IMG/VR virus record: IMGVR_UViG_3300020048_000024
Location: 64,001 to 128,000 of that record
Origin: a virus
DNA length: 64,000 nucleotides
Direction: 5' to 3' (one strand)
In this document: one piece after another, positions 1 through 64,000 of the stretch
Position numbering within the stretch: the stretch's first letter is position 1
Layout of the letters: every line of letters begins with the position of its first letter
Notes under the pieces: model-generated
Told to the model about the DNA's origin: nothing
The model's input: only the letters and a program-made list of their open reading frames with translations
Database searches by the model: none
Made by a program: the position numbers and the translations under genes

Positions 1-1
1 T

Positions 2-1246
2 AAAGTTGTAAGTTTAGAAGAAATTAAAGCAAACCCAAGCTCACTACATAACAGCGAATGGAAAAAGCAACAGCGTAAAGAAATGCTAGAGGGTAATCGC
101 CCAAAAGAATGTAGTTACTGCTGGGACATTGAAGATTTGTCGGGAGATCATATTAGTGACAGACCGATTCGAAGCGCAGAAGATTGGGCAGTACCGCTAA
201 TTGAAGAAACTACAAAATTGGATTGGAAAGCGGATGTAGATCCTCGTTATCTAGAAGTTAACTTTGGATACGAATGTCAATTGAAATGTAGCTATTGTAC
301 TACTAGTATCAGTAGTGCTTGGCATCAAGAAATTAAAAAATACGGAATGTATGAACTAGAAAATCCACAAAGCAAACATCAATATAGCATTGATTATATA
401 TCCAACGGGGGAAATTTTTATCCCAAAGAAGATGAGAATCCATATATTGAAGCATTTTGGAAGTGGTTGCCTAATGTGTATAATAATTTACATACATTCA
501 GAATAACTGGCGGAGAACCGTTGTTGAGTAAGAACGTATTTAAAGTACTAGATCACATTGACAATAATCCAAATCCAAATTTGACATTTGCTATTAATAG
601 TAATATGTGCGTTCCTGAGAGAAACATTAATAAGTTTGTAGACGCGGCCTACAAGTTAAAGACAGAAAATAAAATACACAGAATAGAACTATTTACAAGT
701 GTAGATACATGGGGCCCTCAGTCTGAATATATACGTAATGGTTTTGATATGGATAAATGGTTGTCAAATATAGACTTATATCTTTCTAAAGTTCCTGGAA
801 CTATGGTGTCATTAATGATAACGTTCTGCTTTATGAGTATTCCGAATTTTAAGCTGTTACTTGACAAGATTCTAGAATTAAGAGCAAAATATAATGATCG
901 TTATCCTCGAATTGAATTTGATACTCCATACTTAATAGAACCTCCTCATTTGTCAGCTCAATTAGCAACTGATGAGCACATTGCTCATTTAAATGATACA
1001 CTGGATTATATGAAGCAATTTGTACGTCCTGGTTATGCCCCGTTATTTTTTAGTCAAACTGAATATGAAAAGTTTGAACGAGTTATTCGTTGGATTGAAA
1101 ATAACAGATATCAGGGTAATATGTTACGAGTCAATAGAAAAGATTTTGTCAAGTTTGTTGATGAACATGATAAACGTCGAGGAACAGATTTCTTGTCTAC
1201 GTTTCCAGAGCTTGAAAAAGACTATATAGAATGGAAAAATTCATGA
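2..1246 (+). CDS. Radical SAM protein (5'-truncated at window edge)
   Basis: CxxxCxxC motif CQLKCSYC and GGEP motif; the frame is open from position 2, upstream of the listed Met at 83. Confidence 0.85.
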   Translation, partial: KVVSLEEIKANPSSLHNSEWKKQQRKEMLEGNRPKECSYCWDIEDLSGDHISDRPIRSAEDWAVPLIEETTKLDWKADVDPRYLEVNFGYECQLKCSYCTTSISSAWHQEIKKYGMYELENPQSKHQYSIDYISNGGNFYPKEDENPYIEAFWKWLPNVYNNLHTFRITGGEPLLSKNVFKVLDHIDNNPNPNLTFAINSNMCVPERNINKFVDAAYKLKTENKIHRIELFTSVDTWGPQSEYIRNGFDMDKWLSNIDLYLSKVPGTMVSLMITFCFMSIPNFKLLLDKILELRAKYNDRYPRIEFDTPYLIEPPHLSAQLATDEHIAHLNDTLDYMKQFVRPGYAPLFFSQTEYEKFERVIRWIENNRYQGNMLRVNRKDFVKFVDEHDKRRGTDFLSTFPELEKDYIEWKNS

Positions 1247-1818
1247 ATTCATTGATCTTAGATTCTTTAATTACAGAATCTCCTATGTGTTGTTTTTCAT
1301 GGCCGATGTCTGACATTAATATTATTGATCAAGAATTTTTAAAAATACCCGATCATAATTTTCAGGGCGATGATAAAAGAAAATTTATTATTAATTATAA
1401 TTGGGGTGTTGCAACTAAATCAATGATTCAGATTCACTCAAGTTTTCAAAAAAATAAACACGTATTGATTGACAAATTATTAGAGACTGGATTGTGGTAC
1501 ATGCCACATCACAGAGATAAATTATATGAAAATTTGAAATTGTCAATTTGCGCTCAACATGATCAGCCGGGGTTTAAAATGGACTGGCATTTAGATCAAC
1601 GATTGATATTTGCTAATGGTATATTAAATATATCAGAGAATGAATCTAATACTGATTTTAGTACTACTAAATCACCGGATAATATATATTATACATTACC
1701 CGGCACTGCCGGCACTGGAATATTTTGGCTGTCAACTGAAAAGAATTACCATAGAGTTCGTCCATTTACTCGAAATAGACGATGTATAACATTTACATTG
1801 TCCTTTTATCCACTATAA
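1243..1818 (+). CDS. Putative 2OG-Fe(II) oxygenase-fold protein
   Basis: WHLD (HxD), distal HRV and R-x-x-x-x-F pattern; start taken at the ATGA overlap. Confidence 0.5.
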   Translation: MNSLILDSLITESPMCCFSWPMSDINIIDQEFLKIPDHNFQGDDKRKFIINYNWGVATKSMIQIHSSFQKNKHVLIDKLLETGLWYMPHHRDKLYENLKLSICAQHDQPGFKMDWHLDQRLIFANGILNISENESNTDFSTTKSPDNIYYTLPGTAGTGIFWLSTEKNYHRVRPFTRNRRCITFTLSFYPL

Positions 1819-3015
1819 ATAAAGTTTGTCCATTGCATTATTAGTTCCACACACTTCTGCGCAGTATGCCATTTTACCGTGTTGAATATTATCCTTAGAC
1901 CAACTGTCCGTGAATATTTGATCTAAGATTCCAGATTCCAATATATCTTTAATATTTCTCTTATTAAGATCAAGTTCGTCCATTCTCTGATTAATCTTAG
2001 ATTTAAGTTGATGATCTATAAAATAATCAATGCTCGCGTCGAATCTTGTTCCAACAAAACAACATGGCAACAATAAACCGTTAGCACTGACATACACTTC
2101 CGAATGTTGATGAGTATCGAATATTTGATGACTACGACATTTAATTTTTTTGGCAGATAATTCGTTACTATAATCACCTAACTCAACGTGTCGGTCATCC
2201 GTGCATTCAGATGTTCTTTGTTTGATTCTAGGGAAAAATTTAATTTCTTTTGCTTGAGTGTATTCACTCAAATCTACCGGATCAAAATCCATATCTTTAA
2301 ATACAGATTGATCACTAGCATTTTGATATTCCTCTGCTACTGGAGGATATATTTTATACTCTAGTTCACCCTTTTTGTTATAAACTCCCATTGGAATAAT
2401 AGATTTGTCATTTGGATGATCAAACCCAAAGGCACGTTTAGGCAAAAAGTCTTGAAATCCTAAATCATTGGCCAACTGTTTTGCTTCTGCAAGCTGATGC
2501 TCGTTATGTCCAAAAATAAGCCATTCCCAGTATGCTCGACCACCAGCACCGATAAAGGCGTTAATATTGCGCATTAATATAGTCCAATCAACGTTACGTC
2601 TGTATAAGTGATTAGTATCTTCTAGCCCATCTACAGACCAAACCAATTGCATCTTAGGATGATCAAATAACTTCCCCATTTTAGTCCAAAACTCCACTGA
2701 GCGTGTTCCTCCATTAGTATGAACACGCTGTAAACATTTAGGATTTATCTGATGAACATATTCGAAAATTTCGTAACAGTCTTTAGCCATCATTGGGTCA
2801 CCCATTGTGCCGCAAAATGCTATTCTTTTGAGATTTCTAATAATATCTTCAGGAAAATATTTTTTAAAGTTATCAAATGTTATTGAATTTAATTTTAAAT
2901 CTGGTCTTACTAAATCTGTTCCTTTATAGTAACGCTGACATGTCGGACATGCAGCATTACAATGAGAAGACAGTTCTATATGTAATTGACCTAGTTGTAA
3001 TGTTTTCCAGTTCAT
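1813..3015 (-). CDS. Radical SAM protein with SPASM/twitch-like C-terminus
   Basis: CNAACPTC, GDP, HTNG, SVDG, LLPCC and a terminal CxxxC. Confidence 0.85.
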   Translation of the reverse strand: MNWKTLQLGQLHIELSSHCNAACPTCQRYYKGTDLVRPDLKLNSITFDNFKKYFPEDIIRNLKRIAFCGTMGDPMMAKDCYEIFEYVHQINPKCLQRVHTNGGTRSVEFWTKMGKLFDHPKMQLVWSVDGLEDTNHLYRRNVDWTILMRNINAFIGAGGRAYWEWLIFGHNEHQLAEAKQLANDLGFQDFLPKRAFGFDHPNDKSIIPMGVYNKKGELEYKIYPPVAEEYQNASDQSVFKDMDFDPVDLSEYTQAKEIKFFPRIKQRTSECTDDRHVELGDYSNELSAKKIKCRSHQIFDTHQHSEVYVSANGLLLPCCFVGTRFDASIDYFIDHQLKSKINQRMDELDLNKRNIKDILESGILDQIFTDSWSKDNIQHGKMAYCAEVCGTNNAMDKLYL

Positions 3016-3025
3016 AATATCTTTA

Positions 3026-4231
3026 TTATTCAGTTATAGATCGGACAATATTATTTAATATTGTTAGTTTGTTTTTGTTAAATTGATTATCTTGTAGTGC
3101 TTCTTTATTGTGTACTAACGTTTCTCTGTCTTGAAGCAGCCAGTCAACTCGCTGTGAAATTGACATCATTGACAATTGATCATGCAAAACTTCTAACTGC
3201 TCAATTTGACTATCAATTCTATCAAAGTGACACTGTGTAGAGTCGAAACTTAAATCAAAATATTTGTCATACGTTTTAAATCCGATTTGTTTCAAAGAAA
3301 CATTGATTTCTGGTTGTCCAAATATTATTACTGGATGATAATGATTCATCGGTTTAAATGTTTTTTCACTGAAAAATAAACTAGACTCATTATATGTTTC
3401 AAATAGTGTTTCGGAAACTAAGCTAATCATTGATTCATCGAACAATTTAGTCGAACTTTCACCGGCCCAGTTTCTATCAAAGTCAGAAAAATCTAAGATT
3501 GAAGGAGAAGATTCAATTAATTTCTCAAACACATTTAAGTCCATCGAATCATTTCCTAATCTATCATAGTCACTTAAGTCCAATTTGTCATAACTTATTA
3601 GTGTATTGTTTTTAAATTTAGATTTAAATATTTTATATATAGTATATATACGATGAAATCTCTTTCTTCTATTTAAAGACAAAAACATTTTTTGATTTTC
3701 TTTAACATTGTTCACAGCATCATCTATAGTTTTTATCTGAATATTATGTCGTTCGGTATTATACCTATAAGAATTGAATGTATATGAGCTAAACAAATTG
3801 AAAGATATTACGTTTATTCGATCATTTGGATAATATTGTTTTTGCCAAAGATCGTAGCTTATTTCTTCTTTAAGATTACTACTGGTAAAAAATAATTTTT
3901 CTCTTGGTATGTCATAACGTAACGCTGACAATGTTAATAATTCCCAAAAATTATAATCATGATAACTGTGACCTTCCCATAAAAAATTAAACATAAACAA
4001 TGTAGTCGGGCATGTTCGAAGACGAATTATTTCTTCAGTAGATAATTGAGAAAAAATATCATATGTGTTTGAATAATATACAGGGTCATTTTTTGCAAAA
4101 TACGGAGAATTCATTTGTAAAATAATCCATTCTACATTTAGTATCGGATCATTATTATTACGATCAACTTGTAATGATCGGATCTTTTCTTGAATGTTGC
4201 TTCTTGCAAAAATTTGATAGGTATTTGTCAT
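3026..4231 (-). CDS. Hypothetical protein, possibly glycosyltransferase-like
   Basis: 401-aa ORF with LNR..R.HR and SEKTFKP motifs, inside a glycan-gene cluster. Confidence 0.45.
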   Translation of the reverse strand: MTNTYQIFARSNIQEKIRSLQVDRNNNDPILNVEWIILQMNSPYFAKNDPVYYSNTYDIFSQLSTEEIIRLRTCPTTLFMFNFLWEGHSYHDYNFWELLTLSALRYDIPREKLFFTSSNLKEEISYDLWQKQYYPNDRINVISFNLFSSYTFNSYRYNTERHNIQIKTIDDAVNNVKENQKMFLSLNRRKRFHRIYTIYKIFKSKFKNNTLISYDKLDLSDYDRLGNDSMDLNVFEKLIESSPSILDFSDFDRNWAGESSTKLFDESMISLVSETLFETYNESSLFFSEKTFKPMNHYHPVIIFGQPEINVSLKQIGFKTYDKYFDLSFDSTQCHFDRIDSQIEQLEVLHDQLSMMSISQRVDWLLQDRETLVHNKEALQDNQFNKNKLTILNNIVRSITE

Positions 4232-4286
4232 GATGAATAGTTAAATGATAAATATATTTATCTAGAGTTGACCTTAGGAATTTTAA

Positions 4287-5513
4287 ATGAACATTGGATT
4301 TATAGGATTAGGAAAGTTAGGATTGCCATGCTCAGAAGTAATGGCAGAATACTACAATGTCAGTGGATATGACATTATGCCCGTAGATACAACTTCATCA
4401 TTGACAATTACAAATACTATTGCTGAAGCAGTTATTAACAAAGATTTAATTTTTGTAGCAGTACCTACGCCTCATGATCCAGTATACGGCGGCGGAACTC
4501 CAATAGCTAATTTACCCTCTAAAGATTTTGACTATAGTATAGTTCAGAATGTACTGACAGAAATCAATCAATATGTTACTAGTGATCAATTAGTAGTGCT
4601 GATCAGTACAGTGCTTCCGGGAACTGTAAGAAATCACTTAGTTAAATGTATTACTAACGCTCGTTTTATATATAATCCTTATCTAATTGCAATGGGCAGT
4701 GTAAAATGGGACATGATTAACCCAGAGTGTATTATAATTGGAACAGAAGATGGGTCATGTACTGGAGATGCTAAGATTCTGTCAGAATTCTATGAACCAA
4801 TTATGAAAAATAATCCACGAATTAATATCGGTACATGGGACGAGGCAGAAGCAATTAAAGTTTTCTATAATACGTTCATTAGCGTTAAGATAGGTTTAGT
4901 GAATATGATTCAAGATGTAGCTGAAAAAAATGGTAATATAAATGTAGATGTAGTAACTGATGCTCTTAAAGCAGCGACTCAGCGTATTACTGGACCCAAA
5001 TATTTAACTGCTGGTATGGGAGACGCAGGCGCTTGTCATCCACGAGATAATATAGCATTGAGTTCTTTAGCTGAACGATTAGATTTAGGTTATGATTTAT
5101 TTCACTCTATCATGAACAGTAGAGATCAGCAAGCAAAAAACATGGCATTAAAATTAGTAGCATTATCTAAAAAATATAACTTGCCTATTGTTATTCACGG
5201 TCGCGCATACAAGCCATATGTTGAATATACCATTGGTAGTTACAGTGAACTAGTAGGGCACTTTGTAGAAGAAGCAGGAGTGGAAGTGGCATATGCCGAC
5301 CCATTAACTGGAGATACATGGGGTGGTAAAGCCGTTATCTTAATGGCTCACAATCCCGCGGTTACATACTCAGGAACTGGAGTAGAGATTAAACCAAATC
5401 AGTTTTACTTTTACATTGAATCGGGTAGTATTATTCTAGATCCATGGCGCACAATTAAAGAAATTCCTGGATGTATCGTAATACATTATGGTAATACCAG
5501 AGCTAAAAAGTAA
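4287..5513 (+). CDS. ugd: UDP-glucose/GDP-mannose dehydrogenase
   Basis: GLGKLG Rossmann motif, VPTP, STV.PGT, KVFYN, catalytic GACHPRD, AYKP. Confidence 0.85.
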   Translation: MNIGFIGLGKLGLPCSEVMAEYYNVSGYDIMPVDTTSSLTITNTIAEAVINKDLIFVAVPTPHDPVYGGGTPIANLPSKDFDYSIVQNVLTEINQYVTSDQLVVLISTVLPGTVRNHLVKCITNARFIYNPYLIAMGSVKWDMINPECIIIGTEDGSCTGDAKILSEFYEPIMKNNPRINIGTWDEAEAIKVFYNTFISVKIGLVNMIQDVAEKNGNINVDVVTDALKAATQRITGPKYLTAGMGDAGACHPRDNIALSSLAERLDLGYDLFHSIMNSRDQQAKNMALKLVALSKKYNLPIVIHGRAYKPYVEYTIGSYSELVGHFVEEAGVEVAYADPLTGDTWGGKAVILMAHNPAVTYSGTGVEIKPNQFYFYIESGSIILDPWRTIKEIPGCIVIHYGNTRAKK

Positions 5514-5515
5514 TA

Positions 5516-6142
5516 CTACTTGTGCCAAATGCTCATATAACGAGTATATTCAGTTGTATGAAACTGCCCAGAAAATATCGGTTCATGTACATGATTCATG
5601 TTTTCAAACTCTCTTAAATCATTGCTACATCTGATGTGTTCTTTACATGTAAAGAAGTTGTTACCTTGAACTACTACTAACGAGCCAGGCGTAATATTAT
5701 TGAACCATTGATCATACACTGTTTGAGTGACATGCTCACTACTAGTATTGATAACAATGTCACTTGAAATCGCCCAGTCATAATCATAAGAACTCATATC
5801 TGCTGATAGTGCTTTGAATCTCCATCCATCCATTTCGTATTGTTTGTTGACAGTGTCTGCTACTTTTTCACACCATGGGTCTATGTCAATGCTACGAATC
5901 TTTTTAATTGGAAGAGTACTGTTAAACATCATGCTAGCAAGAACGCCGATCCATCCTCCAAAAATATATACATTACTAGGCTTAGTTACATATCCAGTTA
6001 ACGTTTCTACTAACCACGCTTTGCTTTGTAATTGACCTGACCACATTGCATCTAATGCTCGTGTTCGTTCACTATCTGATAAATTTCTAATAGCATTGAA
6101 CCAGTATACTAAGTCTTTCGTGCAAATTGAAGTGGATGTCAT
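5516..6142 (-). CDS. Class I SAM-dependent methyltransferase
   Basis: IFGGWIG motif I, SIDID motif II, INTSSEH. Confidence 0.7.
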   Translation of the reverse strand: MTSTSICTKDLVYWFNAIRNLSDSERTRALDAMWSGQLQSKAWLVETLTGYVTKPSNVYIFGGWIGVLASMMFNSTLPIKKIRSIDIDPWCEKVADTVNKQYEMDGWRFKALSADMSSYDYDWAISSDIVINTSSEHVTQTVYDQWFNNITPGSLVVVQGNNFFTCKEHIRCSNDLREFENMNHVHEPIFSGQFHTTEYTRYMSIWHK

Positions 6143-6199
6143 AGAAATATTTAGCTGAGTGAATCACTGATTAAATATAATGATGAAAAGAGAATTAAA

Positions 6200-9100
6200 A
6201 TGATAGACAAAGAAGAACTAATTCGTCGAAAGAAACTTTGGGAAGCTGGATATTGGGAAATTCCTGATAATCTAGATACTAGTAATTTTAATTTCGATTG
6301 GAGACCGTTTGAGTATGATCGCCCTTATATACATCAATTTGGCACTCAATGGCAAGAAATAGGCGGTCCGAGATTCATTGTTCCGGAAGACGAAGGCGTA
6401 AAATATCAATCAGATCAGCATGCAATAGTTATTGGAGTGATGCAAAACTGGAACGTATTAATTCCAATAGATGAATCGTTTGACTTTAAATGGAGTCCAC
6501 ATCCGCACGAGCCACCGCTAATATATGTATGGGGCAATCAGTGGAATGATGCCATTACTGAGCCTACTGTAGAGTATAGAATGCCGGGTGCTACTGATAG
6601 AAAGTACATGACTGATATGATTGCTACAGTTACTTCTACTACTGATAATTGGAAAGTATTAATTGATAAAGCAACAATTGATCAAAGTTGGAGACCTAAT
6701 CCATACGAGCCGCCGCTAATATATGTATGGGGTAATCAGTGGAATGACGCGGCTACTGAGCCTACTGTAGAATATCATGTAGCTGGTGCTACTGATAGAA
6801 AGTACATGACTGATATGATTGCTACTGTTACTTCTACTACTGATAATTGGAAAGTGCTGATAGACGGAGCTACTATTGATCAAAGTTGGAGACCTAATCC
6901 ATATGATCCCTCTTATATATATGTATTTGGAAATAAATGGAACGATGCAACTATTGAACCTACTGTAGAATATCATGTAGCTGGTGCTACTGATAGAAAG
7001 TACATGACTGATATTATTGCTGATCTGATCCCTGCTATTGACAAATGGAACGTGTTGATAGATGGCGCCAGCATTGATTTTAGTTGGAGACCTAATCCAT
7101 ATGATCCACCGTTAATATATGTATTTGGTAATAAATGGAATGATTCTGCTACTGAGCCTACTATAGAATATCATGCTGATAACGCAACTGATAGAAAGTA
7201 CATGACTGACATTGTTGCTGATCTTATTCCTACAATTGAGAAATGGACAGTGTCTGATACTGATCATCATGACATTTTTGATTTTAGTTGGAGACCAAAT
7301 CCTTTTAGTCCTCCTCAAATTTATCAATGGGAAAACAATGGACCGGTATATACCGAGTATAATGCTACTGAAATTGTACTAGTATCTAATGAAGATGCTC
7401 GATATAGCTATATTGACAAAGTTTCTAAATATTATATCACTACGACGTTAAATGACTTGATAGAGCAACATCCGAATGAGGTTTTTTGGGCATTGAACAG
7501 TGAATTGAATTATAATAAATTTGATTTTGATTGGTCTCCAAATTTAGAAAACTTCAGACATACTAACGTATTCGGAACATCACTGAGTAAAGATGTGTCT
7601 ACATATTACGTCAATGGACCGATGTGGGCAAAAGGATTTAGAGAATTTAATTACGTAGATTATGAACTTGACATTGTTACTGACATTGATATCTTTTATA
7701 TAGATAGAGGAAACAATACTGATCAGTACAAAGAATTACTGTTAAAATTTCCAAAATTACACAAAACTAGATTTGCTAACAGTTGGATTGATACTATTAA
7801 TCGTTGTATAAAAAAATCTACCACTAAGCTTATTTGGGTGTTAAGTAGCGACGTGGACTATAGTGACTTTAAATTTGACTTTTATCCGTCTGAATGGCAA
7901 CGAAAGATGATTCATATTTTTGGAACTCAGTGGTCTCACTGGGGTAATACTTATATGATCAACACGGAAACATTTGACATTGATACTAAGTATCTAGAAC
8001 AAATAGAACATGCTAAAAATATTAATTTTGTCAGACGCCGACGAGCAAAAATATCTCAGTGTTTAAACGACATTATATACATTGACTTTGGAAACAAATC
8101 TGATTCATTATCTCAATTGAAGACTAAGTGTATTGATAGAGAAATAACTATATTATCTTATGACTTAAGTTATGTAAACACGTTAACTCAATGGGCCAAT
8201 AGTAAAACAGATTATGAAATCAAACAAGAACATAATATGTGGGTTTGCTCTAGCTTGTGTGATTACGAAAATTTTGATTTTACATGGGATAGAGATCCAT
8301 ATCAGTTTAGTCAAATTCATGTATTTTCCAGCAAATTTGATAATTCTAAACAGAAATTTGGCGATACGTTTTTTATTAATTTACGTGAGTTTAGGAAAGA
8401 AAGTAATAGTTTAATTAAATTAGAAAATTATAGTGCTTCGGTTAATTATATTGGACATATATCCGTTCCTAGAATACAATGTCCTATATTATATCATGAG
8501 TATGATAGTCAAGCTACTGCTATTAATAATATTTCTGACAGAAATTGGCCATACTATGAATTGATTGTTAAAGATACAGTTACTAATAAACATAGTGTTG
8601 TGCCTAATATGTGGGACTCATCTGAATATGAGATTATCACTACTAGCACAGGATCATCTAGAATTTTTGTTCCAGATGTGGCAATTGATGTAATACATTC
8701 AGAAGTCTATGAGTATCCCAATCTGATAATATCAGAGCCGTTAGATACGTCTAATCCATTGGACATTGTATTCATAAGTAACGGTGAACCATCTGCCGAT
8801 AGTAACTATGAACGTTTATTAGAAATTGCAGCCGCTAATAAATTATCAAATCGTATTGTCAGAGTTAAAGACGTGAAAGGACGTGTCGCTAGTCAACACG
8901 CAGCCGCAAATGTAAGTCAGACTGCATGGTACTTTTTGATCAATGGTAAATTAGAAGTTAATACTGAATTTGATTTCAGTTGGCAGCCAGATAGATTGCA
9001 ACGAGCAAAGCATTATATCTTTAAGGCTATTAATCCAGTCAATGATTTGGAATATGGTCATCAAGCAATCGTAGCAAATAATCGAACACTTACCTTAGAT

Positions 9101-9433
9101 ACAATAGTTCAGGGATTAGATTTTACACTTGACAGTCCACATGAAACTGTAGACGCTAATTGCGGAGTAGCAAGATTTAATACTGATCCATGGACTACAT
9201 GGCGTACAGCGTTTCGAGAAGCGATTAAGTTGAGTTATAATACAGATGAGGCTTCAGTTGATAGATTGAATACATGGCTCACGATTGGCAACGGAGATAA
9301 TGGTGAATGGTCTATCAAAGGTGCACAAGACGCGGTAGCATACTATGATAAAGTCAAGGGCAATTTAACTGAGCTTATGAAGAGTTATGATTGGAAATGG
9401 TTAGAAAAATTATATAAAAAGACTTACTGTTGA
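6200..9433 (+). CDS. Large Trp/Pro-rich repeat protein with C-terminal glycosyltransferase-like domain
   Basis: 66-aa tandem repeats, then degenerate FDFxW modules; C-terminal DIVFISNGE...VKGRVASQHAAA is GT2-like. Confidence 0.55.
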   Translation: MIDKEELIRRKKLWEAGYWEIPDNLDTSNFNFDWRPFEYDRPYIHQFGTQWQEIGGPRFIVPEDEGVKYQSDQHAIVIGVMQNWNVLIPIDESFDFKWSPHPHEPPLIYVWGNQWNDAITEPTVEYRMPGATDRKYMTDMIATVTSTTDNWKVLIDKATIDQSWRPNPYEPPLIYVWGNQWNDAATEPTVEYHVAGATDRKYMTDMIATVTSTTDNWKVLIDGATIDQSWRPNPYDPSYIYVFGNKWNDATIEPTVEYHVAGATDRKYMTDIIADLIPAIDKWNVLIDGASIDFSWRPNPYDPPLIYVFGNKWNDSATEPTIEYHADNATDRKYMTDIVADLIPTIEKWTVSDTDHHDIFDFSWRPNPFSPPQIYQWENNGPVYTEYNATEIVLVSNEDARYSYIDKVSKYYITTTLNDLIEQHPNEVFWALNSELNYNKFDFDWSPNLENFRHTNVFGTSLSKDVSTYYVNGPMWAKGFREFNYVDYELDIVTDIDIFYIDRGNNTDQYKELLLKFPKLHKTRFANSWIDTINRCIKKSTTKLIWVLSSDVDYSDFKFDFYPSEWQRKMIHIFGTQWSHWGNTYMINTETFDIDTKYLEQIEHAKNINFVRRRRAKISQCLNDIIYIDFGNKSDSLSQLKTKCIDREITILSYDLSYVNTLTQWANSKTDYEIKQEHNMWVCSSLCDYENFDFTWDRDPYQFSQIHVFSSKFDNSKQKFGDTFFINLREFRKESNSLIKLENYSASVNYIGHISVPRIQCPILYHEYDSQATAINNISDRNWPYYELIVKDTVTNKHSVVPNMWDSSEYEIITTSTGSSRIFVPDVAIDVIHSEVYEYPNLIISEPLDTSNPLDIVFISNGEPSADSNYERLLEIAAANKLSNRIVRVKDVKGRVASQHAAANVSQTAWYFLINGKLEVNTEFDFSWQPDRLQRAKHYIFKAINPVNDLEYGHQAIVANNRTLTLDTIVQGLDFTLDSPHETVDANCGVARFNTDPWTTWRTAFREAIKLSYNTDEASVDRLNTWLTIGNGDNGEWSIKGAQDAVAYYDKVKGNLTELMKSYDWKWLEKLYKKTYC
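6450..7320 (+). repeat. Four-plus tandem 198-bp (66-aa) intragenic repeats
   Basis: AAAGTACATG recurs at 6601, 6799, 6997 and 7195, an exact period of 198. Confidence 0.95.
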
Positions 9434-9456
9434 TTTTATTAAAATTTCTGTAATTT

Positions 9457-10704
9457 TCATTGGTCTCTATAAGCCATATTACGTTTTTGTGCTTGAAGAA
9501 CTTCACTACATGGATTAATTTTAGCTTTTGCAAGCAAATCTAAAGTTAGTCGTTCATCTAAACTAAATGCTGCCAGCTGAACCGCAGGAGTGGGCCAGAT
9601 ATTAGCATCAATGATCCATTTTAGTGCATGAACATATTTTTTTACTGCTAGTACTTGAACGGCTTGACTGGGTTTACGAACAGTTTGAAGAACAGACCAT
9701 AGACCATGAATGGATCGATTAACTACCCATAGCTGTAATTCTTCGCTAGGATTTCTTATTCCAGCAATAGCATCGGGATCACGTTTGCAAACTTCTAATT
9801 GAAAATCTTCTGGGGGATTTGGCATGAATCGTATATCTGTTGGATTAGCTAACACCCACTTCTTCTGATTATTCACACTCATATTTCTAAAACGTTCATG
9901 CTTAGAGGTCATGTAATCTTTTGTATGTGTGCCCTGTTCTGTGCTTTTAGCAATTTTGTGTGGCAAGTAATTTGGTCGATTGTGTACTTGTTTTACCACA
10001 TCAATGGCATCTGTACTAAAGAAAACACCTTGATATGGTTCACTTGTATGAATTATACCAAAGCCGTTATCCACAATCCCATCTATTCCAATAGCACGAA
10101 AGAGTTTATTCCATGATACTTCACTAGGCGGAAATTGATTTAACCCTGTAGGGAATTTTTTTTGTGCTTTAACTTTACCTAGTAGTTTTGAAACTTTCAT
10201 GGTTACGTACCAAAATCGACCACCTGCCATATGGTTAATTCTAGCTTTATCCTCTGCACTATTAATTATATTTTCAACTTCATCAACTGATGTTTTCCAA
10301 TCTTTTCCTGATTGTTGACTCCAGTATTCTGCTATCTTTTTATAATAGCCATTTGCTTCTTGATTATCCATTAGATCAATATCAATAATATTACCCTTAC
10401 ATTTGAATATATTGGCATATTCACTTTCTCCGGCAAATGGTAATACTCCCATTGACAAACTATTTGCAACTTTATCAACAACATACGCGGCCGGATATGC
10501 ATATATGCCGATTGGAGTTTTATATTTGCTTCGTGGATTGATACCTAGTTTATCTATTTCAGTAAATGAAATGAATAGATTGGCCACATTCTCTGAATTT
10601 TTAGACACATCACTTACTGCCCTAATCAATTCAGTGTTAGCCGTAAGCTTGGGATTTCGTTCCGGGTTTTTACGTAGTTCTGTTAGAATTTCTGTGATTT
10701 TCAT
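9457..10704 (-). CDS. Putative capsid-internal protein, possible ADP-ribosyltransferase-like domain plus C-terminal helical repeats
   Basis: N-terminus MKITEILTE; GIYAYP, GIDGIVD and EPYQGVFF motifs; about 23-aa PSEELQL-type repeats at the C-terminus. Confidence 0.4.
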   Translation of the reverse strand: MKITEILTELRKNPERNPKLTANTELIRAVSDVSKNSENVANLFISFTEIDKLGINPRSKYKTPIGIYAYPAAYVVDKVANSLSMGVLPFAGESEYANIFKCKGNIIDIDLMDNQEANGYYKKIAEYWSQQSGKDWKTSVDEVENIINSAEDKARINHMAGGRFWYVTMKVSKLLGKVKAQKKFPTGLNQFPPSEVSWNKLFRAIGIDGIVDNGFGIIHTSEPYQGVFFSTDAIDVVKQVHNRPNYLPHKIAKSTEQGTHTKDYMTSKHERFRNMSVNNQKKWVLANPTDIRFMPNPPEDFQLEVCKRDPDAIAGIRNPSEELQLWVVNRSIHGLWSVLQTVRKPSQAVQVLAVKKYVHALKWIIDANIWPTPAVQLAAFSLDERLTLDLLAKAKINPCSEVLQAQKRNMAYRDQ

Positions 10705-11390
10705 GCTGATTTCAAAAGTGCGGAATCTATAAAAACTGGATCAGTTATTACCAATGTACCATCTGATCTAGCCATAACGTTGGCATCGTGAAGATCGGGT
10801 TCAAAATTTCCAGATTTTATCAATGTTTTTGCTATGTCTAGGGCGTCGATCCATTGAGGATGAGTTGATCCCCAATTTATATAAAAGCTACTATCTTTAT
10901 ATTTTGGACTTTTAGTCATATCGCTTGGCATACCTGTATTTCTTAGTACGCTATTTGACCAATTAATTATTCTTATATCATCACTGTTAGTAATAGGAGT
11001 GAGTTTCTCCATTCTAATAGCTGATACTTCGGGAGTAACAGGAACTATTCGTTTACTAATAAATTTGGGCATGTGTGGATTGTCTGTGTGTTTACGAGCG
11101 GTTGATATCCAAGCAGTATAGGCAGTATCGGTTGAGATAAACACTTTAAGAACATAAGATAATTTTGGATGACTCCATACTGTCCCAAAACCGCCTGAGC
11201 CCAATGGGTGAAATCCATTCTTTAGTAATATATCATGCCATTCAACGCCCATAGGATAAGGACTATCACTATCTCTGATTCTGTTAGGAACAGGCAAATC
11301 TTTGATTTTATTTTTAATACCAACTAGTTCTGTCAATTTTTCTTCATCGATTGAGCTATTGGTTTCGGGCAAGAATTCATGTGATTTCAT
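10701..11390 (-). CDS. Protein-kinase-fold protein (paralog 1)
   Basis: GSGGFGTV Gly loop, VLKV lysine, DLHDAN catalytic loop, TDP; start reassigned to ATG 11390 (MKSHEFLPE), 5 nt after ATAAATA. Confidence 0.75.
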   Translation of the reverse strand: MKSHEFLPETNSSIDEEKLTELVGIKNKIKDLPVPNRIRDSDSPYPMGVEWHDILLKNGFHPLGSGGFGTVWSHPKLSYVLKVFISTDTAYTAWISTARKHTDNPHMPKFISKRIVPVTPEVSAIRMEKLTPITNSDDIRIINWSNSVLRNTGMPSDMTKSPKYKDSSFYINWGSTHPQWIDALDIAKTLIKSGNFEPDLHDANVMARSDGTLVITDPVFIDSALLKSA

Positions 11391-11394
11391 ACTT

Positions 11395-11423
11395 GTATTT
11401 ATCCAAAGTAGTTGACATATGAT
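11395..11423. repeat. 29-bp exact direct repeat, copy 1 (late box on minus strand, TTGACA on plus strand)
   Basis: GTATTTATCCAAAGTAGTTGACATATGAT, identical at 12207-12235. Confidence 0.95.
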
Positions 11424-11543
11424 GATAAGTGGTGGTGATGAATACACAAGACCATCAAATGACTCACAAATTGAATCAATAATTGATAAAGCATTGAAAA
11501 ACTTCAATGATATCGGAGTAATTGAAGTGGCGATTAGTAGACT

Positions 11544-12200
11544 TTAAACTATCCAAGGGTCAATGATCACTGGAGTTCCGTCCGCTCGCGCCATGAAGTT
11601 ATACCCATGTAGGTCTAGTTCATATCCCATTTGATTTGCAATGTCATTAAGTCTGACAATGGTCTTGTAAAATACGTGAACTCCTCTAGGGCCCAGTATA
11701 TTCAAAAGTTTGTCCCATGAATTCTTATATCCCCACACTGGGTACGTTAAAGTTTGTGCCACATCCTCAAAGCTCTCGTTAGCCATTGCTCGATCTGCCA
11801 TTTCTTTGCATAGTTTGCCAATGGCACCAATACTATTCAGACGTTCTTGACGCATCTGTATATAAACATGCCCATTCCAATAGAAACTTTCAAAACCCGA
11901 AAACTTAGGTAGAAATGGATTACTCTTATGATTGTTGCAGTACTTGGCCCAACGAAAGAACATCATATGTTCCTTGGAGAATATAGGCTTAGTATTTTCA
12001 TCATTGGGTGCCAGTGATACATTGTTCTGTGTTCCAAATATCTTAAGTACCAATCCAGTTTCTGGTTCTAGAAATGCGGTTTGATCAACACCCTGACCAA
12101 TCTGCTTATAGCCCTTGTCTATAAGATGATCAACGATAGCTGGATCGGTATCGCTGTATTCGTCTAGTATGGATTCACGTAATATTTCAGATAATTTCAT
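11544..12200 (-). CDS. Protein-kinase-fold protein (paralog 2)
   Basis: GQGVDQTAF, VLKI, DLHGYN, IDP; start reassigned to ATG 12200 (MKLSEILRE). Confidence 0.7.
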   Translation of the reverse strand: MKLSEILRESILDEYSDTDPAIVDHLIDKGYKQIGQGVDQTAFLEPETGLVLKIFGTQNNVSLAPNDENTKPIFSKEHMMFFRWAKYCNNHKSNPFLPKFSGFESFYWNGHVYIQMRQERLNSIGAIGKLCKEMADRAMANESFEDVAQTLTYPVWGYKNSWDKLLNILGPRGVHVFYKTIVRLNDIANQMGYELDLHGYNFMARADGTPVIIDPWIV

Positions 12201-12206
12201 TATGTA

Positions 12207-12235
12207 GTATTTATCCAAAGTAGTTGACATATGAT
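12207..12235. repeat. 29-bp exact direct repeat, copy 2
   Basis: Identical to 11395-11423; here TTGACA(12224)-17-TATACT(12247) forms a sigma70 promoter. Confidence 0.95.
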
Positions 12236-12258
12236 ATTCATTACAGTATACTTATAAA

Positions 12259-12444
12259 ATGAGCACAGAAAATTTATTTGATTTTACAAACGTACCTCAG
12301 TCTAAAAAACGGAAAACCATCATCGACGATGTTCGTAATATATTGATTGTGGAATTCTTGGGAGATAAATCCGGAGAATTGCAAGCTAAAAAACTATTCG
12401 AAGAACTAGTGGGTCGTGGTTTAAAAGTGAAGATAATGTCATGA
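12259..12444 (+). CDS. Small hypothetical protein coupled to the ABC-GNAT gene
   Basis: ATGA overlap with the next ORF; directly after a sigma70 promoter. Confidence 0.7.
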   Translation: MSTENLFDFTNVPQSKKRKTIIDDVRNILIVEFLGDKSGELQAKKLFEELVGRGLKVKIMS

Positions 12445-13553
12445 GAACATATGAATTAACATTAAAATGTGATGCGCCAACTGACTTCTATTGTGTCAAA
12501 GCAGCCAACTCGGTTGACTTAGATATTGATAAGAAATTAACACATAATATTAAGATTAGAGCTGATCTTGACACTCCGTACAATGTCGGTCTTATCATTG
12601 GAGCAAGTGGATCAGGTAAGACTACTCTTGCTAAACATATTTGGGGCAACGATTGCTTTGATACACTACTAAAGCCAGACACAGCAGTTATCTCACAGTT
12701 TGATGAATCATATAGCTATGATGAACGAGTGGCATTCTTAAGCGGAGTTGGGCTAGCATCACCCACTTGTTGGATTGCCCCAGCTAAGACATTAAGTAAC
12801 GGTCAACAAGCAAGAGCAGAAGCTGCATTACAAATGGCTAGATTAGACGGTAAGTTTACAGTCATTGATGAATTTACTAGTGTAGTAGATAGAACTGTAG
12901 CCAAAGCAATGGCACATGCGGTACAAAAACATGCACGAAAAACAGGCAAGACCATAGCACTGCTCAGTTGTCACTATGATGTATTAGAATGGTTGAACCC
13001 AGATTGGATCATCGATTGTAATACCCAAGAGTACACTGACCGGAGGTCACTTTGTCGAGGGTTTACCAGAACCGAAGAGCTTGTTTTTGGGATTAGACAA
13101 CTCATTGACAACAAAAGTTGGAAAGTCTTTAGTAAGTATCACTATCTAAGCGACACTCTACCACCAGGGAAAAACTATAGTTTTGGATTGTTTAGTGGAG
13201 ATAATCAGATTGGATTCTGTGCCTTTTCAAATTATGTAATGTGGAAACAAGAACACAAAGATAAGGGTATTCCAATGGTATTACACGCTAATCGAATTGT
13301 AATTCATCCTGATTATTGTGGGTTCGGTTTGGGTGGCAAGTTTACTGATATATGTGCTGATCACTTACAGAATGAAATGGGCTTTGACGTTCAGATCAAA
13401 TTGAGCAGTGCTAGTATGGCTATTTCCCTTAAACGAAATCCACGTTGGGAACTAAGAGAAGTTAAACGAAACATTCATAATATCTGGAGCAATCACGAGA
13501 ATCGTAAGGGTAGAATGGATGTAAAAACGTGGTCATTTAAGTTTCTTGGCTAA
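12441..13553 (+). CDS. ABC-type ATPase fused to GNAT acetyltransferase
   Basis: GASGSGKT, LSNGQ signature, VIDEF, SCH H-loop; C-terminal KYHYL and IVIHPDYCGFGLG acetyl-CoA motif. Confidence 0.85.
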   Translation: MRTYELTLKCDAPTDFYCVKAANSVDLDIDKKLTHNIKIRADLDTPYNVGLIIGASGSGKTTLAKHIWGNDCFDTLLKPDTAVISQFDESYSYDERVAFLSGVGLASPTCWIAPAKTLSNGQQARAEAALQMARLDGKFTVIDEFTSVVDRTVAKAMAHAVQKHARKTGKTIALLSCHYDVLEWLNPDWIIDCNTQEYTDRRSLCRGFTRTEELVFGIRQLIDNKSWKVFSKYHYLSDTLPPGKNYSFGLFSGDNQIGFCAFSNYVMWKQEHKDKGIPMVLHANRIVIHPDYCGFGLGGKFTDICADHLQNEMGFDVQIKLSSASMAISLKRNPRWELREVKRNIHNIWSNHENRKGRMDVKTWSFKFLG

Positions 13554-13564
13554 TCCAAATTCTA

Positions 13565-13593
13565 TTGACAATAATGATAAATATGTGTATACT
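13565..13593 (+). promoter_or_regulatory. sigma70 promoter with embedded late box, upstream of tmRNA
   Basis: TTGACA-17-TATACT with ATAAATA inside the spacer. Confidence 0.75.
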
Positions 13594-13599
13594 ATGTTT

Positions 13600-13930
13600 T
13601 TAAAGAATTGTTGTAAACCCTGAGTAATCAGGACAGAAGTAAAGAGAAAAGTGTTCAAGACGAGGGTTCGATTCCCTCCTTCTCCACCAAAAGTATACTG
13701 GTTCTCATCCACGTCCAAGAGTATGAGATAATAGTTGTGACGTACTTCCAGTATATTTCTGATGGGGAAGACCAGGTTTCGATTGGGCAAAGAGTAACGG
13801 AATGGACAACTCGACACAGATAGTCGTAAAAAGTAAACAACCAATAAAAGCAAACGAAGATAGCTTTGTAGCAGAACGCTTAGCGGCGTGATCACTACCG
13901 AGGTAGGAAATACCTTGTAACCAAAATCAC
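13600..13930 (+). ncRNA. ssrA: Circularly permuted (two-piece) tmRNA; tag (A)ANEDSFVAERLAA
   Basis: The 3' tRNA-like piece (GAGGGTTCGATTCCCTC CTTCTCCACCA, ends 13689) precedes the 5' piece GGGGAAG (13764); acceptor stem has G3:U70; stem-forming intervening segment; tag codons 13850-13891. Outer ends approximate. Confidence 0.92.
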
Positions 13931-13931
13931 C

Positions 13932-13958
13932 AAATAGGAACTTCGGTTCCTATTTTTA
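13932..13958. terminator. Bidirectional intrinsic terminator
   Basis: AAATAGGAAC-TTCG-GTTCCTATTT followed by T-run, between convergent units. Confidence 0.85.
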
Positions 13959-14504
13959 TTTACGACGCGGTGGTGGCGGAGCAGATGGTCTTTGTACGTG
14001 AACCGGTCTTTGTGGAGGCGGAGCAGATGGTCTTTGTACGTGAATTGGTCTTTGTGGCGGCGGAGCAGATGGTCTTTGAGTGTGACGAACAGGTTCATTA
14101 TAACGCTGAACAGCTCCACGATAATTACCTTGACCGTAGCCGCCGCTAAACTGAGGATTTCCCACCCAGTAGTACGGAGTCCATTGTAAGAATTGTTGAC
14201 GAAGTGGAGGATACCACCAGCGATTGATCCACCAAAATGGAGCTGGCCATCCAACAATAATTGGAGGCATATATTGAATTGCTTCTTCTGGCGGAATGGA
14301 TCTAGGATCATCACCGGGAACAAAATTTTGTGGAATATCATTAACAATCATATTTTCTGGAGGAGAATCTGCCGACTGTGCTTTTGAATCATTAGTGGCA
14401 CCGAGACCAAGTCCAGTAGCAGCCGCTCCGACTGCTCCTTTTAGAAACCCACGACGACTAATTTCGTCTAGTTCTTGTTCTACTAATATTTCGCTTATTT
14501 TCAT
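13956..14504 (-). CDS. Pro-rich protein with MKISEIL leader and twin-arginine signal
   Basis: MKISEILVEQELDE-ISRRGFLKG followed by an Ala/Gly-rich h-region; three 14-aa repeats at the C-terminus. Confidence 0.75.
   Translation of the reverse strand: MKISEILVEQELDEISRRGFLKGAVGAAATGLGLGATNDSKAQSADSPPENMIVNDIPQNFVPGDDPRSIPPEEAIQYMPPIIVGWPAPFWWINRWWYPPLRQQFLQWTPYYWVGNPQFSGGYGQGNYRGAVQRYNEPVRHTQRPSAPPPQRPIHVQRPSAPPPQRPVHVQRPSAPPPPRRK
13970..14085 (-). repeat. Three tandem 42-bp repeats (HVQRPSAPPPQRP)
   Basis: GGAGCAGATGGTCTTTG at 13978, 14020 and 14062. Confidence 0.9.
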
Positions 14505-14567
14505 TTTATTCCTTCTATACTATATTTAGTCATTGACAATAAATATAGTATATGTTAGAGTATCATT

Positions 14568-14822
14568 ATGAAAATAGATAAAAGTTCTGATTGGCATTTG
14601 GTAGACTTAGAGTTTAACAGTCAGATTAGTGCGTTGAACTTTAATGCTGATCTAAATAAAATGAAACGTAATTTAGAAAAAATGGTTACAGAATTGAACA
14701 AGTCTGAAGTTGAGGCTCGTAGACTCAAGACAAATAAATATATACAGCCTAAGATAGACGAGATAAATATAGCAATAGATCAATTAGAAAAATGGATCAT
14801 TGTACTTATATTACGACAATAA
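14568..14822 (+). CDS. Hypothetical coiled-coil protein
   Basis: ORF after TTGACA(14533). Confidence 0.65.
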   Translation: MKIDKSSDWHLVDLEFNSQISALNFNADLNKMKRNLEKMVTELNKSEVEARRLKTNKYIQPKIDEINIAIDQLEKWIIVLILRQ

Positions 14823-14834
14823 CGGAGAAATAAA

Positions 14835-14984
14835 ATGAATACATATTGGGCAAATGTTAAAACTGGAATCGGTGGTTTTATCAAGGTAACTGTACAAGCA
14901 GACAATGCTTATATTGCTGGGGAAATCCTTAAAAATACATACGGATCGAATTTAATGACTGGGCCCGCTCTAGTAACTCATTAA
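14835..14984 (+). CDS. Small hypothetical protein (49 aa, not in ORF track)
   Basis: GGAG RBS; MNTYWANVKTG... Confidence 0.65.
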   Translation: MNTYWANVKTGIGGFIKVTVQADNAYIAGEILKNTYGSNLMTGPALVTH

Positions 14985-14985
14985 T

Positions 14986-15039
14986 TGTTGCAAAAATACA
15001 ACATAATATATTGACATTAAACCCATTATAGCTTATAAT
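14986..15039 (+). promoter_or_regulatory. TGTTG-N8-CAACA palindrome plus sigma70 promoter
   Basis: Palindrome 14986-15003, 7 bp gap, TTGACA(15011)-17-TATAAT. Confidence 0.85.
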
Positions 15040-15069
15040 GGTTTTACAGTAACAGAAACGGAGTAAAAA

Positions 15070-15267
15070 ATGTCAGATAATAAAATTGATCGTACTGAAT
15101 ACGATATGTTGTTTCCATCCGCTCAAGAATTCAAAACTTGGGTCGAAAATCAAGAGCTTATGGCCGTTCGTGCCGAACTCAAGCGCCGCTTAACTGCTGC
15201 CATAGCTGAAAACGCTCGTAAATACGCTAAAGAAGACTTTAGCCCATTTAACACGATTAATAGCTAA
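15070..15267 (+). CDS. Early hypothetical protein
   Basis: GGAG RBS; follows a promoter. Confidence 0.75.
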   Translation: MSDNKIDRTEYDMLFPSAQEFKTWVENQELMAVRAELKRRLTAAIAENARKYAKEDFSPFNTINS

Positions 15268-15346
15268 TGTTGTGTAAAAACAACACTTTTTATTGACAAT
15301 AAATCCATATTCCTGTATAATATACACATACACTAGAGAAAAGGAA
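15268..15346 (+). promoter_or_regulatory. Palindrome plus sigma70 promoter plus CA-rich leader
   Basis: TGTTG-N8-CAACA, 7 bp gap, TTGACA(15293)-17-TATAAT, ACACATACACTAGAGAAAAGGA. Confidence 0.85.
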
Positions 15347-15352
15347 GTAAAA

Positions 15353-15505
15353 ATGTTCAAGCTAATTTATGTCGCTACTAAAGCCGATTTCACTAAACAA
15401 GGTGAAGTTCTCACGTTTCCCACTCAACGGGCAGCCGAACATTATGTTCATTTTTATCATATGAATCATTCAAACTATAATGTGCAAGTTGAGTCTGTCA
15501 AATAA
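15353..15505 (+). CDS. Early hypothetical protein
   Basis: AAGGA RBS; start reassigned to ATG 15353. Confidence 0.65.
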   Translation: MFKLIYVATKADFTKQGEVLTFPTQRAAEHYVHFYHMNHSNYNVQVESVK

Positions 15506-15510
15506 TTGGC

Positions 15511-15539
15511 TTGACAATAAATCCATTTTCCTGTAAAAT
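15511..15539 (+). promoter_or_regulatory. sigma70 promoter
   Basis: TTGACA-17-TAAAAT, near copy of the 15293 promoter. Confidence 0.8.
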
Positions 15540-15572
15540 ACACACATACACTCAAAAAACAAGGAACTAAAC

Positions 15573-15800
15573 ATGAATCAAAAAGTCGCTCAAGCACTTT
15601 CCGCTCAGTTTCAGATCAAAATGACTGACGCTGCCGATGTTCAGTATCATGCCGGTCTTGCTAAACGCCGTCTGGAGACTGCCTTAGAAAATGCTCGTTT
15701 AGCATGGGAATCAATCATCGATGACGAGCGGGCATTACGCGCTCTTTACGTAGGTCGTCTTGAGGGCTGGAAGGGAAAATCTTGGTATACTGGCGTTTAA
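15573..15800 (+). CDS. Early hypothetical protein
   Basis: AAGGA RBS. Confidence 0.7.
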   Translation: MNQKVAQALSAQFQIKMTDAADVQYHAGLAKRRLETALENARLAWESIIDDERALRALYVGRLEGWKGKSWYTGV

Positions 15801-15843
15801 GCGGTATTCAATCAGCACACACACACACATAAAGGAATTTAAA

Positions 15844-16110
15844 ATGAAAGCAAAAATCACTCTTTTGTATTACACGGATCCTGGTCATGGCTGGCTTCGC
15901 GTGCCGCTTAAAACTCTCACTAAACTGGGCATCGCCGATAAAATCACTTCGTTTTCGTATCAACGAACCGAGTATGCTTATCTTGAAGAAGATCAAGATA
16001 TGACAACTTTTCTTTTGGCTATGAATGAAAAGGGCGTTGAAGTTACTCGTAAAAATCGCAACACTGATCGCGAATCTCGTATTCGTAAGTATGAGTCATA
16101 CGTAGTTTAA
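15844..16110 (+). CDS. Hypothetical phage protein (DPGHGWL...YLEED motif)
   Basis: AAGGA RBS after a CA run; start reassigned. Confidence 0.7.
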   Translation: MKAKITLLYYTDPGHGWLRVPLKTLTKLGIADKITSFSYQRTEYAYLEEDQDMTTFLLAMNEKGVEVTRKNRNTDRESRIRKYESYVV

Positions 16111-16135
16111 TCTGTCACACTCAAAGGATTCCACA

Positions 16136-16354
16136 ATGAATGCAGTTTATTTGCTAATGATGCGTTATACTCTTGACGGCGAAACGGCACTTGATGATGT
16201 TGATATTGATCAAGTGGGTAACATGGTCATTGGCGTATATCTTTCTCAAGAAAACGCAGTTGCCGAAATGGTAAAAACTAAAAAAGAATCTCAGAATCAA
16301 GATGACGTAGAATACTACGTTGACTATAAACAAATTCGTGATTCAGTAGCTTAA
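16136..16354 (+). CDS. Hypothetical protein
   Basis: AAGGA RBS. Confidence 0.65.
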   Translation: MNAVYLLMMRYTLDGETALDDVDIDQVGNMVIGVYLSQENAVAEMVKTKKESQNQDDVEYYVDYKQIRDSVA

Positions 16355-16367
16355 TCGGATTTGAAGA

Positions 16368-16619
16368 ATGAACGAACGAATCGACAAACTGATCGAACAA
16401 TGCACCGTTCAGAACTTTTCTGATTGCATAGGTGGGTATGAAACTTTCGATAAAGAAAAGTTCGCTGAGTTGTTAATCAGAGAATGTCTTGATATCGTTG
16501 ATAGTAGAAATGGATGGATCAATGATGAAAATCAGGATAGTCAGTTTGTGTATGGTTACGAAACGGCTATTCGTCATTGTTCTGTGTTTATCAAAGCACA
16601 TTTTGGAGTTGAAGAATGA
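16368..16619 (+). CDS. MNERI...EKFAEL...HFGVEE family, paralog 1
   Basis: Shared motifs with 16616 and 59799. Confidence 0.8.
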   Translation: MNERIDKLIEQCTVQNFSDCIGGYETFDKEKFAELLIRECLDIVDSRNGWINDENQDSQFVYGYETAIRHCSVFIKAHFGVEE

Positions 16620-16912
16620 ACGAACGAATTAGACAACTTGCCGATCGAGCGCATGTAACTGTTCTTACAACAAAAGGCATGGAGAACGTTTTAGACGGTT
16701 GTTACCTTGTTTCCCCAGATAAATTACAAGAGTTCGCCGAGTTGATTGTGAAAGAATGTGCTAGTATGGCGGCAAACTTTTCTATGGAGAACAAACGCTT
16801 TCATCCTGACAGCGACCCTGTTAATATGCCGATTGGTCAACGTATGGTGTATCATTCTACTTGCCAATCAGTCTCTTATGAGATTAAACAACATTTTGGA
16901 GTTGAACTATGA
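16616..16912 (+). CDS. MNERI family, paralog 2
   Basis: Shared motifs; ATGA coupling. Confidence 0.8.
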   Translation: MNERIRQLADRAHVTVLTTKGMENVLDGCYLVSPDKLQEFAELIVKECASMAANFSMENKRFHPDSDPVNMPIGQRMVYHSTCQSVSYEIKQHFGVEL

Positions 16913-17076
16913 GTTTCATGCGAGAAGCGGTTCGAGAGTGGACTTGGAATGTCGGGCAAGATCGATCAGATCAACAGTGGATTCTTTCTGATTATGATAC
17001 GTGGGAACGTAATCCGCATTATCGTGGACCCGATCAAGGTCATCCGGAAGATGACTATTATGAAGATGAAGAATAA
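16909..17076 (+). CDS. Small acidic Trp-rich protein (55 aa, not in ORF track)
   Basis: ATGA overlap; MSFMREAVREW...NPHYRGPDQGHPEDD. Confidence 0.65.
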   Translation: MSFMREAVREWTWNVGQDRSDQQWILSDYDTWERNPHYRGPDQGHPEDDYYEDEE

Positions 17077-17093
17077 TTCGGTCAATGTAATCA

Positions 17094-17122
17094 TTGACAA
17101 TAAATCGTTTTAGCACTATAAT
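17094..17122 (+). promoter_or_regulatory. sigma70 promoter
   Basis: TTGACA-17-TATAAT. Confidence 0.8.
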
Positions 17123-17155
17123 TACTACTTACTTAATTAATTCAAAGGAATTTAA

Positions 17156-18265
17156 ATGGCCAAGTCAATCACTGACACCCCACTTACCGCTATTAACTCG
17201 GTTCAAGCTAAAAAAGCAATTTTAACGTGCTTTGACGCAGAACTATCTACATTTTTATGGGGACCCCCAGGAATTGGCAAATCAGAATTGGTTGCTGATA
17301 TTGCTAAAAAAGGCGGCGGGCATATCATTGATATGCGTATGGCTCAAATGGAACCTACTGATCTACGTGGAATTCCGTTCTTCAATCAAATTACTAAAAA
17401 AATGGATTGGGCTGACCCATCTGAATTGCCAAGCGAGGAACTCGCTAGTAAATATCCATTCGTCATCTTATTCTTAGATGAAATGAATAGTGCCCCTAGT
17501 ACCGTACAGGGCGCCGCGTATCAATTGATTCTAAATGGTCGAATTGGTACTTATGTAAAACCAAAAAATGTAAAAATTGTAGCGGCTGGTAATCGAGATA
17601 GTGATCGTGGCGTTACTTATCGTATGCCTATGCCATTGGCTAATCGTTTTATTCATCTTGAAATGAAAGCAGATTTTGATTCTTGGCAAGAATGGGCATT
17701 AGAAAATACTATTCATGAGGACGTAATTACATATCTGACATTCGCCAAGCAAGATATGTGGCAATTTGATGCTAAATCTAGCAGCAAAGCATTTGCTACA
17801 CCTCGTTCATGGGCGTTTGTTAGTAAACTTTTACGATCAACTGATGACCCAGATAATCTGATGACATTGATTACTGGTGCTGTAGGCGAAGGATTGGCAG
17901 GAAAATTCATGACTCATCGTCGATTTGCCTCTAAACTTCCTAATCCAGCAGAGATTTTATCTGGAAAAGTAACTACGTTGGAGACAAAAGAAATTTCTGC
18001 TCAATTTTCTTTGACTGTTTCATTGTGCTATGAAATGAAAGATATTTGTGATAATAAACGAGCCAATCGAGCCGAATTTAATCAAATTTTCGATAATTTC
18101 CTTCGTTATATGTTAGATAATTTTGACCCAGAATTGAACATTCTTGGCGGAAAACTTGCTCTTCAGACATATAAACTAGATATGGATGCTACTAAACTTA
18201 AAAACTTTACCGAGTATCATAAAAAGTATGGTCATTTCATCATTCATGCAGTAAAATCTAAGTAA
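17156..18265 (+). CDS. MoxR-like AAA+ ATPase
   Basis: GPPGIGKS, FLDE, AAGN, LANRF, TPRSW. Confidence 0.85.
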   Translation: MAKSITDTPLTAINSVQAKKAILTCFDAELSTFLWGPPGIGKSELVADIAKKGGGHIIDMRMAQMEPTDLRGIPFFNQITKKMDWADPSELPSEELASKYPFVILFLDEMNSAPSTVQGAAYQLILNGRIGTYVKPKNVKIVAAGNRDSDRGVTYRMPMPLANRFIHLEMKADFDSWQEWALENTIHEDVITYLTFAKQDMWQFDAKSSSKAFATPRSWAFVSKLLRSTDDPDNLMTLITGAVGEGLAGKFMTHRRFASKLPNPAEILSGKVTTLETKEISAQFSLTVSLCYEMKDICDNKRANRAEFNQIFDNFLRYMLDNFDPELNILGGKLALQTYKLDMDATKLKNFTEYHKKYGHFIIHAVKSK

Positions 18266-18283
18266 TAATTGACGGAGAACTAA

Positions 18284-19531
18284 ATGAGTGATATTATCTC
18301 AGATAAGAAAAAGAAAAAAAATAATAAGTTTGACAAACTTATTGGCCCAACTGATCCCAAAGTAGAAGAAAAAGCTCGTGAGATGTTAATCATGGCACGA
18401 GTGAATTTGTTAATCAATCACGCATTTTTTGGAAACTTAGCCACTCGTCTTAAAATGGTTAATGCTGATGAGTGGTGTAGTACTGCGGCTACAGATGGGC
18501 GGCACTTTTATTACAATAGTCGATTTATCACAATGTTACGTCAGAAAGAAGTTGAATTTCTGTTCGGTCATGAAGTGCTTCATGTAGTTTATGATCATAT
18601 TGGCCGAATTGAGTATCGCGATCCTCAACTTTTTAACATTGCCAATGATTACGCGGTTAATGCCGATTTGCGTAGACATAAAATTGGTGAATTTATTACC
18701 ACTGTTCCTTGTTTGTATGAGGCAAAATATGATGGTAAAGTTAGTGAGTGGATCTACGATGATCTAATGAAAAATGTTCAACTAATTGATATGAATCAAC
18801 TTATTGATCAACTTATCGACGAACATCTAGACGCTGATGACGAAGGAGAAGACGGCAAGGGTCCAGCTAAAATGACAAAAGCTGAACGAGCCGAGCTACA
18901 TCAAGAAATTAAACAGAACATTATTAATGCTTCTCAAAGTGCAGGAGCAGGTGAATTACCAAACGGAGTAAAACGTTTATTAGATCAATACACTGACCCG
19001 ACTATGCCATGGCAGGAATTGATTCAGACTAACTTAACCTCTGCTATCAAGAATGATTATTCTTTTGCAAGACCCAATCGTCGTGGCTGGCACTTAGATG
19101 CTATCTTGCCAAGTATGACTCCCGGCGAAGAAATCGATGTATGTATTGCTCTTGATATGTCTGGTAGTATTACTACTAAAGTAGGAAATCAATTTGTAAG
19201 TGAAGTAGCTGGAATGATGGATATGTTTAGTGGATACAAGATTCATATTTTCTGTTTCGATACAAACGTATATGCTCAAGCCGATTTTGATAGTCAAGAT
19301 TTAGATAGTATTGATGACTATGAACCAAAAGGCGGAGGCGGTACGGACTTCGATTGTATTTTTGATCACTTGAAAGATCGAGGTGAAATTGTAAATCGTC
19401 TAATCGTGTTTACTGACGGATACCCTAATGGAAGTTGGGGAGATTCAGAGTTATGTGATACTACTTGGATCATTCATGGAAATAAAAGTATTATTCCTCC
19501 ATGGGGAACATGGGCATACTTTGATGAATAA
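18284..19531 (+). CDS. HExxH metallopeptidase-like domain fused to vWA domain (MoxR partner)
   Basis: TAATDG, HEVLH; MIDAS DMSGS, GGGTD, FTDG. Confidence 0.85.
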   Translation: MSDIISDKKKKKNNKFDKLIGPTDPKVEEKAREMLIMARVNLLINHAFFGNLATRLKMVNADEWCSTAATDGRHFYYNSRFITMLRQKEVEFLFGHEVLHVVYDHIGRIEYRDPQLFNIANDYAVNADLRRHKIGEFITTVPCLYEAKYDGKVSEWIYDDLMKNVQLIDMNQLIDQLIDEHLDADDEGEDGKGPAKMTKAERAELHQEIKQNIINASQSAGAGELPNGVKRLLDQYTDPTMPWQELIQTNLTSAIKNDYSFARPNRRGWHLDAILPSMTPGEEIDVCIALDMSGSITTKVGNQFVSEVAGMMDMFSGYKIHIFCFDTNVYAQADFDSQDLDSIDDYEPKGGGGTDFDCIFDHLKDRGEIVNRLIVFTDGYPNGSWGDSELCDTTWIIHGNKSIIPPWGTWAYFDE

Positions 19532-19553
19532 ATTTGCTTAAATAAAAATAATT

Positions 19554-19611
19554 CTCTCCTTTGAATTAGTCATAAATATTTTGTGATGTTACTAACTAAT
19601 TCATAGGAGAG
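19554..19611 (+). promoter_or_regulatory. RBS-sequestering hairpin with late promoter in its loop
   Basis: CTCTCCT-T-TGAATTAGT pairs with ACTAATTCA-T-AGGAGAG; ATAAATA near 19572. Confidence 0.75.
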
Positions 19612-19615
19612 TATA

Positions 19616-20380
19616 ATGAGCAAATTTATTAAACATGTGGGAAAAATCGCTGACCGTAAAGTGGCAGTAGTATTTCGTGAGATTCCCGGTGAAGAGCATA
19701 TGTGTCTAGTGGTTTATACCGAGACATTGAATCAAAATATTCACGATCCACTTATCATGTGTATCGAGAGTGAACCTGCACAGCGAATGGACAACTTAGC
19801 TGATGCGTTGAACAAAAACTATACAAGAGACGGCAAAATCTTATTGCAAGTTTTGCATCATGAAGGCATGATGAAGAAAGTTCAATGTAGTCAAGTGTTG
19901 ATGACTCCAGCACCAAATCAAGCTATTAAATTAAACGAACTTAATAGCATCATGAACGAAATGAGCAAGGGTGAAGATGCAGTTAAGCGTTTGGCTGAAT
20001 TAGATGCTAGTCGTGGTCTTCAAGATCCAAAAGATATTGCTCGTAGAATGCGTGAAAATCAAGAACGTGAAGTTGCTGCTAGAAACAAAGTGTCAACATC
20101 AGTAGACGGTGTAATTGGTGACAATGATTTGGCTCGTCAACGTTTAGCACAAGCAGACAAAATGGCAGCAGAGGCTCGTGGTTTATTGGCTGAAAGTGAA
20201 AGACTAACTCAAGAAGCCTACGGAATGGATAGTAGCTTGAATCCAGTCAAGGCAAAAACAAAAAAGACAGTAACTAAAACTTCGAAAAAAGCGGCAGATC
20301 CATTATCAGTATCTCAGATTTTGGCAGAACAAGCTCCTAAAAAAGCTGGTCGCCCACGCAAGGCAACCGTAACAGGATAA
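19616..20380 (+). CDS. Hypothetical phage protein with basic tail
   Basis: Long ORF with AGGAG RBS. Confidence 0.8.
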   Translation: MSKFIKHVGKIADRKVAVVFREIPGEEHMCLVVYTETLNQNIHDPLIMCIESEPAQRMDNLADALNKNYTRDGKILLQVLHHEGMMKKVQCSQVLMTPAPNQAIKLNELNSIMNEMSKGEDAVKRLAELDASRGLQDPKDIARRMRENQEREVAARNKVSTSVDGVIGDNDLARQRLAQADKMAAEARGLLAESERLTQEAYGMDSSLNPVKAKTKKTVTKTSKKAADPLSVSQILAEQAPKKAGRPRKATVTG

Positions 20381-20384
20381 TGCA

Positions 20385-20684
20385 ATGACTCCTGAGCTTT
20401 TAGCTAAGTGGGAACACATAATCGACGGGGTCGAAAAGACTAAAATACCCGTCGAATTCATCGAAAAGCTCATTCTTAAATTGGACGGTCGCAGACAGAA
20501 AACAATTAATATCAAGAAATTGTTTAGTCAGGGACTAGAAAGCGATGAGATTGAAATGGCAATCGTTCGTAAGTTAGATGAACATGACGAAGAAATGGTC
20601 GGCATCGAATTCGTATTAGACATTGAAGGAATTGCCGACATTGTACAGCCAGAAATTGATGATCTTTTAAAATCGGTCAAATAG
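20385..20684 (+). CDS. Hypothetical protein
   Basis: ORF in operon. Confidence 0.75.
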   Translation: MTPELLAKWEHIIDGVEKTKIPVEFIEKLILKLDGRRQKTINIKKLFSQGLESDEIEMAIVRKLDEHDEEMVGIEFVLDIEGIADIVQPEIDDLLKSVK

Positions 20685-20736
20685 AATTTGACAAGACATT
20701 GTAATAATGTCATAATAGCGTTTTAGAGAACATTCA

Positions 20737-21411
20737 ATGAAAGTTAAATTAATTAGTTATTCGCAACCAAGTCAAGAAGTCTTAGAAGAAGGTTTAAAAG
20801 ACGCTCAGGACTTGGTTGCATTTTGTGCGCGAGTTTCAAATCCAAGTAATCAAATGAACACTGAGACTAGTGAGAAGTTGATTAAGTATCTGATCAAACA
20901 TAAACACTGGAGTCCAATGGAAATGGTGTCTGTATGTTTAGAAATAGAAACTACTAGAGATATTGGTCGTCAATTATTACGTCATAGATCATTTTCATTT
21001 CAAGAATTTTCACAACGATACGCAGATCCAACAAAGGATTTGAGTTTTGTCGTTCGTGAAGCTAGACTTCAAGATACAAAGAATCGTCAAAACAGTGTTG
21101 CTTTAGATATGGCAAACGACGATCAACGTCGAATTGCCTATCAATGGGAACAAGGTCAGCTAAATTTGATTAAGCAATCACAAGATTTATATGCTTGGGC
21201 AATTTCCAAGGGTATTGCAAAAGAACAGGCACGAGCAGTGTTACCCGAGGGTCTGACAATGAGTAGATTATACGTCAATGGGCCACTACGTAGCTGGATT
21301 CATTACATTGATGTTAGAGCAGATGAAAGTACTCAACTTGAGCATCGTGAGATTGCACTTGAATGTGCTAGAGTGATTGCTAAAGTATTTCCATTAATAT
21401 CGGATCTTTAA
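20737..21411 (+). CDS. thyX: Flavin-dependent thymidylate synthase
   Basis: RHRSFSFQEFSQRY ThyX motif, H.SP.E, EQAR.VLP. Confidence 0.95.
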   Translation: MKVKLISYSQPSQEVLEEGLKDAQDLVAFCARVSNPSNQMNTETSEKLIKYLIKHKHWSPMEMVSVCLEIETTRDIGRQLLRHRSFSFQEFSQRYADPTKDLSFVVREARLQDTKNRQNSVALDMANDDQRRIAYQWEQGQLNLIKQSQDLYAWAISKGIAKEQARAVLPEGLTMSRLYVNGPLRSWIHYIDVRADESTQLEHREIALECARVIAKVFPLISDL

Positions 21412-21764
21412 TGTCTAATATGCCACTATCATTTATGCATCTAATGCTTAGAGAGTCAATGTCTCGGGAAAGACGAATCAAACCTACTTCATTTAGGCGA
21501 GTCGATGATCATGTAATCGAAGAGTCTGACATGCTAGTTCATGAGTTTACAGTAGATAATATGGAATCGAATCAGATGTTTATCGCACATTCGAACTTAG
21601 ATACTTGGCTAAAGACTGATGAAGGACAATGGATACTAGATAATTGTGTAGAGGCGCCCTATATTGTGTGGTACAAAAATGCAATATACGGTGATTGTAC
21701 ATATCGTATAATTGCTAGACTAGTAGCTCAACATCAAACTTATTTTTTATTGAAATATAAATGA
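21411..21764 (+). CDS. Hypothetical protein, distant member of the LRW-tail family
   Basis: Ends TYFLLKYK; paralogous to the next ORF. Confidence 0.65.
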   Translation: MSNMPLSFMHLMLRESMSRERRIKPTSFRRVDDHVIEESDMLVHEFTVDNMESNQMFIAHSNLDTWLKTDEGQWILDNCVEAPYIVWYKNAIYGDCTYRIIARLVAQHQTYFLLKYK

Positions 21765-22111
21765 AAAATATTAATCAAATTCGTAATGACTATCAGCGTA
21801 CTAGTAACTATGATTTTCACGATTATTCAACTGAGTATAAAATAGTCGAAGATGAAGTAAAGAAAATTACTTCAATTTCGGTATTTAAATTTGAAATTAA
21901 TATATATGATGATCAGATAGGAATTGGGCATAATAATTCAAAATTTCAAGATTGGCTTGAGACAGACGAAGCCATCTGGCTTATGAGCCATAGAATAGAA
22001 GATCCAAAATTTATGAGATATGTGAATCACGAAACATACGCTGACATGATAGAAGTCATAGTTAAATTATACGAAGAACACTCAGTGTATTATGCACTGA
22101 AATGGAGATAA
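21761..22111 (+). CDS. Hypothetical protein, LRW-tail family
   Basis: Ends VYYALKWR; shares WL.TDE..W with the previous ORF. Confidence 0.65.
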   Translation: MKNINQIRNDYQRTSNYDFHDYSTEYKIVEDEVKKITSISVFKFEINIYDDQIGIGHNNSKFQDWLETDEAIWLMSHRIEDPKFMRYVNHETYADMIEVIVKLYEEHSVYYALKWR

Positions 22112-22112
22112 A

Positions 22113-23093
22113 ATGAGAATATTAGTAACAGGCGGGTGTGGATTAATTGGTCATAATGTCGTTCAACGACTAGAAGAACAAGGGCATGATGTTAGAATCA
22201 TCGACAATCAAACTGACTACGGAATTATACCAGCAGATGAACTTAAGTATGTCATGGCTGAGCGTATCAAAAAGATCAGTCATAAAACTCAAATTCATAA
22301 AATTGACATTGAAAGTAAATTTACTGGAAATGTATTTGAGATGTTTCTTCCTGAAATCGTGATTCATCTTGCTTCTTTCCCTAGACAGAAAGTAGTCAAT
22401 GCAAATCCACGACGTGGTGCTCAAGTAATGTGCGAGGGCTTGATCAATTTATTAGAACTGTCAGCCAAATTTGAAGTGTCAAAATTCGTATATATTAGCA
22501 GCAGCATGGTATACGGAGACTTTGAAGATGATGTTCGTGAAGATGCTATTTGTACTCCTCAGGGTCAGTACGGCATTATGAAATTAGCAGGCGAGATGTT
22601 AGTTCGTGATTACAGTCGTAAACATGAATCGCTTACTCACACTATACTCAGACCCAGTGCTGTATATGGAGAACTAGATATTGAAGACAGAGTTATCAGT
22701 AAGTTTATTCTGACTGCTATGAGAAACAATACCATTATGGTTCATGGTGCAAATACCACGTTAGATTTTACTTATGTAGATGATGCAGCAGACGGTATTG
22801 TTTCGGCTACGTTCAGTGATGTAACTAAGAATAAAACCTACAATATTACAAAAAGTCATGGTGTAAAATTAGTTGATGCTGCCAAAATGACAATTGATAT
22901 GGTAACAACTGGACAAATACAAATCGGTCCAAGAGACTTAGATTTTCCGATTCGTGGAGCACTTAATGTAGATGCGGCTCGTCAAGATTTTGGATTTAAT
23001 CCAAAGATCGGAGTACAAGAAGGTTTTTATCGATACTATGAATGGCTTAGAAATAGTCCATTTTGGCAAAAAAAGATCAAACTTTCTAAATAA
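22113..23093 (+). CDS. NAD-dependent epimerase/dehydratase
   Basis: TGGCGLIG, SSSMVYG, YGIMK (YxxxK), DFTYVDD. Confidence 0.9.
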   Translation: MRILVTGGCGLIGHNVVQRLEEQGHDVRIIDNQTDYGIIPADELKYVMAERIKKISHKTQIHKIDIESKFTGNVFEMFLPEIVIHLASFPRQKVVNANPRRGAQVMCEGLINLLELSAKFEVSKFVYISSSMVYGDFEDDVREDAICTPQGQYGIMKLAGEMLVRDYSRKHESLTHTILRPSAVYGELDIEDRVISKFILTAMRNNTIMVHGANTTLDFTYVDDAADGIVSATFSDVTKNKTYNITKSHGVKLVDAAKMTIDMVTTGQIQIGPRDLDFPIRGALNVDAARQDFGFNPKIGVQEGFYRYYEWLRNSPFWQKKIKLSK

Positions 23094-23098
23094 TATCA

Positions 23099-23128
23099 AA
23101 AATGACTTAATTTATTTAAGTCATTTTT
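23099..23128 (+). terminator. Intrinsic terminator
   Basis: AAAATGACTTAA...TTAAGTCATTTTT. Confidence 0.6.
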
Positions 23129-23158
23129 ATTATCGTCTCTAAAAGATAAATACTAACT

Positions 23159-23551
23159 ATGAGACTATTTGAATTCGATGAATCATCCACTAAAATACCC
23201 AAACTTAATGAGTTTGTAAAATGGGTGTGCGAGAAGATAGATGCAAAAGATTGCCCGACTATTAAATACGGCACTAACTTAAATAAAGTAAAACAACTTA
23301 GAACTTTTGGCAGTACCACTAGTAATGGTGATATTTGGGTTCACATTGAAAATAGAAATTTAGCTGACATTATGAGAACATTGTGTCACGAAATTATACA
23401 TTTTAAGCAATTTGGAGCAGGCACTGCCAGCGATGATATGAATGATAAACAACGTCAACGAATAGAAGATGAAGCCAATGCTTATGCCGGTCGATTAATG
23501 AGAGATTACGGCAAAATTCATAAAGACATATACGAAAATATTGATAAGTAA
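23159..23551 (+). CDS. HExxH zinc metallopeptidase-like protein with MRLFEF leader
   Basis: TLCHEIIH...EDEANAYA; ATAAATA 6 nt upstream of the ATG. Confidence 0.65.
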   Translation: MRLFEFDESSTKIPKLNEFVKWVCEKIDAKDCPTIKYGTNLNKVKQLRTFGSTTSNGDIWVHIENRNLADIMRTLCHEIIHFKQFGAGTASDDMNDKQRQRIEDEANAYAGRLMRDYGKIHKDIYENIDK

Positions 23552-23567
23552 TTAAGGAACACATATC

Positions 23568-25814
<2,247 letters not shown>

Positions 25815-25888
25815 CTTTATCAACTAAAGTATCTTAATCTATTTTAAAATAGATTAAGATAAATACTCTATTGATTAGGATATATAAA

Positions 25889-28636
25889 ATGTCAGACATT
25901 AAAAAATTCATGGATATAGTAACTGAAACGTCGGCTGGTGCAACTTCCAGTGGTTCAGTAGCTACCGTATCTCAGCCTATGATGGCTACAGAACGTAGAG
26001 TAAATCCTAGTATCTATGCTAATCAAGATTCAAAGCCAACAAAAATGGATGATCATTGCCCAGAGTGCAAATGTAATCCATGTGAATGTCACGAAGAAAG
26101 TAGAAAAGCGCCAACAGCACCAAAAGCAAAAGAATTTGGTTTATGGCAAAATAGTGTATTAGCTGGAAAAGCACAAAAAGATAAAAAAAAATCTAAAGCA
26201 ACTAATGAATCAGTTAAAATTTTAAAAACTACTAAAACTCCTACCGGTAAGCAAGTACAAGGAAATTACGGTCTAGATTATCAACCAGAAGAAAAACTAG
26301 ATATGTACGGGCACTCAATGAGAGGAAGTCCAAAGTTACATTCTCTCAGAATCCCTGACAATAAATATCCCGGACAAGGACCTGGACGTCCTGAAAATAT
26401 TAGCTCAACTGATGCATTTGACGTTTTAAAAAGAGATCCATTTGGTCGTGACAGCAATATGACAGAAGATGATCTAGAAGAAGATTGGGAAGGCATTAAG
26501 AATGCTGGTAAAAAAGCAATCGGGGCTGGAGCAATAGGATTAGCAGCATTGGGTGGAGGAGCTCAAGCACAGACCGCGCCAGCTAATACAGGCACTAATG
26601 CTACTATAGTAAAAAGTTTAGTAAATCCAGTGGCGCAACAAAGATTTGCAAAATTACACTCAGATACTACGGCTCAATTGAAAGATCCAAAATATACTCA
26701 CAATCCAGATGCATTAGCACAACATGAGAATTATCCTAAAGAACGACATAGTCAATATATACAAAATGTTAAAAACATAGAGCAGTGGCAAAACCCCTAT
26801 CAAATTATTAGTATTGCTCTGAACAAAGCAGGATTGACTCCGCAGGAAGTTTTACAAAATTTACCTAAAGGATACAAACTCCCATCAACAGAACCTAAAT
26901 CTGAGCCAGTGAGAATTCCGGGTGATCCAGGATACAAAGCACCTGTAAACGAATTTAAAAAACCTTCAAAAAAAATTAATGAGCGTGATTTTGGTCATGG
27001 ACAACGTAAATTAAAATTAGCAGAAGTAGATAAAGACAATAAGAAAAGCATAGGCCCAGATAAGAATGATCCTTTCGAGAAAGGTTGGCGTGCTAGATAC
27101 AATGATGATAATCCATACACTAAAGGTACTAAAGAATACAAAGAGTGGCAACACGGTAAAGATGAGCGTGAAGCACAGCCTAATCACTATGACGAAAGCA
27201 TAAATGAAGCAACAGGCGATGAAAAATTTGATAATATGATGGGTGGAATAGTACAGGGAGTTAAAAAACCTAGTATTGGCTCACGCTTAATGGCTCCATT
27301 TAAAAGAATGAAAGATCGTGGACAAGTTGCTGCTCAGTCGAGATTTTATAAGCAAATGATTGACAAGTATCATAATTTGGCTAGTGATTCAATGAATTCA
27401 ACAACTGATTATGAGTTCGATGATGAGCGTAGATTCCCTCATGAAGACCAGTTTTCAAAGTATATGTCAATAGCTCGATACTTTGAAATGTTACGTGGAG
27501 ATATGAAATTACACGCTCCATTTATACAGAATATAAGAAAAAATAATCCAGAACTAGCTAAGTATCAACCTTTAAATGCAGGTAAGAATTCAGACTTATA
27601 TGCAGAACCTGCATTGCCTAAATGGGTGCCGGCACATAATTCAATTATAGATATTGAACATCGTCCAGTGAAAATTACTCATACCGGTAAATATGAACGT
27701 CATCTTGGAGTTGAATGGATTAGTGCATACGGACAAAAACACTACGAAGAATTTTTAATTGAAGACCTCGAAAATCTACAAGACTTTTTGATTCAAGTTG
27801 AAGATGAAATTAATTTCAATGATGAACGAGAAGGAAGAGAAGGTTATGGTAGAGACTTAGATGAAGCCGCTAACTCTGCCCAACAAGCTGCTATTGCTAT
27901 TGCTAAAAAAAAGAAAGGTGTAACTAAGCAAGTAGATGAAATAGATATGAGTATCGTTGGTGACGCACTTGCTGGTGCTTCCTTAGGACTTGGTGCTGTT
28001 GGTGTAGGTAGTTACATTGGTCACAAAATTGGAAATAAAATTGGACAAAAATTTGTAGATCGTGCTAACAGAAAAGAAGCTGAACGTCAAGCAAAATATG
28101 ATAAAGAACAATTTGGCGGACCTCGTGACATTGATATGGATGATTGGGATGATGACGAAGACATTGAAGAAGGTAAAACTGGTCCTGGATTATGGACAAA
28201 TATACATAAAAAACAAAATCGCATAAAGAATGGTAGCGGTGAACATATGCGTAAACCAGGAAGCAAGGGTGCTCCTACTTCGGCTAACTTTAAAGCAGCG
28301 TCCAATACTGAAAGCGTGGCGGAAGCAGTAGAAGATCATACTAAAATCAAAGTTTCTAAAATATCATCTAAATATCCAGGAACAAATATCTTAACTGGGA
28401 GTAGTACAGTTCGTGTTGGAAGAAAGGGAAAAACTCCAATTGGAACATTTCCAACTTTTGAAATAGATGGACACAGATATATAACTCTTGCTGACGCAAA
28501 TAAAATAGAAAGAGCGTTGAAACAAGATGTGGCAGAAGACTCAAATACAAAAGTTACAAAAACGCCTAACGATATTCGTGCAATAAATAAAGCTTTCGTA
28601 AAACAAATTTCAGCACAGAAAAAGAGTAAAAGATAA
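25889..28636 (+). CDS. Large low-complexity putative capsid-internal polyprotein
   Basis: Late box upstream; about 12 internal (L/I/V)-x-E sites separating unrelated modules. Confidence 0.55.
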   Translation: MSDIKKFMDIVTETSAGATSSGSVATVSQPMMATERRVNPSIYANQDSKPTKMDDHCPECKCNPCECHEESRKAPTAPKAKEFGLWQNSVLAGKAQKDKKKSKATNESVKILKTTKTPTGKQVQGNYGLDYQPEEKLDMYGHSMRGSPKLHSLRIPDNKYPGQGPGRPENISSTDAFDVLKRDPFGRDSNMTEDDLEEDWEGIKNAGKKAIGAGAIGLAALGGGAQAQTAPANTGTNATIVKSLVNPVAQQRFAKLHSDTTAQLKDPKYTHNPDALAQHENYPKERHSQYIQNVKNIEQWQNPYQIISIALNKAGLTPQEVLQNLPKGYKLPSTEPKSEPVRIPGDPGYKAPVNEFKKPSKKINERDFGHGQRKLKLAEVDKDNKKSIGPDKNDPFEKGWRARYNDDNPYTKGTKEYKEWQHGKDEREAQPNHYDESINEATGDEKFDNMMGGIVQGVKKPSIGSRLMAPFKRMKDRGQVAAQSRFYKQMIDKYHNLASDSMNSTTDYEFDDERRFPHEDQFSKYMSIARYFEMLRGDMKLHAPFIQNIRKNNPELAKYQPLNAGKNSDLYAEPALPKWVPAHNSIIDIEHRPVKITHTGKYERHLGVEWISAYGQKHYEEFLIEDLENLQDFLIQVEDEINFNDEREGREGYGRDLDEAANSAQQAAIAIAKKKKGVTKQVDEIDMSIVGDALAGASLGLGAVGVGSYIGHKIGNKIGQKFVDRANRKEAERQAKYDKEQFGGPRDIDMDDWDDDEDIEEGKTGPGLWTNIHKKQNRIKNGSGEHMRKPGSKGAPTSANFKAASNTESVAEAVEDHTKIKVSKISSKYPGTNILTGSSTVRVGRKGKTPIGTFPTFEIDGHRYITLADANKIERALKQDVAEDSNTKVTKTPNDIRAINKAFVKQISAQKKSKR

Positions 28637-28637
28637 T

Positions 28638-29990
28638 ATGAAAATGTCCGAAATCATCAATGATGATATTATTTCTAAAGATAAACGAAAATCAAGTGAA
28701 TGGGTAAAACCACGAACTGCACCTATAGCACGAGACTATTTCGGAAATAAATCTACACAACAAAAACCAATTGATCGTGAAGTTCAAAAGAAATCCAGAC
28801 AAAAAGAATGGTTTGAAGAAGGACAAGAAACATCCACTAATATTCATCAAATACTGTTCAATATTTTGAAAAGTGGTGATGCTGATGAATTGAGTAATTT
28901 CTTAAGAACTCACAGTGAGTTATCCAATGATCCTGCATTTAAAACAGCACAGAAGATACTAAAGACATGGAAAGAAATAAGTTCTGATGTTTCAAATTAT
29001 AAATCTGGCAGACAAAATTATCAAATTACAGACGAAGAGTCATTAGACAATACACTTAACATGACCGCATTCGAAGATACAGCTCCCTTAGATAGTAAGT
29101 ATACGGTATGTTCTAAGGGCAGCAATCAGCCTACACTACTGTATCATACTAAGCATGAAGCAGAAGAAGCTTCTAGCAAAATTCCTGGCTCTACAGTTAG
29201 ACTAGTAGTACCAAAAACAAAAACTGGACAAATGGGAGAGGGTAGCATGAAAGCTGCTACTCGTAAACCACAAGGATCAAAATTCGGTGGCTACTATAAG
29301 GGAACTCAAAAGGGTGCTCCAAAACCAAATCAAAGTTTTGGAAGCACTGATGAAAGCATAGAATTAGATGAGTTCGCTCCAAGCAAGGGTTATCCGGGTT
29401 ATGTTAACTCATCTGATACTGACGGCAGCCCTCCTACAGCACCACCTGCTCCACCCGCACCACCCACTACCTCTTCAAGACGAGGGCGTGACGATGACGA
29501 TGATGGTGAATTTTTTCTAGACTTAGACAGTGTCGGAGGAGTAGGCGGTCGCGACAAAAACGGTAAACACAAAGTCTATACTAAGTATCAGTTTAGCATC
29601 TATCAACAAGCAACACCAGTTGGCAAGCATCACAATGATGATTTAATTCCAGTTGGTGATTATCCTTCTGGTGACTATTTTTTTGTAAAAGAAGTGGGTC
29701 ATTGTGAATTGGACGAATCTAAAGGAAATAGTCTGAAAGGTTATGTATTTGTTCAAGGTCAAGGTAGAAAGTTTTTTAATTATGACATGAGCGACAATTC
29801 TAACCCAATGGTTAGACAAGCACAAGACAAAATTGAAGATAGTCAAAAAGACTTAAAGGAAGTTGCTCCTCCAGGAAAAGAGAAATTGGTTAGAAAACTG
29901 AAAAAAGAATATCCAGGACATCCAGAAAAAGCATTTGCCACTGCATGGGCAATAAAAAATAAAACAGTAAATAACAAAGGTAAAAAATAA
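28638..29990 (+). CDS. Putative capsid-internal protein (MKMSEII leader)
   Basis: Leader motif; internal ELDE, LKE and MGE sites. Confidence 0.55.
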   Translation: MKMSEIINDDIISKDKRKSSEWVKPRTAPIARDYFGNKSTQQKPIDREVQKKSRQKEWFEEGQETSTNIHQILFNILKSGDADELSNFLRTHSELSNDPAFKTAQKILKTWKEISSDVSNYKSGRQNYQITDEESLDNTLNMTAFEDTAPLDSKYTVCSKGSNQPTLLYHTKHEAEEASSKIPGSTVRLVVPKTKTGQMGEGSMKAATRKPQGSKFGGYYKGTQKGAPKPNQSFGSTDESIELDEFAPSKGYPGYVNSSDTDGSPPTAPPAPPAPPTTSSRRGRDDDDDGEFFLDLDSVGGVGGRDKNGKHKVYTKYQFSIYQQATPVGKHHNDDLIPVGDYPSGDYFFVKEVGHCELDESKGNSLKGYVFVQGQGRKFFNYDMSDNSNPMVRQAQDKIEDSQKDLKEVAPPGKEKLVRKLKKEYPGHPEKAFATAWAIKNKTVNNKGKK

Positions 29991-30430
29991 TGTTAGCAGA
30001 TAATTTAAAAATACTATTAGGTAGTACATATGGTCTTTATTTTAAGACTACTGGGTTTCATTGGAACGTGGAAGGAACTGATTTCCCACAGTATCACGAT
30101 TTTTTAAACGAATACTACGGTGAGATTTATGGATCGGCTGATACAATTGCTGAGTATATTCGTAGTCTGGATTCTTATGCACCGGGAAGTATGTCACGAA
30201 TGACAGAGTTAAGCGTTATTCAAGATCAGCCTAAGATTCCACGAGCAGAATTGATGTTCGTTGAATTACTACAAGACACAGAAACGTTAATTCAATTGGT
30301 ACAAACAATATTTGATGAAGCTACAGCCGAAAGACAGCAAGGTATAGCCAATTTCATGGCCGATTTGCAAGATTTGTACAGTAAAAAGCGTTGGATGCTC
30401 AGATCAATACTTAAAAAAGAACGCGGATGA
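29990..30430 (+). CDS. dps: Dps/ferritin-like DNA-protection protein
   Basis: HWNVEG..F..YH..L...Y, D.IAE, WML. Confidence 0.9.
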   Translation: MLADNLKILLGSTYGLYFKTTGFHWNVEGTDFPQYHDFLNEYYGEIYGSADTIAEYIRSLDSYAPGSMSRMTELSVIQDQPKIPRAELMFVELLQDTETLIQLVQTIFDEATAERQQGIANFMADLQDLYSKKRWMLRSILKKERG

Positions 30431-30696
30431 AAATTTCCGAATTACTAAACGAAAGAATTAATGAGAATATGGATCATAGTAAAGATGATCAAGCGGTCCC
30501 ACAATTAAAGGCTGCATTATTGGCTCAAAAGAAAAAGATTCAATCTGTTAAAGATGACGAAGATGCCGTTTATGACATTATTGATGGCATGATGACTAGT
30601 ATTGCCAAAGCTCACAGCATTAGTGGTCAAAAACTACACGATATGTGGACCAAAACGTACAAAGAAATACCTGATACTTGGATCATGCATCAGTAA
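30427..30696 (+). CDS. Hypothetical protein with MKISELLNE leader
   Basis: Leader motif; ATGA coupling. Confidence 0.7.
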   Translation: MKISELLNERINENMDHSKDDQAVPQLKAALLAQKKKIQSVKDDEDAVYDIIDGMMTSIAKAHSISGQKLHDMWTKTYKEIPDTWIMHQ

Positions 30697-30764
30697 TCTT
30701 ACCAATATATATTGACATTTAGCACAACTCCTGTATAATAAGTATTATCTCAAAAGGAGTAACA

Positions 30765-31043
30765 ATGTCAGACACACAAGAACACGATCAAACAATGTTT
30801 ACGAATGATCAAAAACTTAAACTTAACCAATTAATCAATGAGGGCATGCAAATCATGAACGAAGTTGAAACTCTCAATGGTGGTTTAGCCGATACAATTA
30901 AGGCAATGGCAGAAGAAATGAACATCAAAGCCACTGTTCTGAAAAAAGCAATTAAAATTGCTCATAAAATGGAATTCGGTCAAACACAACGAGATCACGA
31001 ATTACTCGAAAATATTCTGACTACTGTAGGAAAGACTCTTTAA
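30765..31043 (+). CDS. Small helical dsDNA-binding protein (T4 DsbA/GapR-like)
   Basis: Size, helical pattern (LKKAIKIAHK) and position before the polymerase. Confidence 0.5.
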   Translation: MSDTQEHDQTMFTNDQKLKLNQLINEGMQIMNEVETLNGGLADTIKAMAEEMNIKATVLKKAIKIAHKMEFGQTQRDHELLENILTTVGKTL

Positions 31044-33766
31044 TGAGTTATGTCGATTGTCTGCATGATCGTGATAAAGACGTTATTCATGTAGTAGAAC
31101 GAGTTGACGGGAAACGTATTTATAAAGAGTATCCAACGAACTACGTATTGTATTACGAAGATTCAAAAGGAAAATATCGTTCTGTATACGACGATTCTCT
31201 AAGCAAATTTTCTTGTAGAAAGCGAACTGAGTTTCAAAAAGAACTTAGAATGCACTCTAACAAGAAAATATTTGAAAGCGATGTTAATCCAGTTTTTCGT
31301 ATGCTATCAGATAATTATCTTGGCAAAGAAAGCCCTAAACTTCATACATGCTTTTTCGACATTGAAACCGACTTTGATCCACAAAAAGGTTTTGCACCAA
31401 CCACTGATCCATTTAATCCAGTTACCGCTATATCATTATATCTAGATTGGGCTCAGCAATTAGTTACTCTTTGTATTCCTCCTAGACACATGGATCCAGA
31501 AACTGCAACAGAGATAGCTAACTCGTTTGAAAACATATTTGTCTTTAACAACGAGACTGATATGTTCAATTTATTCTTTGAATTGATCGAAGATGCAGAT
31601 GTACTAACTGGCTGGAACTCAGCAGGCTATGACATTCCGTACATGGTTAATAGAGTTACTAGAGTAATGTCTAAAGACGATACTCGTAGATTCTGTTTAT
31701 GGAATCAATTACCAAAAGCTAGAACCTATGTAATGTTCGATCAAGAACAGGAAACATATGATCTAAGCGGTAGAATTCACATGGACTATCTAGAACTGTA
31801 CAAGAAATATAACTACGAATCACGACATAGTTATAAGTTAGATAGTATTGGTGAAATGGAAGTGGGTGAAAACAAAACTCAATACGAAGGATCACTTGAT
31901 CAACTATACAATAAAGATTGGCGTAAGTTTTTAGAATACAATCGTCAAGATACAATGTTGTTGTTTAAGATTCATGACAAATTAGAGTTTTTATATCTAG
32001 CTAACGATATTGCTCATCAGAATGGCGTATTGTTACCAACTGCCATGGGCAGTGTGGCTATGATTGATCAAGCAATTGTCAATGCAGCACATGCTCGTGG
32101 TTTTATAGTTCCATCAAAAACAAGAAGAGTAATGAATGATGAAGATGATGACGAAAAGGCAGCAGGTGCCTATGTTGCTGTGCCTAAGAAAGGAATCCAT
32201 GAATCGATCGGAGCAGTCGACCTTAAATCACTCTACCCGTCGAATATCCGTGCTCTTAACATGGCGCCAGAAACCATTATCGGCCAAATTAGACCACACA
32301 TGACCGACAAGTACATTTCTGACCGTATGGCTGATTCTGTATCGGCCAAAGGAAAGAAAATCAAAGGAATGAAATTCGCAGAAGCTTGGGACGGATTATT
32401 CGGAACTCTTGAATACACTGCTGTTATGAATCAAGAGCGTGGCACTATGCTAACTATTGATTGGGAACGTGGCGAGTCCGAAGAAGCAAGCGCGGCAGAA
32501 ATTTGGAAAATGATATTCGATTCTAATCAGCCATGGATGTTATCGGCTAATGGAACTATCTTTACTTATGAAAAAGAGGGTATTATTCCAGGATTGTTAA
32601 CTGAATGGTTCAATGAACGTATTGAGTTACAGAACCAAATGAAGTTAGCTGCTACTCCAGAAGAGCGAGAGTTTCTTGATAAACGTCAGTTAGTTAGAAA
32701 GATTCTACTGAACTCTGCGTACGGCGCTTTGTTGAATCAACACAGCAGATTCTATGACATACGATTAGGACAAAGCACTACACTTGGTGGTCGTTGTATT
32801 GTTAAGCATATGAGTGCTTTCTTAAACGAGGCAATTACTGGAGTGTCTGATCATAACGGAGATGCCATTATTTACGGTGACACTGACTCTTGTTATTTCT
32901 CAGCTTGGCCAACTTTGTCTAAAGATCCAGAGATGAAAGAACGCTGGAGCAAAGACATGGCGATTGAAGTATATGATGGTCTTAGTGAGCAGGTCAATGC
33001 ATCATTCCCTCAATTTATGGAATCATCATTTCATGTGCCACGTAAGAACGGCAAGATTATTGAATGTAGCAGAGAGTTAGTTGCTGATCGTGGTATCTTC
33101 ATGACTAAGAAACGCTATGCTGTAAATATCTACGACAAAGAAGGTAAACGTCTTGATGTGAACGGAAAGCGTGGTAAGATTAAAGCCATGGGTCTTGATT
33201 TGAAACGAGCAGATACTCCAAAGTATGTTCAGCAATTCTTGTCTAGAATTCTTGATCTTGTACTAGAAGGAACTAATCGTGACATTATCATTAAAGAGAT
33301 TAGAGATTTTAAACATCTTTTATCTAAAAATGATCCATGGACTAAAGGTAGACCAATGGGCGTCAAGAAAATAACTTACTACGCTGAATTACTAAAAAGA
33401 GAAGCACAATCTACCACTAGAAGAGTGACTAAGAAAGTAAGTCCGCCGGGTCATGTTAATGCTTCTATCAATTGGAATTTTCTACGTGAAATGAACGGAG
33501 ACAAGTATTCACAAAAAATCGTGGATGGAATGAAGATTGTGGTTTGTCAACTTAGAGATAATCCACTTCAAATGACTTCTGTTGCTTATCCAGTAGATCA
33601 GCTAAGATTGCCAACTTGGTTTAAAGATTTGCCATTTGATGAAGCGGCAATGATGCAATCGTTGGTTAATGATAAGATTGAGAATCTGATTGGAGTTCTT
33701 AACTGGGACGTAGAAGCAGATAGTAATATTAACAGCACATTCTCTTCGCTGTTCTCATTCAGTTAA
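31043..33766 (+). CDS. Family B DNA polymerase
   Basis: DIETD ExoI, DLKSLYPS, KILLNSAYG, YGDTDS, KKRY. Confidence 0.97.
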   Translation: MSYVDCLHDRDKDVIHVVERVDGKRIYKEYPTNYVLYYEDSKGKYRSVYDDSLSKFSCRKRTEFQKELRMHSNKKIFESDVNPVFRMLSDNYLGKESPKLHTCFFDIETDFDPQKGFAPTTDPFNPVTAISLYLDWAQQLVTLCIPPRHMDPETATEIANSFENIFVFNNETDMFNLFFELIEDADVLTGWNSAGYDIPYMVNRVTRVMSKDDTRRFCLWNQLPKARTYVMFDQEQETYDLSGRIHMDYLELYKKYNYESRHSYKLDSIGEMEVGENKTQYEGSLDQLYNKDWRKFLEYNRQDTMLLFKIHDKLEFLYLANDIAHQNGVLLPTAMGSVAMIDQAIVNAAHARGFIVPSKTRRVMNDEDDDEKAAGAYVAVPKKGIHESIGAVDLKSLYPSNIRALNMAPETIIGQIRPHMTDKYISDRMADSVSAKGKKIKGMKFAEAWDGLFGTLEYTAVMNQERGTMLTIDWERGESEEASAAEIWKMIFDSNQPWMLSANGTIFTYEKEGIIPGLLTEWFNERIELQNQMKLAATPEEREFLDKRQLVRKILLNSAYGALLNQHSRFYDIRLGQSTTLGGRCIVKHMSAFLNEAITGVSDHNGDAIIYGDTDSCYFSAWPTLSKDPEMKERWSKDMAIEVYDGLSEQVNASFPQFMESSFHVPRKNGKIIECSRELVADRGIFMTKKRYAVNIYDKEGKRLDVNGKRGKIKAMGLDLKRADTPKYVQQFLSRILDLVLEGTNRDIIIKEIRDFKHLLSKNDPWTKGRPMGVKKITYYAELLKREAQSTTRRVTKKVSPPGHVNASINWNFLREMNGDKYSQKIVDGMKIVVCQLRDNPLQMTSVAYPVDQLRLPTWFKDLPFDEAAMMQSLVNDKIENLIGVLNWDVEADSNINSTFSSLFSFS

Positions 33767-33829
33767 TGTGTCCAATAGCATTGACTTAACTCAATCATTG
33801 TAGTATTATAACTTATATAAAGGAAAAAC

Positions 33830-34561
33830 ATGAAAGATAATTTAAATGACATTATTAGTCATACTTCTCAATTGGGATTTATTGATCTAATCAAAGTCGT
33901 TGGAACTGATAAACAAACTGTAATTGCAGCTTTGGCAGAAGATAGATCAGTGATTGTAAGTGGAAAATTTAAAGTTCCGATGTTAGAATTTGTCGGAACA
34001 TTCGGAATGCCAAACTTGTCTAAACTTAAAACCATTCTTGGATTCGATGAGTATGACGAACACGCCACTCTCAGAGTCATTAGCGATAATCCAGAATATC
34101 CAGGTGTTCCGACCGCAATTCACTTTGAAACAAAGACTGGAGATTTTGTCAATGATTATAGATTAATGACACAAAGCATCATCGAGGCCAAATCACCGGC
34201 AGTTTCGTTTGCTGGAGCAACATGGAATATCAAGTTTGAACCTAAGATTGCTAGTATTCAGAGATTACATAAGCAATTCAGTGCCAACAATGAATCCACC
34301 ACGTTTGTTACAAAAATGGACGGAACTGATCTTAGAATTCATTTCGGTGACATAAGTAGTCATAGTGCTAACTTTGTCTTTGAAAGCAATGTAACCGGAA
34401 CACTATCTAGATCATGGGCATGGCCTACAAAACAGTTTATCAGTGTTATGCAATGTGTTGGAGATAAAAAGATTTATATCTCTGATCAGGGCGCAATGAA
34501 AATCACTGTTGATAGTGGAATTGCTGAGTATGAATATTTGTTCCCAGCACAACAGCCATAA
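33830..34561 (+). CDS. Putative sliding clamp (gp45-like)
   Basis: 243 aa, alpha/beta pattern, FG..NL..L and terminal Y.Y.FPA; next to the polymerase. Confidence 0.55.
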   Translation: MKDNLNDIISHTSQLGFIDLIKVVGTDKQTVIAALAEDRSVIVSGKFKVPMLEFVGTFGMPNLSKLKTILGFDEYDEHATLRVISDNPEYPGVPTAIHFETKTGDFVNDYRLMTQSIIEAKSPAVSFAGATWNIKFEPKIASIQRLHKQFSANNESTTFVTKMDGTDLRIHFGDISSHSANFVFESNVTGTLSRSWAWPTKQFISVMQCVGDKKIYISDQGAMKITVDSGIAEYEYLFPAQQP

Positions 34562-34563
34562 CT

Positions 34564-34911
34564 ATGATTCAGAGCATAATCGGGACAAACGATGTTCATG
34601 TGCTTAATAGCTGCTCTGGACCATACATTAGTGGTAATATTTCTGATCTGGGACCAGGAACGATAGGCGAACTCAGATTGATGGGCAATACTACGTATGT
34701 GTGGGTCAATGGCTATTGGACTCCCGTATTCAGCGTCTCATCAACCATTGAACTTTCTCCAGAAATTCAAAGCGTACTTTGCTGGGCTAGAATAGCAATG
34801 AAACGCGAGGAAGAATTAGACAAGCTGATTCAAGAATACCCAGCAGTAAAAACAGCCAAAGAGACTTTAGATATCGTGGTTGCTCTTACTAAAGATCATA
34901 GCAAGGGCTAA
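34564..34911 (+). CDS. Hypothetical protein
   Basis: ORF in operon. Confidence 0.7.
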   Translation: MIQSIIGTNDVHVLNSCSGPYISGNISDLGPGTIGELRLMGNTTYVWVNGYWTPVFSVSSTIELSPEIQSVLCWARIAMKREEELDKLIQEYPAVKTAKETLDIVVALTKDHSKG

Positions 34912-34912
34912 A

Positions 34913-35257
34913 ATGGATCAGCACGAATATGCCATATTTGAGCGCAGAGTTAAAGCGGTCAACACAGCGACCAGAATGTGTTGGATTCCAGTGGATTTCA
35001 AAACATATACGATCAACGTTGGCATTCAAATAAAGAATGAGCAAGACGTAGAAAATCTAAGTATGTTGGACTTGTCCAAATCACTTGACAATATTAGTCA
35101 AAATGTAGTACAATATAACATACTTGAACTAATAATGATTAGCGACAAACTTTACGGTGAAATCGTTAATTATTATACTACTCACAATGTCAATATCGAG
35201 ATTGTGAATTTAAATCAACCGGTACTAAGTACCAATTATCTTAACCCGCCATTATAG
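34913..35257 (+). CDS. Hypothetical protein
   Basis: ORF in operon; start reassigned. Confidence 0.55.
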   Translation: MDQHEYAIFERRVKAVNTATRMCWIPVDFKTYTINVGIQIKNEQDVENLSMLDLSKSLDNISQNVVQYNILELIMISDKLYGEIVNYYTTHNVNIEIVNLNQPVLSTNYLNPPL

Positions 35258-35266
35258 GAGCTTATC

Positions 35267-35497
35267 ATGGCTAAAGTACAAATTCAATCAAACCCTCGTG
35301 TCAATCAAATTTTTGATGATTTGGAAAAATTCAAAGACTTTTGTATCAATTATGGATACAAATTTGACGAATCGTGTTTGTATAATATGCGTAATTATGC
35401 ATATCAACAATACAGTAAGTGTATCGCACACAAAAATTTCAAAGATCAATGGGCAGAAGACGGTAAACGTTTTGCTCTGATTGCTGAACGGTATTAA
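35267..35497 (+). CDS. Hypothetical phage protein
   Basis: GGAG RBS. Confidence 0.75.
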   Translation: MAKVQIQSNPRVNQIFDDLEKFKDFCINYGYKFDESCLYNMRNYAYQQYSKCIAHKNFKDQWAEDGKRFALIAERY

Positions 35498-35499
35498 TC

Positions 35500-35652
35500 A
35501 TGAAATCGTTGATTAGTCTTCTGTTACTTATAGCTTGGGTTGGCGGTATTATTATTGCTAAAGGATTCTGGTCAACTTTTTTCGCGGTTGTGTTCCCAGT
35601 ATGGGGATACTACCTTTTTATTGAGCAATTTATAATTAAGTATCTATTATGA
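35500..35652 (+). CDS. Small membrane protein (50 aa, not in ORF track)
   Basis: Two hydrophobic segments; ATGA overlap with uvsE. Confidence 0.6.
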   Translation: MKSLISLLLLIAWVGGIIIAKGFWSTFFAVVFPVWGYYLFIEQFIIKYLL

Positions 35653-36674
35653 ACAAAATTGGATTTGCTTGTAAATGGATTGATAATCCAAATCAAGTTG
35701 ATGGCATCAAACCTAAAGATGATGCTAGAAAATATACAACTGGCACAACAACAATTGCATGGCTTGCCAGACAAACTCGTGATGTGGCAGAACAAAAACT
35801 GTGGGACTTGATGGTTCAAAACATCGAGGCAACACGCAAACTTGTAGTAAAGGTAGGAAATTTAGATGAACACTTACGTATGGTACGGCTTAGCAGCGAT
35901 ATCTTACCTGTTTACACTCATCACGATTGGAAGTATTTTTGGCACCGAAGTGATGTGTTATCGTATTGCGAACAACACTTCAGAGAGATTGGAAGGATTG
36001 GGAGGGATCGCAATGTCCGCCTTAGTTTTCATCCTGGTCAATTTTGTGTGCTGGCAAGTGCTAGTGACAATATTATAGAAAACTCAATAGAGGAATTTGA
36101 ATATCATGCAGACATGGCTAGATGGATGGGCTACGGTCAACAGTTCCAAGACTTCAAAATCAACGTTCACATCAGTGGCAAACGCGGACCGCAAGGTATC
36201 CGTGAAGTATTGGGCAGACTGTCACCAGAAGCCCGTAACTGTATCACTATCGAAAACGAAGAAAATTCATGGGGATTAGATGATTGTCTTACTATTAGCG
36301 ATATTGTTCCTATTGTGCTTGATATTCACCATAATTGGATACATACAGGTACATACATCGATTCAAACGATGTACGTGTTACTAGGGTTATGGATAGCTG
36401 GCGCGGTGTGCGCCCTACTTGTCATTATTCAGTCAGTCGCGAAGATGTTCTCGTAAAGCATTGTGTCAATACGTTACCTGATCGTAATCTGTTAGTTGAG
36501 AATAAAATCAACAAGCAAAAATTACGCGCTCATAGTGATTTTTATTGGAATCATGCTTGTAGTGATTGGGCATTATCATTCAATGATAACTTTGATATCA
36601 TGATGGAGTCAAAAGGAAAAAATCTTGCATCATTCGAGGTATATGAATATGCTAAACAGAAAGGGATTTTTTAA
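35649..36674 (+). CDS. uvsE: UV-damage endonuclease
   Basis: IGFAC, RLSSD, SFHPGQF, IENEE, LDIHH, HSD, MESK.K. Confidence 0.92.
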   Translation: MNKIGFACKWIDNPNQVDGIKPKDDARKYTTGTTTIAWLARQTRDVAEQKLWDLMVQNIEATRKLVVKVGNLDEHLRMVRLSSDILPVYTHHDWKYFWHRSDVLSYCEQHFREIGRIGRDRNVRLSFHPGQFCVLASASDNIIENSIEEFEYHADMARWMGYGQQFQDFKINVHISGKRGPQGIREVLGRLSPEARNCITIENEENSWGLDDCLTISDIVPIVLDIHHNWIHTGTYIDSNDVRVTRVMDSWRGVRPTCHYSVSREDVLVKHCVNTLPDRNLLVENKINKQKLRAHSDFYWNHACSDWALSFNDNFDIMMESKGKNLASFEVYEYAKQKGIF

Positions 36675-37254
36675 TACTCCAATAACGTAACATTGCCTGT
36701 CGTTTCTTTTCAAGAGCTTCGGGCGTATGTTTTCTTCCCTTATTAGATTTTCCGACTGCGGCAGTTATTAAACGACGATCATCATTAGTTGACCAGTTTT
36801 CTTTAATAGCAGACGTAAGTGATGATTGATGCTCTTCACTGCGAGTCTTGGATAAACCTTTAGTAGAGATACTGAGATTTTTTCTATGTTCTTCAGTTCT
36901 AGGAGGTTTTTTTCTTCCTACTTGAGATGCTCTCAATTTTTTCTTGGTATCATTCGAATGAGATCCGCCACCGCCAGTCTCGGGGATTCTGTTAGCCCAA
37001 ATTTTGCTACCAAAATCATCAACCGCAGTTACTATATTAAATAGGCGACTATAGTATCTACCCCAATGGTTTCTTTGTTCTTTGTATTCAGTCTGTAGTA
37101 ATATTTCTGTATCTAAATCATTTCCGAAAAGTTTTAGATGCTGTTTCCAATCTATTCCGGACCCTTTGTATTTAAATGGGTCTTTAGATGTCTGACCAAG
37201 ATATTTGAGACCTGTCTTTTTATGAGTCTTGATGTAGAGATAATAAATAATCAT
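36652..37254 (-). mobile_element. Free-standing GIY-YIG-like homing endonuclease with NUMOD3-type C-terminus
   Basis: YLYIKTH..TGLKYLGQT, Y.GSG, HS.DTK.KL, GRKHTPE; convergent overlap with uvsE. Confidence 0.8.
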
Positions 37255-37323
37255 GCTGATGCTCCTTGAAAGCGTTAGTGTAGTTGGAATTGTCTAGATT
37301 CGCGAACTACGTGTTTATTTATC
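37255..37323 (-). promoter_or_regulatory. Late promoter plus structured leader of the endonuclease gene
   Basis: ATAAATA, then a GTAGTT...AACTAC stem and a GCTT..GAGC hairpin over AAGGAG. Confidence 0.6.
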
Positions 37324-37343
37324 GAAAAACTTAAAATAATTAT

Positions 37344-37598
37344 ATGAACGAACTAAAAAAGTCTGATCTTAATTTGCCTATTAGTCCATTCTTAGATAAT
37401 GCTACTAATTGGTATCTTAGTACTCATACTAATCCTTACGATGATCATGACTTTCTTTATTCTAAATATCAAGATTGGATGAGTGAACAAGGAGTTGTCA
37501 TTAAGAATCGTGGTCTGAGAAGTACAGATGATGGACGATTTTTAAATTTTGTAGACGAGCAATCAATGATTATCTTCATTTTACGATGGGGAAATTAG
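37344..37598 (+). CDS. LRW-tail family small protein
   Basis: Ends FVDEQSMIIFILRWGN. Confidence 0.7.
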   Translation: MNELKKSDLNLPISPFLDNATNWYLSTHTNPYDDHDFLYSKYQDWMSEQGVVIKNRGLRSTDDGRFLNFVDEQSMIIFILRWGN

Positions 37599-37609
37599 GC
37601 AAATAGAAC

Positions 37610-38443
37610 ATTTGTCTATAAATATAATCATGAAAAATATTATTATACTGTCTCAACCTAGAACAGGTAGCAACTTATTGTGTGAACTGTTGTTTTCTTA
37701 TGGTTCGTTTAGAATTCTAAACGAACTTTTTATTCGCTTTCACGATATCAATGATGTTCCTCATACTAAATCATTAAGAGAACACGAAATTACGGCGTTA
37801 ATTGATCATTTTAAATTAAAAGATCGAAGTCTGACATCTTTGATAGAAACATTAAATAATAATCCCAGAGAGACATCAGAGATATTATCTCAAATAATTC
37901 CTCAATATAAAATTATTAAAATTCATGACTTTATGTTAAAGGATTTTGAACTAGATTTTATATTTGATGATCCAGAGACAAAATTTATTGTCTTAGAACG
38001 AGAGTCAAAAATATCTCAGTATGTAAGTCGGATTGTTGCGGATAAATTAGTTAAATGGACTCGTGTAGATACAAGTGACATCAAAGTACACGTTGATCCT
38101 GATAAATTTTTAAAGTTTAAAGAAGAATCTATAGATTGGTATAAAACCATTGAAACTAGATTAATCAACAACGGATATAATTATCTTAAACTAAGTTATG
38201 AGAGTGATCTTGAACATATTGATTACGATGTGTTACTTCCAAAAATAAACAACTGGCTAGATCAAAACCAGATATCTTACCATAATAATGGATATAAAAT
38301 AAAGCATCATGTTAAACAAAATCGATCTACTCTAGAACACGTAATAGAAAATTTTAGTGAGATTAAGAGTCTTATATCTTAACTAAATGTCATTCTCAAA
38401 CAAAAATAGATAAAGATAATATTTGTCTATAAATATAATCATG
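37610..38443 (+). repeat. 23-bp exact direct repeat (late promoter plus ATG) at 37610-37632 and 38421-38443
   Basis: ATTTGTCTATAAATATAATCATG occurs twice. Confidence 0.9.
37630..38382 (+). CDS. Stf0-like sulfotransferase
   Basis: PRTGS PAPS-binding loop, NELF, KIH, LER..K..QYVS, SYE. Confidence 0.75.
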   Translation: MKNIIILSQPRTGSNLLCELLFSYGSFRILNELFIRFHDINDVPHTKSLREHEITALIDHFKLKDRSLTSLIETLNNNPRETSEILSQIIPQYKIIKIHDFMLKDFELDFIFDDPETKFIVLERESKISQYVSRIVADKLVKWTRVDTSDIKVHVDPDKFLKFKEESIDWYKTIETRLINNGYNYLKLSYESDLEHIDYDVLLPKINNWLDQNQISYHNNGYKIKHHVKQNRSTLEHVIENFSEIKSLIS

Positions 38444-38908
38444 TTAAATAAACTTAAAAATCTATTCAAAAAGTCAGTTCCAGAAGCAGTGATAGAACCC
38501 GTTTTAGTCACGCCCAAAGAAAAGAAACCTAGAAAACCCAGAAAACCTAAAGAAATTGCTGTTCCAGTAAAAACAGAAAAGGAATTGGCCACTGAAATGG
38601 GTGAACCATATATATCTATTCTAAAAATAGAAGTGGATCCAAATAATATCAATGCTGGATCATTTGAATTAGATTGGAATTCTAAGTTTGTGGCCAACTT
38701 AGCTCGTGCCGGTTATCAAATGAAACCGGGCGAAACTGAAGATGTTATAGTTGATCGATGGTTCAAAGATGTTTGTCGTAATATCGTACTAGAAATGTAC
38801 GAACAAGAGCAAGCAGATCCAGAAAATAGAGAAGTGGATTTACTCAGAGAAGAGTTGCGCCATATTCGCTCTAAAGATATTGGAAACGGCCGAACAGAAG
38901 TCAGCTAA
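38441..38908 (+). CDS. Hypothetical phage protein
   Basis: Late box 5 nt upstream of the ATG; GSFELDWN..F. Confidence 0.75.
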   Translation: MLNKLKNLFKKSVPEAVIEPVLVTPKEKKPRKPRKPKEIAVPVKTEKELATEMGEPYISILKIEVDPNNINAGSFELDWNSKFVANLARAGYQMKPGETEDVIVDRWFKDVCRNIVLEMYEQEQADPENREVDLLREELRHIRSKDIGNGRTEVS

Positions 38909-38988
38909 CACAGACTTATCCAAATTCATTGACAATAATGCTCTTTTATCTTATAATATACGTATATTATAGATAAATAAGAGCCACA

Positions 38989-40014
38989 ATGAAATATATT
39001 TTGATCGATACTGCTAATTTGTTCTTCAAATCACGTCACTTTGCCAGTCGAGGAAGTGATGATTGGGAAAAAATTGGAATGGCCTTACATCTTACACTTT
39101 CTGGTGTTCAAAGCATAGTCAGACGTTTTATTGGATCTGAGTCTTGTCACGTTATTTTTGCACTAGAGGGTCGTTCATGGCGTAAAGACTTTTACAAGCC
39201 ATATAAAGCTAATCGTGCTGTTAAGCGTGCAGCTCTGACAGAAAAAGAAGTAGAACAGGATCAAATGTTCTGGGATACCTATGATACATTTACCAAATTT
39301 CTTGATGAAAAAACAAACGTATCAGTATTACGATGCCCTACTGCCGAGGCAGATGACATTATTGCACGATTTGTTCAAACTCATTCAGAAGATGAGCATT
39401 TCATTATTAGCAGCGATGGTGACTTTGCTCAACTGATTGCTCCTAATGTCAAACAATATAATTCAATGTCTGGTCATCTGATCACGCTTGAAGGATTCTA
39501 TGATGACAAGGGTAAAGAAGTTAAAGATAAGAAAACCAAAGAGCATAAGAAACTAGAAGAACCACAGTATTTACTTTTTGAAAAGTGTATGCGTGGCGAC
39601 ACTAGTGATAATGTATTCTCTGCTTATCCGGGAGTTAGAACCAAAGGCACAAAGAAATCTATCGGACTAATCGATGCCTATGCTGATCGAGAGCGTAAAG
39701 GATTCAACTGGAATAATATGATGCTACAGCGTTGGGTTGATCACAATGGAGTTGAGCATCGTGTAACAGATGACTATCAACGTAACGTTACGTTATGTGA
39801 TCTTACTGCTCAACCACAAGAAATTAAAGATGCGGTCGATCAATGTATTCAGGATCAAATCAGAGTAGTTCCCAAGACTGGAGTTGGAATGAACTTGATG
39901 AAATTCGTAGCAAAATACGAATTGACTAAAATCAGTGAGCAGGTCGAACAGTATGCTAAGTGGATGAATTCCACATATGATGGCCCACTTAAGGAAAAAA
40001 CGAATGAGCAATAA
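38989..40014 (+). CDS. T4-type RNase H / 5'-3' exonuclease
   Basis: ILID..N, WRK..Y..YK.NR, EADD, SSDGDF.Q, GDTSDN. Confidence 0.92.
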   Translation: MKYILIDTANLFFKSRHFASRGSDDWEKIGMALHLTLSGVQSIVRRFIGSESCHVIFALEGRSWRKDFYKPYKANRAVKRAALTEKEVEQDQMFWDTYDTFTKFLDEKTNVSVLRCPTAEADDIIARFVQTHSEDEHFIISSDGDFAQLIAPNVKQYNSMSGHLITLEGFYDDKGKEVKDKKTKEHKKLEEPQYLLFEKCMRGDTSDNVFSAYPGVRTKGTKKSIGLIDAYADRERKGFNWNNMMLQRWVDHNGVEHRVTDDYQRNVTLCDLTAQPQEIKDAVDQCIQDQIRVVPKTGVGMNLMKFVAKYELTKISEQVEQYAKWMNSTYDGPLKEKTNEQ

Positions 40015-40026
40015 TAGGAAACTATC

Positions 40027-40419
40027 TTGATTAATTTTAAGTCAACTAGTTCTAAATATAATCCTAGAATTCCTCTAAAATCGGATCGTCCTAGATGTGA
40101 ACATTCTAGTTGTAACGAAGCAAAAGTTATCTCTCACACATACAAGGATGGTAGTCCATCATATAGTCGATGGTGTCGATCACATTTTAACGAACGATAT
40201 TACAATGGTAAATCAGCAGTTAGAATTACAGCAGAAAAACTAGGACTACGCCCATCTGCTTATGTCGAACGAGCTGCCATCATTAGAGGATTTTCTTCTA
40301 ATGATGAATATACAAAATGGCGAAAACAAAATCCTTTGCCAAGTAGAGCAATTATCAATGAATCAACATCGATATTTCAGAAAATCAAATCTAGATCAAA
40401 ACTTAAGGAAACAGAATGA
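40027..40419 (+). CDS. Hypothetical Cys/His protein
   Basis: C..C...C..H; TTG start uncertain. Confidence 0.5.
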   Translation: MINFKSTSSKYNPRIPLKSDRPRCEHSSCNEAKVISHTYKDGSPSYSRWCRSHFNERYYNGKSAVRITAEKLGLRPSAYVERAAIIRGFSSNDEYTKWRKQNPLPSRAIINESTSIFQKIKSRSKLKETE

Positions 40420-40571
40420 GTGACAAAGAAGAAATTGAATTAGAATTCACAGATGAAGAGCTATTAACATACATGAAAATGGCTCATAAATTGGATATTA
40501 CATTCAATGAGCTTATTGAACGAGCGATAAAATCAATGATTGAAAATTATAGACCAGAGGACAAATCATGA
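40416..40571 (+). CDS. Small putative ribbon-helix-helix-like protein (not in ORF track)
   Basis: AAGGA RBS; MAHKLDITFNELIERAI. Confidence 0.6.
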   Translation: MSDKEEIELEFTDEELLTYMKMAHKLDITFNELIERAIKSMIENYRPEDKS

Positions 40572-41014
40572 ATCTAATAGCAAAAACAATTGTAAAGAAT
40601 CAGCTTTGGGTCATTACAGATGGAAATCGTAAGATCGGTAACGTTGAGGCAGATCAAACTGGTTATAGTATTAAGATCGGTGGCGACACTCGACACTATG
40701 CTGATACAAAATCAATCGAACAGATTTTTAAGGTAGAATTTGATAAACCAAAAAAGCTTGCCCAGATAGAAGAACTACCATACGCCGTTTGGCCCACTGA
40801 AGGTAAAACATATAACAATTTTTATGATGTAAAGCGTAAGTTACATGTTTACACACAATCACCAACTAGTTTATGCTATCACTGTGCTGGATATTTTCGT
40901 ATCAACATGAACGGAACGTGGGAAACTATTTTTTGCCCGAAGTATATTTTTGTTCAACGATACGAATATCTTGGCCCATTTAATTCTAGTAGTGATGCTG
41001 ATCTAGCTAAATAG
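40568..41014 (+). CDS. Hypothetical phage protein
   Basis: GAGG RBS. Confidence 0.75.
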   Translation: MNLIAKTIVKNQLWVITDGNRKIGNVEADQTGYSIKIGGDTRHYADTKSIEQIFKVEFDKPKKLAQIEELPYAVWPTEGKTYNNFYDVKRKLHVYTQSPTSLCYHCAGYFRINMNGTWETIFCPKYIFVQRYEYLGPFNSSSDADLAK

Positions 41015-41021
41015 TACTACT

Positions 41022-41216
41022 ATGATTAATATAAAACGCTTTATAGATCGAGTTAGTAGCATGGATCAAAGTCCGGGTAAAAATCTTGTCTTGCCAGCTC
41101 AAGAGGCGAGACTCTTAAGAGACGAGATTGTTAAGTTGCTAGCTGATAAGGTAGAATCTTATCAAAATGCTCCTCAAGAGGTAATTCAGATTGAGCTAGC
41201 AGGCGGTAAGTTTTAA
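41022..41216 (+). CDS. Hypothetical protein
   Basis: CTAAATA upstream; ends GGKF. Confidence 0.7.
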   Translation: MINIKRFIDRVSSMDQSPGKNLVLPAQEARLLRDEIVKLLADKVESYQNAPQEVIQIELAGGKF

Positions 41217-41506
41217 TGTCGAGAAATCAACCAAAAGTTCTATTAGAGATAGTAGATAAGCAAACATACAAAATTGATCAAGTTATTGAGGCTAATGGTA
41301 TTTGGGCTGTATTCTATAGTGATCAGCCAATTAATCTTAAAAATCAACACTACTTGGACAGTAATTCAGTTCCAAAGTATAAGAAGACTAGTTTTTCAAA
41401 TCCAGGACACGCTAGAAACTTATGTAGAAAATTGAATAGTCAATTCAAGACTGATAAGTTTGGAGTGGTATTCTTGAATCAGGGTCAAAAGGTTTATCCA
41501 GATTGA
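41216..41506 (+). CDS. Hypothetical phage protein
   Basis: PKYKKTSFSNPGHA; TAATG coupling. Confidence 0.75.
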   Translation: MSRNQPKVLLEIVDKQTYKIDQVIEANGIWAVFYSDQPINLKNQHYLDSNSVPKYKKTSFSNPGHARNLCRKLNSQFKTDKFGVVFLNQGQKVYPD

Positions 41507-41515
41507 AATACAATC

Positions 41516-41938
41516 ATGACAACGTTCGTAACAGATAAAAAAACAATAATTAATGCAGTATTATTGTTGTTGCCAGAGGATGAGACGGAAACGTTAGATA
41601 TCGCTATGAAAACGTGGTGGACTAATATCAGACGAACAGAAGGTTTGGGATTAACTGGTGGTTTGGGATTAACCGAGCATGGAGACAGCATGTTTCAGCT
41701 TGCTAAATTAGAAAGTAGTGATTTTGAAATTACTCCTGACCCGACTATTGGTCTGTTATTCATGGCGATAATGATAAATCGAGAACTTACTTGTCCTCAT
41801 TTTTTATATTATGTAAAAAAGAAAAGATATATCAGATTATATGACAGTAGAATAGCAATGTTGATAGCATTAGAGGGTAGTATAAATCAATACATATCAA
41901 AGATAGTAAATAGAAAAAAGGAAATTGACAATGACTGA
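41516..41938 (+). CDS. Hypothetical protein
   Basis: ORF in operon. Confidence 0.7.
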   Translation: MTTFVTDKKTIINAVLLLLPEDETETLDIAMKTWWTNIRRTEGLGLTGGLGLTEHGDSMFQLAKLESSDFEITPDPTIGLLFMAIMINRELTCPHFLYYVKKKRYIRLYDSRIAMLIALEGSINQYISKIVNRKKEIDND

Positions 41939-42116
41939 ACCAAATCGTAATCCAAATCCATTTATTCGAGCAGCAATGGCAGCAAAAGAAGTCAGAGAAC
42001 AAAAGTTTAATATTGATGGAGTTCAAGACAAAGTAGCTCAAGTTGGAAAAGCACCGAAGATAATGGCAATTCCAAGAGCAGTAAAAGTACTACGTAAAGC
42101 TGGTCGTGGTAGATAA
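41931..42116 (+). CDS. Small basic protein
   Basis: AAGGA RBS; ends RKAGRGR. Confidence 0.6.
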   Translation: MTEPNRNPNPFIRAAMAAKEVREQKFNIDGVQDKVAQVGKAPKIMAIPRAVKVLRKAGRGR

Positions 42117-42225
42117 TATATAATTATATTATGTTGCTATACAGCATAAGTAAGATTGAAGAACACAATTCTTCAATCATAATTTGAGAATTACAATTTC
42201 TCATACACACATACAGGAGAAAATT

Positions 42226-42390
42226 ATGAAAATGTACACTATGTTACAACGGCTTGCGGAAATGTTTCCCAAGCAAGACTATCACACCAGACTAGAAAGA
42301 TATCTATCATCAAAAAATATTAAATGCATATCGGACGTAGAACACTGGGCAAAGCAATTTGAACAACACTCTGATAAAGGATTAATATAA
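42226..42390 (+). CDS. Small protein, possibly DUF3563-like
   Basis: CA-rich leader plus AGGAG; LERYL......DVEHW pattern. Confidence 0.5.
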   Translation: MKMYTMLQRLAEMFPKQDYHTRLERYLSSKNIKCISDVEHWAKQFEQHSDKGLI

Positions 42391-42536
42391 TGAAATCGTC
42401 AATTAAAAAAGTAGCAGTGGCAGTTTACTCGTTTATCGAGCATATCGGAAGAGCCAGAGCGGCAGGAATATTTGCTAGATCGGGTAACTTCGAAGCAGCC
42501 AAAGCAATAATGATGTCAGACAAGAAACTAGCTTGA
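42390..42536 (+). CDS. Small hypothetical protein (not in ORF track)
   Basis: AAGGA RBS; GRARAA..FAR.G..EAAK. Confidence 0.55.
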   Translation: MKSSIKKVAVAVYSFIEHIGRARAAGIFARSGNFEAAKAIMMSDKKLA

Positions 42537-42622
42537 CCGAATTACTTGATTGTTTGTTAACAATCTAGTATACTTAGTACACATTGCGAAAGCAATGTCA
42601 GACATACACACAGGAGACTATT

Positions 42623-42889
42623 ATGTCATTTGAAACACCAAAACTACCAGAAGTTAAATTCAACAAGAACGGCTATGAAATTCGTACAGAAATCTTAGAT
42701 ATGGCCAAAAGCATGGTTAGTGAAGAATTTCACGCCAAGTTTTTAGGATGGGAAATGTCTACTGCCAAAGATGAAAAAACAGGCAAGTTAGTTACTACCG
42801 TTGGTATGCCAGAATTTCCAGGACTTGATAAAGTTTTGGAAACAGCCGAAAAAATGTATGCATTTGTTGACAGAGGCTCTAAGAAGTAA
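42623..42889 (+). CDS. Hypothetical phage protein (KNGYEIR motif)
   Basis: AGGAG RBS; start reassigned. Confidence 0.75.
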   Translation: MSFETPKLPEVKFNKNGYEIRTEILDMAKSMVSEEFHAKFLGWEMSTAKDEKTGKLVTTVGMPEFPGLDKVLETAEKMYAFVDRGSKK

Positions 42890-42892
42890 TAC

Positions 42893-43183
42893 ATGAAAGA
42901 AATTCTATTCAATATAGTTGAATGGATTAGCCAAGATTTTAAAAGCAACAAAGTTCGTTGTGTTTTAGAAATCTTGGCTTGGTTTTTGAGTGTAACTTGT
43001 TCAGTCATTATGATGTTTACTGTGCCCACTCCTCCATTTCTTATATTATATCCAATGTTCATTGCTCAATGTATAATATTTGCATGGGCGTCCTACACTA
43101 GACGATCATTTGGAATGTTAGCCAATTATATGTTATTGAGTACTATCGATCTAGTTGCTCTTACTAGATTAGTCATGATGTAA
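42893..43183 (+). CDS. Membrane protein (about 3 TM segments)
   Basis: Hydrophobic segments. Confidence 0.7.
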   Translation: MKEILFNIVEWISQDFKSNKVRCVLEILAWFLSVTCSVIMMFTVPTPPFLILYPMFIAQCIIFAWASYTRRSFGMLANYMLLSTIDLVALTRLVMM

Positions 43184-43252
43184 TATATTTGAACTAAATA
43201 TGTCATATGATTGTAACAATCATATTATACGAACTGAAAAACGGACAAAAAA

Positions 43253-43411
43253 ATGAGCAAAATTCGTTGTGTGCAGTGTCAGATCAATTTTAAGAATTAC
43301 TTTACATTTTCTCAACACAATTGTGTCGTAAAAGAAGAAGAAATGTCATCAAAAGAGTTGTTGCGCCGTTACAACACTTCAAAAATACCCATTGACGATA
43401 AGTCCGACTAG
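43253..43411 (+). CDS. Small putative Zn-finger protein (not in ORF track)
   Basis: CVQC...HNC. Confidence 0.45.
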   Translation: MSKIRCVQCQINFKNYFTFSQHNCVVKEEEMSSKELLRRYNTSKIPIDDKSD

Positions 43412-43445
43412 TGATATAATATACACATACACTAGAGAAAAGGAC
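43392..43445 (+). promoter_or_regulatory. sigma70 promoter plus CA-rich leader
   Basis: TTGACG-17-TATAAT; leader TATAATATACACATACACTAGAGAAAAGGA identical to the 15316 copy. Confidence 0.8.
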
Positions 43446-43450
43446 AGAAA

Positions 43451-43582
43451 ATGCTTGCTATTGATACTCGGTCTAATCGTGTGGTTCGTGTAATTGGTCG
43501 TACTATTTTGAAGGATTTCTTAGTACGTTTGCCGTCTGGAACACGAGATTCTGTGCCTGTTGCTTACATTAAACTGTTGTAA
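43451..43582 (+). CDS. Small early protein (43 aa, not in ORF track)
   Basis: AAGGA RBS between two promoter cassettes. Confidence 0.55.
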   Translation: MLAIDTRSNRVVRVIGRTILKDFLVRLPSGTRDSVPVAYIKLL

Positions 43583-43655
43583 AAATACAACACTGTTATT
43601 TGACAATAAATCCACTTTACTGTACAATGTACACTTACACTAGAGAAAAAGGAAC
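43575..43655 (+). promoter_or_regulatory. Palindrome plus sigma70 promoter plus CA-rich leader
   Basis: TGTTG-N8-CAACA, 7 bp gap, TTGACA(43600)-17-TACAAT. Confidence 0.85.
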
Positions 43656-43660
43656 AGTAC

Positions 43661-44903
43661 ATGACTAAAGCACGCAAGCCCACTCATATCAAAGCGTTGA
43701 ACGTAGAACTCATGGAACTCTTTCGTCAGCACAAAGTAGGGTTGATCACTGACATTGAGTTTCTTCAATACTGTCAAGAGATTCAAGACTCTTACGCTAA
43801 GTTAGATATGACTGGGCTGTACGATGGCAATGGTATTCGCTTCACTAGCAACCCTTTTGTTAAGTAAGGAGTAGTTAATGACTACAGCAACTTATCAAGC
43901 TCTGACTGAGCAAGAGAAACGTGAAGTTAGTATGTTCGGCGTTACTGAGCAGGGCATGCGTCAAGCAGTCGAGTCTAGCTCTTCTTTTCGTTATGGCGAA
44001 TTCGCTATGATCGCTGCCAGTATGATGAGCGATGCTCAAGAAATGATGGCTTACGAACAGCCAGACTTCAACACGATTGAAGATCAGCGTCAATTGCTGA
44101 ATCGTGCTAAATGGGTATTGTTTGAATATGTCTTAAATAAGGATTAAAATGTTTGATCGTGAAAAAGCAATTGGCGTATTAGTTGAATTATTGGTAGAAG
44201 ATTTCAATCAAGGCGTATTGTGTTTAGACGATATGCTTATTGACGGTTATCGTGGCATTGGCGATCTTTCCGATGAGGAACTAATGGTAGAATTAGAAGA
44301 TCGTGACGTTTCTTATTTACTCGGAGACAATGATGAATAAGCGTATTGTACTTACGATAGTGGTTGAAATTGACAAAGATGCTGATGTCAGCGACTTTAT
44401 TCAAGAATTAGACTATAATATTACTCATCCGACCATTGTCGTTACCGACATGGAACTTGTTGATATCTCGGAAACTTACAGCGGAGATTTAAAATGAATT
44501 GGAATTTAGAAGGCATGAAAGTCGAAGGCACTTACATGGGCGAATTCCCTGTAACTGGGAAAGTCGAATACAGTCGAGTAAAATACGGCGGAGAAGTCAC
44601 TCATGGCGTTGTATTAGATACTCCAATCATGGTTTATGGTGCCTTGCGTGAGCGAGTTAATCTCGAACACAAATATATCGATCGCGTTAGTGACGATAAT
44701 CGAGAATTTGCGTAATGGGCAAAGTCAAAGCGTGGTACATGGAATTAATCGAACAAAACCCCGAATGGGGGTTTGACCCGCCAGATTATGAAATGGTCAT
44801 TATGGACAATTCTGAATCGCGGCGCCCACTTACGGTGGAAGAAATTAATTTTATTATCACTGAAGCATCAAAAATGGATAAGTCCAGTTCAAAAAACTCT
44901 TGA
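43661..44903 (+). other. Cluster of six small early ORFs (43661, 43878, 44149, 44330, 44494, 44715)
   Basis: Tightly packed, RBS-bearing ORFs with no recognisable motifs. Confidence 0.7.
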
Positions 44904-44996
44904 CTTTAAATCCATTATCAAGTATACTATAGTTTCAATGAAACATTGTGAGTATCATCTGGGTTCACAATTGTTTCTTATATATTCTCCAGATGT
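44900..44996 (+). promoter_or_regulatory. sigma70 promoter followed by an H-type pseudoknot leader
   Basis: TTGACT-17-TATACT; S1 44940-52 with 44964-77; S2 CATCTGG with CCAGATG. Confidence 0.6.
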
Positions 44997-45019
44997 TTTA
45001 ATCTTTAAGGAAATACAAA

Positions 45020-45457
45020 ATGGCTAAGCGTGATACTCTTTGGACTTGTGTCGGAATCACTAAACACGTTGGATCTAATAACTTAGAAGTTGTTAAGGTT
45101 CGATGTGGCGTGGATCTCACTCGTCGCATTAAATCGTCACAATCAAAGTCGTATGTTAAAAGCAAGGGCGAGAAATTGACCGAAGTTCGTACAGACTTTA
45201 TCAATCTTCCCACTCCGATGCTACGTCTAGAGGCACTTCAGTTTGCTCTAGCTGCTTCTGAATTTCAATCGCCGGAAGATCAGGCATTGATTCAGGAACA
45301 AATTGATACTCGTACTCCAAAAGCACCTCGTGTGCCAAAAGAAAAGAAAGAAAAAGTGGTCAAGGCTAAAAAAGCTACAGTATCACTGGACTCTATCAAG
45401 ACTCGCGGCAAACGAAAAGCATCAGTAGAAGATGTTTTGAACGCTGTTGCTGAATAA
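45020..45457 (+). CDS. Hypothetical protein with Lys-rich tail, possibly nucleic-acid binding
   Basis: TAAGGA RBS; basic C-terminus. Confidence 0.75.
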   Translation: MAKRDTLWTCVGITKHVGSNNLEVVKVRCGVDLTRRIKSSQSKSYVKSKGEKLTEVRTDFINLPTPMLRLEALQFALAASEFQSPEDQALIQEQIDTRTPKAPRVPKEKKEKVVKAKKATVSLDSIKTRGKRKASVEDVLNAVAE

Positions 45458-45471
45458 GCGATAGCCTCGTC

Positions 45472-45507
45472 AATCGATGACTAGAATTTTACTAGTCATC
45501 GATTTTT
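45472..45507 (+). terminator. Intrinsic terminator
   Basis: AATCGATGACTAG...CTAGTCATCGATT followed by T-run. Confidence 0.8.
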
Positions 45508-45538
45508 GCATGCAATGCCTGAAAAAGATAAGTACTAG

Positions 45539-46741
45539 ATGACTACTATATTAAACTGTTCATTCTGCACTAAACACAAAAATGCTGTTAAGAAATTAAT
45601 AGTCAGTGAAAGCTCCGCGATCTGTAATAATTGTATAGATTTATGTACAGAATTGCTTATCAACGACAATGAAGATGACATAACCACTGAGTCTTCTAGC
45701 TCATTGTATCCGGATGATATCAAGCGATTTCTAGATGAATATATCGTTGGTCAAGATCATGCAAAGAAAATTATAAGTGTGGCTGTTGCCAATCACTATA
45801 AAAGAATCAATAATAAAAGTGACACTAACATACAAAAAAGTAATGTATTGATTGTTGGGCCAACTGGTTCTGGAAAAACATTGCTTGCCAAAACTGTAGC
45901 AAAATATCTGGACGTACCGTTTGTAATCGCGGACGCAACTTCACTTACTGAAGCTGGGTATGTCGGAGACGATGTTGAGTCAATGATTGGTAGACTAGTA
46001 GCAGCGGCTGGAGGAGACATTGAAAAAGCTCAACGTGGAATCGTATTCATTGACGAGATCGATAAAATTTCTAGAAAATCAGAAGGCGCATCCATCACTC
46101 GTGACGTTAGCGGCGAAGGTGTTCAGCAAGCACTATTAAAATTGGTAGAAGGCACTGTCTGTAGAATTCCTCAAAGTGGAAGAAGAAAAAACCCCAGTCA
46201 AGAAATGCTAGAAGTAGATACTACTAATATTCTCTTTATCGCAGGCGGGGCATTCGTTGGATTAAAAGACATTGTTGCAAAAAGATTAGATGGAAACAGC
46301 ATAGGATTTGCTGCTAGAATGGCTGACAAATTGGTGATTACGAATTATCTAGAAAAATTGATGCCAGATGATCTGACCAAATACGGAATGATTCCTGAAT
46401 TTACAGGTAGATTTCCTAGTCTAGTCAATATCACTGAACTTAACAAAGAGCAACTTGTTAGCATACTGACTAGTGTGAAAAATAATTATATTCAGCAATA
46501 TGTATATCTTCTTGGGCTAGATAATATTGAATTGACTTTTGGGCCAGACGCAATCGATCAAATAGCAGAAAATTGTCTGAAATTAAAAACAGGCGCTAGA
46601 GGGCTGCACAGTGAAATAGAACGAGTACTTCTACCTCATATGTATGATGCTCAAAGTTATCAAAAGAGCAACATAACCGAGATAAATATCAATAAAGAGT
46701 TAGTAGATAATCCAGTAGTAATAACAAAAGGTGAATTATGA
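45539..46741 (+). CDS. clpX: ATP-dependent Clp protease ATPase subunit
   Basis: CSFC..IC..C zinc domain, [35 protein letters not shown] loop, GARGL. Confidence 0.96.
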
Positions 46742-46947
46742 AAGTAGTAATTAGAGATGGACAATCGTTTGAATCAAGTCTACGAAAGTTCAAAAACAAA
46801 GTCGCTGACAGCGGCTTGCTAGAAGAAGTTCGCGCTCGTCAAACTTACGAGAAGCCAACTACTGCTAGAAAAGTAAAAGCAGCAAAAGCCAAGAGTCGTT
46901 GGAAGAAATATCTTCGTAGTCAAGAATTGCCTAAAAAATTATACTAA
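46738..46947 (+). CDS. rpsU: Ribosomal protein bS21
   Basis: FE..LR.FK.KV...G...E.R.R..YEKPT..RK. Confidence 0.9.
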
Positions 46948-46951
46948 TATC

Positions 46952-47533
46952 GTGATTATTGTTTATATACATGGTGCTAATGCCACTGGAAATAGTTTCA
47001 ATTACATCAGACAGAAATTGAAGTATGATAACGAACTAGTATTAGAATACGACAGCAAAGATGGGTTTGACCATAATCTAGAATCAATGATATCTCAATT
47101 AAAAGATTGTAAAGATATGTTTTTTATCTGTCACAGTCTTGGTGGCATCTACTCGGTTCATCTAAGTGACATTTTTTCTAATAATGTACTGGGTGCAGTA
47201 ACGTTGAGTACGCCGTACAATGGGGCAGAAATTGCAAATTACGCCAAGCATTTATTGCCGTTCAGTAAATTATTACGAGATATTGGAACTAATAGTGCTC
47301 CAATTAAAGATTCTTTAAATATTTCAATAAAGCATCCGTGGACAAACATTGTAACCATACAGGGATCAAGTCCTTGGATGGTTAATCCAAACGATGGCGT
47401 AGTTACTATCAAGAGCATGACATGTCGAGATGATATGAATCTCATCGAAATAAAATCGAATCACTACGAAATCATGTTAAACGATGATGTCGTTGATATT
47501 ATTAAAACAAAAATAAAAGAGACTACTAAATGA
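46952..47533 (+). CDS. Alpha/beta hydrolase
   Basis: IHG, HSLGG nucleophile elbow, STP..G, NDGVV, NH. Confidence 0.85.
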   Translation: MIIVYIHGANATGNSFNYIRQKLKYDNELVLEYDSKDGFDHNLESMISQLKDCKDMFFICHSLGGIYSVHLSDIFSNNVLGAVTLSTPYNGAEIANYAKHLLPFSKLLRDIGTNSAPIKDSLNISIKHPWTNIVTIQGSSPWMVNPNDGVVTIKSMTCRDDMNLIEIKSNHYEIMLNDDVVDIIKTKIKETTK

Positions 47534-47739
47534 TTATTGATAAAGAAAAAATCAAAATTGCACATGATTACTTAGATAGTATCGGTGAGGGAATTTTTTT
47601 CACTGGTGGATGGACCGAAGTAAATAAGCTGAATGAGGTTAAGTCAATGTTATTTGAAGCACTAAACGAACCAATACCATGCAATTGCATCGACTTTGAA
47701 AAATGTCAACTCAATGACAGATGTTGTAAAGAAGAATAA
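47530..47739 (+). CDS. Hypothetical protein
   Basis: Coupled ORF. Confidence 0.55.
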   Translation: MIIDKEKIKIAHDYLDSIGEGIFFTGGWTEVNKLNEVKSMLFEALNEPIPCNCIDFEKCQLNDRCCKEE

Positions 47740-47740
47740 A

Positions 47741-48145
47741 ATGGCATATTCAGATAAAGTATTAGATCATTACGAAAATCCAAGAAATGTAGGATCATTT
47801 GCAAAAGATGATAATGAAGTTGGCACTGGTATGGTCGGGGCTCCCGCTTGCGGAGATGTTATGAAATTACAAATAAAGGTAGATAATGTTACGGGTCTTA
47901 TTACTGATGCAAAATTTAAAACGTACGGATGCGGGTCAGCAATTGCAAGTTCATCACTCGTTACGGAGTGGGTCAAGGGCAAAACACTTGACGAGGCTGG
48001 AAAAATTAAAAATACGGAGATTGCCCAAGAACTAGCACTACCTCCAGTTAAAATACATTGTTCCATCCTTGCAGAAGACGCAATCAAAGCCGCTATAGCA
48101 GATTATAGGAAAAAACATGATGTTACCTCTGAAGTATTGGCCTGA
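47741..48145 (+). CDS. iscU: Fe-S cluster scaffold IscU
   Basis: MAYSDKVLDHYENPRNVG, GAPACGD, GCGSA, LPPVK.HC. Confidence 0.97.
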   Translation: MAYSDKVLDHYENPRNVGSFAKDDNEVGTGMVGAPACGDVMKLQIKVDNVTGLITDAKFKTYGCGSAIASSSLVTEWVKGKTLDEAGKIKNTEIAQELALPPVKIHCSILAEDAIKAAIADYRKKHDVTSEVLA

Positions 48146-48608
48146 TCCAGTGTTATTAAAGTCATGCGAACCGTGGGACTTTAATAATCCCCCAGTTCAA
48201 ACCGATTTTTTAATGGCTGACATGATAGAGACCATGGCTAAAAGTGGTGGCATAGGATTAGCTGCCAATCAAGTTGGGATATCATATCGTGTTATAACAA
48301 TGCACATACAGGAAACTGACGAATATATTACAATGTTCAATCCAGAAATCATATCAATCAGTGAGCATATGTATGTTGCTCGTGAAGGATGTTTAAGTTT
48401 TCCGCGAGTAATGATTGACATTGAAAGACCAAAAACCGTAGAGGCAACTTGGATGAATAGAAATCAACAACTTCAAACTAGAATTTTCAGCGATATTGAT
48501 GCTAAGTGTTTTTTACATGAAATCGATCACTTAAATGGAGTTACTTTTAAGGATCATATTAGTCAACTTAAATTTGACAGAGCAGTTAAAAAGGCAAAGA
48601 AAAAATGA
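48117..48608 (+). CDS. def: Peptide deformylase
   Basis: GIGLAANQ, EGCLS, HEIDHL.G. Confidence 0.95.
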   Translation: MMLPLKYWPDPVLLKSCEPWDFNNPPVQTDFLMADMIETMAKSGGIGLAANQVGISYRVITMHIQETDEYITMFNPEIISISEHMYVAREGCLSFPRVMIDIERPKTVEATWMNRNQQLQTRIFSDIDAKCFLHEIDHLNGVTFKDHISQLKFDRAVKKAKKK

Positions 48609-49411
48609 CAACCCGAATATTAGTAATGGGACTTCCTGGTTCCGGTAAAACAACGATTGCTTCTGCAATCAAAAATCATTTCTTAGACATTAAAAACGAG
48701 GGCTATGGACTTTCGGTAGACTGGTTTAATGCTGATGAAGTTAGAAAGAAATTTAATGATTGGGATTTTAGTCAAACTGGCAGAATTCGTCAGAGTCATA
48801 GAATGGATCAATTAGCATCCGAATCTAAAGCTGATTATGTTATCTGTGATTTTGTCGCACCATTGGTAGAAATGCGTAATAATTTTAAAGCAGATTGGAC
48901 TATCTGGATGGATACTATTGATCAAGGAAGATACGACGATACTAACAAGGCATTTATTCCACCTGAAGTTTATGATTTCCGTGTCACTGAACAGAATGCA
49001 GAAAAATGGTCTGTGTTCATTGTGGATCATATTCTCTCAAATACTCGTCGTTCAGTATTCGATTGGCGTAAAGAAACTGTCCAAATGTTGGGAAGATGGC
49101 AACCATGGCATGACGGTCATCGTGCATTATTTGAACGATTGTTAGAAAAGACTGGTCAAGTTATCATTCAGATTCGTGACGTACAGGGCTGGCAAGATAG
49201 TAATCCGTTCGGTTTAGAAGAAGTCAAGCAACGCATTAGACATGATTTAGATCCATTGTATCAAGGTCAGTACGAGATTCAAGTAGTACCTAATATTGTT
49301 CACATTGGTTGGGGACGTGGAGTTGGCTATACATCAGGTGAAGAAACATTTGACGAAGAGATCACTAAAATTAGCGGCACTGATATTCGTAAACAAATGG
49401 GATTAAAATGA
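48605..49411 (+). CDS. APS-kinase-like domain fused to HIGH-type nucleotidyltransferase domain
   Basis: GLPGSGKT, NAD.VR, FVAP; GRWQPWHDGH, ISGT.IR. Confidence 0.75.
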   Translation: MTTRILVMGLPGSGKTTIASAIKNHFLDIKNEGYGLSVDWFNADEVRKKFNDWDFSQTGRIRQSHRMDQLASESKADYVICDFVAPLVEMRNNFKADWTIWMDTIDQGRYDDTNKAFIPPEVYDFRVTEQNAEKWSVFIVDHILSNTRRSVFDWRKETVQMLGRWQPWHDGHRALFERLLEKTGQVIIQIRDVQGWQDSNPFGLEEVKQRIRHDLDPLYQGQYEIQVVPNIVHIGWGRGVGYTSGEETFDEEITKISGTDIRKQMGLK

Positions 49412-49734
49412 TTACGATAACCGAACGCGCCGCACAGAAGATCGTGAGTAATATCGCTAAGCGTGGTCGTGGTCAGGGTATCAAAGTCGGGGTAAAGACA
49501 ACTGGATGCAGTGGTCTTGCGTATGTGCTGGAGTATTTAGATGAAGCACCGTGTACTTGGGATTGGGTTCAATACGAGCGTGACAATGCAAAAGTTTGGG
49601 TCAATCAAAAAGACTTGGTTTACATCGATGGTCTACAAATCGATTATGTGAAGAAAGGATTGAATGAAGGGTTTGATTTCACAAACCCCAACGAATCTGC
49701 TAGATGTGGATGTGGAGAATCTTTTACAATTTGA
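49408..49734 (+). CDS. iscA: A-type Fe-S carrier IscA
   Basis: GCSG..Y, F.NPN...CGCGESF. Confidence 0.95.
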   Translation: MITITERAAQKIVSNIAKRGRGQGIKVGVKTTGCSGLAYVLEYLDEAPCTWDWVQYERDNAKVWVNQKDLVYIDGLQIDYVKKGLNEGFDFTNPNESARCGCGESFTI

Positions 49735-49810
49735 GTGATGCTGCATAAATAGTAATGTAAGATGCCGAATGGTCGGGTCTTATAAGTCATCTGCCTAACA
49801 GGAGAAAAAC

Positions 49811-50248
49811 ATGACACGTACTCTTACATTACGCTCATTGGACATTCCGTCCATCGCCAAATTCGGAATTGGTTTTGAAAATTCATTCGCTGAATTACTC
49901 AGATTATCCGAACAACAAGCCAACACAAATTATCCACCATACAATGTAGTCAGACAAACTGACGATAAGTTTTACATTGAAATTGCCACGGCTGGGTTTG
50001 CTCAAGGTGAAGTCAAAATTGAACTTGATGCTCAAGTATTGACAATCATTGGGCAAAAATTAGAAAATTCTACTGTAGAATATCTACATCACGGAATATC
50101 TAATAGAAGCTTTGAAAGAAGTTTCAAGCTAGGTGAATACGTGGAAGTATCTGATGCTCATCACAAAGATGGAATTCTTACTATCTATCTAGAACGACAT
50201 GTTCCGGAAGCTATGAAGCCGAAATCTATTGACATTAAGTATACTTGA
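49811..50248 (+). CDS. Small heat-shock protein (IbpA-like Hsp20)
   Basis: YPPYN, A.AGF, YLHHGIS.R.F.R.F.L, DGIL. Confidence 0.93.
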   Translation: MTRTLTLRSLDIPSIAKFGIGFENSFAELLRLSEQQANTNYPPYNVVRQTDDKFYIEIATAGFAQGEVKIELDAQVLTIIGQKLENSTVEYLHHGISNRSFERSFKLGEYVEVSDAHHKDGILTIYLERHVPEAMKPKSIDIKYT

Positions 50249-50311
50249 TAGTATAATAAATACTATTGTGAGTGGTAATATTATCACTCACATCAACACA
50301 AAGGAATCAAT

Positions 50312-50617
50312 ATGAGTAAAGCTGAGATCATTACTAAACTTAAACCAAATCTGAATATTTCAGAACCTTCGTTTTACAAAGTGTTCTATATCAATGACGA
50401 GGTAACTACAATGGAATTCGTAGTAGAGTCATTGGTTCAATATTTTGATCATAGCGAAGATTCTGCTATAACTCTAACCAATGATATTCATGATGTAGGC
50501 AGCGCGGTAGTTGCTATTCTGCCGTATGAAATAGCAGAACAGCGTGGAATTGAAGTAACTATTGATGCTCGTAAACAGGGATTTCCGCTACAAGTTAAGA
50601 TTGAGGCAGCTGCCTAA
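50312..50617 (+). CDS. clpS: Clp adaptor ClpS
   Basis: NDEVTTMEFV, IH..G.A, EIAE, FPL. Confidence 0.9.
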   Translation: MSKAEIITKLKPNLNISEPSFYKVFYINDEVTTMEFVVESLVQYFDHSEDSAITLTNDIHDVGSAVVAILPYEIAEQRGIEVTIDARKQGFPLQVKIEAAA

Positions 50618-51319
50618 TTACAGGTCTATCTTTTTTGGAAAGTATAACAATCCATTCACAACTGGATTGTTTACAAACTGTCTGTCATTTAGTTCAACAT
50701 CAACTGTAAGATCATTAGTTCCAAATAGCCATTTTTTAATTTTACTGTTATTATCGAATAATAAGCTCAAACTTAAATTTAATTCAGTTGGCAAATCTAC
50801 GTTCGGACTATTAAACCCAAAGTATTCTCCCGGAATACTATTGGTAATTATAACTACCTTTTTCACTTCGTCCATAGACTGAACTCTTTTTATACTTAGA
50901 CTAAGATAGCTCAAATCATCGGATCTGTACTCATCTAGAAATTCTAAATCTTCGATACAAGTTATATTTTTTCTGTTACCATACCATCCATTACACCCGA
51001 TAAAAGCGATTCCGTTTAGTATTACTAAATGATTGTGTAAGTAAACAACATTACTTAATCGTTGACACATATTTTTTATTTCTTCTACTCGTATATTATA
51101 GTCTTCTAATCGAGTATGTTCTAAGCTCCCATCAATAAAAAAGACACCTCTGTAGCTATTACTAAGGTGTCCTAATGTATCTTCTAATACTAATAAATCG
51201 TCGCTTACATTACCTGCCACTACACAAAATAAGCTAGTTGATTTTCCTTCCCAATCAAATATATCAGAATCAGTTAAATTCAAATCACTGATCAGATCAA
51301 TGGAAAAATCGTCGTTCAT
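50618..51319 (-). CDS. Degenerate metallophosphoesterase-fold protein
   Basis: SDLNL, AGNV, GSLEH, NNP; metal ligands substituted. Confidence 0.6.
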   Translation of the reverse strand: MNDDFSIDLISDLNLTDSDIFDWEGKSTSLFCVVAGNVSDDLLVLEDTLGHLSNSYRGVFFIDGSLEHTRLEDYNIRVEEIKNMCQRLSNVVYLHNHLVILNGIAFIGCNGWYGNRKNITCIEDLEFLDEYRSDDLSYLSLSIKRVQSMDEVKKVVIITNSIPGEYFGFNSPNVDLPTELNLSLSLLFDNNSKIKKWLFGTNDLTVDVELNDRQFVNNPVVNGLLYFPKKIDL

Positions 51320-51687
51320 TTTGATGAAGTTGGTTTTTGTGCAGGTGTACGCTTAGGTGATGTTTGACCTTTTGGTTTAGCAGGCTGAGCAGCAACCGGT
51401 TTTGCTTTTGGTTTTGCTCTTTCTCTTGGTTTATTAGAAACTTTCGGAGCAGATCCATTTACGATTTTGAGTGATGGAGCGACTGATTTAGTGTTTACTT
51501 GTTCAGATACGCTAGACTCAATGGCTAAAGCTTTTTCAGGCACAACATCACCAACATCAACCGAAAAAACTTTTTGTTCCGGAACTTGAGCAGCCACTGG
51601 CGCTTCAACTTTATATGGGGCTTCTACTACGGGTGCTTGTGGTTTGCCAGTAAAGAATTCTTTAATTTTTGTAAAAATGGTTAACAT
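51316..51687 (-). CDS. Low-complexity Lys/Pro-rich protein
   Basis: GGAG RBS; basic tail. Confidence 0.6.
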   Translation of the reverse strand: MLTIFTKIKEFFTGKPQAPVVEAPYKVEAPVAAQVPEQKVFSVDVGDVVPEKALAIESSVSEQVNTKSVAPSLKIVNGSAPKVSNKPRERAKPKAKPVAAQPAKPKGQTSPKRTPAQKPTSSK

Positions 51688-51790
51688 TGTATTTCTCCTA
51701 GTCATATATTTATTACCTAATATGTTGACACGATATTTTTTCTATGATATACTTGTATTTGAATAAATTATTATAAAATAAGGAACATAT

Positions 51791-52417
51791 ATGACCAATA
51801 GCGTTGCCGAAGAATTAGATAAAAATCCAGGGGATGCTCTTAAATCAAATGGAATTTATGTGTTTATGGATGAAGTAAATGCCGAAACTATTAAGCCAGT
51901 AATTGAATGGATTTTATATGAAAATTATGTTTCCACTCAACGTAAAAAAGAATTACTATTAATGGTATGTAGCGATGGTGGAGATTTATCTGCGGCATTT
52001 GCTCTTATCGATACCATGAAATCTAGCCAGATTCCAATCAAAACCGTAGGATTAGGTACTATTGCCAGTTGTGGATTGTTGATTTTTATTGCCGGAACAA
52101 AAGGTCGACGTGTGTTAACTCCAAATACCAGTATACTTAGTCATCAATTTTCGGCCGGTTCAGAAGGAAAAGCTCATGATTTATTTGCCACAGTCAAAGA
52201 GTTTGAGCTTACTCAAGTAAGAATGATCAATCATTATAAAGAATGTACTGGATTGTCCGAATCAATGATTAGAGAGAAGTTATTACCAGCACAAGATGTA
52301 TGGCTAGATGGAGAAGCAGCACTAGAACTAAACATTTGTGATGCCATATCAGAATCCAATTCAAAAAATGAATTGTCGAAAAAATCAAAAAAATCAAAAA
52401 CCGCTCTTCCAAAATAG
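51791..52417 (+). CDS. Divergent ClpP-family protease
   Basis: S.GG, IASCG (Ser), SHQ (His), QDVWL...A...ICD (Asp). Confidence 0.85.
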   Translation: MTNSVAEELDKNPGDALKSNGIYVFMDEVNAETIKPVIEWILYENYVSTQRKKELLLMVCSDGGDLSAAFALIDTMKSSQIPIKTVGLGTIASCGLLIFIAGTKGRRVLTPNTSILSHQFSAGSEGKAHDLFATVKEFELTQVRMINHYKECTGLSESMIREKLLPAQDVWLDGEAALELNICDAISESNSKNELSKKSKKSKTALPK

Positions 52418-52471
52418 TTGACTAATATATAAATTTATACTATAATAGTAGTATATTATAAAGGTATTAAA

Positions 52472-53389
52472 ATGACAATGTTAGATCGTGCCCAAGGATG
52501 TCTACTAGGACTTGCAGTGGGCGATGCAGTTGGCACTACAGTAGAATTCAAAGATCGCGGCACTTTTCCCTTAATGACAGACATGGTGGGTGGTGGTCCA
52601 TTTAGTCTTAAGTCAGGTCAATGGACTGATGATACTAGTATGGCGCTGTGTTTGGGATACAGCTTAGCGGAAAAAGGATTTGATCCACTTGATCAAATGA
52701 CTCGTTATGTAGAATGGTATACAGATGGATATATGAGTTGTACTGGCCGATGTTTTGATATTGGCACGGCAACTAAAGGCGCACTTCGTCAGTTTCAAAA
52801 AGACTCATTAAAAAATCCAATTGCTGGATCTACTCACTTTATGGATGCTGGTAATGGATGCATTATGCGACTTGCCCCTGTGCCAATCATGTATGCTCTT
52901 AATGCAGAGAAAGCAATCGAACTGAGTGGAACTCAATCTACTGTTACTCATGGATCAGATGAATGTGTAAAAGCATCACGTATGTTCGGAGAAATTCTTG
53001 TACGTGCCTTAAGCGAAATGAGTAAGGAAGAAATTTTACGACTTGATATCTCTGAGCCGACTAGCGAATTAAGATCATTAGAAAACATTGCTCGTGGTAC
53101 ATACTTTAACTCAACAGAAAAAGATATACGTGGAAGTGGTTACGTAGTCGAATCATTAGAAGCAGCATTGTGGTGTTTTTATACTACTGAAAATTTCAAA
53201 GATTGTATTTTGAAAGCTGCCAATTTGGGTGATGATGCTGATACTACAGCGGCAATTGCTGGACAAGTAGCAGGTGCATATTATGGTCTAGCTGGCATTC
53301 CCGTTGAGTGGGTAAAACGAGTATCGTGGAGAGATCGTATTCTAGAACTAGCAGCAGATTTGGTAAACAAACAAGAGGATGTAAAATAA
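52472..53389 (+). CDS. ADP-ribosylglycohydrolase (DraG/ARH family)
   Basis: GDA.G, WTDDT, GNG..MR, TH, GDDADT.AA..G. Confidence 0.93.
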   Translation: MTMLDRAQGCLLGLAVGDAVGTTVEFKDRGTFPLMTDMVGGGPFSLKSGQWTDDTSMALCLGYSLAEKGFDPLDQMTRYVEWYTDGYMSCTGRCFDIGTATKGALRQFQKDSLKNPIAGSTHFMDAGNGCIMRLAPVPIMYALNAEKAIELSGTQSTVTHGSDECVKASRMFGEILVRALSEMSKEEILRLDISEPTSELRSLENIARGTYFNSTEKDIRGSGYVVESLEAALWCFYTTENFKDCILKAANLGDDADTTAAIAGQVAGAYYGLAGIPVEWVKRVSWRDRILELAADLVNKQEDVK

Positions 53390-53820
53390 TGTTCTGGAAC
53401 AAAAAATTGGTAGATATCATCAAAACTGATACTCGTCTCGACGATATCAAAGCTCAAATGGACGAGATAAATCGTGTATATAAAAATCCTGAAAATGCCT
53501 ATAGCGATATGACCTTAGATCGATGTCAGGATGCTATGGCATTAAATATCGTATCATCCTATTACACCAAGGCTCAACAGTTAGCACGATTTACCAAAGA
53601 CGTTCGTGACTTACGAGCTGTTGTAGAAGGCAACGGCGAATACTGGGGACAGTATCAAGTTAACTATGAAGAATGTCAACAACGATTGGCAAACTCAGAG
53701 CTACACTTAAAACTAGAAAAAGAAATGTATCAGAAAATCTACGAACGAAATCGTAAGTTAGAATCTGAAGTATATGTGTTAAAGCGTGAATTAGAAATTT
53801 TAAAAACGGAGAAAGCATAA
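53389..53820 (+). CDS. Hypothetical coiled-coil protein
   Basis: GAGG RBS; start reassigned. Confidence 0.65.
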   Translation: MFWNKKLVDIIKTDTRLDDIKAQMDEINRVYKNPENAYSDMTLDRCQDAMALNIVSSYYTKAQQLARFTKDVRDLRAVVEGNGEYWGQYQVNYEECQQRLANSELHLKLEKEMYQKIYERNRKLESEVYVLKRELEILKTEKA

Positions 53821-54113
53821 TGTTTGGATTTAACCATAAAACATCCTATCTTCCTGCACCAACTGTCGAGGTTATCAAGGAGCAAAAGATGGATACATCA
53901 GCATACTATACTATTGGGTTAACAACTGATGATCGTACTCAGATCACCTTCGGGCAAGATAGGCATGCCAAATCTAGTCTGACCATGACAGATGATGCCG
54001 TGGCTCATATGATTAGACTGTTGGCAGTTAACATAGCCGACACTCACACGGTTACAGTGACACCGATAGTACAAAACAACGAGTCAGAAGAAACAACAGG
54101 AGAAGTAGAATGA
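53820..54113 (+). CDS. Hypothetical protein
   Basis: GGAG RBS. Confidence 0.7.
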
Positions 54114-54700
54114 GTTTAGTACCAATGGTGGTAGAACAAACATCTCGTGGCGAACGTAGCTACGACATTTATAGTCGTTTGTTACGTGATCGTATTATTA
54201 TGCTACACGACGATGTTAATGAGCAAAGTGCATCTATTATCGTAGCTCAGTTATTGTTCTTGGAGAGTGAAGGAGACAAAGACATTCACTTTTATATCAA
54301 TAGTCCAGGCGGTAGCGTGACTGCTGGTATGAGCATTTATGATACCATGCAGTTTATCAAGTGCGACGTTAGCACAATCGTGATGGGTCAGGCATGTAGC
54401 ATGGGATCATTATTGGCTCAAGCTGGCGCAGCAGGCAAGCGATTGATTCTTCCGTATGCCAGACATATGATTCATCAACCAAGTGGTGGTGCTCGTGGTC
54501 AAGCTACTGATATGGAAATTCAAGTTAAAGAGATTATTAAAATGAAACGAGAATTAACTCAGATTTATGTTAATCATAACTCAGTTAACAAAACATACGA
54601 TGAGTTATTAAAAGATATGGAACGTGATTTCTTTATGAGTGCTACTGAGGCCGTAGAATATGGTTTAGCAGATAAGGTTATTACAAAACGAGGCGAGTAA
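54110..54700 (+). CDS. clpP: ATP-dependent Clp protease proteolytic subunit
   Basis: LVP.V.E...[27 protein letters not shown]. Confidence 0.97.
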
Positions 54701-54740
54701 TCATACTTGCTTTGATAAAAATAATAAACTAGGAAATAGC

Positions 54741-55481
54741 ATGTCTAATAATTCAGTAGTCAACGTAACTCTTACTAATTCTGGCTCAGGATACAAGTCT
54801 ATTGCTTGGCCATTTTTGGTTGCCAAAAAGCATACATCAGAAAACCGAGTAGCTTACGACTTGTTAGCTGCCAGCGCACATTTATATCGAGTACATGGAA
54901 ATAATCTAGAAAGATTTCAGGGTCTAGGACTTAATGACGGCGATGGTTTTAAAAATCAGCTCACTGATGAAGATTTTAAATTAGCTGATGATATAGCAGA
55001 TTATTTTAGTAAAATAATTGTATTAAAAGGTCTAAGAGGAGAGTCGTTAACTGAATTTCATCGTATGGTTGCTGACTTTCTAACTGATAGATGTAAATAT
55101 GATAATGAAATGGCTGGCATGATATATCGTTTGCCAGAATATTATGATATGGATCAACAATTCTTAGAAATGAAAGATTTCTACTTCAACGATCATGAAC
55201 ATGTATCTATATTACTATCTCGACATTCTAGAAAACTAGCTCCAATTACTAAGATTCTTAGAATTACAAGAGCATATAAGGTAGTTCAATATTGGTTCAA
55301 GGATATAGAAACTGGAAACCCAGTGAATATAGATATCGATCTTAAAAATAAACTCACTCATTTATGGGATCATTTCTTTAAAACTTGTAAAGAAATTAGC
55401 ATTGAGGGTGAATATTTTGACTGGACTCATCCATTGAAGTTACAATGTACTACTGTTAAAAATTGGGAATTAAAATTATGA
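54741..55481 (+). CDS. Hypothetical protein
   Basis: 246-aa ORF. Confidence 0.65.
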   Translation: MSNNSVVNVTLTNSGSGYKSIAWPFLVAKKHTSENRVAYDLLAASAHLYRVHGNNLERFQGLGLNDGDGFKNQLTDEDFKLADDIADYFSKIIVLKGLRGESLTEFHRMVADFLTDRCKYDNEMAGMIYRLPEYYDMDQQFLEMKDFYFNDHEHVSILLSRHSRKLAPITKILRITRAYKVVQYWFKDIETGNPVNIDIDLKNKLTHLWDHFFKTCKEISIEGEYFDWTHPLKLQCTTVKNWELKL

Positions 55482-55852
55482 CATTATTTTATCTATTAAT
55501 CGCACTTCAACTTAAACATTTTATCATTGATTTTCCATTACAGACAAAATATCAATGGTCGAATAAAGGAACATATGGTCATTTAGGCGGTGTATTACAC
55601 GCTGCTCTACATGGTCTAGGAACTTTTACTGTTTTGTTTTTGTTCACTGACGAGCTTACACTGGCTTGGTATATTGCCCTAGCTGATATGTTTATTCATT
55701 ATCACATTGATTGGGCGAAGATGAATATAAATAAAAGATTGGGTTGGGGTCCAACTACACATCCAGAGTTTTGGGTATTGTTAGGTCTAGATCAATTGTT
55801 ACATCAACTAACTTATGTAGGAATGATTTTTGCATTGTATATCTATAAATGA
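55478..55852 (+). CDS. DUF3307-like membrane protein
   Basis: H...DF.LQ, H...H, H..ID, DQ..H. Confidence 0.75.
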   Translation: MTLFYLLIALQLKHFIIDFPLQTKYQWSNKGTYGHLGGVLHAALHGLGTFTVLFLFTDELTLAWYIALADMFIHYHIDWAKMNINKRLGWGPTTHPEFWVLLGLDQLLHQLTYVGMIFALYIYK

Positions 55853-57292
55853 AATCAATTAAAGATTTTGTTAGGGAATATCTTAACAGTAGGGCTGAGC
55901 TTGGTAATTTATATAATCAACCTCATTCTTTGAAAGACTGGAACAAAATCTTAGAGTCTGGTGGCTATATCAGCGTTCAATTTCGAAATACAACCGACGG
56001 AACTCGTCAGATAGCACAATGGTGTTGTGAGAAGTTCGGAGCAGAACACTACTATTGGACAGGTGGGGTATTTTGGTTTGAAACAGAGAAAGCGGCAGTA
56101 TTATTTGCACTGAGATGGGTATGATGACTGAATACGAATCACAACATAGTTACTGGCAGAAAGATCATGATGAGATCATAGCCGAAATGCAAGTAGAAAA
56201 AGCACAGTTAGAAAAATATCTTCATCGAATTAAAGTATCAGATGATGCATTATCTGATGCTGAATGGTTTGAACGATGGAACTGGTGTGGTAAGAATTTT
56301 GTCAAGGAAACTTATCGATATAGATTTGGATGTTTTCAATTTGAGCATGAACAAGATGCTGTATTATTTATATTGAGGTGGGTATGACAGACTTTAAACT
56401 AAGGAAAGTTGTAGTTGGGGGCAAGCGCGCTCCCACTCACTCTAATTTTTGTATAGATTCTATAGAGAAAAATACTATCACTATAATTAGAGTTGGTGAC
56501 GGTGACAGAAAATATATTGAAATGGAAGAATGGTTAACCAAACACGGTGCGACTAAGATTGGTTATTATAATGGTTATGAGTTTTGTCCGGTCTATAATG
56601 TCACCGACGAAATTAAAGTAATATTTGCACTGAGATGGGCATGATAAATCATATAGAATTTCCATATAAGATACAGGTACTACCCACTCATCATGATGAA
56701 AGTTTATATCTTTCGTGGATCGATCATAGTATATGGTGTAAAAAACACATTGATCGCAAAACATTTGAGCATGGTGAGAGAGGGCAGTTTTATTTTAAGA
56801 ATGAACAAGACGCAGTATTATTTGCATTGAGGTGGGCATGAAATTGAATACGAAATTAAATACTAATAGATCGTCAGTTAAACGAGCCTTACAATGGCTA
56901 GAAAACGAGTTGTTTCTGTATACAGACGAGGAGCTATACTTAGAGTTTGAAAAAAGAATGAATTGTAAATTTTCAGAAGACAAAACTGAAATTACTTTCA
57001 TTACTGAGAATTTAAAATATTGGTTTACTGCTAGATGGAAGTAGAATATGATTTGTTTCCGTATACAAAACCAGTATTGAGTAAATTTCCATATTCTATC
57101 ATAATGACGTATGAAAAGCTCGCACATATGCCAGAACTTGAGCCTAGATGTGAATGGCTTGATAAAACACTCAATACACGCTGGGGAGAGCAATATCTGT
57201 ATCATCGTCGAATTAGTTTTGGAGTCAAACAAGTAGTTTGGTATTTTGTCAAAGAAGAAGATATGACGCTTTTTTCTCTAAGATGGATGTAA
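55849..57292 (+). other. Tandem array of six translationally coupled LRW-tail paralogs (starts 55849, 56121, 56384, 56641, 56838, 57035)
   Basis: C-termini VLFALRWV, VLFILRWV, VIFALRWA, VLFALRWA, YWFTARWK, TLFSLRWM; 30-nt DNA repeats at the junctions. Confidence 0.85.
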
Positions 57293-57356
57293 ATAATGAT
57301 TGACAATTAATGATTATTTTGCTATAATATAGTTCACACTTAATTAAGGAAGTATA

Positions 57357-57482
57357 ATGAAAATTCAACATTCGTGGGAATATTGCTCAGAAGCAGTATT
57401 TATGAAGCGAGTATTTAAGCATAGTATGTATCAATTGGTCTCGGTGTTTGTTTTAATTGGAGTTATTGCTCTAAACTCTTAA
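57357..57482 (+). CDS. Small membrane peptide (not in ORF track)
   Basis: sigma70 promoter at 57300, TAAGGA RBS, hydrophobic C-terminus. Confidence 0.5.
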   Translation: MKIQHSWEYCSEAVFMKRVFKHSMYQLVSVFVLIGVIALNS

Positions 57483-57485
57483 AAG

Positions 57486-57562
57486 TGTTGTATTTTTACA
57501 ACACTTTTAGTTGACATTTAATAGCTTTTTTAGTATAATATTTATAATGAAAAGGATAAATA
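57486..57562 (+). promoter_or_regulatory. Palindrome plus sigma70 promoter plus late box
   Basis: TGTTG-N8-CAACA, 7 bp gap, TTGACA(57511)-17-TATAAT, ATAAATA(57556). Confidence 0.85.
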
Positions 57563-57567
57563 CTATT

Positions 57568-57753
57568 ATGAAAATCAACGAAGTCGCTTATAAAAACTCA
57601 CAAGCTCTTTTCGAGGAACTCGACAAAGAAAATGATACTGGCATTGCCACCAGTGATTTAGTCAAGATTGTAGAAGCACATAATTCTACAGAATGGACTG
57701 ATAGCACTATGGAAGAAATGTACGCTCTTGAAGAACGTATATTAGCTGAATGA
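57568..57753 (+). CDS. Small acidic protein, possible antitoxin (MKINEV leader)
   Basis: Acidic; ATGA-coupled to a toxin-like ORF. Confidence 0.5.
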   Translation: MKINEVAYKNSQALFEELDKENDTGIATSDLVKIVEAHNSTEWTDSTMEEMYALEERILAE

Positions 57754-58181
57754 TTTTAGAACAATACAAGCCGTATAAACCGCCTACGAGCAAATCTGCC
57801 GAGGCTAAAGAACATGCCGTAATAAACAGGCATTGTCCCTTGTATTGGGAAACATATAGAAAATATAAAACTCATCCTACCGTAGTAGATCGACTAAGAG
57901 AATTCAGAATTTTTAAATCTGAACATCCGAATGAAGTTTTCGGTAGCAAAGATTACCCAATGAATCGTAGACTTCCATTGGGTGTTGCTGTTCCGGGACT
58001 TCTTCACGCCGGCATTACCGATAATCTGTCACTTTTCTATACTATTAGTGGCTCAAATCCTATTATTTTAAAACAATACGGTATATTTTCTCATGACGAG
58101 GCTGGAATCGGGCAACCAGCCAATATGAATCGTCAACACAGTCTCGCTCAAAAATTTTCCAATCAAGTATTTACAGAGTAA
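57750..58181 (+). CDS. Possible RelE/YafQ-like mRNA interferase
   Basis: KD.PM, LLHA.I..NL.L.Y and GIFSHDE resemble the YafQ fold. Confidence 0.45.
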   Translation: MILEQYKPYKPPTSKSAEAKEHAVINRHCPLYWETYRKYKTHPTVVDRLREFRIFKSEHPNEVFGSKDYPMNRRLPLGVAVPGLLHAGITDNLSLFYTISGSNPIILKQYGIFSHDEAGIGQPANMNRQHSLAQKFSNQVFTE

Positions 58182-58187
58182 TAAATT

Positions 58188-59036
58188 ATGAAAGTTGCAT
58201 TATGTTCGGACATCCATTTGGAGTTCGGTGATCTAGATATTAAAAATACAGAAAATGCAGATGTGTTATTGTTAGCTGGCGACATTATGATCGCCAACGA
58301 TATGTACGATTTCCCAGAACACGAAATTAAGCCAGAATGGAATAATATTCTACCTGATAGATATCATAAAGCTCAATCATTTCGTAGCTTTTTGAAACGA
58401 TGTAGCGATGAATTTTCTCATGTACTATATGTAGCAGGAAATCATGAGTACTATCACGGCAAGTGGAATCAAACAATCGACACATTGAGAGCCGAGTGTG
58501 CTAAATTCCCCAACGTACATTTTATGGAAAACGATGTATTCGTTCTAGATGATGTGACGTTTATCGGCGGCACACTATGGACTGATTGTAATAAATCTCA
58601 CCCATTGACCATTCGTGTTCTTGCAGATTCTATGAATGACTATCGTTTGATCAGAGTCGAAGATCGTGGTTTCGGGAAATTACATCCAAGTGATACAGTG
58701 GCGAAACATCGTAAGATGTTAGAAACTATTAAATCTACGGTAGATGGTAAATATGATCAAAAATTTGTAGTAGTGGGTCATCATCAACCAAGTAAACTAA
58801 GCGCACATCCACGTTATTTGGATGATCATCACATGGACGGAGGTTATAGTTCTGATCTGTCTGAGTTTATGTTGGATCGCCCACAAATCAAATTATGGGT
58901 CGGTGGACATACACATCATGACTTTGATTACATGATTGGGTCCACACGAGTTGTTTGTAATCCACGTGGATATGTTGGTTACGAACGAGTTTCTCAACAA
59001 GAAGATCCTTACTATCCCAAGATCATTGAAGTTTAA
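58188..59036 (+). CDS. Calcineurin-like metallophosphoesterase
   Basis: SDIH, AGD, GNHE, HH.P, GHTH, NPRGY. Confidence 0.9.
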   Translation: MKVALCSDIHLEFGDLDIKNTENADVLLLAGDIMIANDMYDFPEHEIKPEWNNILPDRYHKAQSFRSFLKRCSDEFSHVLYVAGNHEYYHGKWNQTIDTLRAECAKFPNVHFMENDVFVLDDVTFIGGTLWTDCNKSHPLTIRVLADSMNDYRLIRVEDRGFGKLHPSDTVAKHRKMLETIKSTVDGKYDQKFVVVGHHQPSKLSAHPRYLDDHHMDGGYSSDLSEFMLDRPQIKLWVGGHTHHDFDYMIGSTRVVCNPRGYVGYERVSQQEDPYYPKIIEV

Positions 59037-59040
59037 TTAT

Positions 59041-59076
59041 AATGGACACACTCGTAAGATATGTGTCCATTTTTTA
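59041..59076 (+). terminator. Intrinsic terminator
   Basis: AATGGACAC...GTGTCCATT followed by T-run. Confidence 0.7.
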
Positions 59077-59159
59077 TTGACTGTAGTTACTAATTATGTT
59101 ATAATAGTTACATGCTGTGACTTTTTAAAATCACAACTATTAACTTAAAGGAACTACAA

Positions 59160-59426
59160 ATGAAAGTAACTCAACAATCACGTTTAACAGAAGCACTCTT
59201 GAATGGCGAACAACTGACTGTCCCACAAATGACAGCTCGTTTTAATATTGCCAATCCAACCGCAGTTATCAGCAACATTCGTTTTGCCGGCTACGCAGTT
59301 TATGCTAACACTCGTAAGAACAGCAAAGGTCAATCAGTAACTCGTTATCGTATCGGTACCCCTACCCGCAAAGTGATCTCTGCTGGTTATCGTGCTTTGG
59401 CCAACGGTTTGGTAGATTTAGAATAG
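59160..59426 (+). CDS. Winged helix-turn-helix protein
   Basis: LT..Q...RF.I.NP.A.IS.IR..GY followed by a beta wing. Confidence 0.7.
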   Translation: MKVTQQSRLTEALLNGEQLTVPQMTARFNIANPTAVISNIRFAGYAVYANTRKNSKGQSVTRYRIGTPTRKVISAGYRALANGLVDLE

Positions 59427-59428
59427 TC

Positions 59429-59565
59429 TATACTAAGAATTCCACTTAGTATATTAATCGTGAAGAATTCCACTACGCGAACTTAGGAGTATTCCACTCT
59501 GAATCGGATGACACACTCAATGTCTTGAATAGTTTAAGCGACACTATGGTTCGACAAGTCGCTTA
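59429..59565 (+). ncRNA. Candidate structured element: three hairpins with AG-WATTCCA-CT loops plus two further stems
   Basis: Different stems around near-identical loops at 59438, 59466 and 59490. Confidence 0.5.
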
Positions 59566-59592
59566 CTGAATAAAAATTAATGGAACTTAAAC

Positions 59593-59802
59593 ATGAAACA
59601 TAGTCTTGTTAAATTTAAAGACGGTACATTCGGTGTCATGAAGAGATATATATGGCTTTCTCGGGAAGAATTTTTAGGCGTAGACAATCATGAATGGTGG
59701 TCTATGCCTTATATGATAGTTAAATATTGCAAATTCAAAACTCAAGAAGAAGCTGAAGCTGCCATACTTTGTATAGACATTAGTTATACGGTGATTAAAT
59801 GA
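59593..59802 (+). CDS. Hypothetical protein
   Basis: ORF. Confidence 0.65.
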   Translation: MKHSLVKFKDGTFGVMKRYIWLSREEFLGVDNHEWWSMPYMIVKYCKFKTQEEAEAAILCIDISYTVIK

Positions 59803-60029
59803 ACGAACGAATTCGAGAACTTGCTGACAAGGCTACTACAAAATTCTTTAACGAAGACGGTAGCGGATTTCGTACATTCAGTCGTGAAAAGTTTGCAGAG
59901 TTGATTGTTCTGGAATGTGCAGGAGTTTGTTTAGAAAGAGCATCTCAATATCAAGTCAATCATCTTATAACTGATGAAGCGATATTTTGTTCGATTCGGA
60001 TTAAACAACATTTCGGAGTAGAAGAATGA
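59799..60029 (+). CDS. MNERI family, paralog 3
   Basis: MNERIRELA, EKFAELIV.EC, IKQHFGVEE. Confidence 0.8.
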   Translation: MNERIRELADKATTKFFNEDGSGFRTFSREKFAELIVLECAGVCLERASQYQVNHLITDEAIFCSIRIKQHFGVEE

Positions 60030-60325
60030 AAAGATTTACAGCATATAGAAAGAGTATCTCCGAGAGAGATACACACAATCATTTTCAGAAAAATGAAGAT
60101 CATGAGCCTCAGTTTGAGGGCGTAATTTGGACTGATGGTACAGTTACTCTTAGATGGTTAACTACTTGTTCTTCTCATTCTGTGTGGAGCAATATCGAGG
60201 ACTGTCTTAATATTCACGGTCATCCAGAATATGGAACTGAAATTATCTGGCATGATAGTGATCCACCAGAAGCATGGAACAAACAATTATTAAACGCTTT
60301 GAGTATCGAGAACAATAAAAAATGA
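60026..60325 (+). CDS. Hypothetical phage protein (EGV..TDG...RW...HGH)
   Basis: Coupled ORF. Confidence 0.7.
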   Translation: MKRFTAYRKSISERDTHNHFQKNEDHEPQFEGVIWTDGTVTLRWLTTCSSHSVWSNIEDCLNIHGHPEYGTEIIWHDSDPPEAWNKQLLNALSIENNKK

Positions 60326-60588
60326 GTTCATTTTATGGTGGTTTGAATGGTGACGGATTCTTCGGTGAAGAATATCGTGATGATTGGGAACAGGGTGAGT
60401 GGAGCAGTGGCCGAAGTCGCTGGCGTTCCAATCAGACATTTTATAATCACAGTGTATCTAGATCAATCAAGTGTAGGATTTGTGGATGTGAGAATTTAAA
60501 GTGGTTAAAAACTTCAAATGGTTGGAGAACATCATACAGTAGTGGGCTGTTAGCAGGTAAAGTACACGCTTGTGGAGGCGAAATATGA
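60322..60588 (+). CDS. Hypothetical Zn-ribbon protein
   Basis: CRICG...W...HAC. Confidence 0.6.
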   Translation: MSSFYGGLNGDGFFGEEYRDDWEQGEWSSGRSRWRSNQTFYNHSVSRSIKCRICGCENLKWLKTSNGWRTSYSSGLLAGKVHACGGEI

Positions 60589-60863
60589 ACGAACAAACTA
60601 GAGAGGCACTACTCATTCTACAAGAAGAATGTAGTGAAGTGATTCAAGCTACCAGTAAATGCTTTAGATTTGGCATTAATGGTATGTATTTACAAGAGTC
60701 TAACAGAGATAGACTTGAACAAGAACTAGGCGATGTATTGGCAATGATTGACATTTTAACTAGTCAATTTGAAATTTCATCTGATAGACTATTAGAAGCC
60801 AAAAAACGTAAATTCAAAAAGCTCAGTCAATGGAGCACACTCGATCTTAAAGATATGGAATAA
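60585..60863 (+). CDS. MazG-like NTP pyrophosphohydrolase
   Basis: EEC.E...E.ELGD. Confidence 0.8.
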   Translation: MNEQTREALLILQEECSEVIQATSKCFRFGINGMYLQESNRDRLEQELGDVLAMIDILTSQFEISSDRLLEAKKRKFKKLSQWSTLDLKDME

Positions 60864-60865
60864 TC

Positions 60866-61180
60866 ATGGAAATTTTATTATTAGTACTTTGTGCTGTTGC
60901 TTCATTCGCAGCAGGTTGGTATAGTAATCAACATGTTATGTTAGGTGCACTCACTGAGATGATTCAAGAAAACATTGTAGTATTGACATATGAGGTAGAA
61001 TCAGATCAACATTTTCTATATTATAAAGAAGATGGATCATTTGCAAGTCAGGGAAATACATTAGAAGAAGTAGCAATCAACTTCAATCGTGATAACAAGG
61101 GCATTATCGGTCGAGTTATTCCTAGCACAGGAGCAGAATTCTTCATCGTAGATGGCATCATTGAGTCTGGAGTAGAATGA
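60866..61180 (+). CDS. Hypothetical protein with N-terminal membrane anchor
   Basis: Hydrophobic N-terminus. Confidence 0.65.
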   Translation: MEILLLVLCAVASFAAGWYSNQHVMLGALTEMIQENIVVLTYEVESDQHFLYYKEDGSFASQGNTLEEVAINFNRDNKGIIGRVIPSTGAEFFIVDGIIESGVE

Positions 61181-61467
61181 TGAGCCTAGGCTCAACGGCG
61201 CTAGGTTCAACTGTACAGTATTTGCCAGCCTATGAAATGTGGGCAAGTTTCGCCAGTGAAGACATGATTATGCAGTATCACACTATTACACAAGAGCAAC
61301 TCGAAGAATTTCAATATTACTATATATTTGATGTATTAAAAGGTTATAGATACGGCGAGGCATTTTGTAGAAAATTTAATATTTCTAATGCCAGTCCACT
61401 ATACTATTTTAAAGGTCAAGAAACTTGTGATCGCTGGATTCGAGACAACTATTTGGTGAAAGAATGA
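61177..61467 (+). CDS. Hypothetical protein
   Basis: Coupled ORF; start uncertain. Confidence 0.55.
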   Translation: MMSLGSTALGSTVQYLPAYEMWASFASEDMIMQYHTITQEQLEEFQYYYIFDVLKGYRYGEAFCRKFNISNASPLYYFKGQETCDRWIRDNYLVKE

Positions 61468-61973
61468 AAGATAAATTTGTAGATTTGTATATGAAACTGG
61501 CTCAAGATGTTAGCCAATTGAGCTACGCACGTAGACTTAAAGTAGGCACAGTTATCGTCAAAGATAATATAGTAACATATGGGTATAATGGTACACCAAG
61601 TGGATGGGATAATAACTGTGAGTTTCATGAGTATGCGGACAAATATGAAAAATATGATGTTGTTAGCTTTGATTTTCCGTTAAACGACTCTGATCCGTTA
61701 TCTGATGATGGATATGGTAGAGATACATGGTATCGATTAAAAACAAAACCAGAAGTATTGCATTCAGAGGCAAACGCTTTAATGAAAATTGCTAAGTCTA
61801 CCATTAACAGCGAGGGTGCAACACTATTTTGTACACATTCATCGTGTATTGATTGTGCTAAGATGATTTATCAAGCAGGCATTTTTACAGTATATTACAG
61901 AGATGAATACAAAAGTACTGATGGTATAGAGTTTCTTGAAAAAAGCGGAGTTGATGTTAAACGATACAAATAG
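61464..61973 (+). CDS. dCMP deaminase
   Basis: VG.VIV, GYNG.P.G, HSE.NA, C.DC. Confidence 0.92.
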   Translation: MKDKFVDLYMKLAQDVSQLSYARRLKVGTVIVKDNIVTYGYNGTPSGWDNNCEFHEYADKYEKYDVVSFDFPLNDSDPLSDDGYGRDTWYRLKTKPEVLHSEANALMKIAKSTINSEGATLFCTHSSCIDCAKMIYQAGIFTVYYRDEYKSTDGIEFLEKSGVDVKRYK

Positions 61974-62175
61974 TATTTCACTGTACATAAGTTTTGGTGA
62001 ACTAAAGAATGTAATTAGTTGGTGTCAAAATAATTGTCAATCTGATTGGACGTTTGATTATGACGGGCATTCATCAGAAGAACTTCTTCGAACTCCGGAC
62101 TCACATGGTAGTAACTATGCATTCAAATTCGATAATGAAGAAGATGTGACATTGTTTATATTAAAATGGAAATAA
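61954..62175 (+). CDS. LRW-tail family small protein
   Basis: WC...C...W; ends FKFDNEEDVTLFILKWK. Confidence 0.75.
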   Translation: MLNDTNSISLYISFGELKNVISWCQNNCQSDWTFDYDGHSSEELLRTPDSHGSNYAFKFDNEEDVTLFILKWK

Positions 62176-62199
62176 AAAGGGAACTTAGTTCCCTTTTTT
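62175..62199. terminator. Bidirectional terminator
   Basis: AAAAGGGAAC-TTA-GTTCCCTTTTTT between convergent genes. Confidence 0.85.
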
Positions 62200-62208
62200 A
62201 TTGACTGT

Positions 62209-63999
62209 TTACTTAGTTTCGGTAAATTCAGCATCTACTACTGGCTCATCTTTTGGGGCATTTTCTTTTGCCATCTTCTTTTCCATTAACGGTCCAATCG
62301 CGGCGTACAATTCATCTACTGACTTAGTAATTGCTTCTGAATCTTCACCTGTAAGCTTAGATTCAACTGATTCGATTGCTGTATTGATAGCAGTCTTCTC
62401 ATCTTCGCTCAACGACTCACCATGCTCTTTCAGATCACGCTTGAATTCATGAACTGCGCTTTCAGCACGATTACGAGCTTCGATCAATGTTCTAGTTTGT
62501 TTATCGCTTTCAGCATTTTCTTCAGCTTCACGTATCATTTTTTCAATCTCAGCTTCGCTTAGACCAGAATTCGATTTAATGGTGATCTTATTCTCTTTGC
62601 CTGTAGCTTTGTCTGCTGCTTTGATATGCATAATACCATTGGCATCGATATCAAATGACACTTCAATTTGAGGTGCTCCTCGTCTTGCTGGTGGAATACC
62701 CTCAAGATTAAACTCACCCAATTGTTTATTGTACTGAACCAATTCACGTTCGCCCTGAAAAGCCTTGATAGTTACAGCCGGTTGATTATCTTCAGCAGTA
62801 GAGAATACTTGACTTGCCTTGGTAGGAATAGTTGTATTCTTCTGAATAAGCTTAGTCATTACGCCACCCATTGTTTCGATACCTAACGACAGCGGTGTCA
62901 CGTCTAGTAGTAACACATCAGTACGATCACCAGCAAGCACTGCGCCTTGTATGGCAGCACCAGCAGCTACCGCCTCATCTGGGTTAACATCTTTACGAGG
63001 AGTTTTGTTGAAAAGCTTCTCTACAGCTTCCTGTACCTTAGGCATACGAGTCTGTCCACCGACTAAAATAACTTCGTCGATATCACTTGCTGATAATTTT
63101 GCATCTTTCAATGCAACTTTACAGGGCTCAATGCTACGAGCAATCAAATCTTCTACCATGCTCTCAAGCTTAGAACGTGTGATAATGATGTTCATATGAC
63201 GTGGACCACTAGCATCGGCAGTGATATATGGAAGATTAACCGCAGTTTGTTGAGCAGAAGACAATTCAATCTTAGCTTTTTCTGCTGCATCTTTAAGTCT
63301 TTGAAGTGCTAATACGTCATTCTTCAAATCAACGCCGCTATCTTTCTTAAATTCTTCAACTAAGTGATCCATAATACGTTGGTCAAAATCTTCTCCGCCT
63401 AAGAATGTATCACCGTTGGTACTTAATACTTCGATTTGTTTATCGCCTTCGACATTCGCGATTTCAATGATTGACACGTCGAATGTACCACCACCCAAGT
63501 CGTAAACAGCAATTTTCCTATCAGCTTTATCATTTTTATCGACCCCATACGCAAGAGCAGCAGCAGTAGGTTCATTAATAATGCGAAGTACTTCCAAGCC
63601 TGCGATTTTACCAGCATCCTTAGTTGCTTGTCTTTGACTGTCGTTAAAGTACGCAGGAACTGTGATAACTGCTTGAGTAACTTCATGCCCTAAATAATCC
63701 TCTGCTGTCTTTTTCATTTTTCTAAGAACTTCAGCACTAATTTGTGGTGGCGCTAGTTCTTTGTCATCTACACGAACCCATGCATCGCCATTCTTAGCTT
63801 CCATGATTGTAAATGGCATCATATCGATGTCTTTTTGCACTGCCTGTTCTTTAAATTTACGACCAATCAGTCTTTTAGCTGCATAAATTGTATTTTTTGG
63901 ATTGGTTACTGCTTGGCGCTTAGCACTAGCACCGACTAAAATTTCGTCGTTAGTGTATGCGATGATTGATGGTGTTGTACGAGTGCCTTCGCTATTTTC
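62209..63999 (-). CDS. dnaK: Hsp70 chaperone DnaK (5' end lies beyond the window)
   Basis: [11 protein letters not shown] in frame upstream of the listed start; [26 protein letters not shown] tail. Confidence 0.97.
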
Positions 64000-64000
64000 T

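Follow-up and report, generated by a model that had tools for sequence, protein, structure and literature searches.

Three minus-strand genes in an uncultured T4-like jumbo phage raise the question of whether a phage can carry ready-made kinases in its head and release them into the host together with its DNA. The window, i.e., the whole 64,000-nucleotide stretch analyzed, is part of a 160-kb record (159,889 bp; CheckV completeness 45%). An ORF check placed the genes at 9457-10704, 10701-11390, and 11544-12200, encoding a 415-aa protein and two kinase-like proteins, kin1 and kin2. An earlier note on this DNA had read them as a cassette of two kinase paralogs and an ADP-ribosyltransferase (ART)-like protein, all with a packaging-like leader. 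All of the motifs listed there are present in the three ORFs, including the ATGA in which the stop codon of kin1 and the start codon of the 415-aa ORF share bases, and kin1 and the 415-aa protein are translationally coupled. Longer frames are listed for the kinase ORFs (TTG start at 11507, ATG at 12230); the starts at 11390 and 12200 are favored because homologue alignment and a promoter-like ATAAATA box agree on them. The features are as follows.

12207..12235, minus strand: 29-nt block with ATAAATA box upstream of kin2, 7 nt to the ATG
11544..12200, minus strand: kin2, 218-aa gp0.7/T7K-like mini protein kinase, divergent paralog (BLASTP/hhalign against kin1, and motifs)
12174..12200, minus strand: kin2 leader MKLSEILRE (pattern search)
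11395..11423, minus strand: 29-nt block with ATAAATA box upstream of kin1, 5 nt to the ATG
10701..11390, minus strand: kin1, 229-aa gp0.7/T7K-like mini protein kinase
11364..11390, minus strand: kin1 leader MKSHEFLPE (pattern search and homologue alignment)
9970..10704, minus strand: N-terminal domain of the 415-aa protein (aa 1-245), unannotated, possibly an ART-like effector domain
10678..10704, minus strand: leader MKITEILTE at the head of the 415-aa protein, a predicted propeptide for capsid targeting with cleavage after E9 (pattern search)
9457..9969, minus strand: C-terminal alpha-solenoid of the 415-aa protein with DUF4116-like repeats (aa 246-415 and stop)

Kinase family and fold

Kin1 contains the Gly loop GSGGFG, YVLKVF, NPHMPKF, and DLHDANVMARSDGTLVITDP; kin2 has GQGVDQ, LVLKIF, NPFLPKF, and DLHGYNFMARADGTPVIIDP, and also GQG, VLK, D-L-H-G-Y-N, and I-D-P-W. 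Judged from BLASTP (E 8e-10, 23% identity) and from hhalign of kin2 against the kin1 family (97.5%, E 6.8e-12), the two are real paralogs. A third paralog, kin3, lies just outside the window and shares the G-loop, Lys, and D-x4-N motifs, and the DP motif reads ITDPVF in kin1, ITDPVV in kin3, and IIDPWI in kin2. In an alignment of 19 kinase sequences, G64, G66, K82, D199, N204, D217, and P218 were invariant. The catalytic motifs of kin1, kin2, and kin3 are intact.

The T7 0.7 kinase family phrog_15752 was matched at E 9.4e-15, and tblastn recovered annotated gp0.7 kinases such as that of CR8 (E 2e-8). An hhalign comparison with Citrobacter phage CR8 gp0.7 (97.1%, E 4.9e-11) aligned the G-loop, the Lys, and DLHxxN...ITDPV. 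Kin2 alone had no tblastn match among cultured-phage records and is connected through the kin1 profile; on this sequence evidence, both ORFs belong to the T7 gp0.7 (T7K) protein-kinase family. PF27024 was flagged on kinase homologues.

In the N-lobe and the catalytic loop, the predicted kinase structure agrees with solved structures of protein kinases, and the Foldseek comparison proposed in the earlier note put such kinases on top of the PDB list (PERK, Src, MEK1, PKR; probability ~1.0). The kinase fold and the T7 gp0.7 link claimed in that note are thus backed by sequence profiles and predicted structure. The same list holds the aminoglycoside phosphotransferase APH(2'')-Ia (~E 1e-3), the C-lobe is minimal, and an activation loop is absent, all of which would fit enzymes that act on small molecules or on nucleic-acid or cell-envelope precursors instead of proteins. 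This seems to us very improbable, as the best structural matches are Ser/Thr/Tyr protein kinases and the nearest sequence relatives are the gp0.7 kinases, which are protein kinases by experiment (PMC13645617).

The core is homologous to that of T7 gp0.7 and its relatives in Autographiviridae and jumbophages, with the same G-loop, Lys, D-x4-N, and D-P-V (PMC13645617). D-P-V instead of DFG is a hallmark of this family, its Val being less conserved among the jumbophage homologues (PMC13645617). In contrast to T7 gp0.7, the window kinases consist of the core only, with chains that end 5-12 residues past DP and lack the C-terminal shut-off/DNA-binding domain. That domain is not family-defining because the jumbophage homologues of T7K do without it (PMC13645617), as does the 242-aa CR8 gp0.7, the chain of which likewise stops soon after DPV. 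The setting also differs from that of T7 gp0.7, as the carrier here is a T4-like jumbo phage with two to three paralogs, and a late-promoter-like box precedes the genes.

The N-terminal leader and the phage head

All three proteins open with a 9-residue leader that can be summarized as M-K-x-x-E-[IL]-[IL]-x-E. Across the 159,889-bp record, 10 ATG starts fit the pattern M[KR]xx[ED][ILFV][ILVF]x[ED], compared with 0.07 predicted by amino-acid composition, and the pattern's occurrence is non-random. The leader-bearing proteins range from 89 to 678 aa and are otherwise unrelated, one having a Tat signal. The leader ends in L/I-x-E, the sequence recognized by gp21, the head protease of T4, and the phage encodes a gp21-type prohead protease (Peptidase_S77, PF03420; 89.8 bits; genome 13401-14039, minus strand), a capsid protein of the gp23 type (PF07068 Gp23; 148.8 bits), and a scaffold protein in which L/I-x-E occurs 19 times. 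One such site falls within the first 10 residues of each of the capsid protein, protease, and scaffold. Kin1 has a second site of this kind, L-T-E at aa 19-21, preceding an invariant LVGIK motif.

A 10-aa capsid-targeting sequence, a 7-aa Alt propeptide, and the L/I-X-E rule have been described in T4 (PMC9026906, PMC3012670), where gp21 cleaves after L/I-x-E and a Glu-Ala bond was the first case seen (PMC9026906). Similar to the leaders in the window, the tag of the T4 internal proteins IPI, IPII, IPIII, and Alt is short, N-terminal, and ends in L/I-x-E (MKTYQEFIAE in T4, MKITEILTE here; PMC9026906, PMC3012670). In both phages the tag is common to unrelated proteins and occurs together with a gp21-type protease and an L/I-x-E-rich gp22-like scaffold. 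The payloads are diverse anti-host proteins in T4 and are predicted to be so here, but those of T4 are small basic inhibitors or the R-S-E ART Alt, whereas here they are kinases and an unannotated domain, and the mature parts show no sequence similarity to any T4 internal protein. The packaging-like leader of the earlier note is well supported by this analogy, given the T4-type head module with its Peptidase_S77, the L/I-x-E end, and the unrelated carriers, from which we infer that the kinases and the 415-aa protein are packaged.

Starts of the form M[KRQ]x2-3[ED][ILFVM] were seen in 116 of the best 148 diverse kinase-family representatives (~78%), and the kinase leader remains at the extreme N terminus even where a homologue (P0005, P0007, P0016) has gained an internal domain by insertion. 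In the 415-aa family, E9 is kept in 69/77 relatives and is followed by A/L-R-[RK]-N-P. The kinase leader overlaps a conserved N-terminal motif, h-T-E-L-x-G-[IV]-K, and part of the leader signal in short family members could therefore be family-specific sequence instead of a targeting tag. The second kinase of Rhizobium phage RHph_I1_18 begins (M)KSFSEHIAE. In Salmonella phage Munch, the kinase opens with MTKQEIF, which bears only a loose likeness to the leader.

Upstream ATAAATA block and timing

The 29-nt blocks upstream of kin1 and kin2 are identical and contain ATAAATA, a box that lies 5-9 nt ahead of 15 ATG starts, 10 of which belong to leader-like proteins. It resembles the T4 late promoter, TATAAATA, and by this consensus resemblance may be a late-type promoter; a scan for sigma-70 promoters and terminators showed no enrichment. 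Podovirus gp0.7 is produced early after entry, and the start of the CR8 (podovirus) protein is without a tag, whereas the window kinases have a tag of the T4 capsid-targeting type. With a late-promoter-like box and a tag, delivery here would therefore be as pre-made protein and not by early transcription.

Neither kin1 nor kin2 is preceded by a Shine-Dalgarno sequence, and ATAAATA is merely 5-7 nt from the ATG, which would also suit real kinases that are never packaged. These would be late cytoplasmic enzymes, e.g., phosphorylating phage or host proteins in assembly or lysis, with a shared N terminus that serves translation of leaderless mRNA, where an A-rich 5' coding end could aid initiation, or stability. 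We find this unlikely, since codons differ synonymously among the leaders and yet the amino-acid classes are conserved, and since the leader closes with L/I-x-E, the site cut by the type of protease that this phage encodes. Moreover, distant phages and unrelated proteins have kept the leader, and it is close to the experimentally defined T4 capsid-targeting sequence.

The 415-aa protein

The N-terminal domain of the 415-aa protein contains GIYAYP (66-71), GIDG (206-209), and E222-P-Y-Q225-G-V-F, and among 77 diverse relatives GIYAYP, GIDG, and the E222...Q225 region are among the most conserved positions. K52, N56, T63, Y68, Y70, D212, H219, E222, and Q225 are near-invariant in these 77 sequences and look like an active site. 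Helical-repeat structures in the PDB match the C-terminal region, and DUF4116 proteins in BFVD match the model with TMt 0.60-0.78 (e.g., Atu_ph07, 0.78). The homologues P0060 and P0119 match PF13475 (DUF4116) at E 2.9e-6 and 7.8e-7, and the window protein itself gave no match to it at E <= 1. PHROG and Pfam scans of the window protein yielded only families of unknown function on the C-terminal part (phrog_5925, E 4.9e-12) and no similarity to the Alt family. A search for longer or fused forms of the N-terminal domain returned none, which is weak evidence.

Several neighbors of the 415-aa model are ART-like. Foldseek against BFVD, a set of predicted viral structures, returned an ART-PolyVal-like protein (E 2.6e-3), a PolyVal ART (4.9e-3), and a PARP catalytic domain (2.7e-2), all at an rmsd of about 8-13 Å. 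Language-model neighbors in the ESM Atlas comprised 13+13 clusters with PF18760 and others with AcrIF11 ART (PF26151), at scores of 0.91-0.93. Of the H-Y-[ED] residues of an ART, which lie on strands 1, 2, and 5, the Tyr and the acidic residue could by motif resemblance be Y68, kept in 74/77 as part of G-I-Y-x-Y-P, and E222, kept in 76/77 and located immediately ahead of a strand. Strand-1 position 46 is Ser in 56/77, Thr in 11/77, and His in only 4/77, and neither an H-Y-E nor an R-S-E triad of canonical form could be placed.

Other searches were negative. ART Pfam families matched 0 of 65 diverse family members at E <= 1, PF18760 (ART-PolyVal) was not matched in the genome at E <= 10, and the matches of the A1, A2, and A3 profiles among PDB sequences did not rise above chance level. 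Solved ART structures were absent from the Foldseek results against the PDB, where the whole-model query was dominated by helical parts. The N-terminal domain may be a divergent ART-like enzyme. The ART call of the earlier note, and the structural check proposed for it, therefore come out mixed: the BFVD and language-model neighbors speak for it, the former at high rmsd, and the missing Pfam, PDB-sequence, and solved-structure matches keep it weak.

The sole solved structure matched by the 415-aa protein, chain B of the cyanophage A4 pre-ejectosome (PDB 9k3a_B; probably gp27; PMC12002296), is that of an ejection protein, which would suit a protein that is injected; hhalign of the N-terminal domain profile against A4 gp27 found nothing, and a Pfam scan of gp27 nothing useful. 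A non-enzymatic 415-aa protein would be a structural internal-head or ejection protein in which the conserved residues serve folding or assembly and the ART-like signal is coincidental. We think this somewhat doubtful, because the polar constellation is near-invariant across 77 sequences with a mean column identity of only 19%, and because the BFVD and ESM Atlas neighbors are repeatedly ART-PolyVal, AcrIF11, and PARP-like.

Linkage of the kinases and the 415-aa protein

A conserved kinase and ART operon was considered and rejected, as five relatives with kinases, one of them a complete 364-kb genome, yielded no member of the 415-aa family. The closest relative has kinase, small leader protein, and kinase in the same slot. 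A kinase lies within 6 kb (<=6 kb) of a 415-aa family member in 6/76 loci, about what island clustering alone gives. The term "cassette" thus overstates the linkage; the adjacency is not conserved, and the locus is therefore better seen as a variable slot for leader-bearing effectors. In Rhizobium phage RHph_I1_18, the protein that follows the tandem kinases was suspected from its sequence to be an R-S-E ART, for which Pfam and hhalign gave no support.

Proposed delivery route and comparison with polyvalent proteins

All three proteins carry a T4-like head-loading tag and are therefore probably injected with the DNA. Our preferred reading, which we hold to be reasonably probable, is that pre-made T7K-family kinases are loaded into the head by means of this tag and injected, with the 415-aa protein as a second effector. 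The tag would work as a T4 capsid-targeting sequence that takes the protein into the prohead scaffolding core, where the gp21-type protease would cut it off at L-x-E. The mature kinase would be carried in the head and ejected with the DNA, and would phosphorylate host proteins prior to any phage gene expression. Its targets would be transcription, RNA-processing, and defense proteins, as for T7K, whose likely task of broad host-protein phosphorylation, defense proteins included, in the first minutes of infection would be shared. The 415-aa protein, having the same tag, would probably be injected as well, perhaps with its DUF4116-like C-terminal solenoid as a binding module.

The earlier note held packaged kinases to be unusual, which is only partly true, as virion-delivered kinases of a different group had already been predicted in polyvalent proteins (Iyer et al. 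2017, PMC5512222). There, too, kinase and ART domains arrive with the invading DNA, as proposed here, and the C-terminal subdomain of the kinase is absent (PMC5512222; PF18760). Moreover, ART-PolyVal proteins are structural and embedding neighbors of the N-terminal domain of the 415-aa protein. In contrast, polyvalent proteins are giant multidomain polypeptides, whereas those in the window are small, separate, and have a predicted cleavable tag. The polyvalent kinases form a Verrucomicrobia/Bacteroidetes polyvalent group, whereas the window kinases fall into the gp0.7 group, and PF18760 differs from the 415-aa family in that it does not match it and its H-Y-D triad is not evident there.

The T7 kinase disarms many bacterial defenses through mass phosphorylation, and its jumbophage homologues were left uncharacterized (PMC13645617). 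If capsid delivery holds, injection would be a second route to a T7K-like early strike besides early transcription, effective even where defenses shut down transcription or strike in a matter of seconds. The T4 capsid-targeting principle would then widen from small inhibitors and Alt to a metagenome-abundant kinase family; T7K-like kinases comprise >4,000 clusters at 50% identity. We suggest, more tentatively and at somewhat less than even chance, that these promiscuous kinases are a large unrecognized class of cargo pre-loaded into the heads of T4-like phages and jumbophages and injected to disarm defenses before transcription. Their genes would occupy variable effector slots next to those of other tagged enzymes, among them a new ART-like family whose active site is non-canonical. 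The short tag defined here would be portable and is a candidate means of having non-model phages package cargo. The 415-aa family, present at 103 IMG/VR loci in large phages, frequently as tandem copies, is widespread yet unannotated, which makes it attractive for structural and activity studies.

Setting and gene content

The source is a single IMG/VR virus record of 159,889 bp (G+C 36.6%), the window being its bases 64001-128000. CheckV estimates completeness at 45%, which at this length gives a genome of roughly 350 kb. The phage is T4-like; a T4 gp21-type prohead protease (Peptidase_S77, 89.8 bits), a gp23-type major capsid protein (148.8 bits) and a T4-type family B DNA polymerase (phrog_262, E 1.7e-187) are present. 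A DNA-level search found no close cultured relative.

Features of the region (window positions unless stated)
6200-9433, plus: 1,077-aa protein containing about five tandem repeats, each some 55 residues long
9457-10704, minus: 415-aa protein
10701-11390, minus: kinase-like ORF kin1
11544-12200, minus: kinase-like ORF kin2
12441-13553, plus: 370-aa fusion of an ABC-type ATPase and a GNAT/Mom-like acetyltransferase end (phrog_11143, E 2.6e-70; weak PF25680 Mom match)
13956-14504, minus: 182-aa proline-rich protein, leader MKISEILVE..LDE, directly followed by a twin-arginine signal (PF10518, E 9e-5)
52472-53389, plus: ADP-ribosylglycohydrolase (phrog_6572, E 1.7e-76)
11396-11402, 12208-12214, 23146 and 57556: examples of the ATAAATA box
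Genome 128210-130882, plus, about 210-2880 bases beyond the end of the window: 678-aa protein with leader MKITDIISE, then kin3 stop-to-start
L092 41-2567: two tandem gp0.7-like kinases of Rhizobium phage RHph_I1_18 (MN988519.1; cultured, T4-like)

The three ORFs in 9457-12200 contained all motifs listed in the earlier note, and the kin1 stop and 415-aa ORF start share the ATGA overlap described there. Its start codons are preferred over the longest frames, as homologues align from MKSHEF and the same 29-nt block precedes both kinase genes. This block is identical upstream of kin1 and kin2, and its end, ATAAATAC, lies 4-6 nt from their ATGs. An ATAAATA box occurs 5-9 nt upstream of 15 ATG starts genome-wide, 10 of them on leader-like proteins. 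A Shine-Dalgarno sequence is absent at kin1 and kin2, and AGGAG-type sites occur at many other genes in relatives. If the box is a T4-type late promoter, the kin1 and kin2 mRNAs would be nearly leaderless; its spacing and the missing Shine-Dalgarno sequence suggest leaderless or nearly leaderless late mRNAs.

Kinases of the T7 gp0.7 family

The proposal of two kinase-fold paralogs was not only borne out but sharpened, since both belong to the family of T7K, the phage T7 gp0.7 protein kinase. The ORFs are paralogous (BLASTP E 8e-10; profile comparison 97.5%, E 6.8e-12), kin1 matches the PHROG of T7 gp0.7 kinases (E 9.4e-15), and tblastn with kin1 matched 33 phage records annotated mostly as protein kinase or gene 0.7. 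The family profile aligned with Citrobacter phage CR8 gp0.7 (97.1%, E 4.9e-11); the alignment spans the glycine loop through DLHxxNxM...VITDPV. Residues G64, G66, K82, D199, N204, D217 and P218 are invariant in 19 family members, and the D-x4-N-x12-D spacing matches the protein-kinase catalytic loop and DFG Asp. DPV, present in kin1 and kin3 and replaced by DPW in kin2, is the T7K family hallmark in place of DFG (PMC13645617). A 2026 paper shows T7K to be a hyper-promiscuous dual-specificity kinase which disarms defence systems, and mentions jumbophage homologues without the shut-off domain, uncharacterised there (PMC13645617).

The third paralog, kin3, starts 2.2 kb beyond the window directly after the 678-aa leader-bearing gene, with N-terminus MKSHEFILKE... 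and motif ITDPVV. At 50% identity the family falls into 4,208 clusters (E <= 1e-3, among 1.84 billion representatives), with variable N-terminal modules first and the kinase typically last. In the representative library, predicted proteins P0145, P0149 and P0156 (800-1,350 aa) each gave 4-6 kinase-domain matches. The explanation is either a genuine multi-kinase polyprotein or the joining of tandem genes during gene calling.

A capsid-targeting-like leader

Ten ATG starts in the record carry the leader pattern M[KR]xx[ED][ILFV][ILVF]x[ED], where 0.07 would be expected. The proteins concerned are unrelated, and in one of them a Tat signal follows the leader immediately. The leader is similar to the T4 capsid-targeting sequence MKTYQEFIAE, which occurs in 10.1101/2021.01.19.427310, and ends in L-x-E, the gp21 cleavage motif (PMC9026906). 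L/I-x-E sites number 19 in the phage's scaffold protein, and the first ten residues of the capsid protein, of the protease and of the scaffold each include one. The leaders keep the same residue classes with differing codons, a pattern that points to selection on the peptide. Among the best 148 kinase-family representatives of the 4,208 clusters, 116 start with M[KRQ]x2-3[ED][ILFVM], which podovirus CR8 gp0.7 lacks. Packaging of the tagged proteins is a prediction, well supported by analogy with T4.

The tag is modular: in the homologues P0005, P0007 and P0016, 140-170 residues are inserted between tag and kinase, and the tag stays at the tip. kin1 has a second L-T-E ahead of the invariant LVGIK motif, so two cuts are possible. 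In the 182-aa protein, the Tat signal would become exposed once the tag is cleaved. A 154-aa leader protein (MQIREIITEVFNSQPYPL...; genome 145556 onward, plus) resembles the domain between leader and kinase in P0005, and a 183-aa module is its own ORF in the related locus L010 and kinase-fused in P0146, P0150 and P0155. Tagged modules appear to fuse and split freely.

That packaged kinases would be unusual holds in part: they were predicted earlier for polyvalent proteins (PMC5512222). Our literature search turned up no gp0.7-type kinase described as capsid-targeted cargo.

The 415-aa protein

In the predicted model (pLDDT 88), an alpha/beta N-domain of roughly 245 residues, which contains a long helical insert, precedes a helical-repeat, DUF4116-like C-terminus. 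No Pfam match for the N-domain was obtained in this protein or 65 diverse relatives, and no PDB sequence match was found. The family (290 clusters; 103 IMG/VR loci; contigs up to 500 kb) often occurs as two to four tandem paralogs, with one copy in the fragment holding the window. Its N-terminus is stereotyped: tag, E9, then A-R-[RK]-N-P-x-x-N-P-K. This places the predicted cut at a Glu-Ala bond, the kind of bond at which gp21 cleavage was first found (PMC9026906). Near-invariant residues are K52, G54, N56, P57, S59, T63, P64, G66, Y68, Y70, P71, W165, W198, D212, H219, E222 and Q225.

The ADP-ribosyltransferase (ART) reading, weak from the outset, remains so. BFVD gave ART-PolyVal-like proteins (E 2.6e-3 and 4.9e-3) and a PARP catalytic domain (E 2.7e-2), all with poor rmsd, and ESM Atlas neighbours with PF18760 or the AcrIF11 ADP-ribosyltransferase family stood at 0.91-0.93. 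G-I-Y-x-Y-P is reminiscent of the PARP motif G-I-Y-F-A, and E222, which stands before a strand, of the PARP catalytic Glu. Against this, PF18760 gave no match to the protein, and three PDB structure searches with the model, dominated by helical parts, returned no solved ART. The strand-1 position is Ser/Thr in 67 of 77 family members and His in 4; ART-PolyVal domains are H-Y-D (PMC5512222). An ART-like enzyme is a tentative reading with somewhat less than an even chance, and an injected protein of unknown activity is rated above it. Should ADP-ribosylation be used by the 415-aa protein or by the host, the ADP-ribosylglycohydrolase, which removes ADP-ribose, would be of interest.

A variable slot

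As a fixed unit, the modification cassette proposed in the earlier note does not fit the relatives: the 415-aa family is absent from five kinase-bearing relatives, one a complete genome, and in 6 of 76 loci a kinase and a family member lie no more than 6 kb apart. The region is best described as a variable slot that takes tagged effectors rather than a fixed kinase and ART operon. In the closest relative, whose kinase is 87% identical, the slot holds a kinase, a 107-aa leader protein and a kinase between the ABC-ATPase/GNAT gene, conserved beside it, and a 1,000-aa repeat protein. The 1,077-aa repeat protein (W-R/S-P-N/H-P-Y/H..PPLIYVWGNQWND..EPTVEY..GATDRKYMTD), for which no family assignment was obtained, borders the slot in this phage and in the related locus L006. 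A 684-aa conserved membrane protein (M-I/L-KRILLSPWTALLTLAL...) adjoins the kinase gene, before or after, in several relatives (L008-L012, L007).

In Rhizobium phage RHph_I1_18, which could serve as an experimental model, the second kinase starts (M)KSFSEHIAE, almost the same as the T4 capsid-targeting sequence, and the next gene starts MISFKSHLNE.

Follow-up and report, generated by a model that had tools for sequence, protein, structure and literature searches.

Large phages have hyperplastic regions packed with small orphan genes, and it is understood only in part how these genes stay expressed during constant reshuffling. The gene accordion of poxviruses, of the K3L type, is a recent, near-identical amplification of one gene under acute selection. 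In T4-type phages, modular shuffling within the hyperplastic regions is mediated by PeSL cassettes, where the shared repeat lies between the genes and is made up of a sigma-70-like early promoter plus a stem-loop terminator (Arbiol et al. 2010, PMC2839356; Comeau et al. 2014, PMC4122927).

We examined a locus from an uncultured giant T4-like phage. The window, i.e., the whole stretch of 64,000 nucleotides that was analysed, corresponds to positions 64,001 to 128,000 of the IMG/VR record IMGVR_UViG_3300020048_000024. Six head-to-tail ORFs of 66–91 aa on the + strand fill positions 55849–57292 of the window (Table 1). They belong to a large, hitherto undescribed phage gene family that is arranged in at least three tandem arrays, of which this is one. 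Four of the units share a near-identical end of ~23 nt (hereafter, the tail): a degenerate pattern for it gave exactly 4 copies against 0.00 expected (100 shuffles), and an exact 30-mer of the tail gave 2 copies when up to 3 mismatches were allowed. The repeat spacings listed in a first-pass annotation (263, 257, 197, 203 and 248 bp) proved correct, degeneracy was confirmed for those at 57015 and 57263, and the divergence which had been noted between the repeats amounts to 15–33% identity of the unit bodies outside the tail. ATGA is present at four of the five junctions in the window, with GAGRTGG placed 5 nt upstream; NNA-TGA closes all four best copies, and the stop is overlapped by the ATG of the following unit, as had been described. 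The tail of unit 6 has neither the Leu codon NTG nor ATGA, which is expected because no coupled gene follows it. We consider it probable, judging from the comparisons given below, that these are coupled small-gene arrays, in which the end of the protein domain is also the initiation region of the next gene and the patch at which units recombine.

Table 1. Units, junctions, dispersed ORFs and border elements, with positions given in the 64,000-nt window.
Feature	Position	Strand	Remarks
Array unit 1, 91 aa	55849..56124	+	Complete family domain; tail ...LFALRWV; overlaps unit 2 by ATGA; HMM E 1e-9
Array unit 2, 88 aa	56121..56387	+	HMM E 5e-8
Array unit 3, 86 aa	56384..56644	+	HMM E 7e-5; missing from relative G001
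Array unit 4, 66 aa	56641..56841	+	Minimal form, essentially the beta-alpha-beta-beta-alpha domain only; HMM E 4e-12
Array unit 5, 68 aa	56838..57044	+	Divergent; degenerate tail ...FTARWK, stop TAG, without SD-like NTG
Array unit 6, 85 aa, last	57035..57292	+	Tail CTA AGA TGG ATG TAA; HMM E 1e-7
Tail/junction 1	56102..56124	+	Last codons of unit 1, SD-like GAGATGG, ATGA start of unit 2
Tail/junction 2	56365..56387	+	GAGGTGG form
Tail/junction 3	56622..56644	+	Match to degenerate 23-nt tail pattern
Tail/junction 4	56819..56841	+	GAGGTGG form; block replaced in G001 has its right edge here
Sigma-70-type promoter, perfect	57300-57328	+	Array end
Hairpin	57484-57505	+	Array end
Sigma-70-type promoter, perfect	57511-57539	+	Array end
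Two adjacent ORFs, mutual paralogs with ...LK[YW] end	21411..22111	+	Unsupported as members, E 0.2 to 18
Dispersed member, 84 aa	37344..37598	+	Uncoupled tail TTA CGA TGG; HMM E 1e-5
Dispersed member, 73 aa	61954..62175	+	Uncoupled tail TTA AAA TGG; HMM E 1e-7; G001 has an ortholog

The 160-kb record contains 21 tail-bearing ORFs, in three arrays and as scattered copies; 17 were confirmed by profile and one was borderline. Units in the window and dispersed members were tested with an HMM for which the two other arrays alone supplied the sequences. Unit 5, borderline by profile, was not matched by this HMM and gave E 0.02 in another profile search. Four dispersed members had been claimed. The HMM upheld two of these (37344 and 61954); the other two, at 21411 and 21761, were rejected by profile (E 3.3 and 0.2 with the first HMM, 18 and 2.3 with a second profile). 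A profile search of metagenomes (E≤1e-3) recovered at least 1,756 representative clusters at 50% identity, the members of which are nearly all 56–155 aa long with the domain at the C-terminus; this defines a very large, phage-only protein family that is named by no database. Searches of Pfam and PHROG gave nothing meaningful for 112 members, used singly or as profiles, and a PDB sequence search with single members and profiles gave no relative; a relationship to FaRel2 was dropped when its marginal match (E 0.1) was lost with a deeper profile. When whole phage records were searched by profile, T4 and KVP40 had no member and Atu_ph07 had six weak matches. Among GenBank phages, the sole blastn match of the region was a 79-nt stretch in Aeromonas phage APT65 that lies outside the array, and one member used in tblastn matched nothing. 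A search for related loci with the neighbouring 246-aa protein was also empty. Unit 4 is present in the Atlas, where the clusters that look like it are all viral “hypothetical protein”. Close relatives are P0151–P0154 and P0161.

Codon choice within the tail was found to track gene overlap. The Leu codon is NTG in 38 of 43 overlapped tails compared to 2 of 16 non-overlapped ones (Fisher p 8e-8 for 59 tails, which are paralogous, so the counts are non-independent), and for this genome only the counts are 13/13 and 1/8, where NTG makes up 23% of all Leu codons genome-wide. The rare codons AGG and CTG are strongly enriched in tails: AGG represents 1% of the Arg codons in this genome and 0.7–7% in other phages, and was present in 12 of the 14 overlapped Arg tails of L005, L006 and L007. 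These results support the proposal of the first-pass annotation that the next gene takes its SD and start from the L-R-W codons together with the last codon. Most tails in this genome read GAGATGG, a form with an internal mismatch when paired to the anti-SD. The same annotation had called for a check of synonymous conservation beyond protein need; this was run, and holds for the last 8 codons, the only ones with codon identity in excess of the codon-usage expectation, and fails for codons −15 to −9, where the likeness is no greater than codon usage predicts. ATGA overlaps are common in the record, with 44 such junctions counted, mostly outside the family and many without an SD-like motif; overlap alone may suffice for coupling.

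Relatives for the comparison of array content came from scanning DNA with the tail pattern. At the syntenic site we counted 6 units in this genome, 5 in G001 and 13 in G002. Content and order vary among relatives, in agreement with the earlier suggestion that units are added, removed or shuffled; the fixed content and order that would have counted against that suggestion were not observed. In G001 (~87% nt identity) units 3–4 are replaced by a new 159-aa unit, the first ~23 aa of unit 2 are common to a chimeric counterpart with the remainder different, and the body of unit 4 is missing, with homology restarting at the unit 4 tail (56788). Array C has 6 units and a decayed slot here versus 2 units in G002, with both edges at tails, and the array-B site of G002 contains homologs of array-A members of this genome. 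Between L003 and L007 there is an indel of exactly one unit, located inside the ~24-nt tail repeat, where the site reads TTG AGG TGG CAA TGA with a unit following and TTA AGA TGG CAG TAA without one. In arrays B and C the homology blocks have their edges at tails, apart from one edge (56188) inside a gene body. The clean one-unit indel supports the idea that recombination occurs at the tail; one replacement breakpoint does not. Placement of edges at tails is partly expected, the tails being the sole sequence common to non-orthologous units, and selection for intact genes could alone put the surviving breakpoints at gene borders. At the level of sequence, tail recombination is demonstrated for one clean indel and is compatible with four further block edges. 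Comparison to the G001 orthologs gave dN/dS values of 0.20 for unit 5 and 0.11 for unit 6, i.e., purifying selection, and dS 0.04 with dN/dS ~1.1 for unit 1. A suppressor tRNA was considered for a TGA-riddled cassette in another array and was rejected, there being no tRNA gene in the 160-kb record.

Sigma-70-type promoters scoring 12/12 flank the array. A 41-aa ORF and a hairpin lie between the two array-end promoters (57300..57539, +), and this promoter/stem-loop cassette is of the PeSL type; positions 57295–57483 of the window are missing in G001, so the promoter plus ORF unit differs between the two. At the junctions internal to the array the genes follow on without intergenic DNA, no promoter scored 10/12 or better, and a stable hairpin was lacking; the junction RNAs were unstructured (z from −0.6 to +1.5), and an Rfam scan matched no family.

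The family is predicted to fold as a compact beta-alpha-beta-beta-alpha domain of ~50 aa. AF2 gave pLDDT 81 for a 70-aa member, and in a second modelled member the values per 10-residue block were 82 to 95 within the domain and 52–59 for the N-terminal peptide. The conserved tail, F.F..E.DA.LFALRW, is predicted to be strand 3 plus helix 2, the last elements of the domain, and the other conserved residues (a W..WC..FG helix) lie ~35 aa upstream; the conserved residues are mostly at hydrophobic core positions. Foldseek against PDB gave no match at E≤1e-3, VIA-align gave only generic alpha/beta sandwiches (Z≤5.8), with RRM, KH, ACT and DCoH domains among the weak matches (Z 4.5–5.8; RRMs ~4.9), all within background, and the BFVD matches were uncharacterized phage proteins only. 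In these models the tail is part of the folded domain and is not a free or separable docking peptide, and the suggestion that it is a docking motif for a common partner was not sustained.

In some members the N-terminus holds a copy of the most conserved (Gol-equivalent) segment of the major capsid protein. P0014, P0015 and P0087, from unrelated metagenomic phages, match positions 5–57 of the Pfam Gp23 profile above the gathering score, and array-A members of this genome also carry the segment. It aligns to T4 gp23 residues ~93–125, the Gol residues being about 93–122. The capsid peptide occurs in a minority: 5 of the 33 long forms have it, and the six window units all lack it. Only pieces of the 376-position Pfam profile PF07068 Gp23 are matched (5–60, 138–222 or 305–326, in proteins of 85–145 aa), none of the members gives a full-length HK97-type match, and the real capsid gene is elsewhere in the record. 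Capture of gene fragments was rejected as a general origin of the unit bodies, since the capsid gene alone was matched and this in two array-A members only. The Gol region has been described as the most conserved part of gp23 and as binding EF-Tu (PMC3014915). The capsid-peptide fusions offer a concrete lead to the binding partners of at least some members.

A plain family of tandem-duplicated paralogs, with the tail conserved only as the structural core of the domain, ATGA as a habit of the genome, and no special role for the tail in translation or recombination, would account for the largely hydrophobic conserved residues, for codons −15 to −9 standing at the codon-usage expectation, and for the many ATGA junctions outside the family. 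It would not account for the dependence of both the Leu and the Arg codon on gene overlap, the enrichment of AGG and CTG, the excess synonymous identity of the last 8 codons, or the one-unit indel inside the tail repeat, and we think it unlikely. The tail might instead dock one common partner, with the variable bodies serving as an adaptor or anti-defence library. We hold this to be quite unlikely: the numerous divergent paralogs per genome, the rapid turnover of units among relatives, the early-promoter context, the small size and a dN/dS near 1 for unit 1 are in agreement with it, but the tail is predicted to be buried in a compact domain that has a conserved helix 35 aa upstream, and neither a partner nor a known anti-defence homolog was found in the Pfam, PHROG, PDB and BFVD searches. 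Reading the repeats as non-coding regulatory or RNA elements, with the ORFs incidental, draws on the repeat being short and periodic; this reading is refuted by protein-level conservation, as seen in the low dN/dS of units 5 and 6, the thousands of protein-level relatives and the confidently predicted fold, and there was neither an Rfam match nor a stable RNA structure, leaving it a probability near nil.

The capsid segments raise another explanation, namely a display-scaffold or decoy library, where a stable domain holds N-terminal peptides that intercept host factors or immune sensors recognising those segments. The presence of the Gp23 segment in robust members of unrelated phages and in array A, its alignment to the conserved gp23 Gol region (PMC3014915), and the flexibility modelled for the peptide ahead of a confident domain would each fit; against this, the peptide is limited to a minority and is lacking from all six window units, and the copy of an activating epitope would be expected to set off an abortive-infection sensor rather than block it. 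We judge this explanation very unlikely. In its widest form, which is a long shot, the rigid ~50-aa domain would bear exchangeable N-terminal peptides, which in a recurrent subfamily would copy the least mutable capsid segments, the Gol-equivalent one among them, and would be made early as decoys that occupy or disarm host factors or immune sensors; and the recombination-ready, self-coupling tail would reshuffle the library without touching expression.

We prefer the reading of coupled arrays with a shared domain end, initiation region and recombination patch. The codon statistics suggest that Leu-Arg-Trp, when written NTG-AGR-TGG, would supply an SD-like GAGRTGG 5 nt before the stop-overlapping ATG, and that in units with a following gene the same bases would be held as a translation-initiation region. 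The whole array could be expressed from one early transcript by termination-reinitiation coupling, without intergenic DNA. The ~24-nt patch is common to the ends of all units, and through it homologous recombination, either unequal or between genomes, may remove, add or swap whole units in frame. The proteins could be early, non-essential host-interaction factors under diversifying turnover. A single set of ~24 bases would serve as the invariant C-terminus, as RBS and start for the following gene, and as the stretch of homology at which units are exchanged, so that translation would persist whichever unit came behind whichever other. This would extend the PeSL idea, which concerns transcription signals located between genes, to signals for translation that lie within genes.

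Several described systems resemble parts of this arrangement. RRM/ferredoxin-like sandwiches have the predicted beta-alpha-beta-beta-alpha order in common with the family, but the fourth strand is missing in the family and there is no sequence relationship. The likeness to the Gol/Lit exclusion of T4 gp23 is that some members hold a capsid segment aligning with the Gol-equivalent region; unlike in T4, the copies are in small early-region proteins and not in the capsid protein, and in a minority of members. As in poxvirus-type gene accordions and viral multigene families, copy number at the locus differs among close relatives; in contrast to the K3L type, the units here are old, divergent paralogs (15–33% identity), and a recent near-identical amplification is not what the array units show. 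The resemblance to PeSL shuffling is that small, non-essential T4-type ORFs are gained, lost and replaced at short flanking repeats that carry expression signals, and that the indels and replacements here are bounded by repeats, save for the one edge in a gene body. Unlike the PeSL repeat, the array repeat is coding (the C-terminal helix of the upstream protein) and carries the translation signals SD and start, and within the array it is neither promoter nor terminator, the PeSL-type motif being present only at the outer border. With translational coupling of overlapping genes the arrays share the four-base overlap, the SD-like motif inside the upstream gene and the lack of intergenic DNA; what sets this family apart is that codon choice switches off where no unit follows, and that the codons for a protein family's invariant residues contain the SD and start, so that each unit would bring the initiation site for whichever unit follows.

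Array B comprises six successive plus-strand small genes of the window (units 1-6; 91, 88, 86, 66, 68 and 85 aa) within a linear IMG/VR virus record of 159,889 bp, about 45% complete by CheckV, whose major capsid protein is of the T4 type (Pfam Gp23, 149 and 118 bits) and resembles T4 gp23. The coordinates and repeat spacings reported for the array in the first-pass annotation were correct. A near-identical string of about 23 nt closes units 1-4, and a degenerate tail pattern matched exactly these four copies, compared with 0.00 expected in shuffles; the tails of units 5 and 6 are degenerate. Units 1-4 terminate in NNA-TGA, the stop being overlapped by the ATG of the next gene. The array is real and far beyond chance.

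Scanning the whole record revealed three arrays of the same family, A, B and C (see table). An HMM built solely from arrays A and C recognised, at E 4e-12 to 7e-5, units 1-4 and 6 of array B together with the two scattered copies; unit 5 was not matched by this HMM and gave E 0.02 with a deeper profile. Thus two of the four dispersed members first proposed, those at 37344 and 61954, were retained, and the ORFs at 21411 and 21761 (E 0.2 to 18) were not. When 1.84 billion representative proteins were searched with a family profile, 1,756 clusters matched at E<=1e-3, nearly all of 56-155 aa with the match C-terminal, a few being two family copies fused; none of the clusters had a Pfam domain or a name beyond "hypothetical protein". 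Pfam and PHROGs searches with 112 members gave nothing meaningful, and a PDB sequence search gave nothing; a marginal PDB-sequence match to FaRel2 was gone with the deeper profile, and that relationship was rejected. No member was found in T4 or KVP40, six weak matches were found in the jumbo Agrobacterium phage Atu_ph07, and ESM Atlas look-alikes were all viral and all unnamed.

Table. Positions of the features discussed. The window is bases 64001-128000 of the record; L001, L002 and L023 are the array A, array C and capsid gene loci of the same record; L019 and L020 are the loci of the related phage contigs G001 and G002 at the array B site.
Feature	Position	Strand	Details
Array A	genome 25468-27032	minus	5 units; sits immediately downstream of an SMC_N-like 622-aa ORF
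Three capsid-like units of array A	L001:2468-4029	minus	genome 25468-27029, outside the window; Gp23 matches in N-terminal parts
Array A, 145-aa unit			Gp23 profile 6-60; 32 bits vs gathering score 24.4
Array A, 85-aa unit			Gp23 profile 6-34; E 0.03
Array A, 113-aa unit			Gp23 profile 138-222; E 4e-4
Array B	window 55849-57292	plus	6 units
Array B, unit 1	window 55849-56121; L019:3489-3761		
Array C	genome 155615-157269	minus	6 units + decayed slot
Array C, decayed slot	L002:3825-4045 (genome about 156825-157045)	minus	between two units; family length and family tail
Scattered copies	window 37344-37598 and 61954-62175		recognised by HMM from arrays A + C
Second small-gene family	window 16368-16619, 16616-16912, 59799-60029; L002:681-911	L002 copy minus	
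PeSL-like border at array end	window 57293-57545; L019:4960-5062		in the window, two 12/12 sigma-70 promoters around 41-aa ORF + hairpin
Promoter-plus-41-aa-ORF unit	window 57295-57483		
97-aa ORF	window 53820-54113		upstream of Clp protease gene
Extra 116-120-aa ORF	L019:2002-2364; L020 reverse complement, 1956-2306		between Clp protease and 246-aa genes
Major capsid protein gene	L023:1042-2118 (genome about 11061-12137)	minus	contains a short N run

Conservation within the aligned family reaches beyond the tail (F.F..E.DA.LFALRW) to an invariant Trp in a W..WC..FG helix about 35 residues upstream. AlphaFold2, using a 112-sequence alignment, modelled a 70-aa member as strand, helix, strand, strand, helix (pLDDT 81), and in a second member an approximately 50-aa domain had block-mean pLDDT of 82 to 95, with a 30-residue N-terminal extension at 52-59. 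Because these models and the upstream conservation place the tail as strand 3 and helix 2 of a compact domain, the earlier suggestion of a free docking motif was abandoned; conservation and modelling show that the tail forms the closing structural elements of a small domain with a predicted fold. The fold gave no readable function: fold searches returned generic two-layer alpha/beta matches only (best Z 5.8; RRM, KH, ACT and DCoH domains near 4.5-5), and BFVD matches were uncharacterized phage proteins only.

The tail DNA was assessed at columns with the same amino acid by comparing the chance of the same codon in two units with that from genome codon usage. Synonymous sites were conserved beyond protein need in part of the tail: codons -15 to -9 were as expected (e.g., 0.64 vs 0.63, 0.75 vs 0.68, 0.18 vs 0.35), and codons -8 to -1 showed excess identity at 6 of the 7 positions able to vary (observed/expected: Val 0.61/0.34, Leu 0.51/0.26, Phe 0.88/0.63, Ala 0.67/0.35, Arg 0.75/0.34, last codon 1.0/0.35). 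Identity at the -4 Leu was 0.27 vs 0.26 expected, the bias there being a shift to G-ending codons. Genome-wide, Leu is TTA 41%, TTG 18% and CTG 5%, and Arg is AGA 47% and AGG 1%; in the overlapped tails of this genome (next start overlapping the stop) the Leu codon ended in G in 13/13, and Arg was AGR in 12/13. NTG occurred in 1/8 non-overlapped tails vs 13/13 overlapped (Fisher p 7e-5), and, for 59 tails from this genome and five other phage contigs, in 38/43 overlapped vs 2/16 non-overlapped (p 8e-8), these counts not being independent because the tails are paralogs. AGG, which makes up 0.7-7% of Arg codons in the other phages, was present in 12/14 overlapped Arg tails of contigs L005, L006 and L007. 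NTG-AGR-TGG reads GAGRTGG, whose GAGG/GAGGTG core, complementary to the 16S rRNA 3' end, lies 5 nt ahead of the overlapping ATG. No stable fold was predicted for the junction RNAs (z -0.6 to +1.5), nor did they match any Rfam family. A further caution is that ATGA overlaps are frequent in other parts of the genome too (44 counted), and many lack an SD-like motif. Since the codon statistics change according to whether a unit lies downstream, we infer that the tail bases are also retained as the SD and start for the next unit.

A tail-DNA scan of viral contigs gave eight loci with similar arrays, and array content is not fixed among relatives, as had been anticipated. The syntenic contig G001 (about 87% nucleotide identity) carries unit 1, a chimeric unit 2 (first ~23 aa near-identical to the window's, remainder different), a new 159-aa unit, and units 5 and 6; window 56189-56787 is replaced, homology ending 67 nt inside unit 2 and restarting at 56788, the start of the unit 4 conserved tail region. 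G002 (flanks 68-83% identical) has 13 units at the array B site, including homologs of array A units, and 2 units at array C vs 6 and a decayed slot in this record; there, homology stops exactly at the first unit's stop and restarts 24 nt before the last unit's stop. Contigs L003 and L007, with flanks 96-97% identical, differ by a single whole unit, with the junction inside the ~24-nt direct repeat of the tail, which reads TTG AGG TGG CAA TGA if a unit follows and TTA AGA TGG CAG TAA if none does. This clean indel shows the shared patch as a place of unit gain or loss, with which four more block edges are compatible. Altogether 5/6 mapped edges fell in the tail/junction zone. Some of this is to be expected, since non-orthologous units share no sequence other than their tails, and selection to keep genes intact would likewise push edges to this zone. 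Relative to G001, dN/dS was 0.20 for unit 5 and 0.11 for unit 6. Unit 1 had dS 0.04 and dN/dS ~1.1 (2 synonymous, 9 non-synonymous changes) amid neighbouring genes with dS 0.15-0.6; this mosaic, on small counts, suggests a recent exchange across this stretch, with relaxed or diversifying change.

Capsid-protein pieces precede the domain in some members. In BLAST comparisons, two of the three capsid-like array A units matched the capsid protein of this phage itself (1e-8, 1e-6), and Gp23 matches occurred in 5/33 longer members from unrelated metagenomes: P0014, P0015 and P0087 exceeded the gathering score over a shared segment (profile 5-57), and P0105 matched another segment weakly (profile 305-326, E 0.025). 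In a related 114-aa Atlas cluster, 13% of members had Gp23. The peptide was modelled as flexible, ahead of the confident domain. No capsid piece was found in the six array B units. The copies could be fresh debris of the capsid gene, or they could be old and conserved; since they resemble the capsid protein of their own phage no more than that of T4, they are taken as the latter. The segment aligned to T4 gp23 residues ~93-125, presumably Gol (about residues 93-122). According to a T4 review (PMC3014915), conservation of gp23 is highest in the 29-residue Gol region, which binds EF-Tu and licenses cleavage by Lit. These members may offer a lead to function, and a decoy or display role for this subfamily is a long shot; the most reasonable guess for the family as a whole is early, dispensable host-interaction factors. 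The record has 10 N in total, and the N run in the capsid gene sits exactly where the profile 138-222 fragment would align.

Other cassettes were seen in this genome. The decayed slot of array C has TGA at all four expected Trp positions, the LRW Trp included. No tRNA gene was found in the 160-kb record. The members of a second family of small genes (N-terminus MNERIR..., C-terminus ...HFGVEE) end in a conserved tail, TTYGGAGTWGAAGA then ATGA, that contains a putative SD (GGAG) and the next gene's overlapping start; judged from its sequence, here too a protein tail apparently also serves as the site where translation of the following gene begins.

Array B is preceded by genes for a Clp protease (PF00574), an unnamed 246-aa protein and a DUF3307 membrane protein, and is followed by a metallophosphoesterase gene. 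The 97-aa ORF is missing in G001, and the extra 116-120-aa ORF is present in G001 and G002. Because sigma-70-type promoters lie around it (12/12 at 57300 and 57511; 11/12 at 52418 and 59077), the array looks to be within an early-gene region. At the array border G001 has the hairpin and one promoter only, and the promoter-plus-41-aa-ORF unit is therefore an insertion in one phage or a deletion in the other. An indel at such a hairpin/promoter border fits the mechanism reported for T4-type phages (PMC2839356). PeSL-mediated modular shuffling is the closest known system to array B; unlike the PeSL, the array B repeat is coding and would operate at the level of translation.

Follow-up and report, generated by a model that had tools for sequence, protein, structure and literature searches.

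A candidate RNA motif of stem-variable, loop-conserved hairpins downstream of a winged-helix gene in freshwater T4-type jumbo phages

Tandem hairpins with different stems and nearly identical seven-nucleotide loops, lying directly behind a small winged-helix (wHTH) gene of a phage, could represent a folded part of the message whose loops are read by a factor, a structure formed by the DNA itself, or hairpins whose loops are read by nothing. We addressed this question at a locus in a 64,000-nucleotide stretch of DNA, referred to here as the window, which covers bases 64001-128000 of a 159,889-bp IMG/VR virus record. The record is A+T-rich (37% G+C), and its CheckV completeness of 45% implies a phage genome of ~350 kb; the sequencing runs containing the locus are freshwater or aquatic metagenomes. 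The phage carries a tmRNA (window 13586-13958, plus strand; Rfam beta_tmRNA 97 bits, tmRNA_permuted 103 bits) and many near-consensus sigma-70 promoters, several of them within repeated PeSL-type terminator-promoter cassettes (window 15293, 43392, 43600 and 57511, plus strand; record 158875-159887, minus strand). Each repeat is laid out as a hairpin (TGTTGT..ACAACA), a T-run, TTGACA, a near-identical 17-nt spacer and TATAAT, and its conserved 5' leader ends in AAAGGAAG ahead of ATG. PeSL terminator-promoter cassettes are known from T4-type phages (PMC4122927).

The locus lies in a simple transcription unit. A spacer of 166 nt (59427-59592) separates the 88-aa wHTH gene (59160..59426) from a 69-aa ORF (59593-59802), both on the plus strand. 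Ahead of the wHTH gene are the intrinsic terminator of the preceding metallophosphoesterase gene (59042..59075, plus strand; a 9-bp stem and T-run recognized from sequence) and a strong sigma-70-type promoter (59077..59105, plus strand; TTGACT, 17 nt and TATAAT with TG), which has 11/12 consensus matches and is conserved in relatives. This terminator-promoter unit is kept in all related loci, with covarying terminator stems in 13 of them. The 5' UTR of the wHTH mRNA contains a hairpin, TGTGA/TCACA (59116..59135, plus strand), identified from the sequence and from relatives. It occupies the same place in 13 loci, and because its stem covaries and its loop is not conserved, it is an RNA hairpin and not an operator; TGTGA-N10-TCACA, which had the look of an operator, was accordingly rejected as the local form of this hairpin. 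After it comes a highly conserved ribosome-site region, ACTTAAAGGAA.T..AA ATG.

The wHTH product matches Pfam HTH_39 (E 7.6e-5) and belongs to PHROG 4973, whose function is unknown. Its AF2 model (pLDDT 89.9) has three helices, a beta wing and a C-terminal helix (H-H-H-wing-H), and the nearest solved folds, at weak E-values, are ArsR, PadR, MarR and TFE-type domains; a PDB sequence search with the wHTH profile found nothing below E 0.2. As modeled, the protein is a winged helix of generic dsDNA-type fold. An earlier reading of this DNA from its sequence only had placed the hairpins downstream of a wHTH gene, and Pfam and AF2 agree on the winged helix of the gene that directly precedes them. 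Two exact contigs from a freshwater metatranscriptome (59128-59213 and 59184-59274) cover the 5' part of the wHTH gene, with none over the hairpins; they begin shortly after the point where the wHTH mRNA is predicted to start, and could also reflect carry-over of DNA.

Gene order among related loci is constant through the metallophosphoesterase gene, the wHTH gene and the spacer, with MazG and dCMP deaminase genes further downstream, and the gene right after the element varies among close relatives, being the 69-aa ORF, a Phage_VG64 gene, MazG or a 74-aa ORF. Beyond the spacer, many metagenome contigs from several runs match only two short pieces (59799-59835 and 59886-60034), at high depth, and then diverge, which suggests short conserved modules that sit where small ORFs begin and are common to many different phages.

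All five stems claimed by the sequence-only reading between 59429 and 59565 were located, each on the plus strand. Hairpin 1 (59429..59453) begins 3 nt past the wHTH stop codon and has a 9-bp stem and the loop AAUUCCA. Hairpin 2 (59458..59480) has the same loop on 8 stem positions, which include one A.A and one U.G; these become A-U in L164 and U-A in L071, respectively. Hairpin 3 (59483..59503) presents the loop UAUUCCA on 7 stem positions with one G.U and one A.G, and within them is a 4-bp core stem whose G.U is A-U in L164. The smaller hairpin 4 (59510..59524) consists of GACA/TGTC, 4 bp, around a 7-nt loop; a small hairpin of other sequence is weakly suggested at this position in L081, L024 and L043. 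The fifth stem belongs to a terminal element (59528..59565), and an A+U-rich unstructured linker (59566..59592) then reaches the next start codon at 59593. Contigs of one DNA run stop at 59411 and restart at 59455, on either side of hairpin 1. Assembly breaks are usual at palindromes.

Exact copies of AGWATTCCACT number three in the 64-kb window, all within the hairpins at 59429-59503, and with one mismatch allowed there are 9 matches in the window against 3.1 expected, a count reached in 0 of 100 shuffles. The full 160-kb record contains one further exact copy, which lies in a coding region and has no stem. A 181-nt stretch around the array folds no better than its shuffles on either strand (z -1.1), and support for the element therefore rests on comparison with relatives.

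For this comparison, regions downstream of wHTH genes were gathered from IMG/VR, from JGI metagenome contigs and from contigs encoding close homologues. The element follows the orthologous wHTH gene in 15 loci besides the window, all on related phage contigs. Three hairpins are present in L071/L072, L164 and L006 (98%, 81% and 83% protein identity to the window, respectively), two in L081 (79%), and one in L085 (69%), in L024/L075 (73%) and in L044 and L043 (61%), so that the number of heptaloop hairpins among element-bearing loci ranges from 1 to 3. Four loci at 83-92% identity (L005, L007, L023 and L073) have one hairpin whose loop is the exact reverse complement, and L074 and L077/L078 (85-87%) have one hairpin with loops of 10 and 8 nt. 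In ~100 further homologous loci a plain intrinsic terminator stands behind the wHTH gene, or else a promoter in a long palindrome and then structured RNA and an apparent tRNA gene. The palindrome arrangement characterizes a more distant clade (L008, L036-L042, L045-L050 and L053), in which a TTGACA-17-TATAAA promoter lies within an 11-bp palindrome after the wHTH gene and is followed by a hairpin, a variable structured stretch of ~100 nt and a gene that looks tRNA-like by eye.

When four whole phage records were searched with a covariance model of the hairpin, the only matches were these hairpins and one terminator (window 45471-45503), and because, this terminator aside, the matches are confined to the locus, the motif is local and not a dispersed repeat like REP or PeSL. 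We rejected the 45471-45503 hairpin as a second element, since it is an ordinary terminator whose stem is kept and whose loop drifts in an orthologue. This intrinsic terminator (45471-45508, plus strand; 13-bp stem) lies between the gene for a 145-aa basic protein and a ClpX-like gene, and its likeness to the heptaloop hairpins arose by chance. A blastn search of the locus against the GenBank phage collection gave no match. Scanning IMG/VR for a two-hairpin pattern returned 12 loci, one of them a true relative. Another, L011, was rejected as a second family because it is the antisense of a group I intron: on this unrelated contig, positions 6718-7065 hold a group I intron-like sequence between two genes (Rfam E 7e-9, below gathering). 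The remaining loci from the scan were tandem repeats or coding sequence. We regard the hairpins as a candidate new RNA motif or family, limited, as far as could be seen, to one clade of freshwater T4-type jumbo phages.

Twenty copies of the hairpin from 10 loci were aligned in register, and pairs were counted on the 7 inner positions. Standard pairs fill 86.4% of the cells, compared with 60.9% in shuffles, and the covariation score is 0.768 versus 0.276, with 0 of 500 shuffles reaching 0.768. When the partner was slid by 1-3 columns, the score was only 0.11-0.17. All 7 stem pairs vary on both sides. The loop, in contrast, follows the consensus NAUUYYA; its positions 2, 3, 4 and 7 (A, U, U and A) are invariant in the 20 copies, with 90% conservation at position 6 and in the G-C closing pair. 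The earlier observation in the window, that the stems differ yet pair while the loops and the closing AG/CT are kept, extends across these copies. Covariation among homologous loci had been proposed as one check on the array, and it proved strong and went together with loop conservation; the contrary outcome, related phages with neither, was not seen. A double-stranded DNA operator for a dimeric protein would be expected to show the opposite pattern, with conserved arms and a free center.

The substitutions also point to the strand that folds. Stems of the window and L006 differ solely by transitions, which in hairpin 1 comprise three double compensatory changes and one wobble, and among close relatives single-step stem changes run from G.U to A-U, from A.A to A-U and from G-C to G.U. 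Read on the plus strand, 18 hairpins contain 110 Watson-Crick pairs, 10 G.U pairs and 3 A.C pairs, and of the three A.C pairs one is due to a bulge and one is in the clade with inverted loops. This excess of G.U over A.C agrees with the earlier suggestion that G-U pairs favor the plus strand and identifies the folding strand as the mRNA-sense strand.

Conservation of the spacer is consistent with selection. Between the window and L164 the spacer is 94.1% identical, compared with 75.7% for the wHTH gene and 79.0% for the next ORF, and in the inverted-loop clade the spacers are nearly identical and the proteins up to ~15% different. These identities point to purifying selection, possibly with recombination, acting on the non-coding spacer, and the 94% conservation relative to L164 could in part be a recombination patch. 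The canonical loop is kept at 61% as well as at 98% protein identity, across stems that have fully turned over, and its presence in both the most distant and the closest element-bearing loci indicates that it is ancestral and long maintained. The free loop of the 5' UTR hairpin in the same mRNA shows that loop conservation is specific to the 3' hairpins. We conclude that comparative sequence analysis confirmed the hairpin array as real, evolutionarily conserved, selected and folded on the sense strand.

We were concerned about the loci in which the loop is not canonical. L073 and L044 share a stem (CGAG with CTCG), but in L073 the loop sequence is the common one in exact reverse complement; between L005 and L073 there is a compensatory change in the closing region. 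The inverted loop is, judged from this comparison, the signature of a minute hairpin-loop inversion, a mutational event at the DNA level. In the inverted-loop clade only, the flipped loop forms a -35-like hexamer with a perfect TATAAT 18 nt after it, and this 10/12 site has a predicted start at the terminal element. Apart from this site, a sigma-70 promoter inside the terminal element was rejected for want of acceptable spacing. Because the loop is inverted in L005, L007, L023 and L073 and altered in L074 and L077, some lineages can do without the sense-strand loop, and any model in which the loop is essential becomes less credible.

The terminal element, which is strongly conserved, consists of AATAGT, a covarying stem, CACTAT and an A-rich loop end. 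AATAGT at 59528-33 and CACTAT at 59542-47 are invariant, and across loci the layout is AATAGT, 1-2 nt, an arm of 6-8 nt, a loop of 11-16 nt ending in A's, and the complementary arm. In the window the terminal stem (59535-59565) pairs 59535-42 with 59558-65 over 8 bp, so that the 5' arm ends on C59542 of CACTAT and the loop begins with ACUAU. Four quite different versions of this stem occur among the loci, all fully complementary and with plus-strand G.U pairs. The invariant words are complementary to each other, AUAGU with ACUAU (59529-33 with 59543-47); relative to the covarying stem they are arranged as in an H-type pseudoknot, and the loop lengths are feasible. The words that would form stem 1 are invariant in 13 loci, and L085 has GUAGU/ACUAC, a single case of one compatible double change. 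It is possible that the terminal element folds as an H-type pseudoknot. In most loci it ends ~20-27 nt ahead of the next start codon, whatever gene follows.

Searches for a known identity gave no fit. An Rfam search, also proposed earlier, was run with gathering thresholds on the window and with E-values up to 10 on the region and eight related loci; it returned nothing at the element, and no described family fits. No intrinsic terminator was predicted in 59427-59592, and no T-run follows any of the five stems. Pairing of the loops with the Shine-Dalgarno region of the next gene or of the wHTH gene was rejected, as it reaches only 4-5 bp and neither L006 nor the single-hairpin loci conserve it. 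The T4 late-promoter word was rejected too; TATAAATA is rare in the record, with 7 plus 4 copies. Compared by eye in their usual forms, tRNA anticodon or T-loop mimicry, the DnaA box, the MotA box, RegB sites and the RNase E consensus each failed to fit all loop variants.

The reading we favor, at a probability of roughly 45%, is that the early wHTH transcript carries the array as a cis-acting RNA module and that its loops are putative sites for a factor. Covarying stems with conserved loops are the pattern expected of hairpins recognized by their loops; the genes are co-oriented behind a strong promoter with no terminator in the spacer, and in the four phage records searched with the covariance model the element is found only behind the wHTH gene. 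The inverted or altered loops in some clades and a region no more stable than its shuffles count against it. The transcript from the strong promoter would carry a folded module of one to three tandem hairpins, each showing an N-A-U-U-Y-Y-A heptaloop on a G-C closing pair, then the small hairpin and finally, ~20-27 nt ahead of the next start codon, the terminal hairpin, which may be a pseudoknot. The identical loops would be repeated docking sites for one trans-acting RNA-binding protein of the phage or its host, and loop occupancy would set the fate of the transcript, whether through 3' stability of the wHTH message, processing between the cistrons or access to the next start. We infer that the molecule is RNA rather than plus-strand single-stranded DNA, that a factor binds the loops and that binding has such effects. 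A more specialized role, which we consider distinctly improbable, is that of a multivalent RNA decoy in the early mRNA that titrates a host RNA-binding defense or regulatory protein, such as a loop-specific endoribonuclease. Copy number (1 to 3) would then evolve fast under conflict, and the clades with inverted or altered loops would have lost the need for the decoy. Such evolution would parallel that of pseudo-ToxI repeats, which expand in phages that escape ToxIN.

Several other explanations had to be weighed against this cis-acting module. The hairpins could be structural only, protecting the 3' end of the wHTH mRNA or insulating the cistrons, with loops that are read by no factor and resemble one another through shared ancestry, a bias towards 7-nt loops rich in A+U, and recombination. 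More distant orthologous loci have ordinary intrinsic terminators in the same position, the hairpin persists where the loop is inverted or altered, and the terminator elsewhere in the phage has a chance-similar loop that drifts in its orthologue. We nevertheless hold a purely structural role to be unlikely, given loops that stay constant from 61% to 98% protein identity despite complete stem turnover, three paralogous hairpins of one locus that share the same loop, and a 5' hairpin of the same mRNA without loop conservation. The strict adjacency of gene and element in 16 loci would also suit an autoregulatory RNA operator, in which the wHTH protein binds the hairpins of its own mRNA; HTH proteins that bind RNA hairpins of their own operon have been published (PMC13551039). 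However, the recognition helix is the same in the window, where the loop is canonical, and in L005, where it is inverted, and another helix is found both in L006 (canonical) and in L007 (inverted). The helix is, moreover, conserved in hundreds of homologues that lack the hairpins and have plain terminators behind their genes; recognition by Aca proteins is through the helical stem, here the variable part, and the fold is a generic dsDNA-type wHTH. Together these points make autoregulation through the hairpins quite improbable.

We give similarly little credence to an element that works at the DNA level, whether as plus-strand single-stranded or cruciform hairpins in replication priming, nicking or recombination, or as a hot spot of gene exchange. 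Its appeal is that G.T pairs stabilize DNA hairpins too, that inversion of the loop with the stem kept is a DNA-level event, that close relatives carry different genes immediately after the element and that DNA assemblies break at hairpin 1. The sequence-only reading had offered an origin with single-stranded DNA hairpins as one option, and the sequence gave an origin no support, with use as single-stranded DNA still conceivable: cumulative GC skew climbs steadily across the region with no inflection, an A+T-rich unwinding stretch is absent, no gene for an initiator or HUH protein lies nearby, and the element is a single locus per genome between co-oriented genes, fixed in position relative to the stop and start codons. 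The covarying hairpin in the 5' UTR of the wHTH gene also speaks against a role in DNA. Very doubtful, finally, is a small RNA of its own that would serve as sponge or decoy, titrating an RNA-binding protein or a nuclease. Repeated identical loops and a copy number of 1 to 3 among relatives would fit such an RNA, as would a weak promoter-like site that, in the window and in L071, ends 3 nt short of the stop codon. However, this site is not conserved in the other loci, there is neither a terminator nor an Rfam match, and the binding sites are too few for a sponge.

Few structured RNAs have been described from large uncultivated phages, and the comparative support for this one is unusually clean, in that the stems turn over fully around a fixed loop, the copy number varies, one clade has undergone a natural inversion of the loop and a pseudoknot is possible. 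The element lies in a simple early transcription unit that could be rebuilt in a plasmid. If a factor does read the loop, the two would form a new pair in RNA-protein recognition, and T4-type phages would have a control element located on the 3' side; if none does, it is a well-documented case of hairpin evolution.

Among known systems, the sponge RNAs CsrB, RsmY and RsmZ carry GGA (ANGGA) in many hairpin loops, in ~20 copies. The array resembles sponge RNAs of the CsrB/RsmZ type in that several hairpins show the same short loop motif, and the sequence-only reading had proposed such an architecture. We discarded the likeness to CsrB, because the heptaloops lack GGA, the hairpins number 1-3 and lie within an operon without a conserved promoter or terminator of their own, and Rfam found nothing; on the minus strand GGA occurs solely in the CC variant of the loop and is lost in the UC and CU variants. 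Lambda nutR, which combines boxA with a boxB hairpin bearing a GNRA-like pentaloop, serves N-type antitermination and follows the small HTH gene cro. It is likewise a loop-specific hairpin directly after a small early HTH regulator gene, with the transcript continuing downstream, but the loop here has 7 nt, there are 1-3 copies, the phage is not lambdoid, and no boxA-like conserved linear word was found between the stop codon and the hairpins. The T-even gene 32 pseudoknot has a 5-bp stem 1, a loop 1 of 1-2 nt, a stem 2 of 6-8 bp and an A-rich last loop. The possible geometry of the terminal element, followed by an unstructured A+U-rich leader to the start codon, is like that of this autoregulatory pseudoknot; there is, however, no sequence likeness, stem 1 is invariant except for the one change in L085, and the gene that follows is variable and does not encode an ssDNA-binding protein.

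PeSLs share with the array the character of a conserved intergenic cassette beside variable genes in a T4-type phage (PMC4122927), but they are dispersed and multi-copy and have a conserved stem joined to an early promoter, whereas the heptaloop element is single-copy with a conserved loop and no conserved promoter. With variable stems and one locus in four phage records, it was rejected as a PeSL cassette; PeSL-like cassettes sit elsewhere in the phage. TIGR-Tas arrays alternate edge and loop repeats around two 9-nt spacers and lie beside a Tas gene with a Nop domain (PMC12045711). Short conserved loops between variable 9-nt segments gave the hairpins a likeness to such arrays, which we rejected because edge repeats are missing and the variable arms, unlike TIGR spacers, can pair with one another; no Nop domain was found in the 160-kb record, which represents ~45% of the genome. 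Aca2 and Aca1 are phage HTH regulators of anti-CRISPR operons that bind hairpins in the mRNA of their own operon (PMC13551039). There, as here, a phage HTH regulator gene is accompanied by conserved, covarying hairpins in its own mRNA, but the Aca motifs lie in the 5' UTR and are read through the stem, whereas the hairpins described here lie 3' of the gene, with the stem free and the loop fixed.
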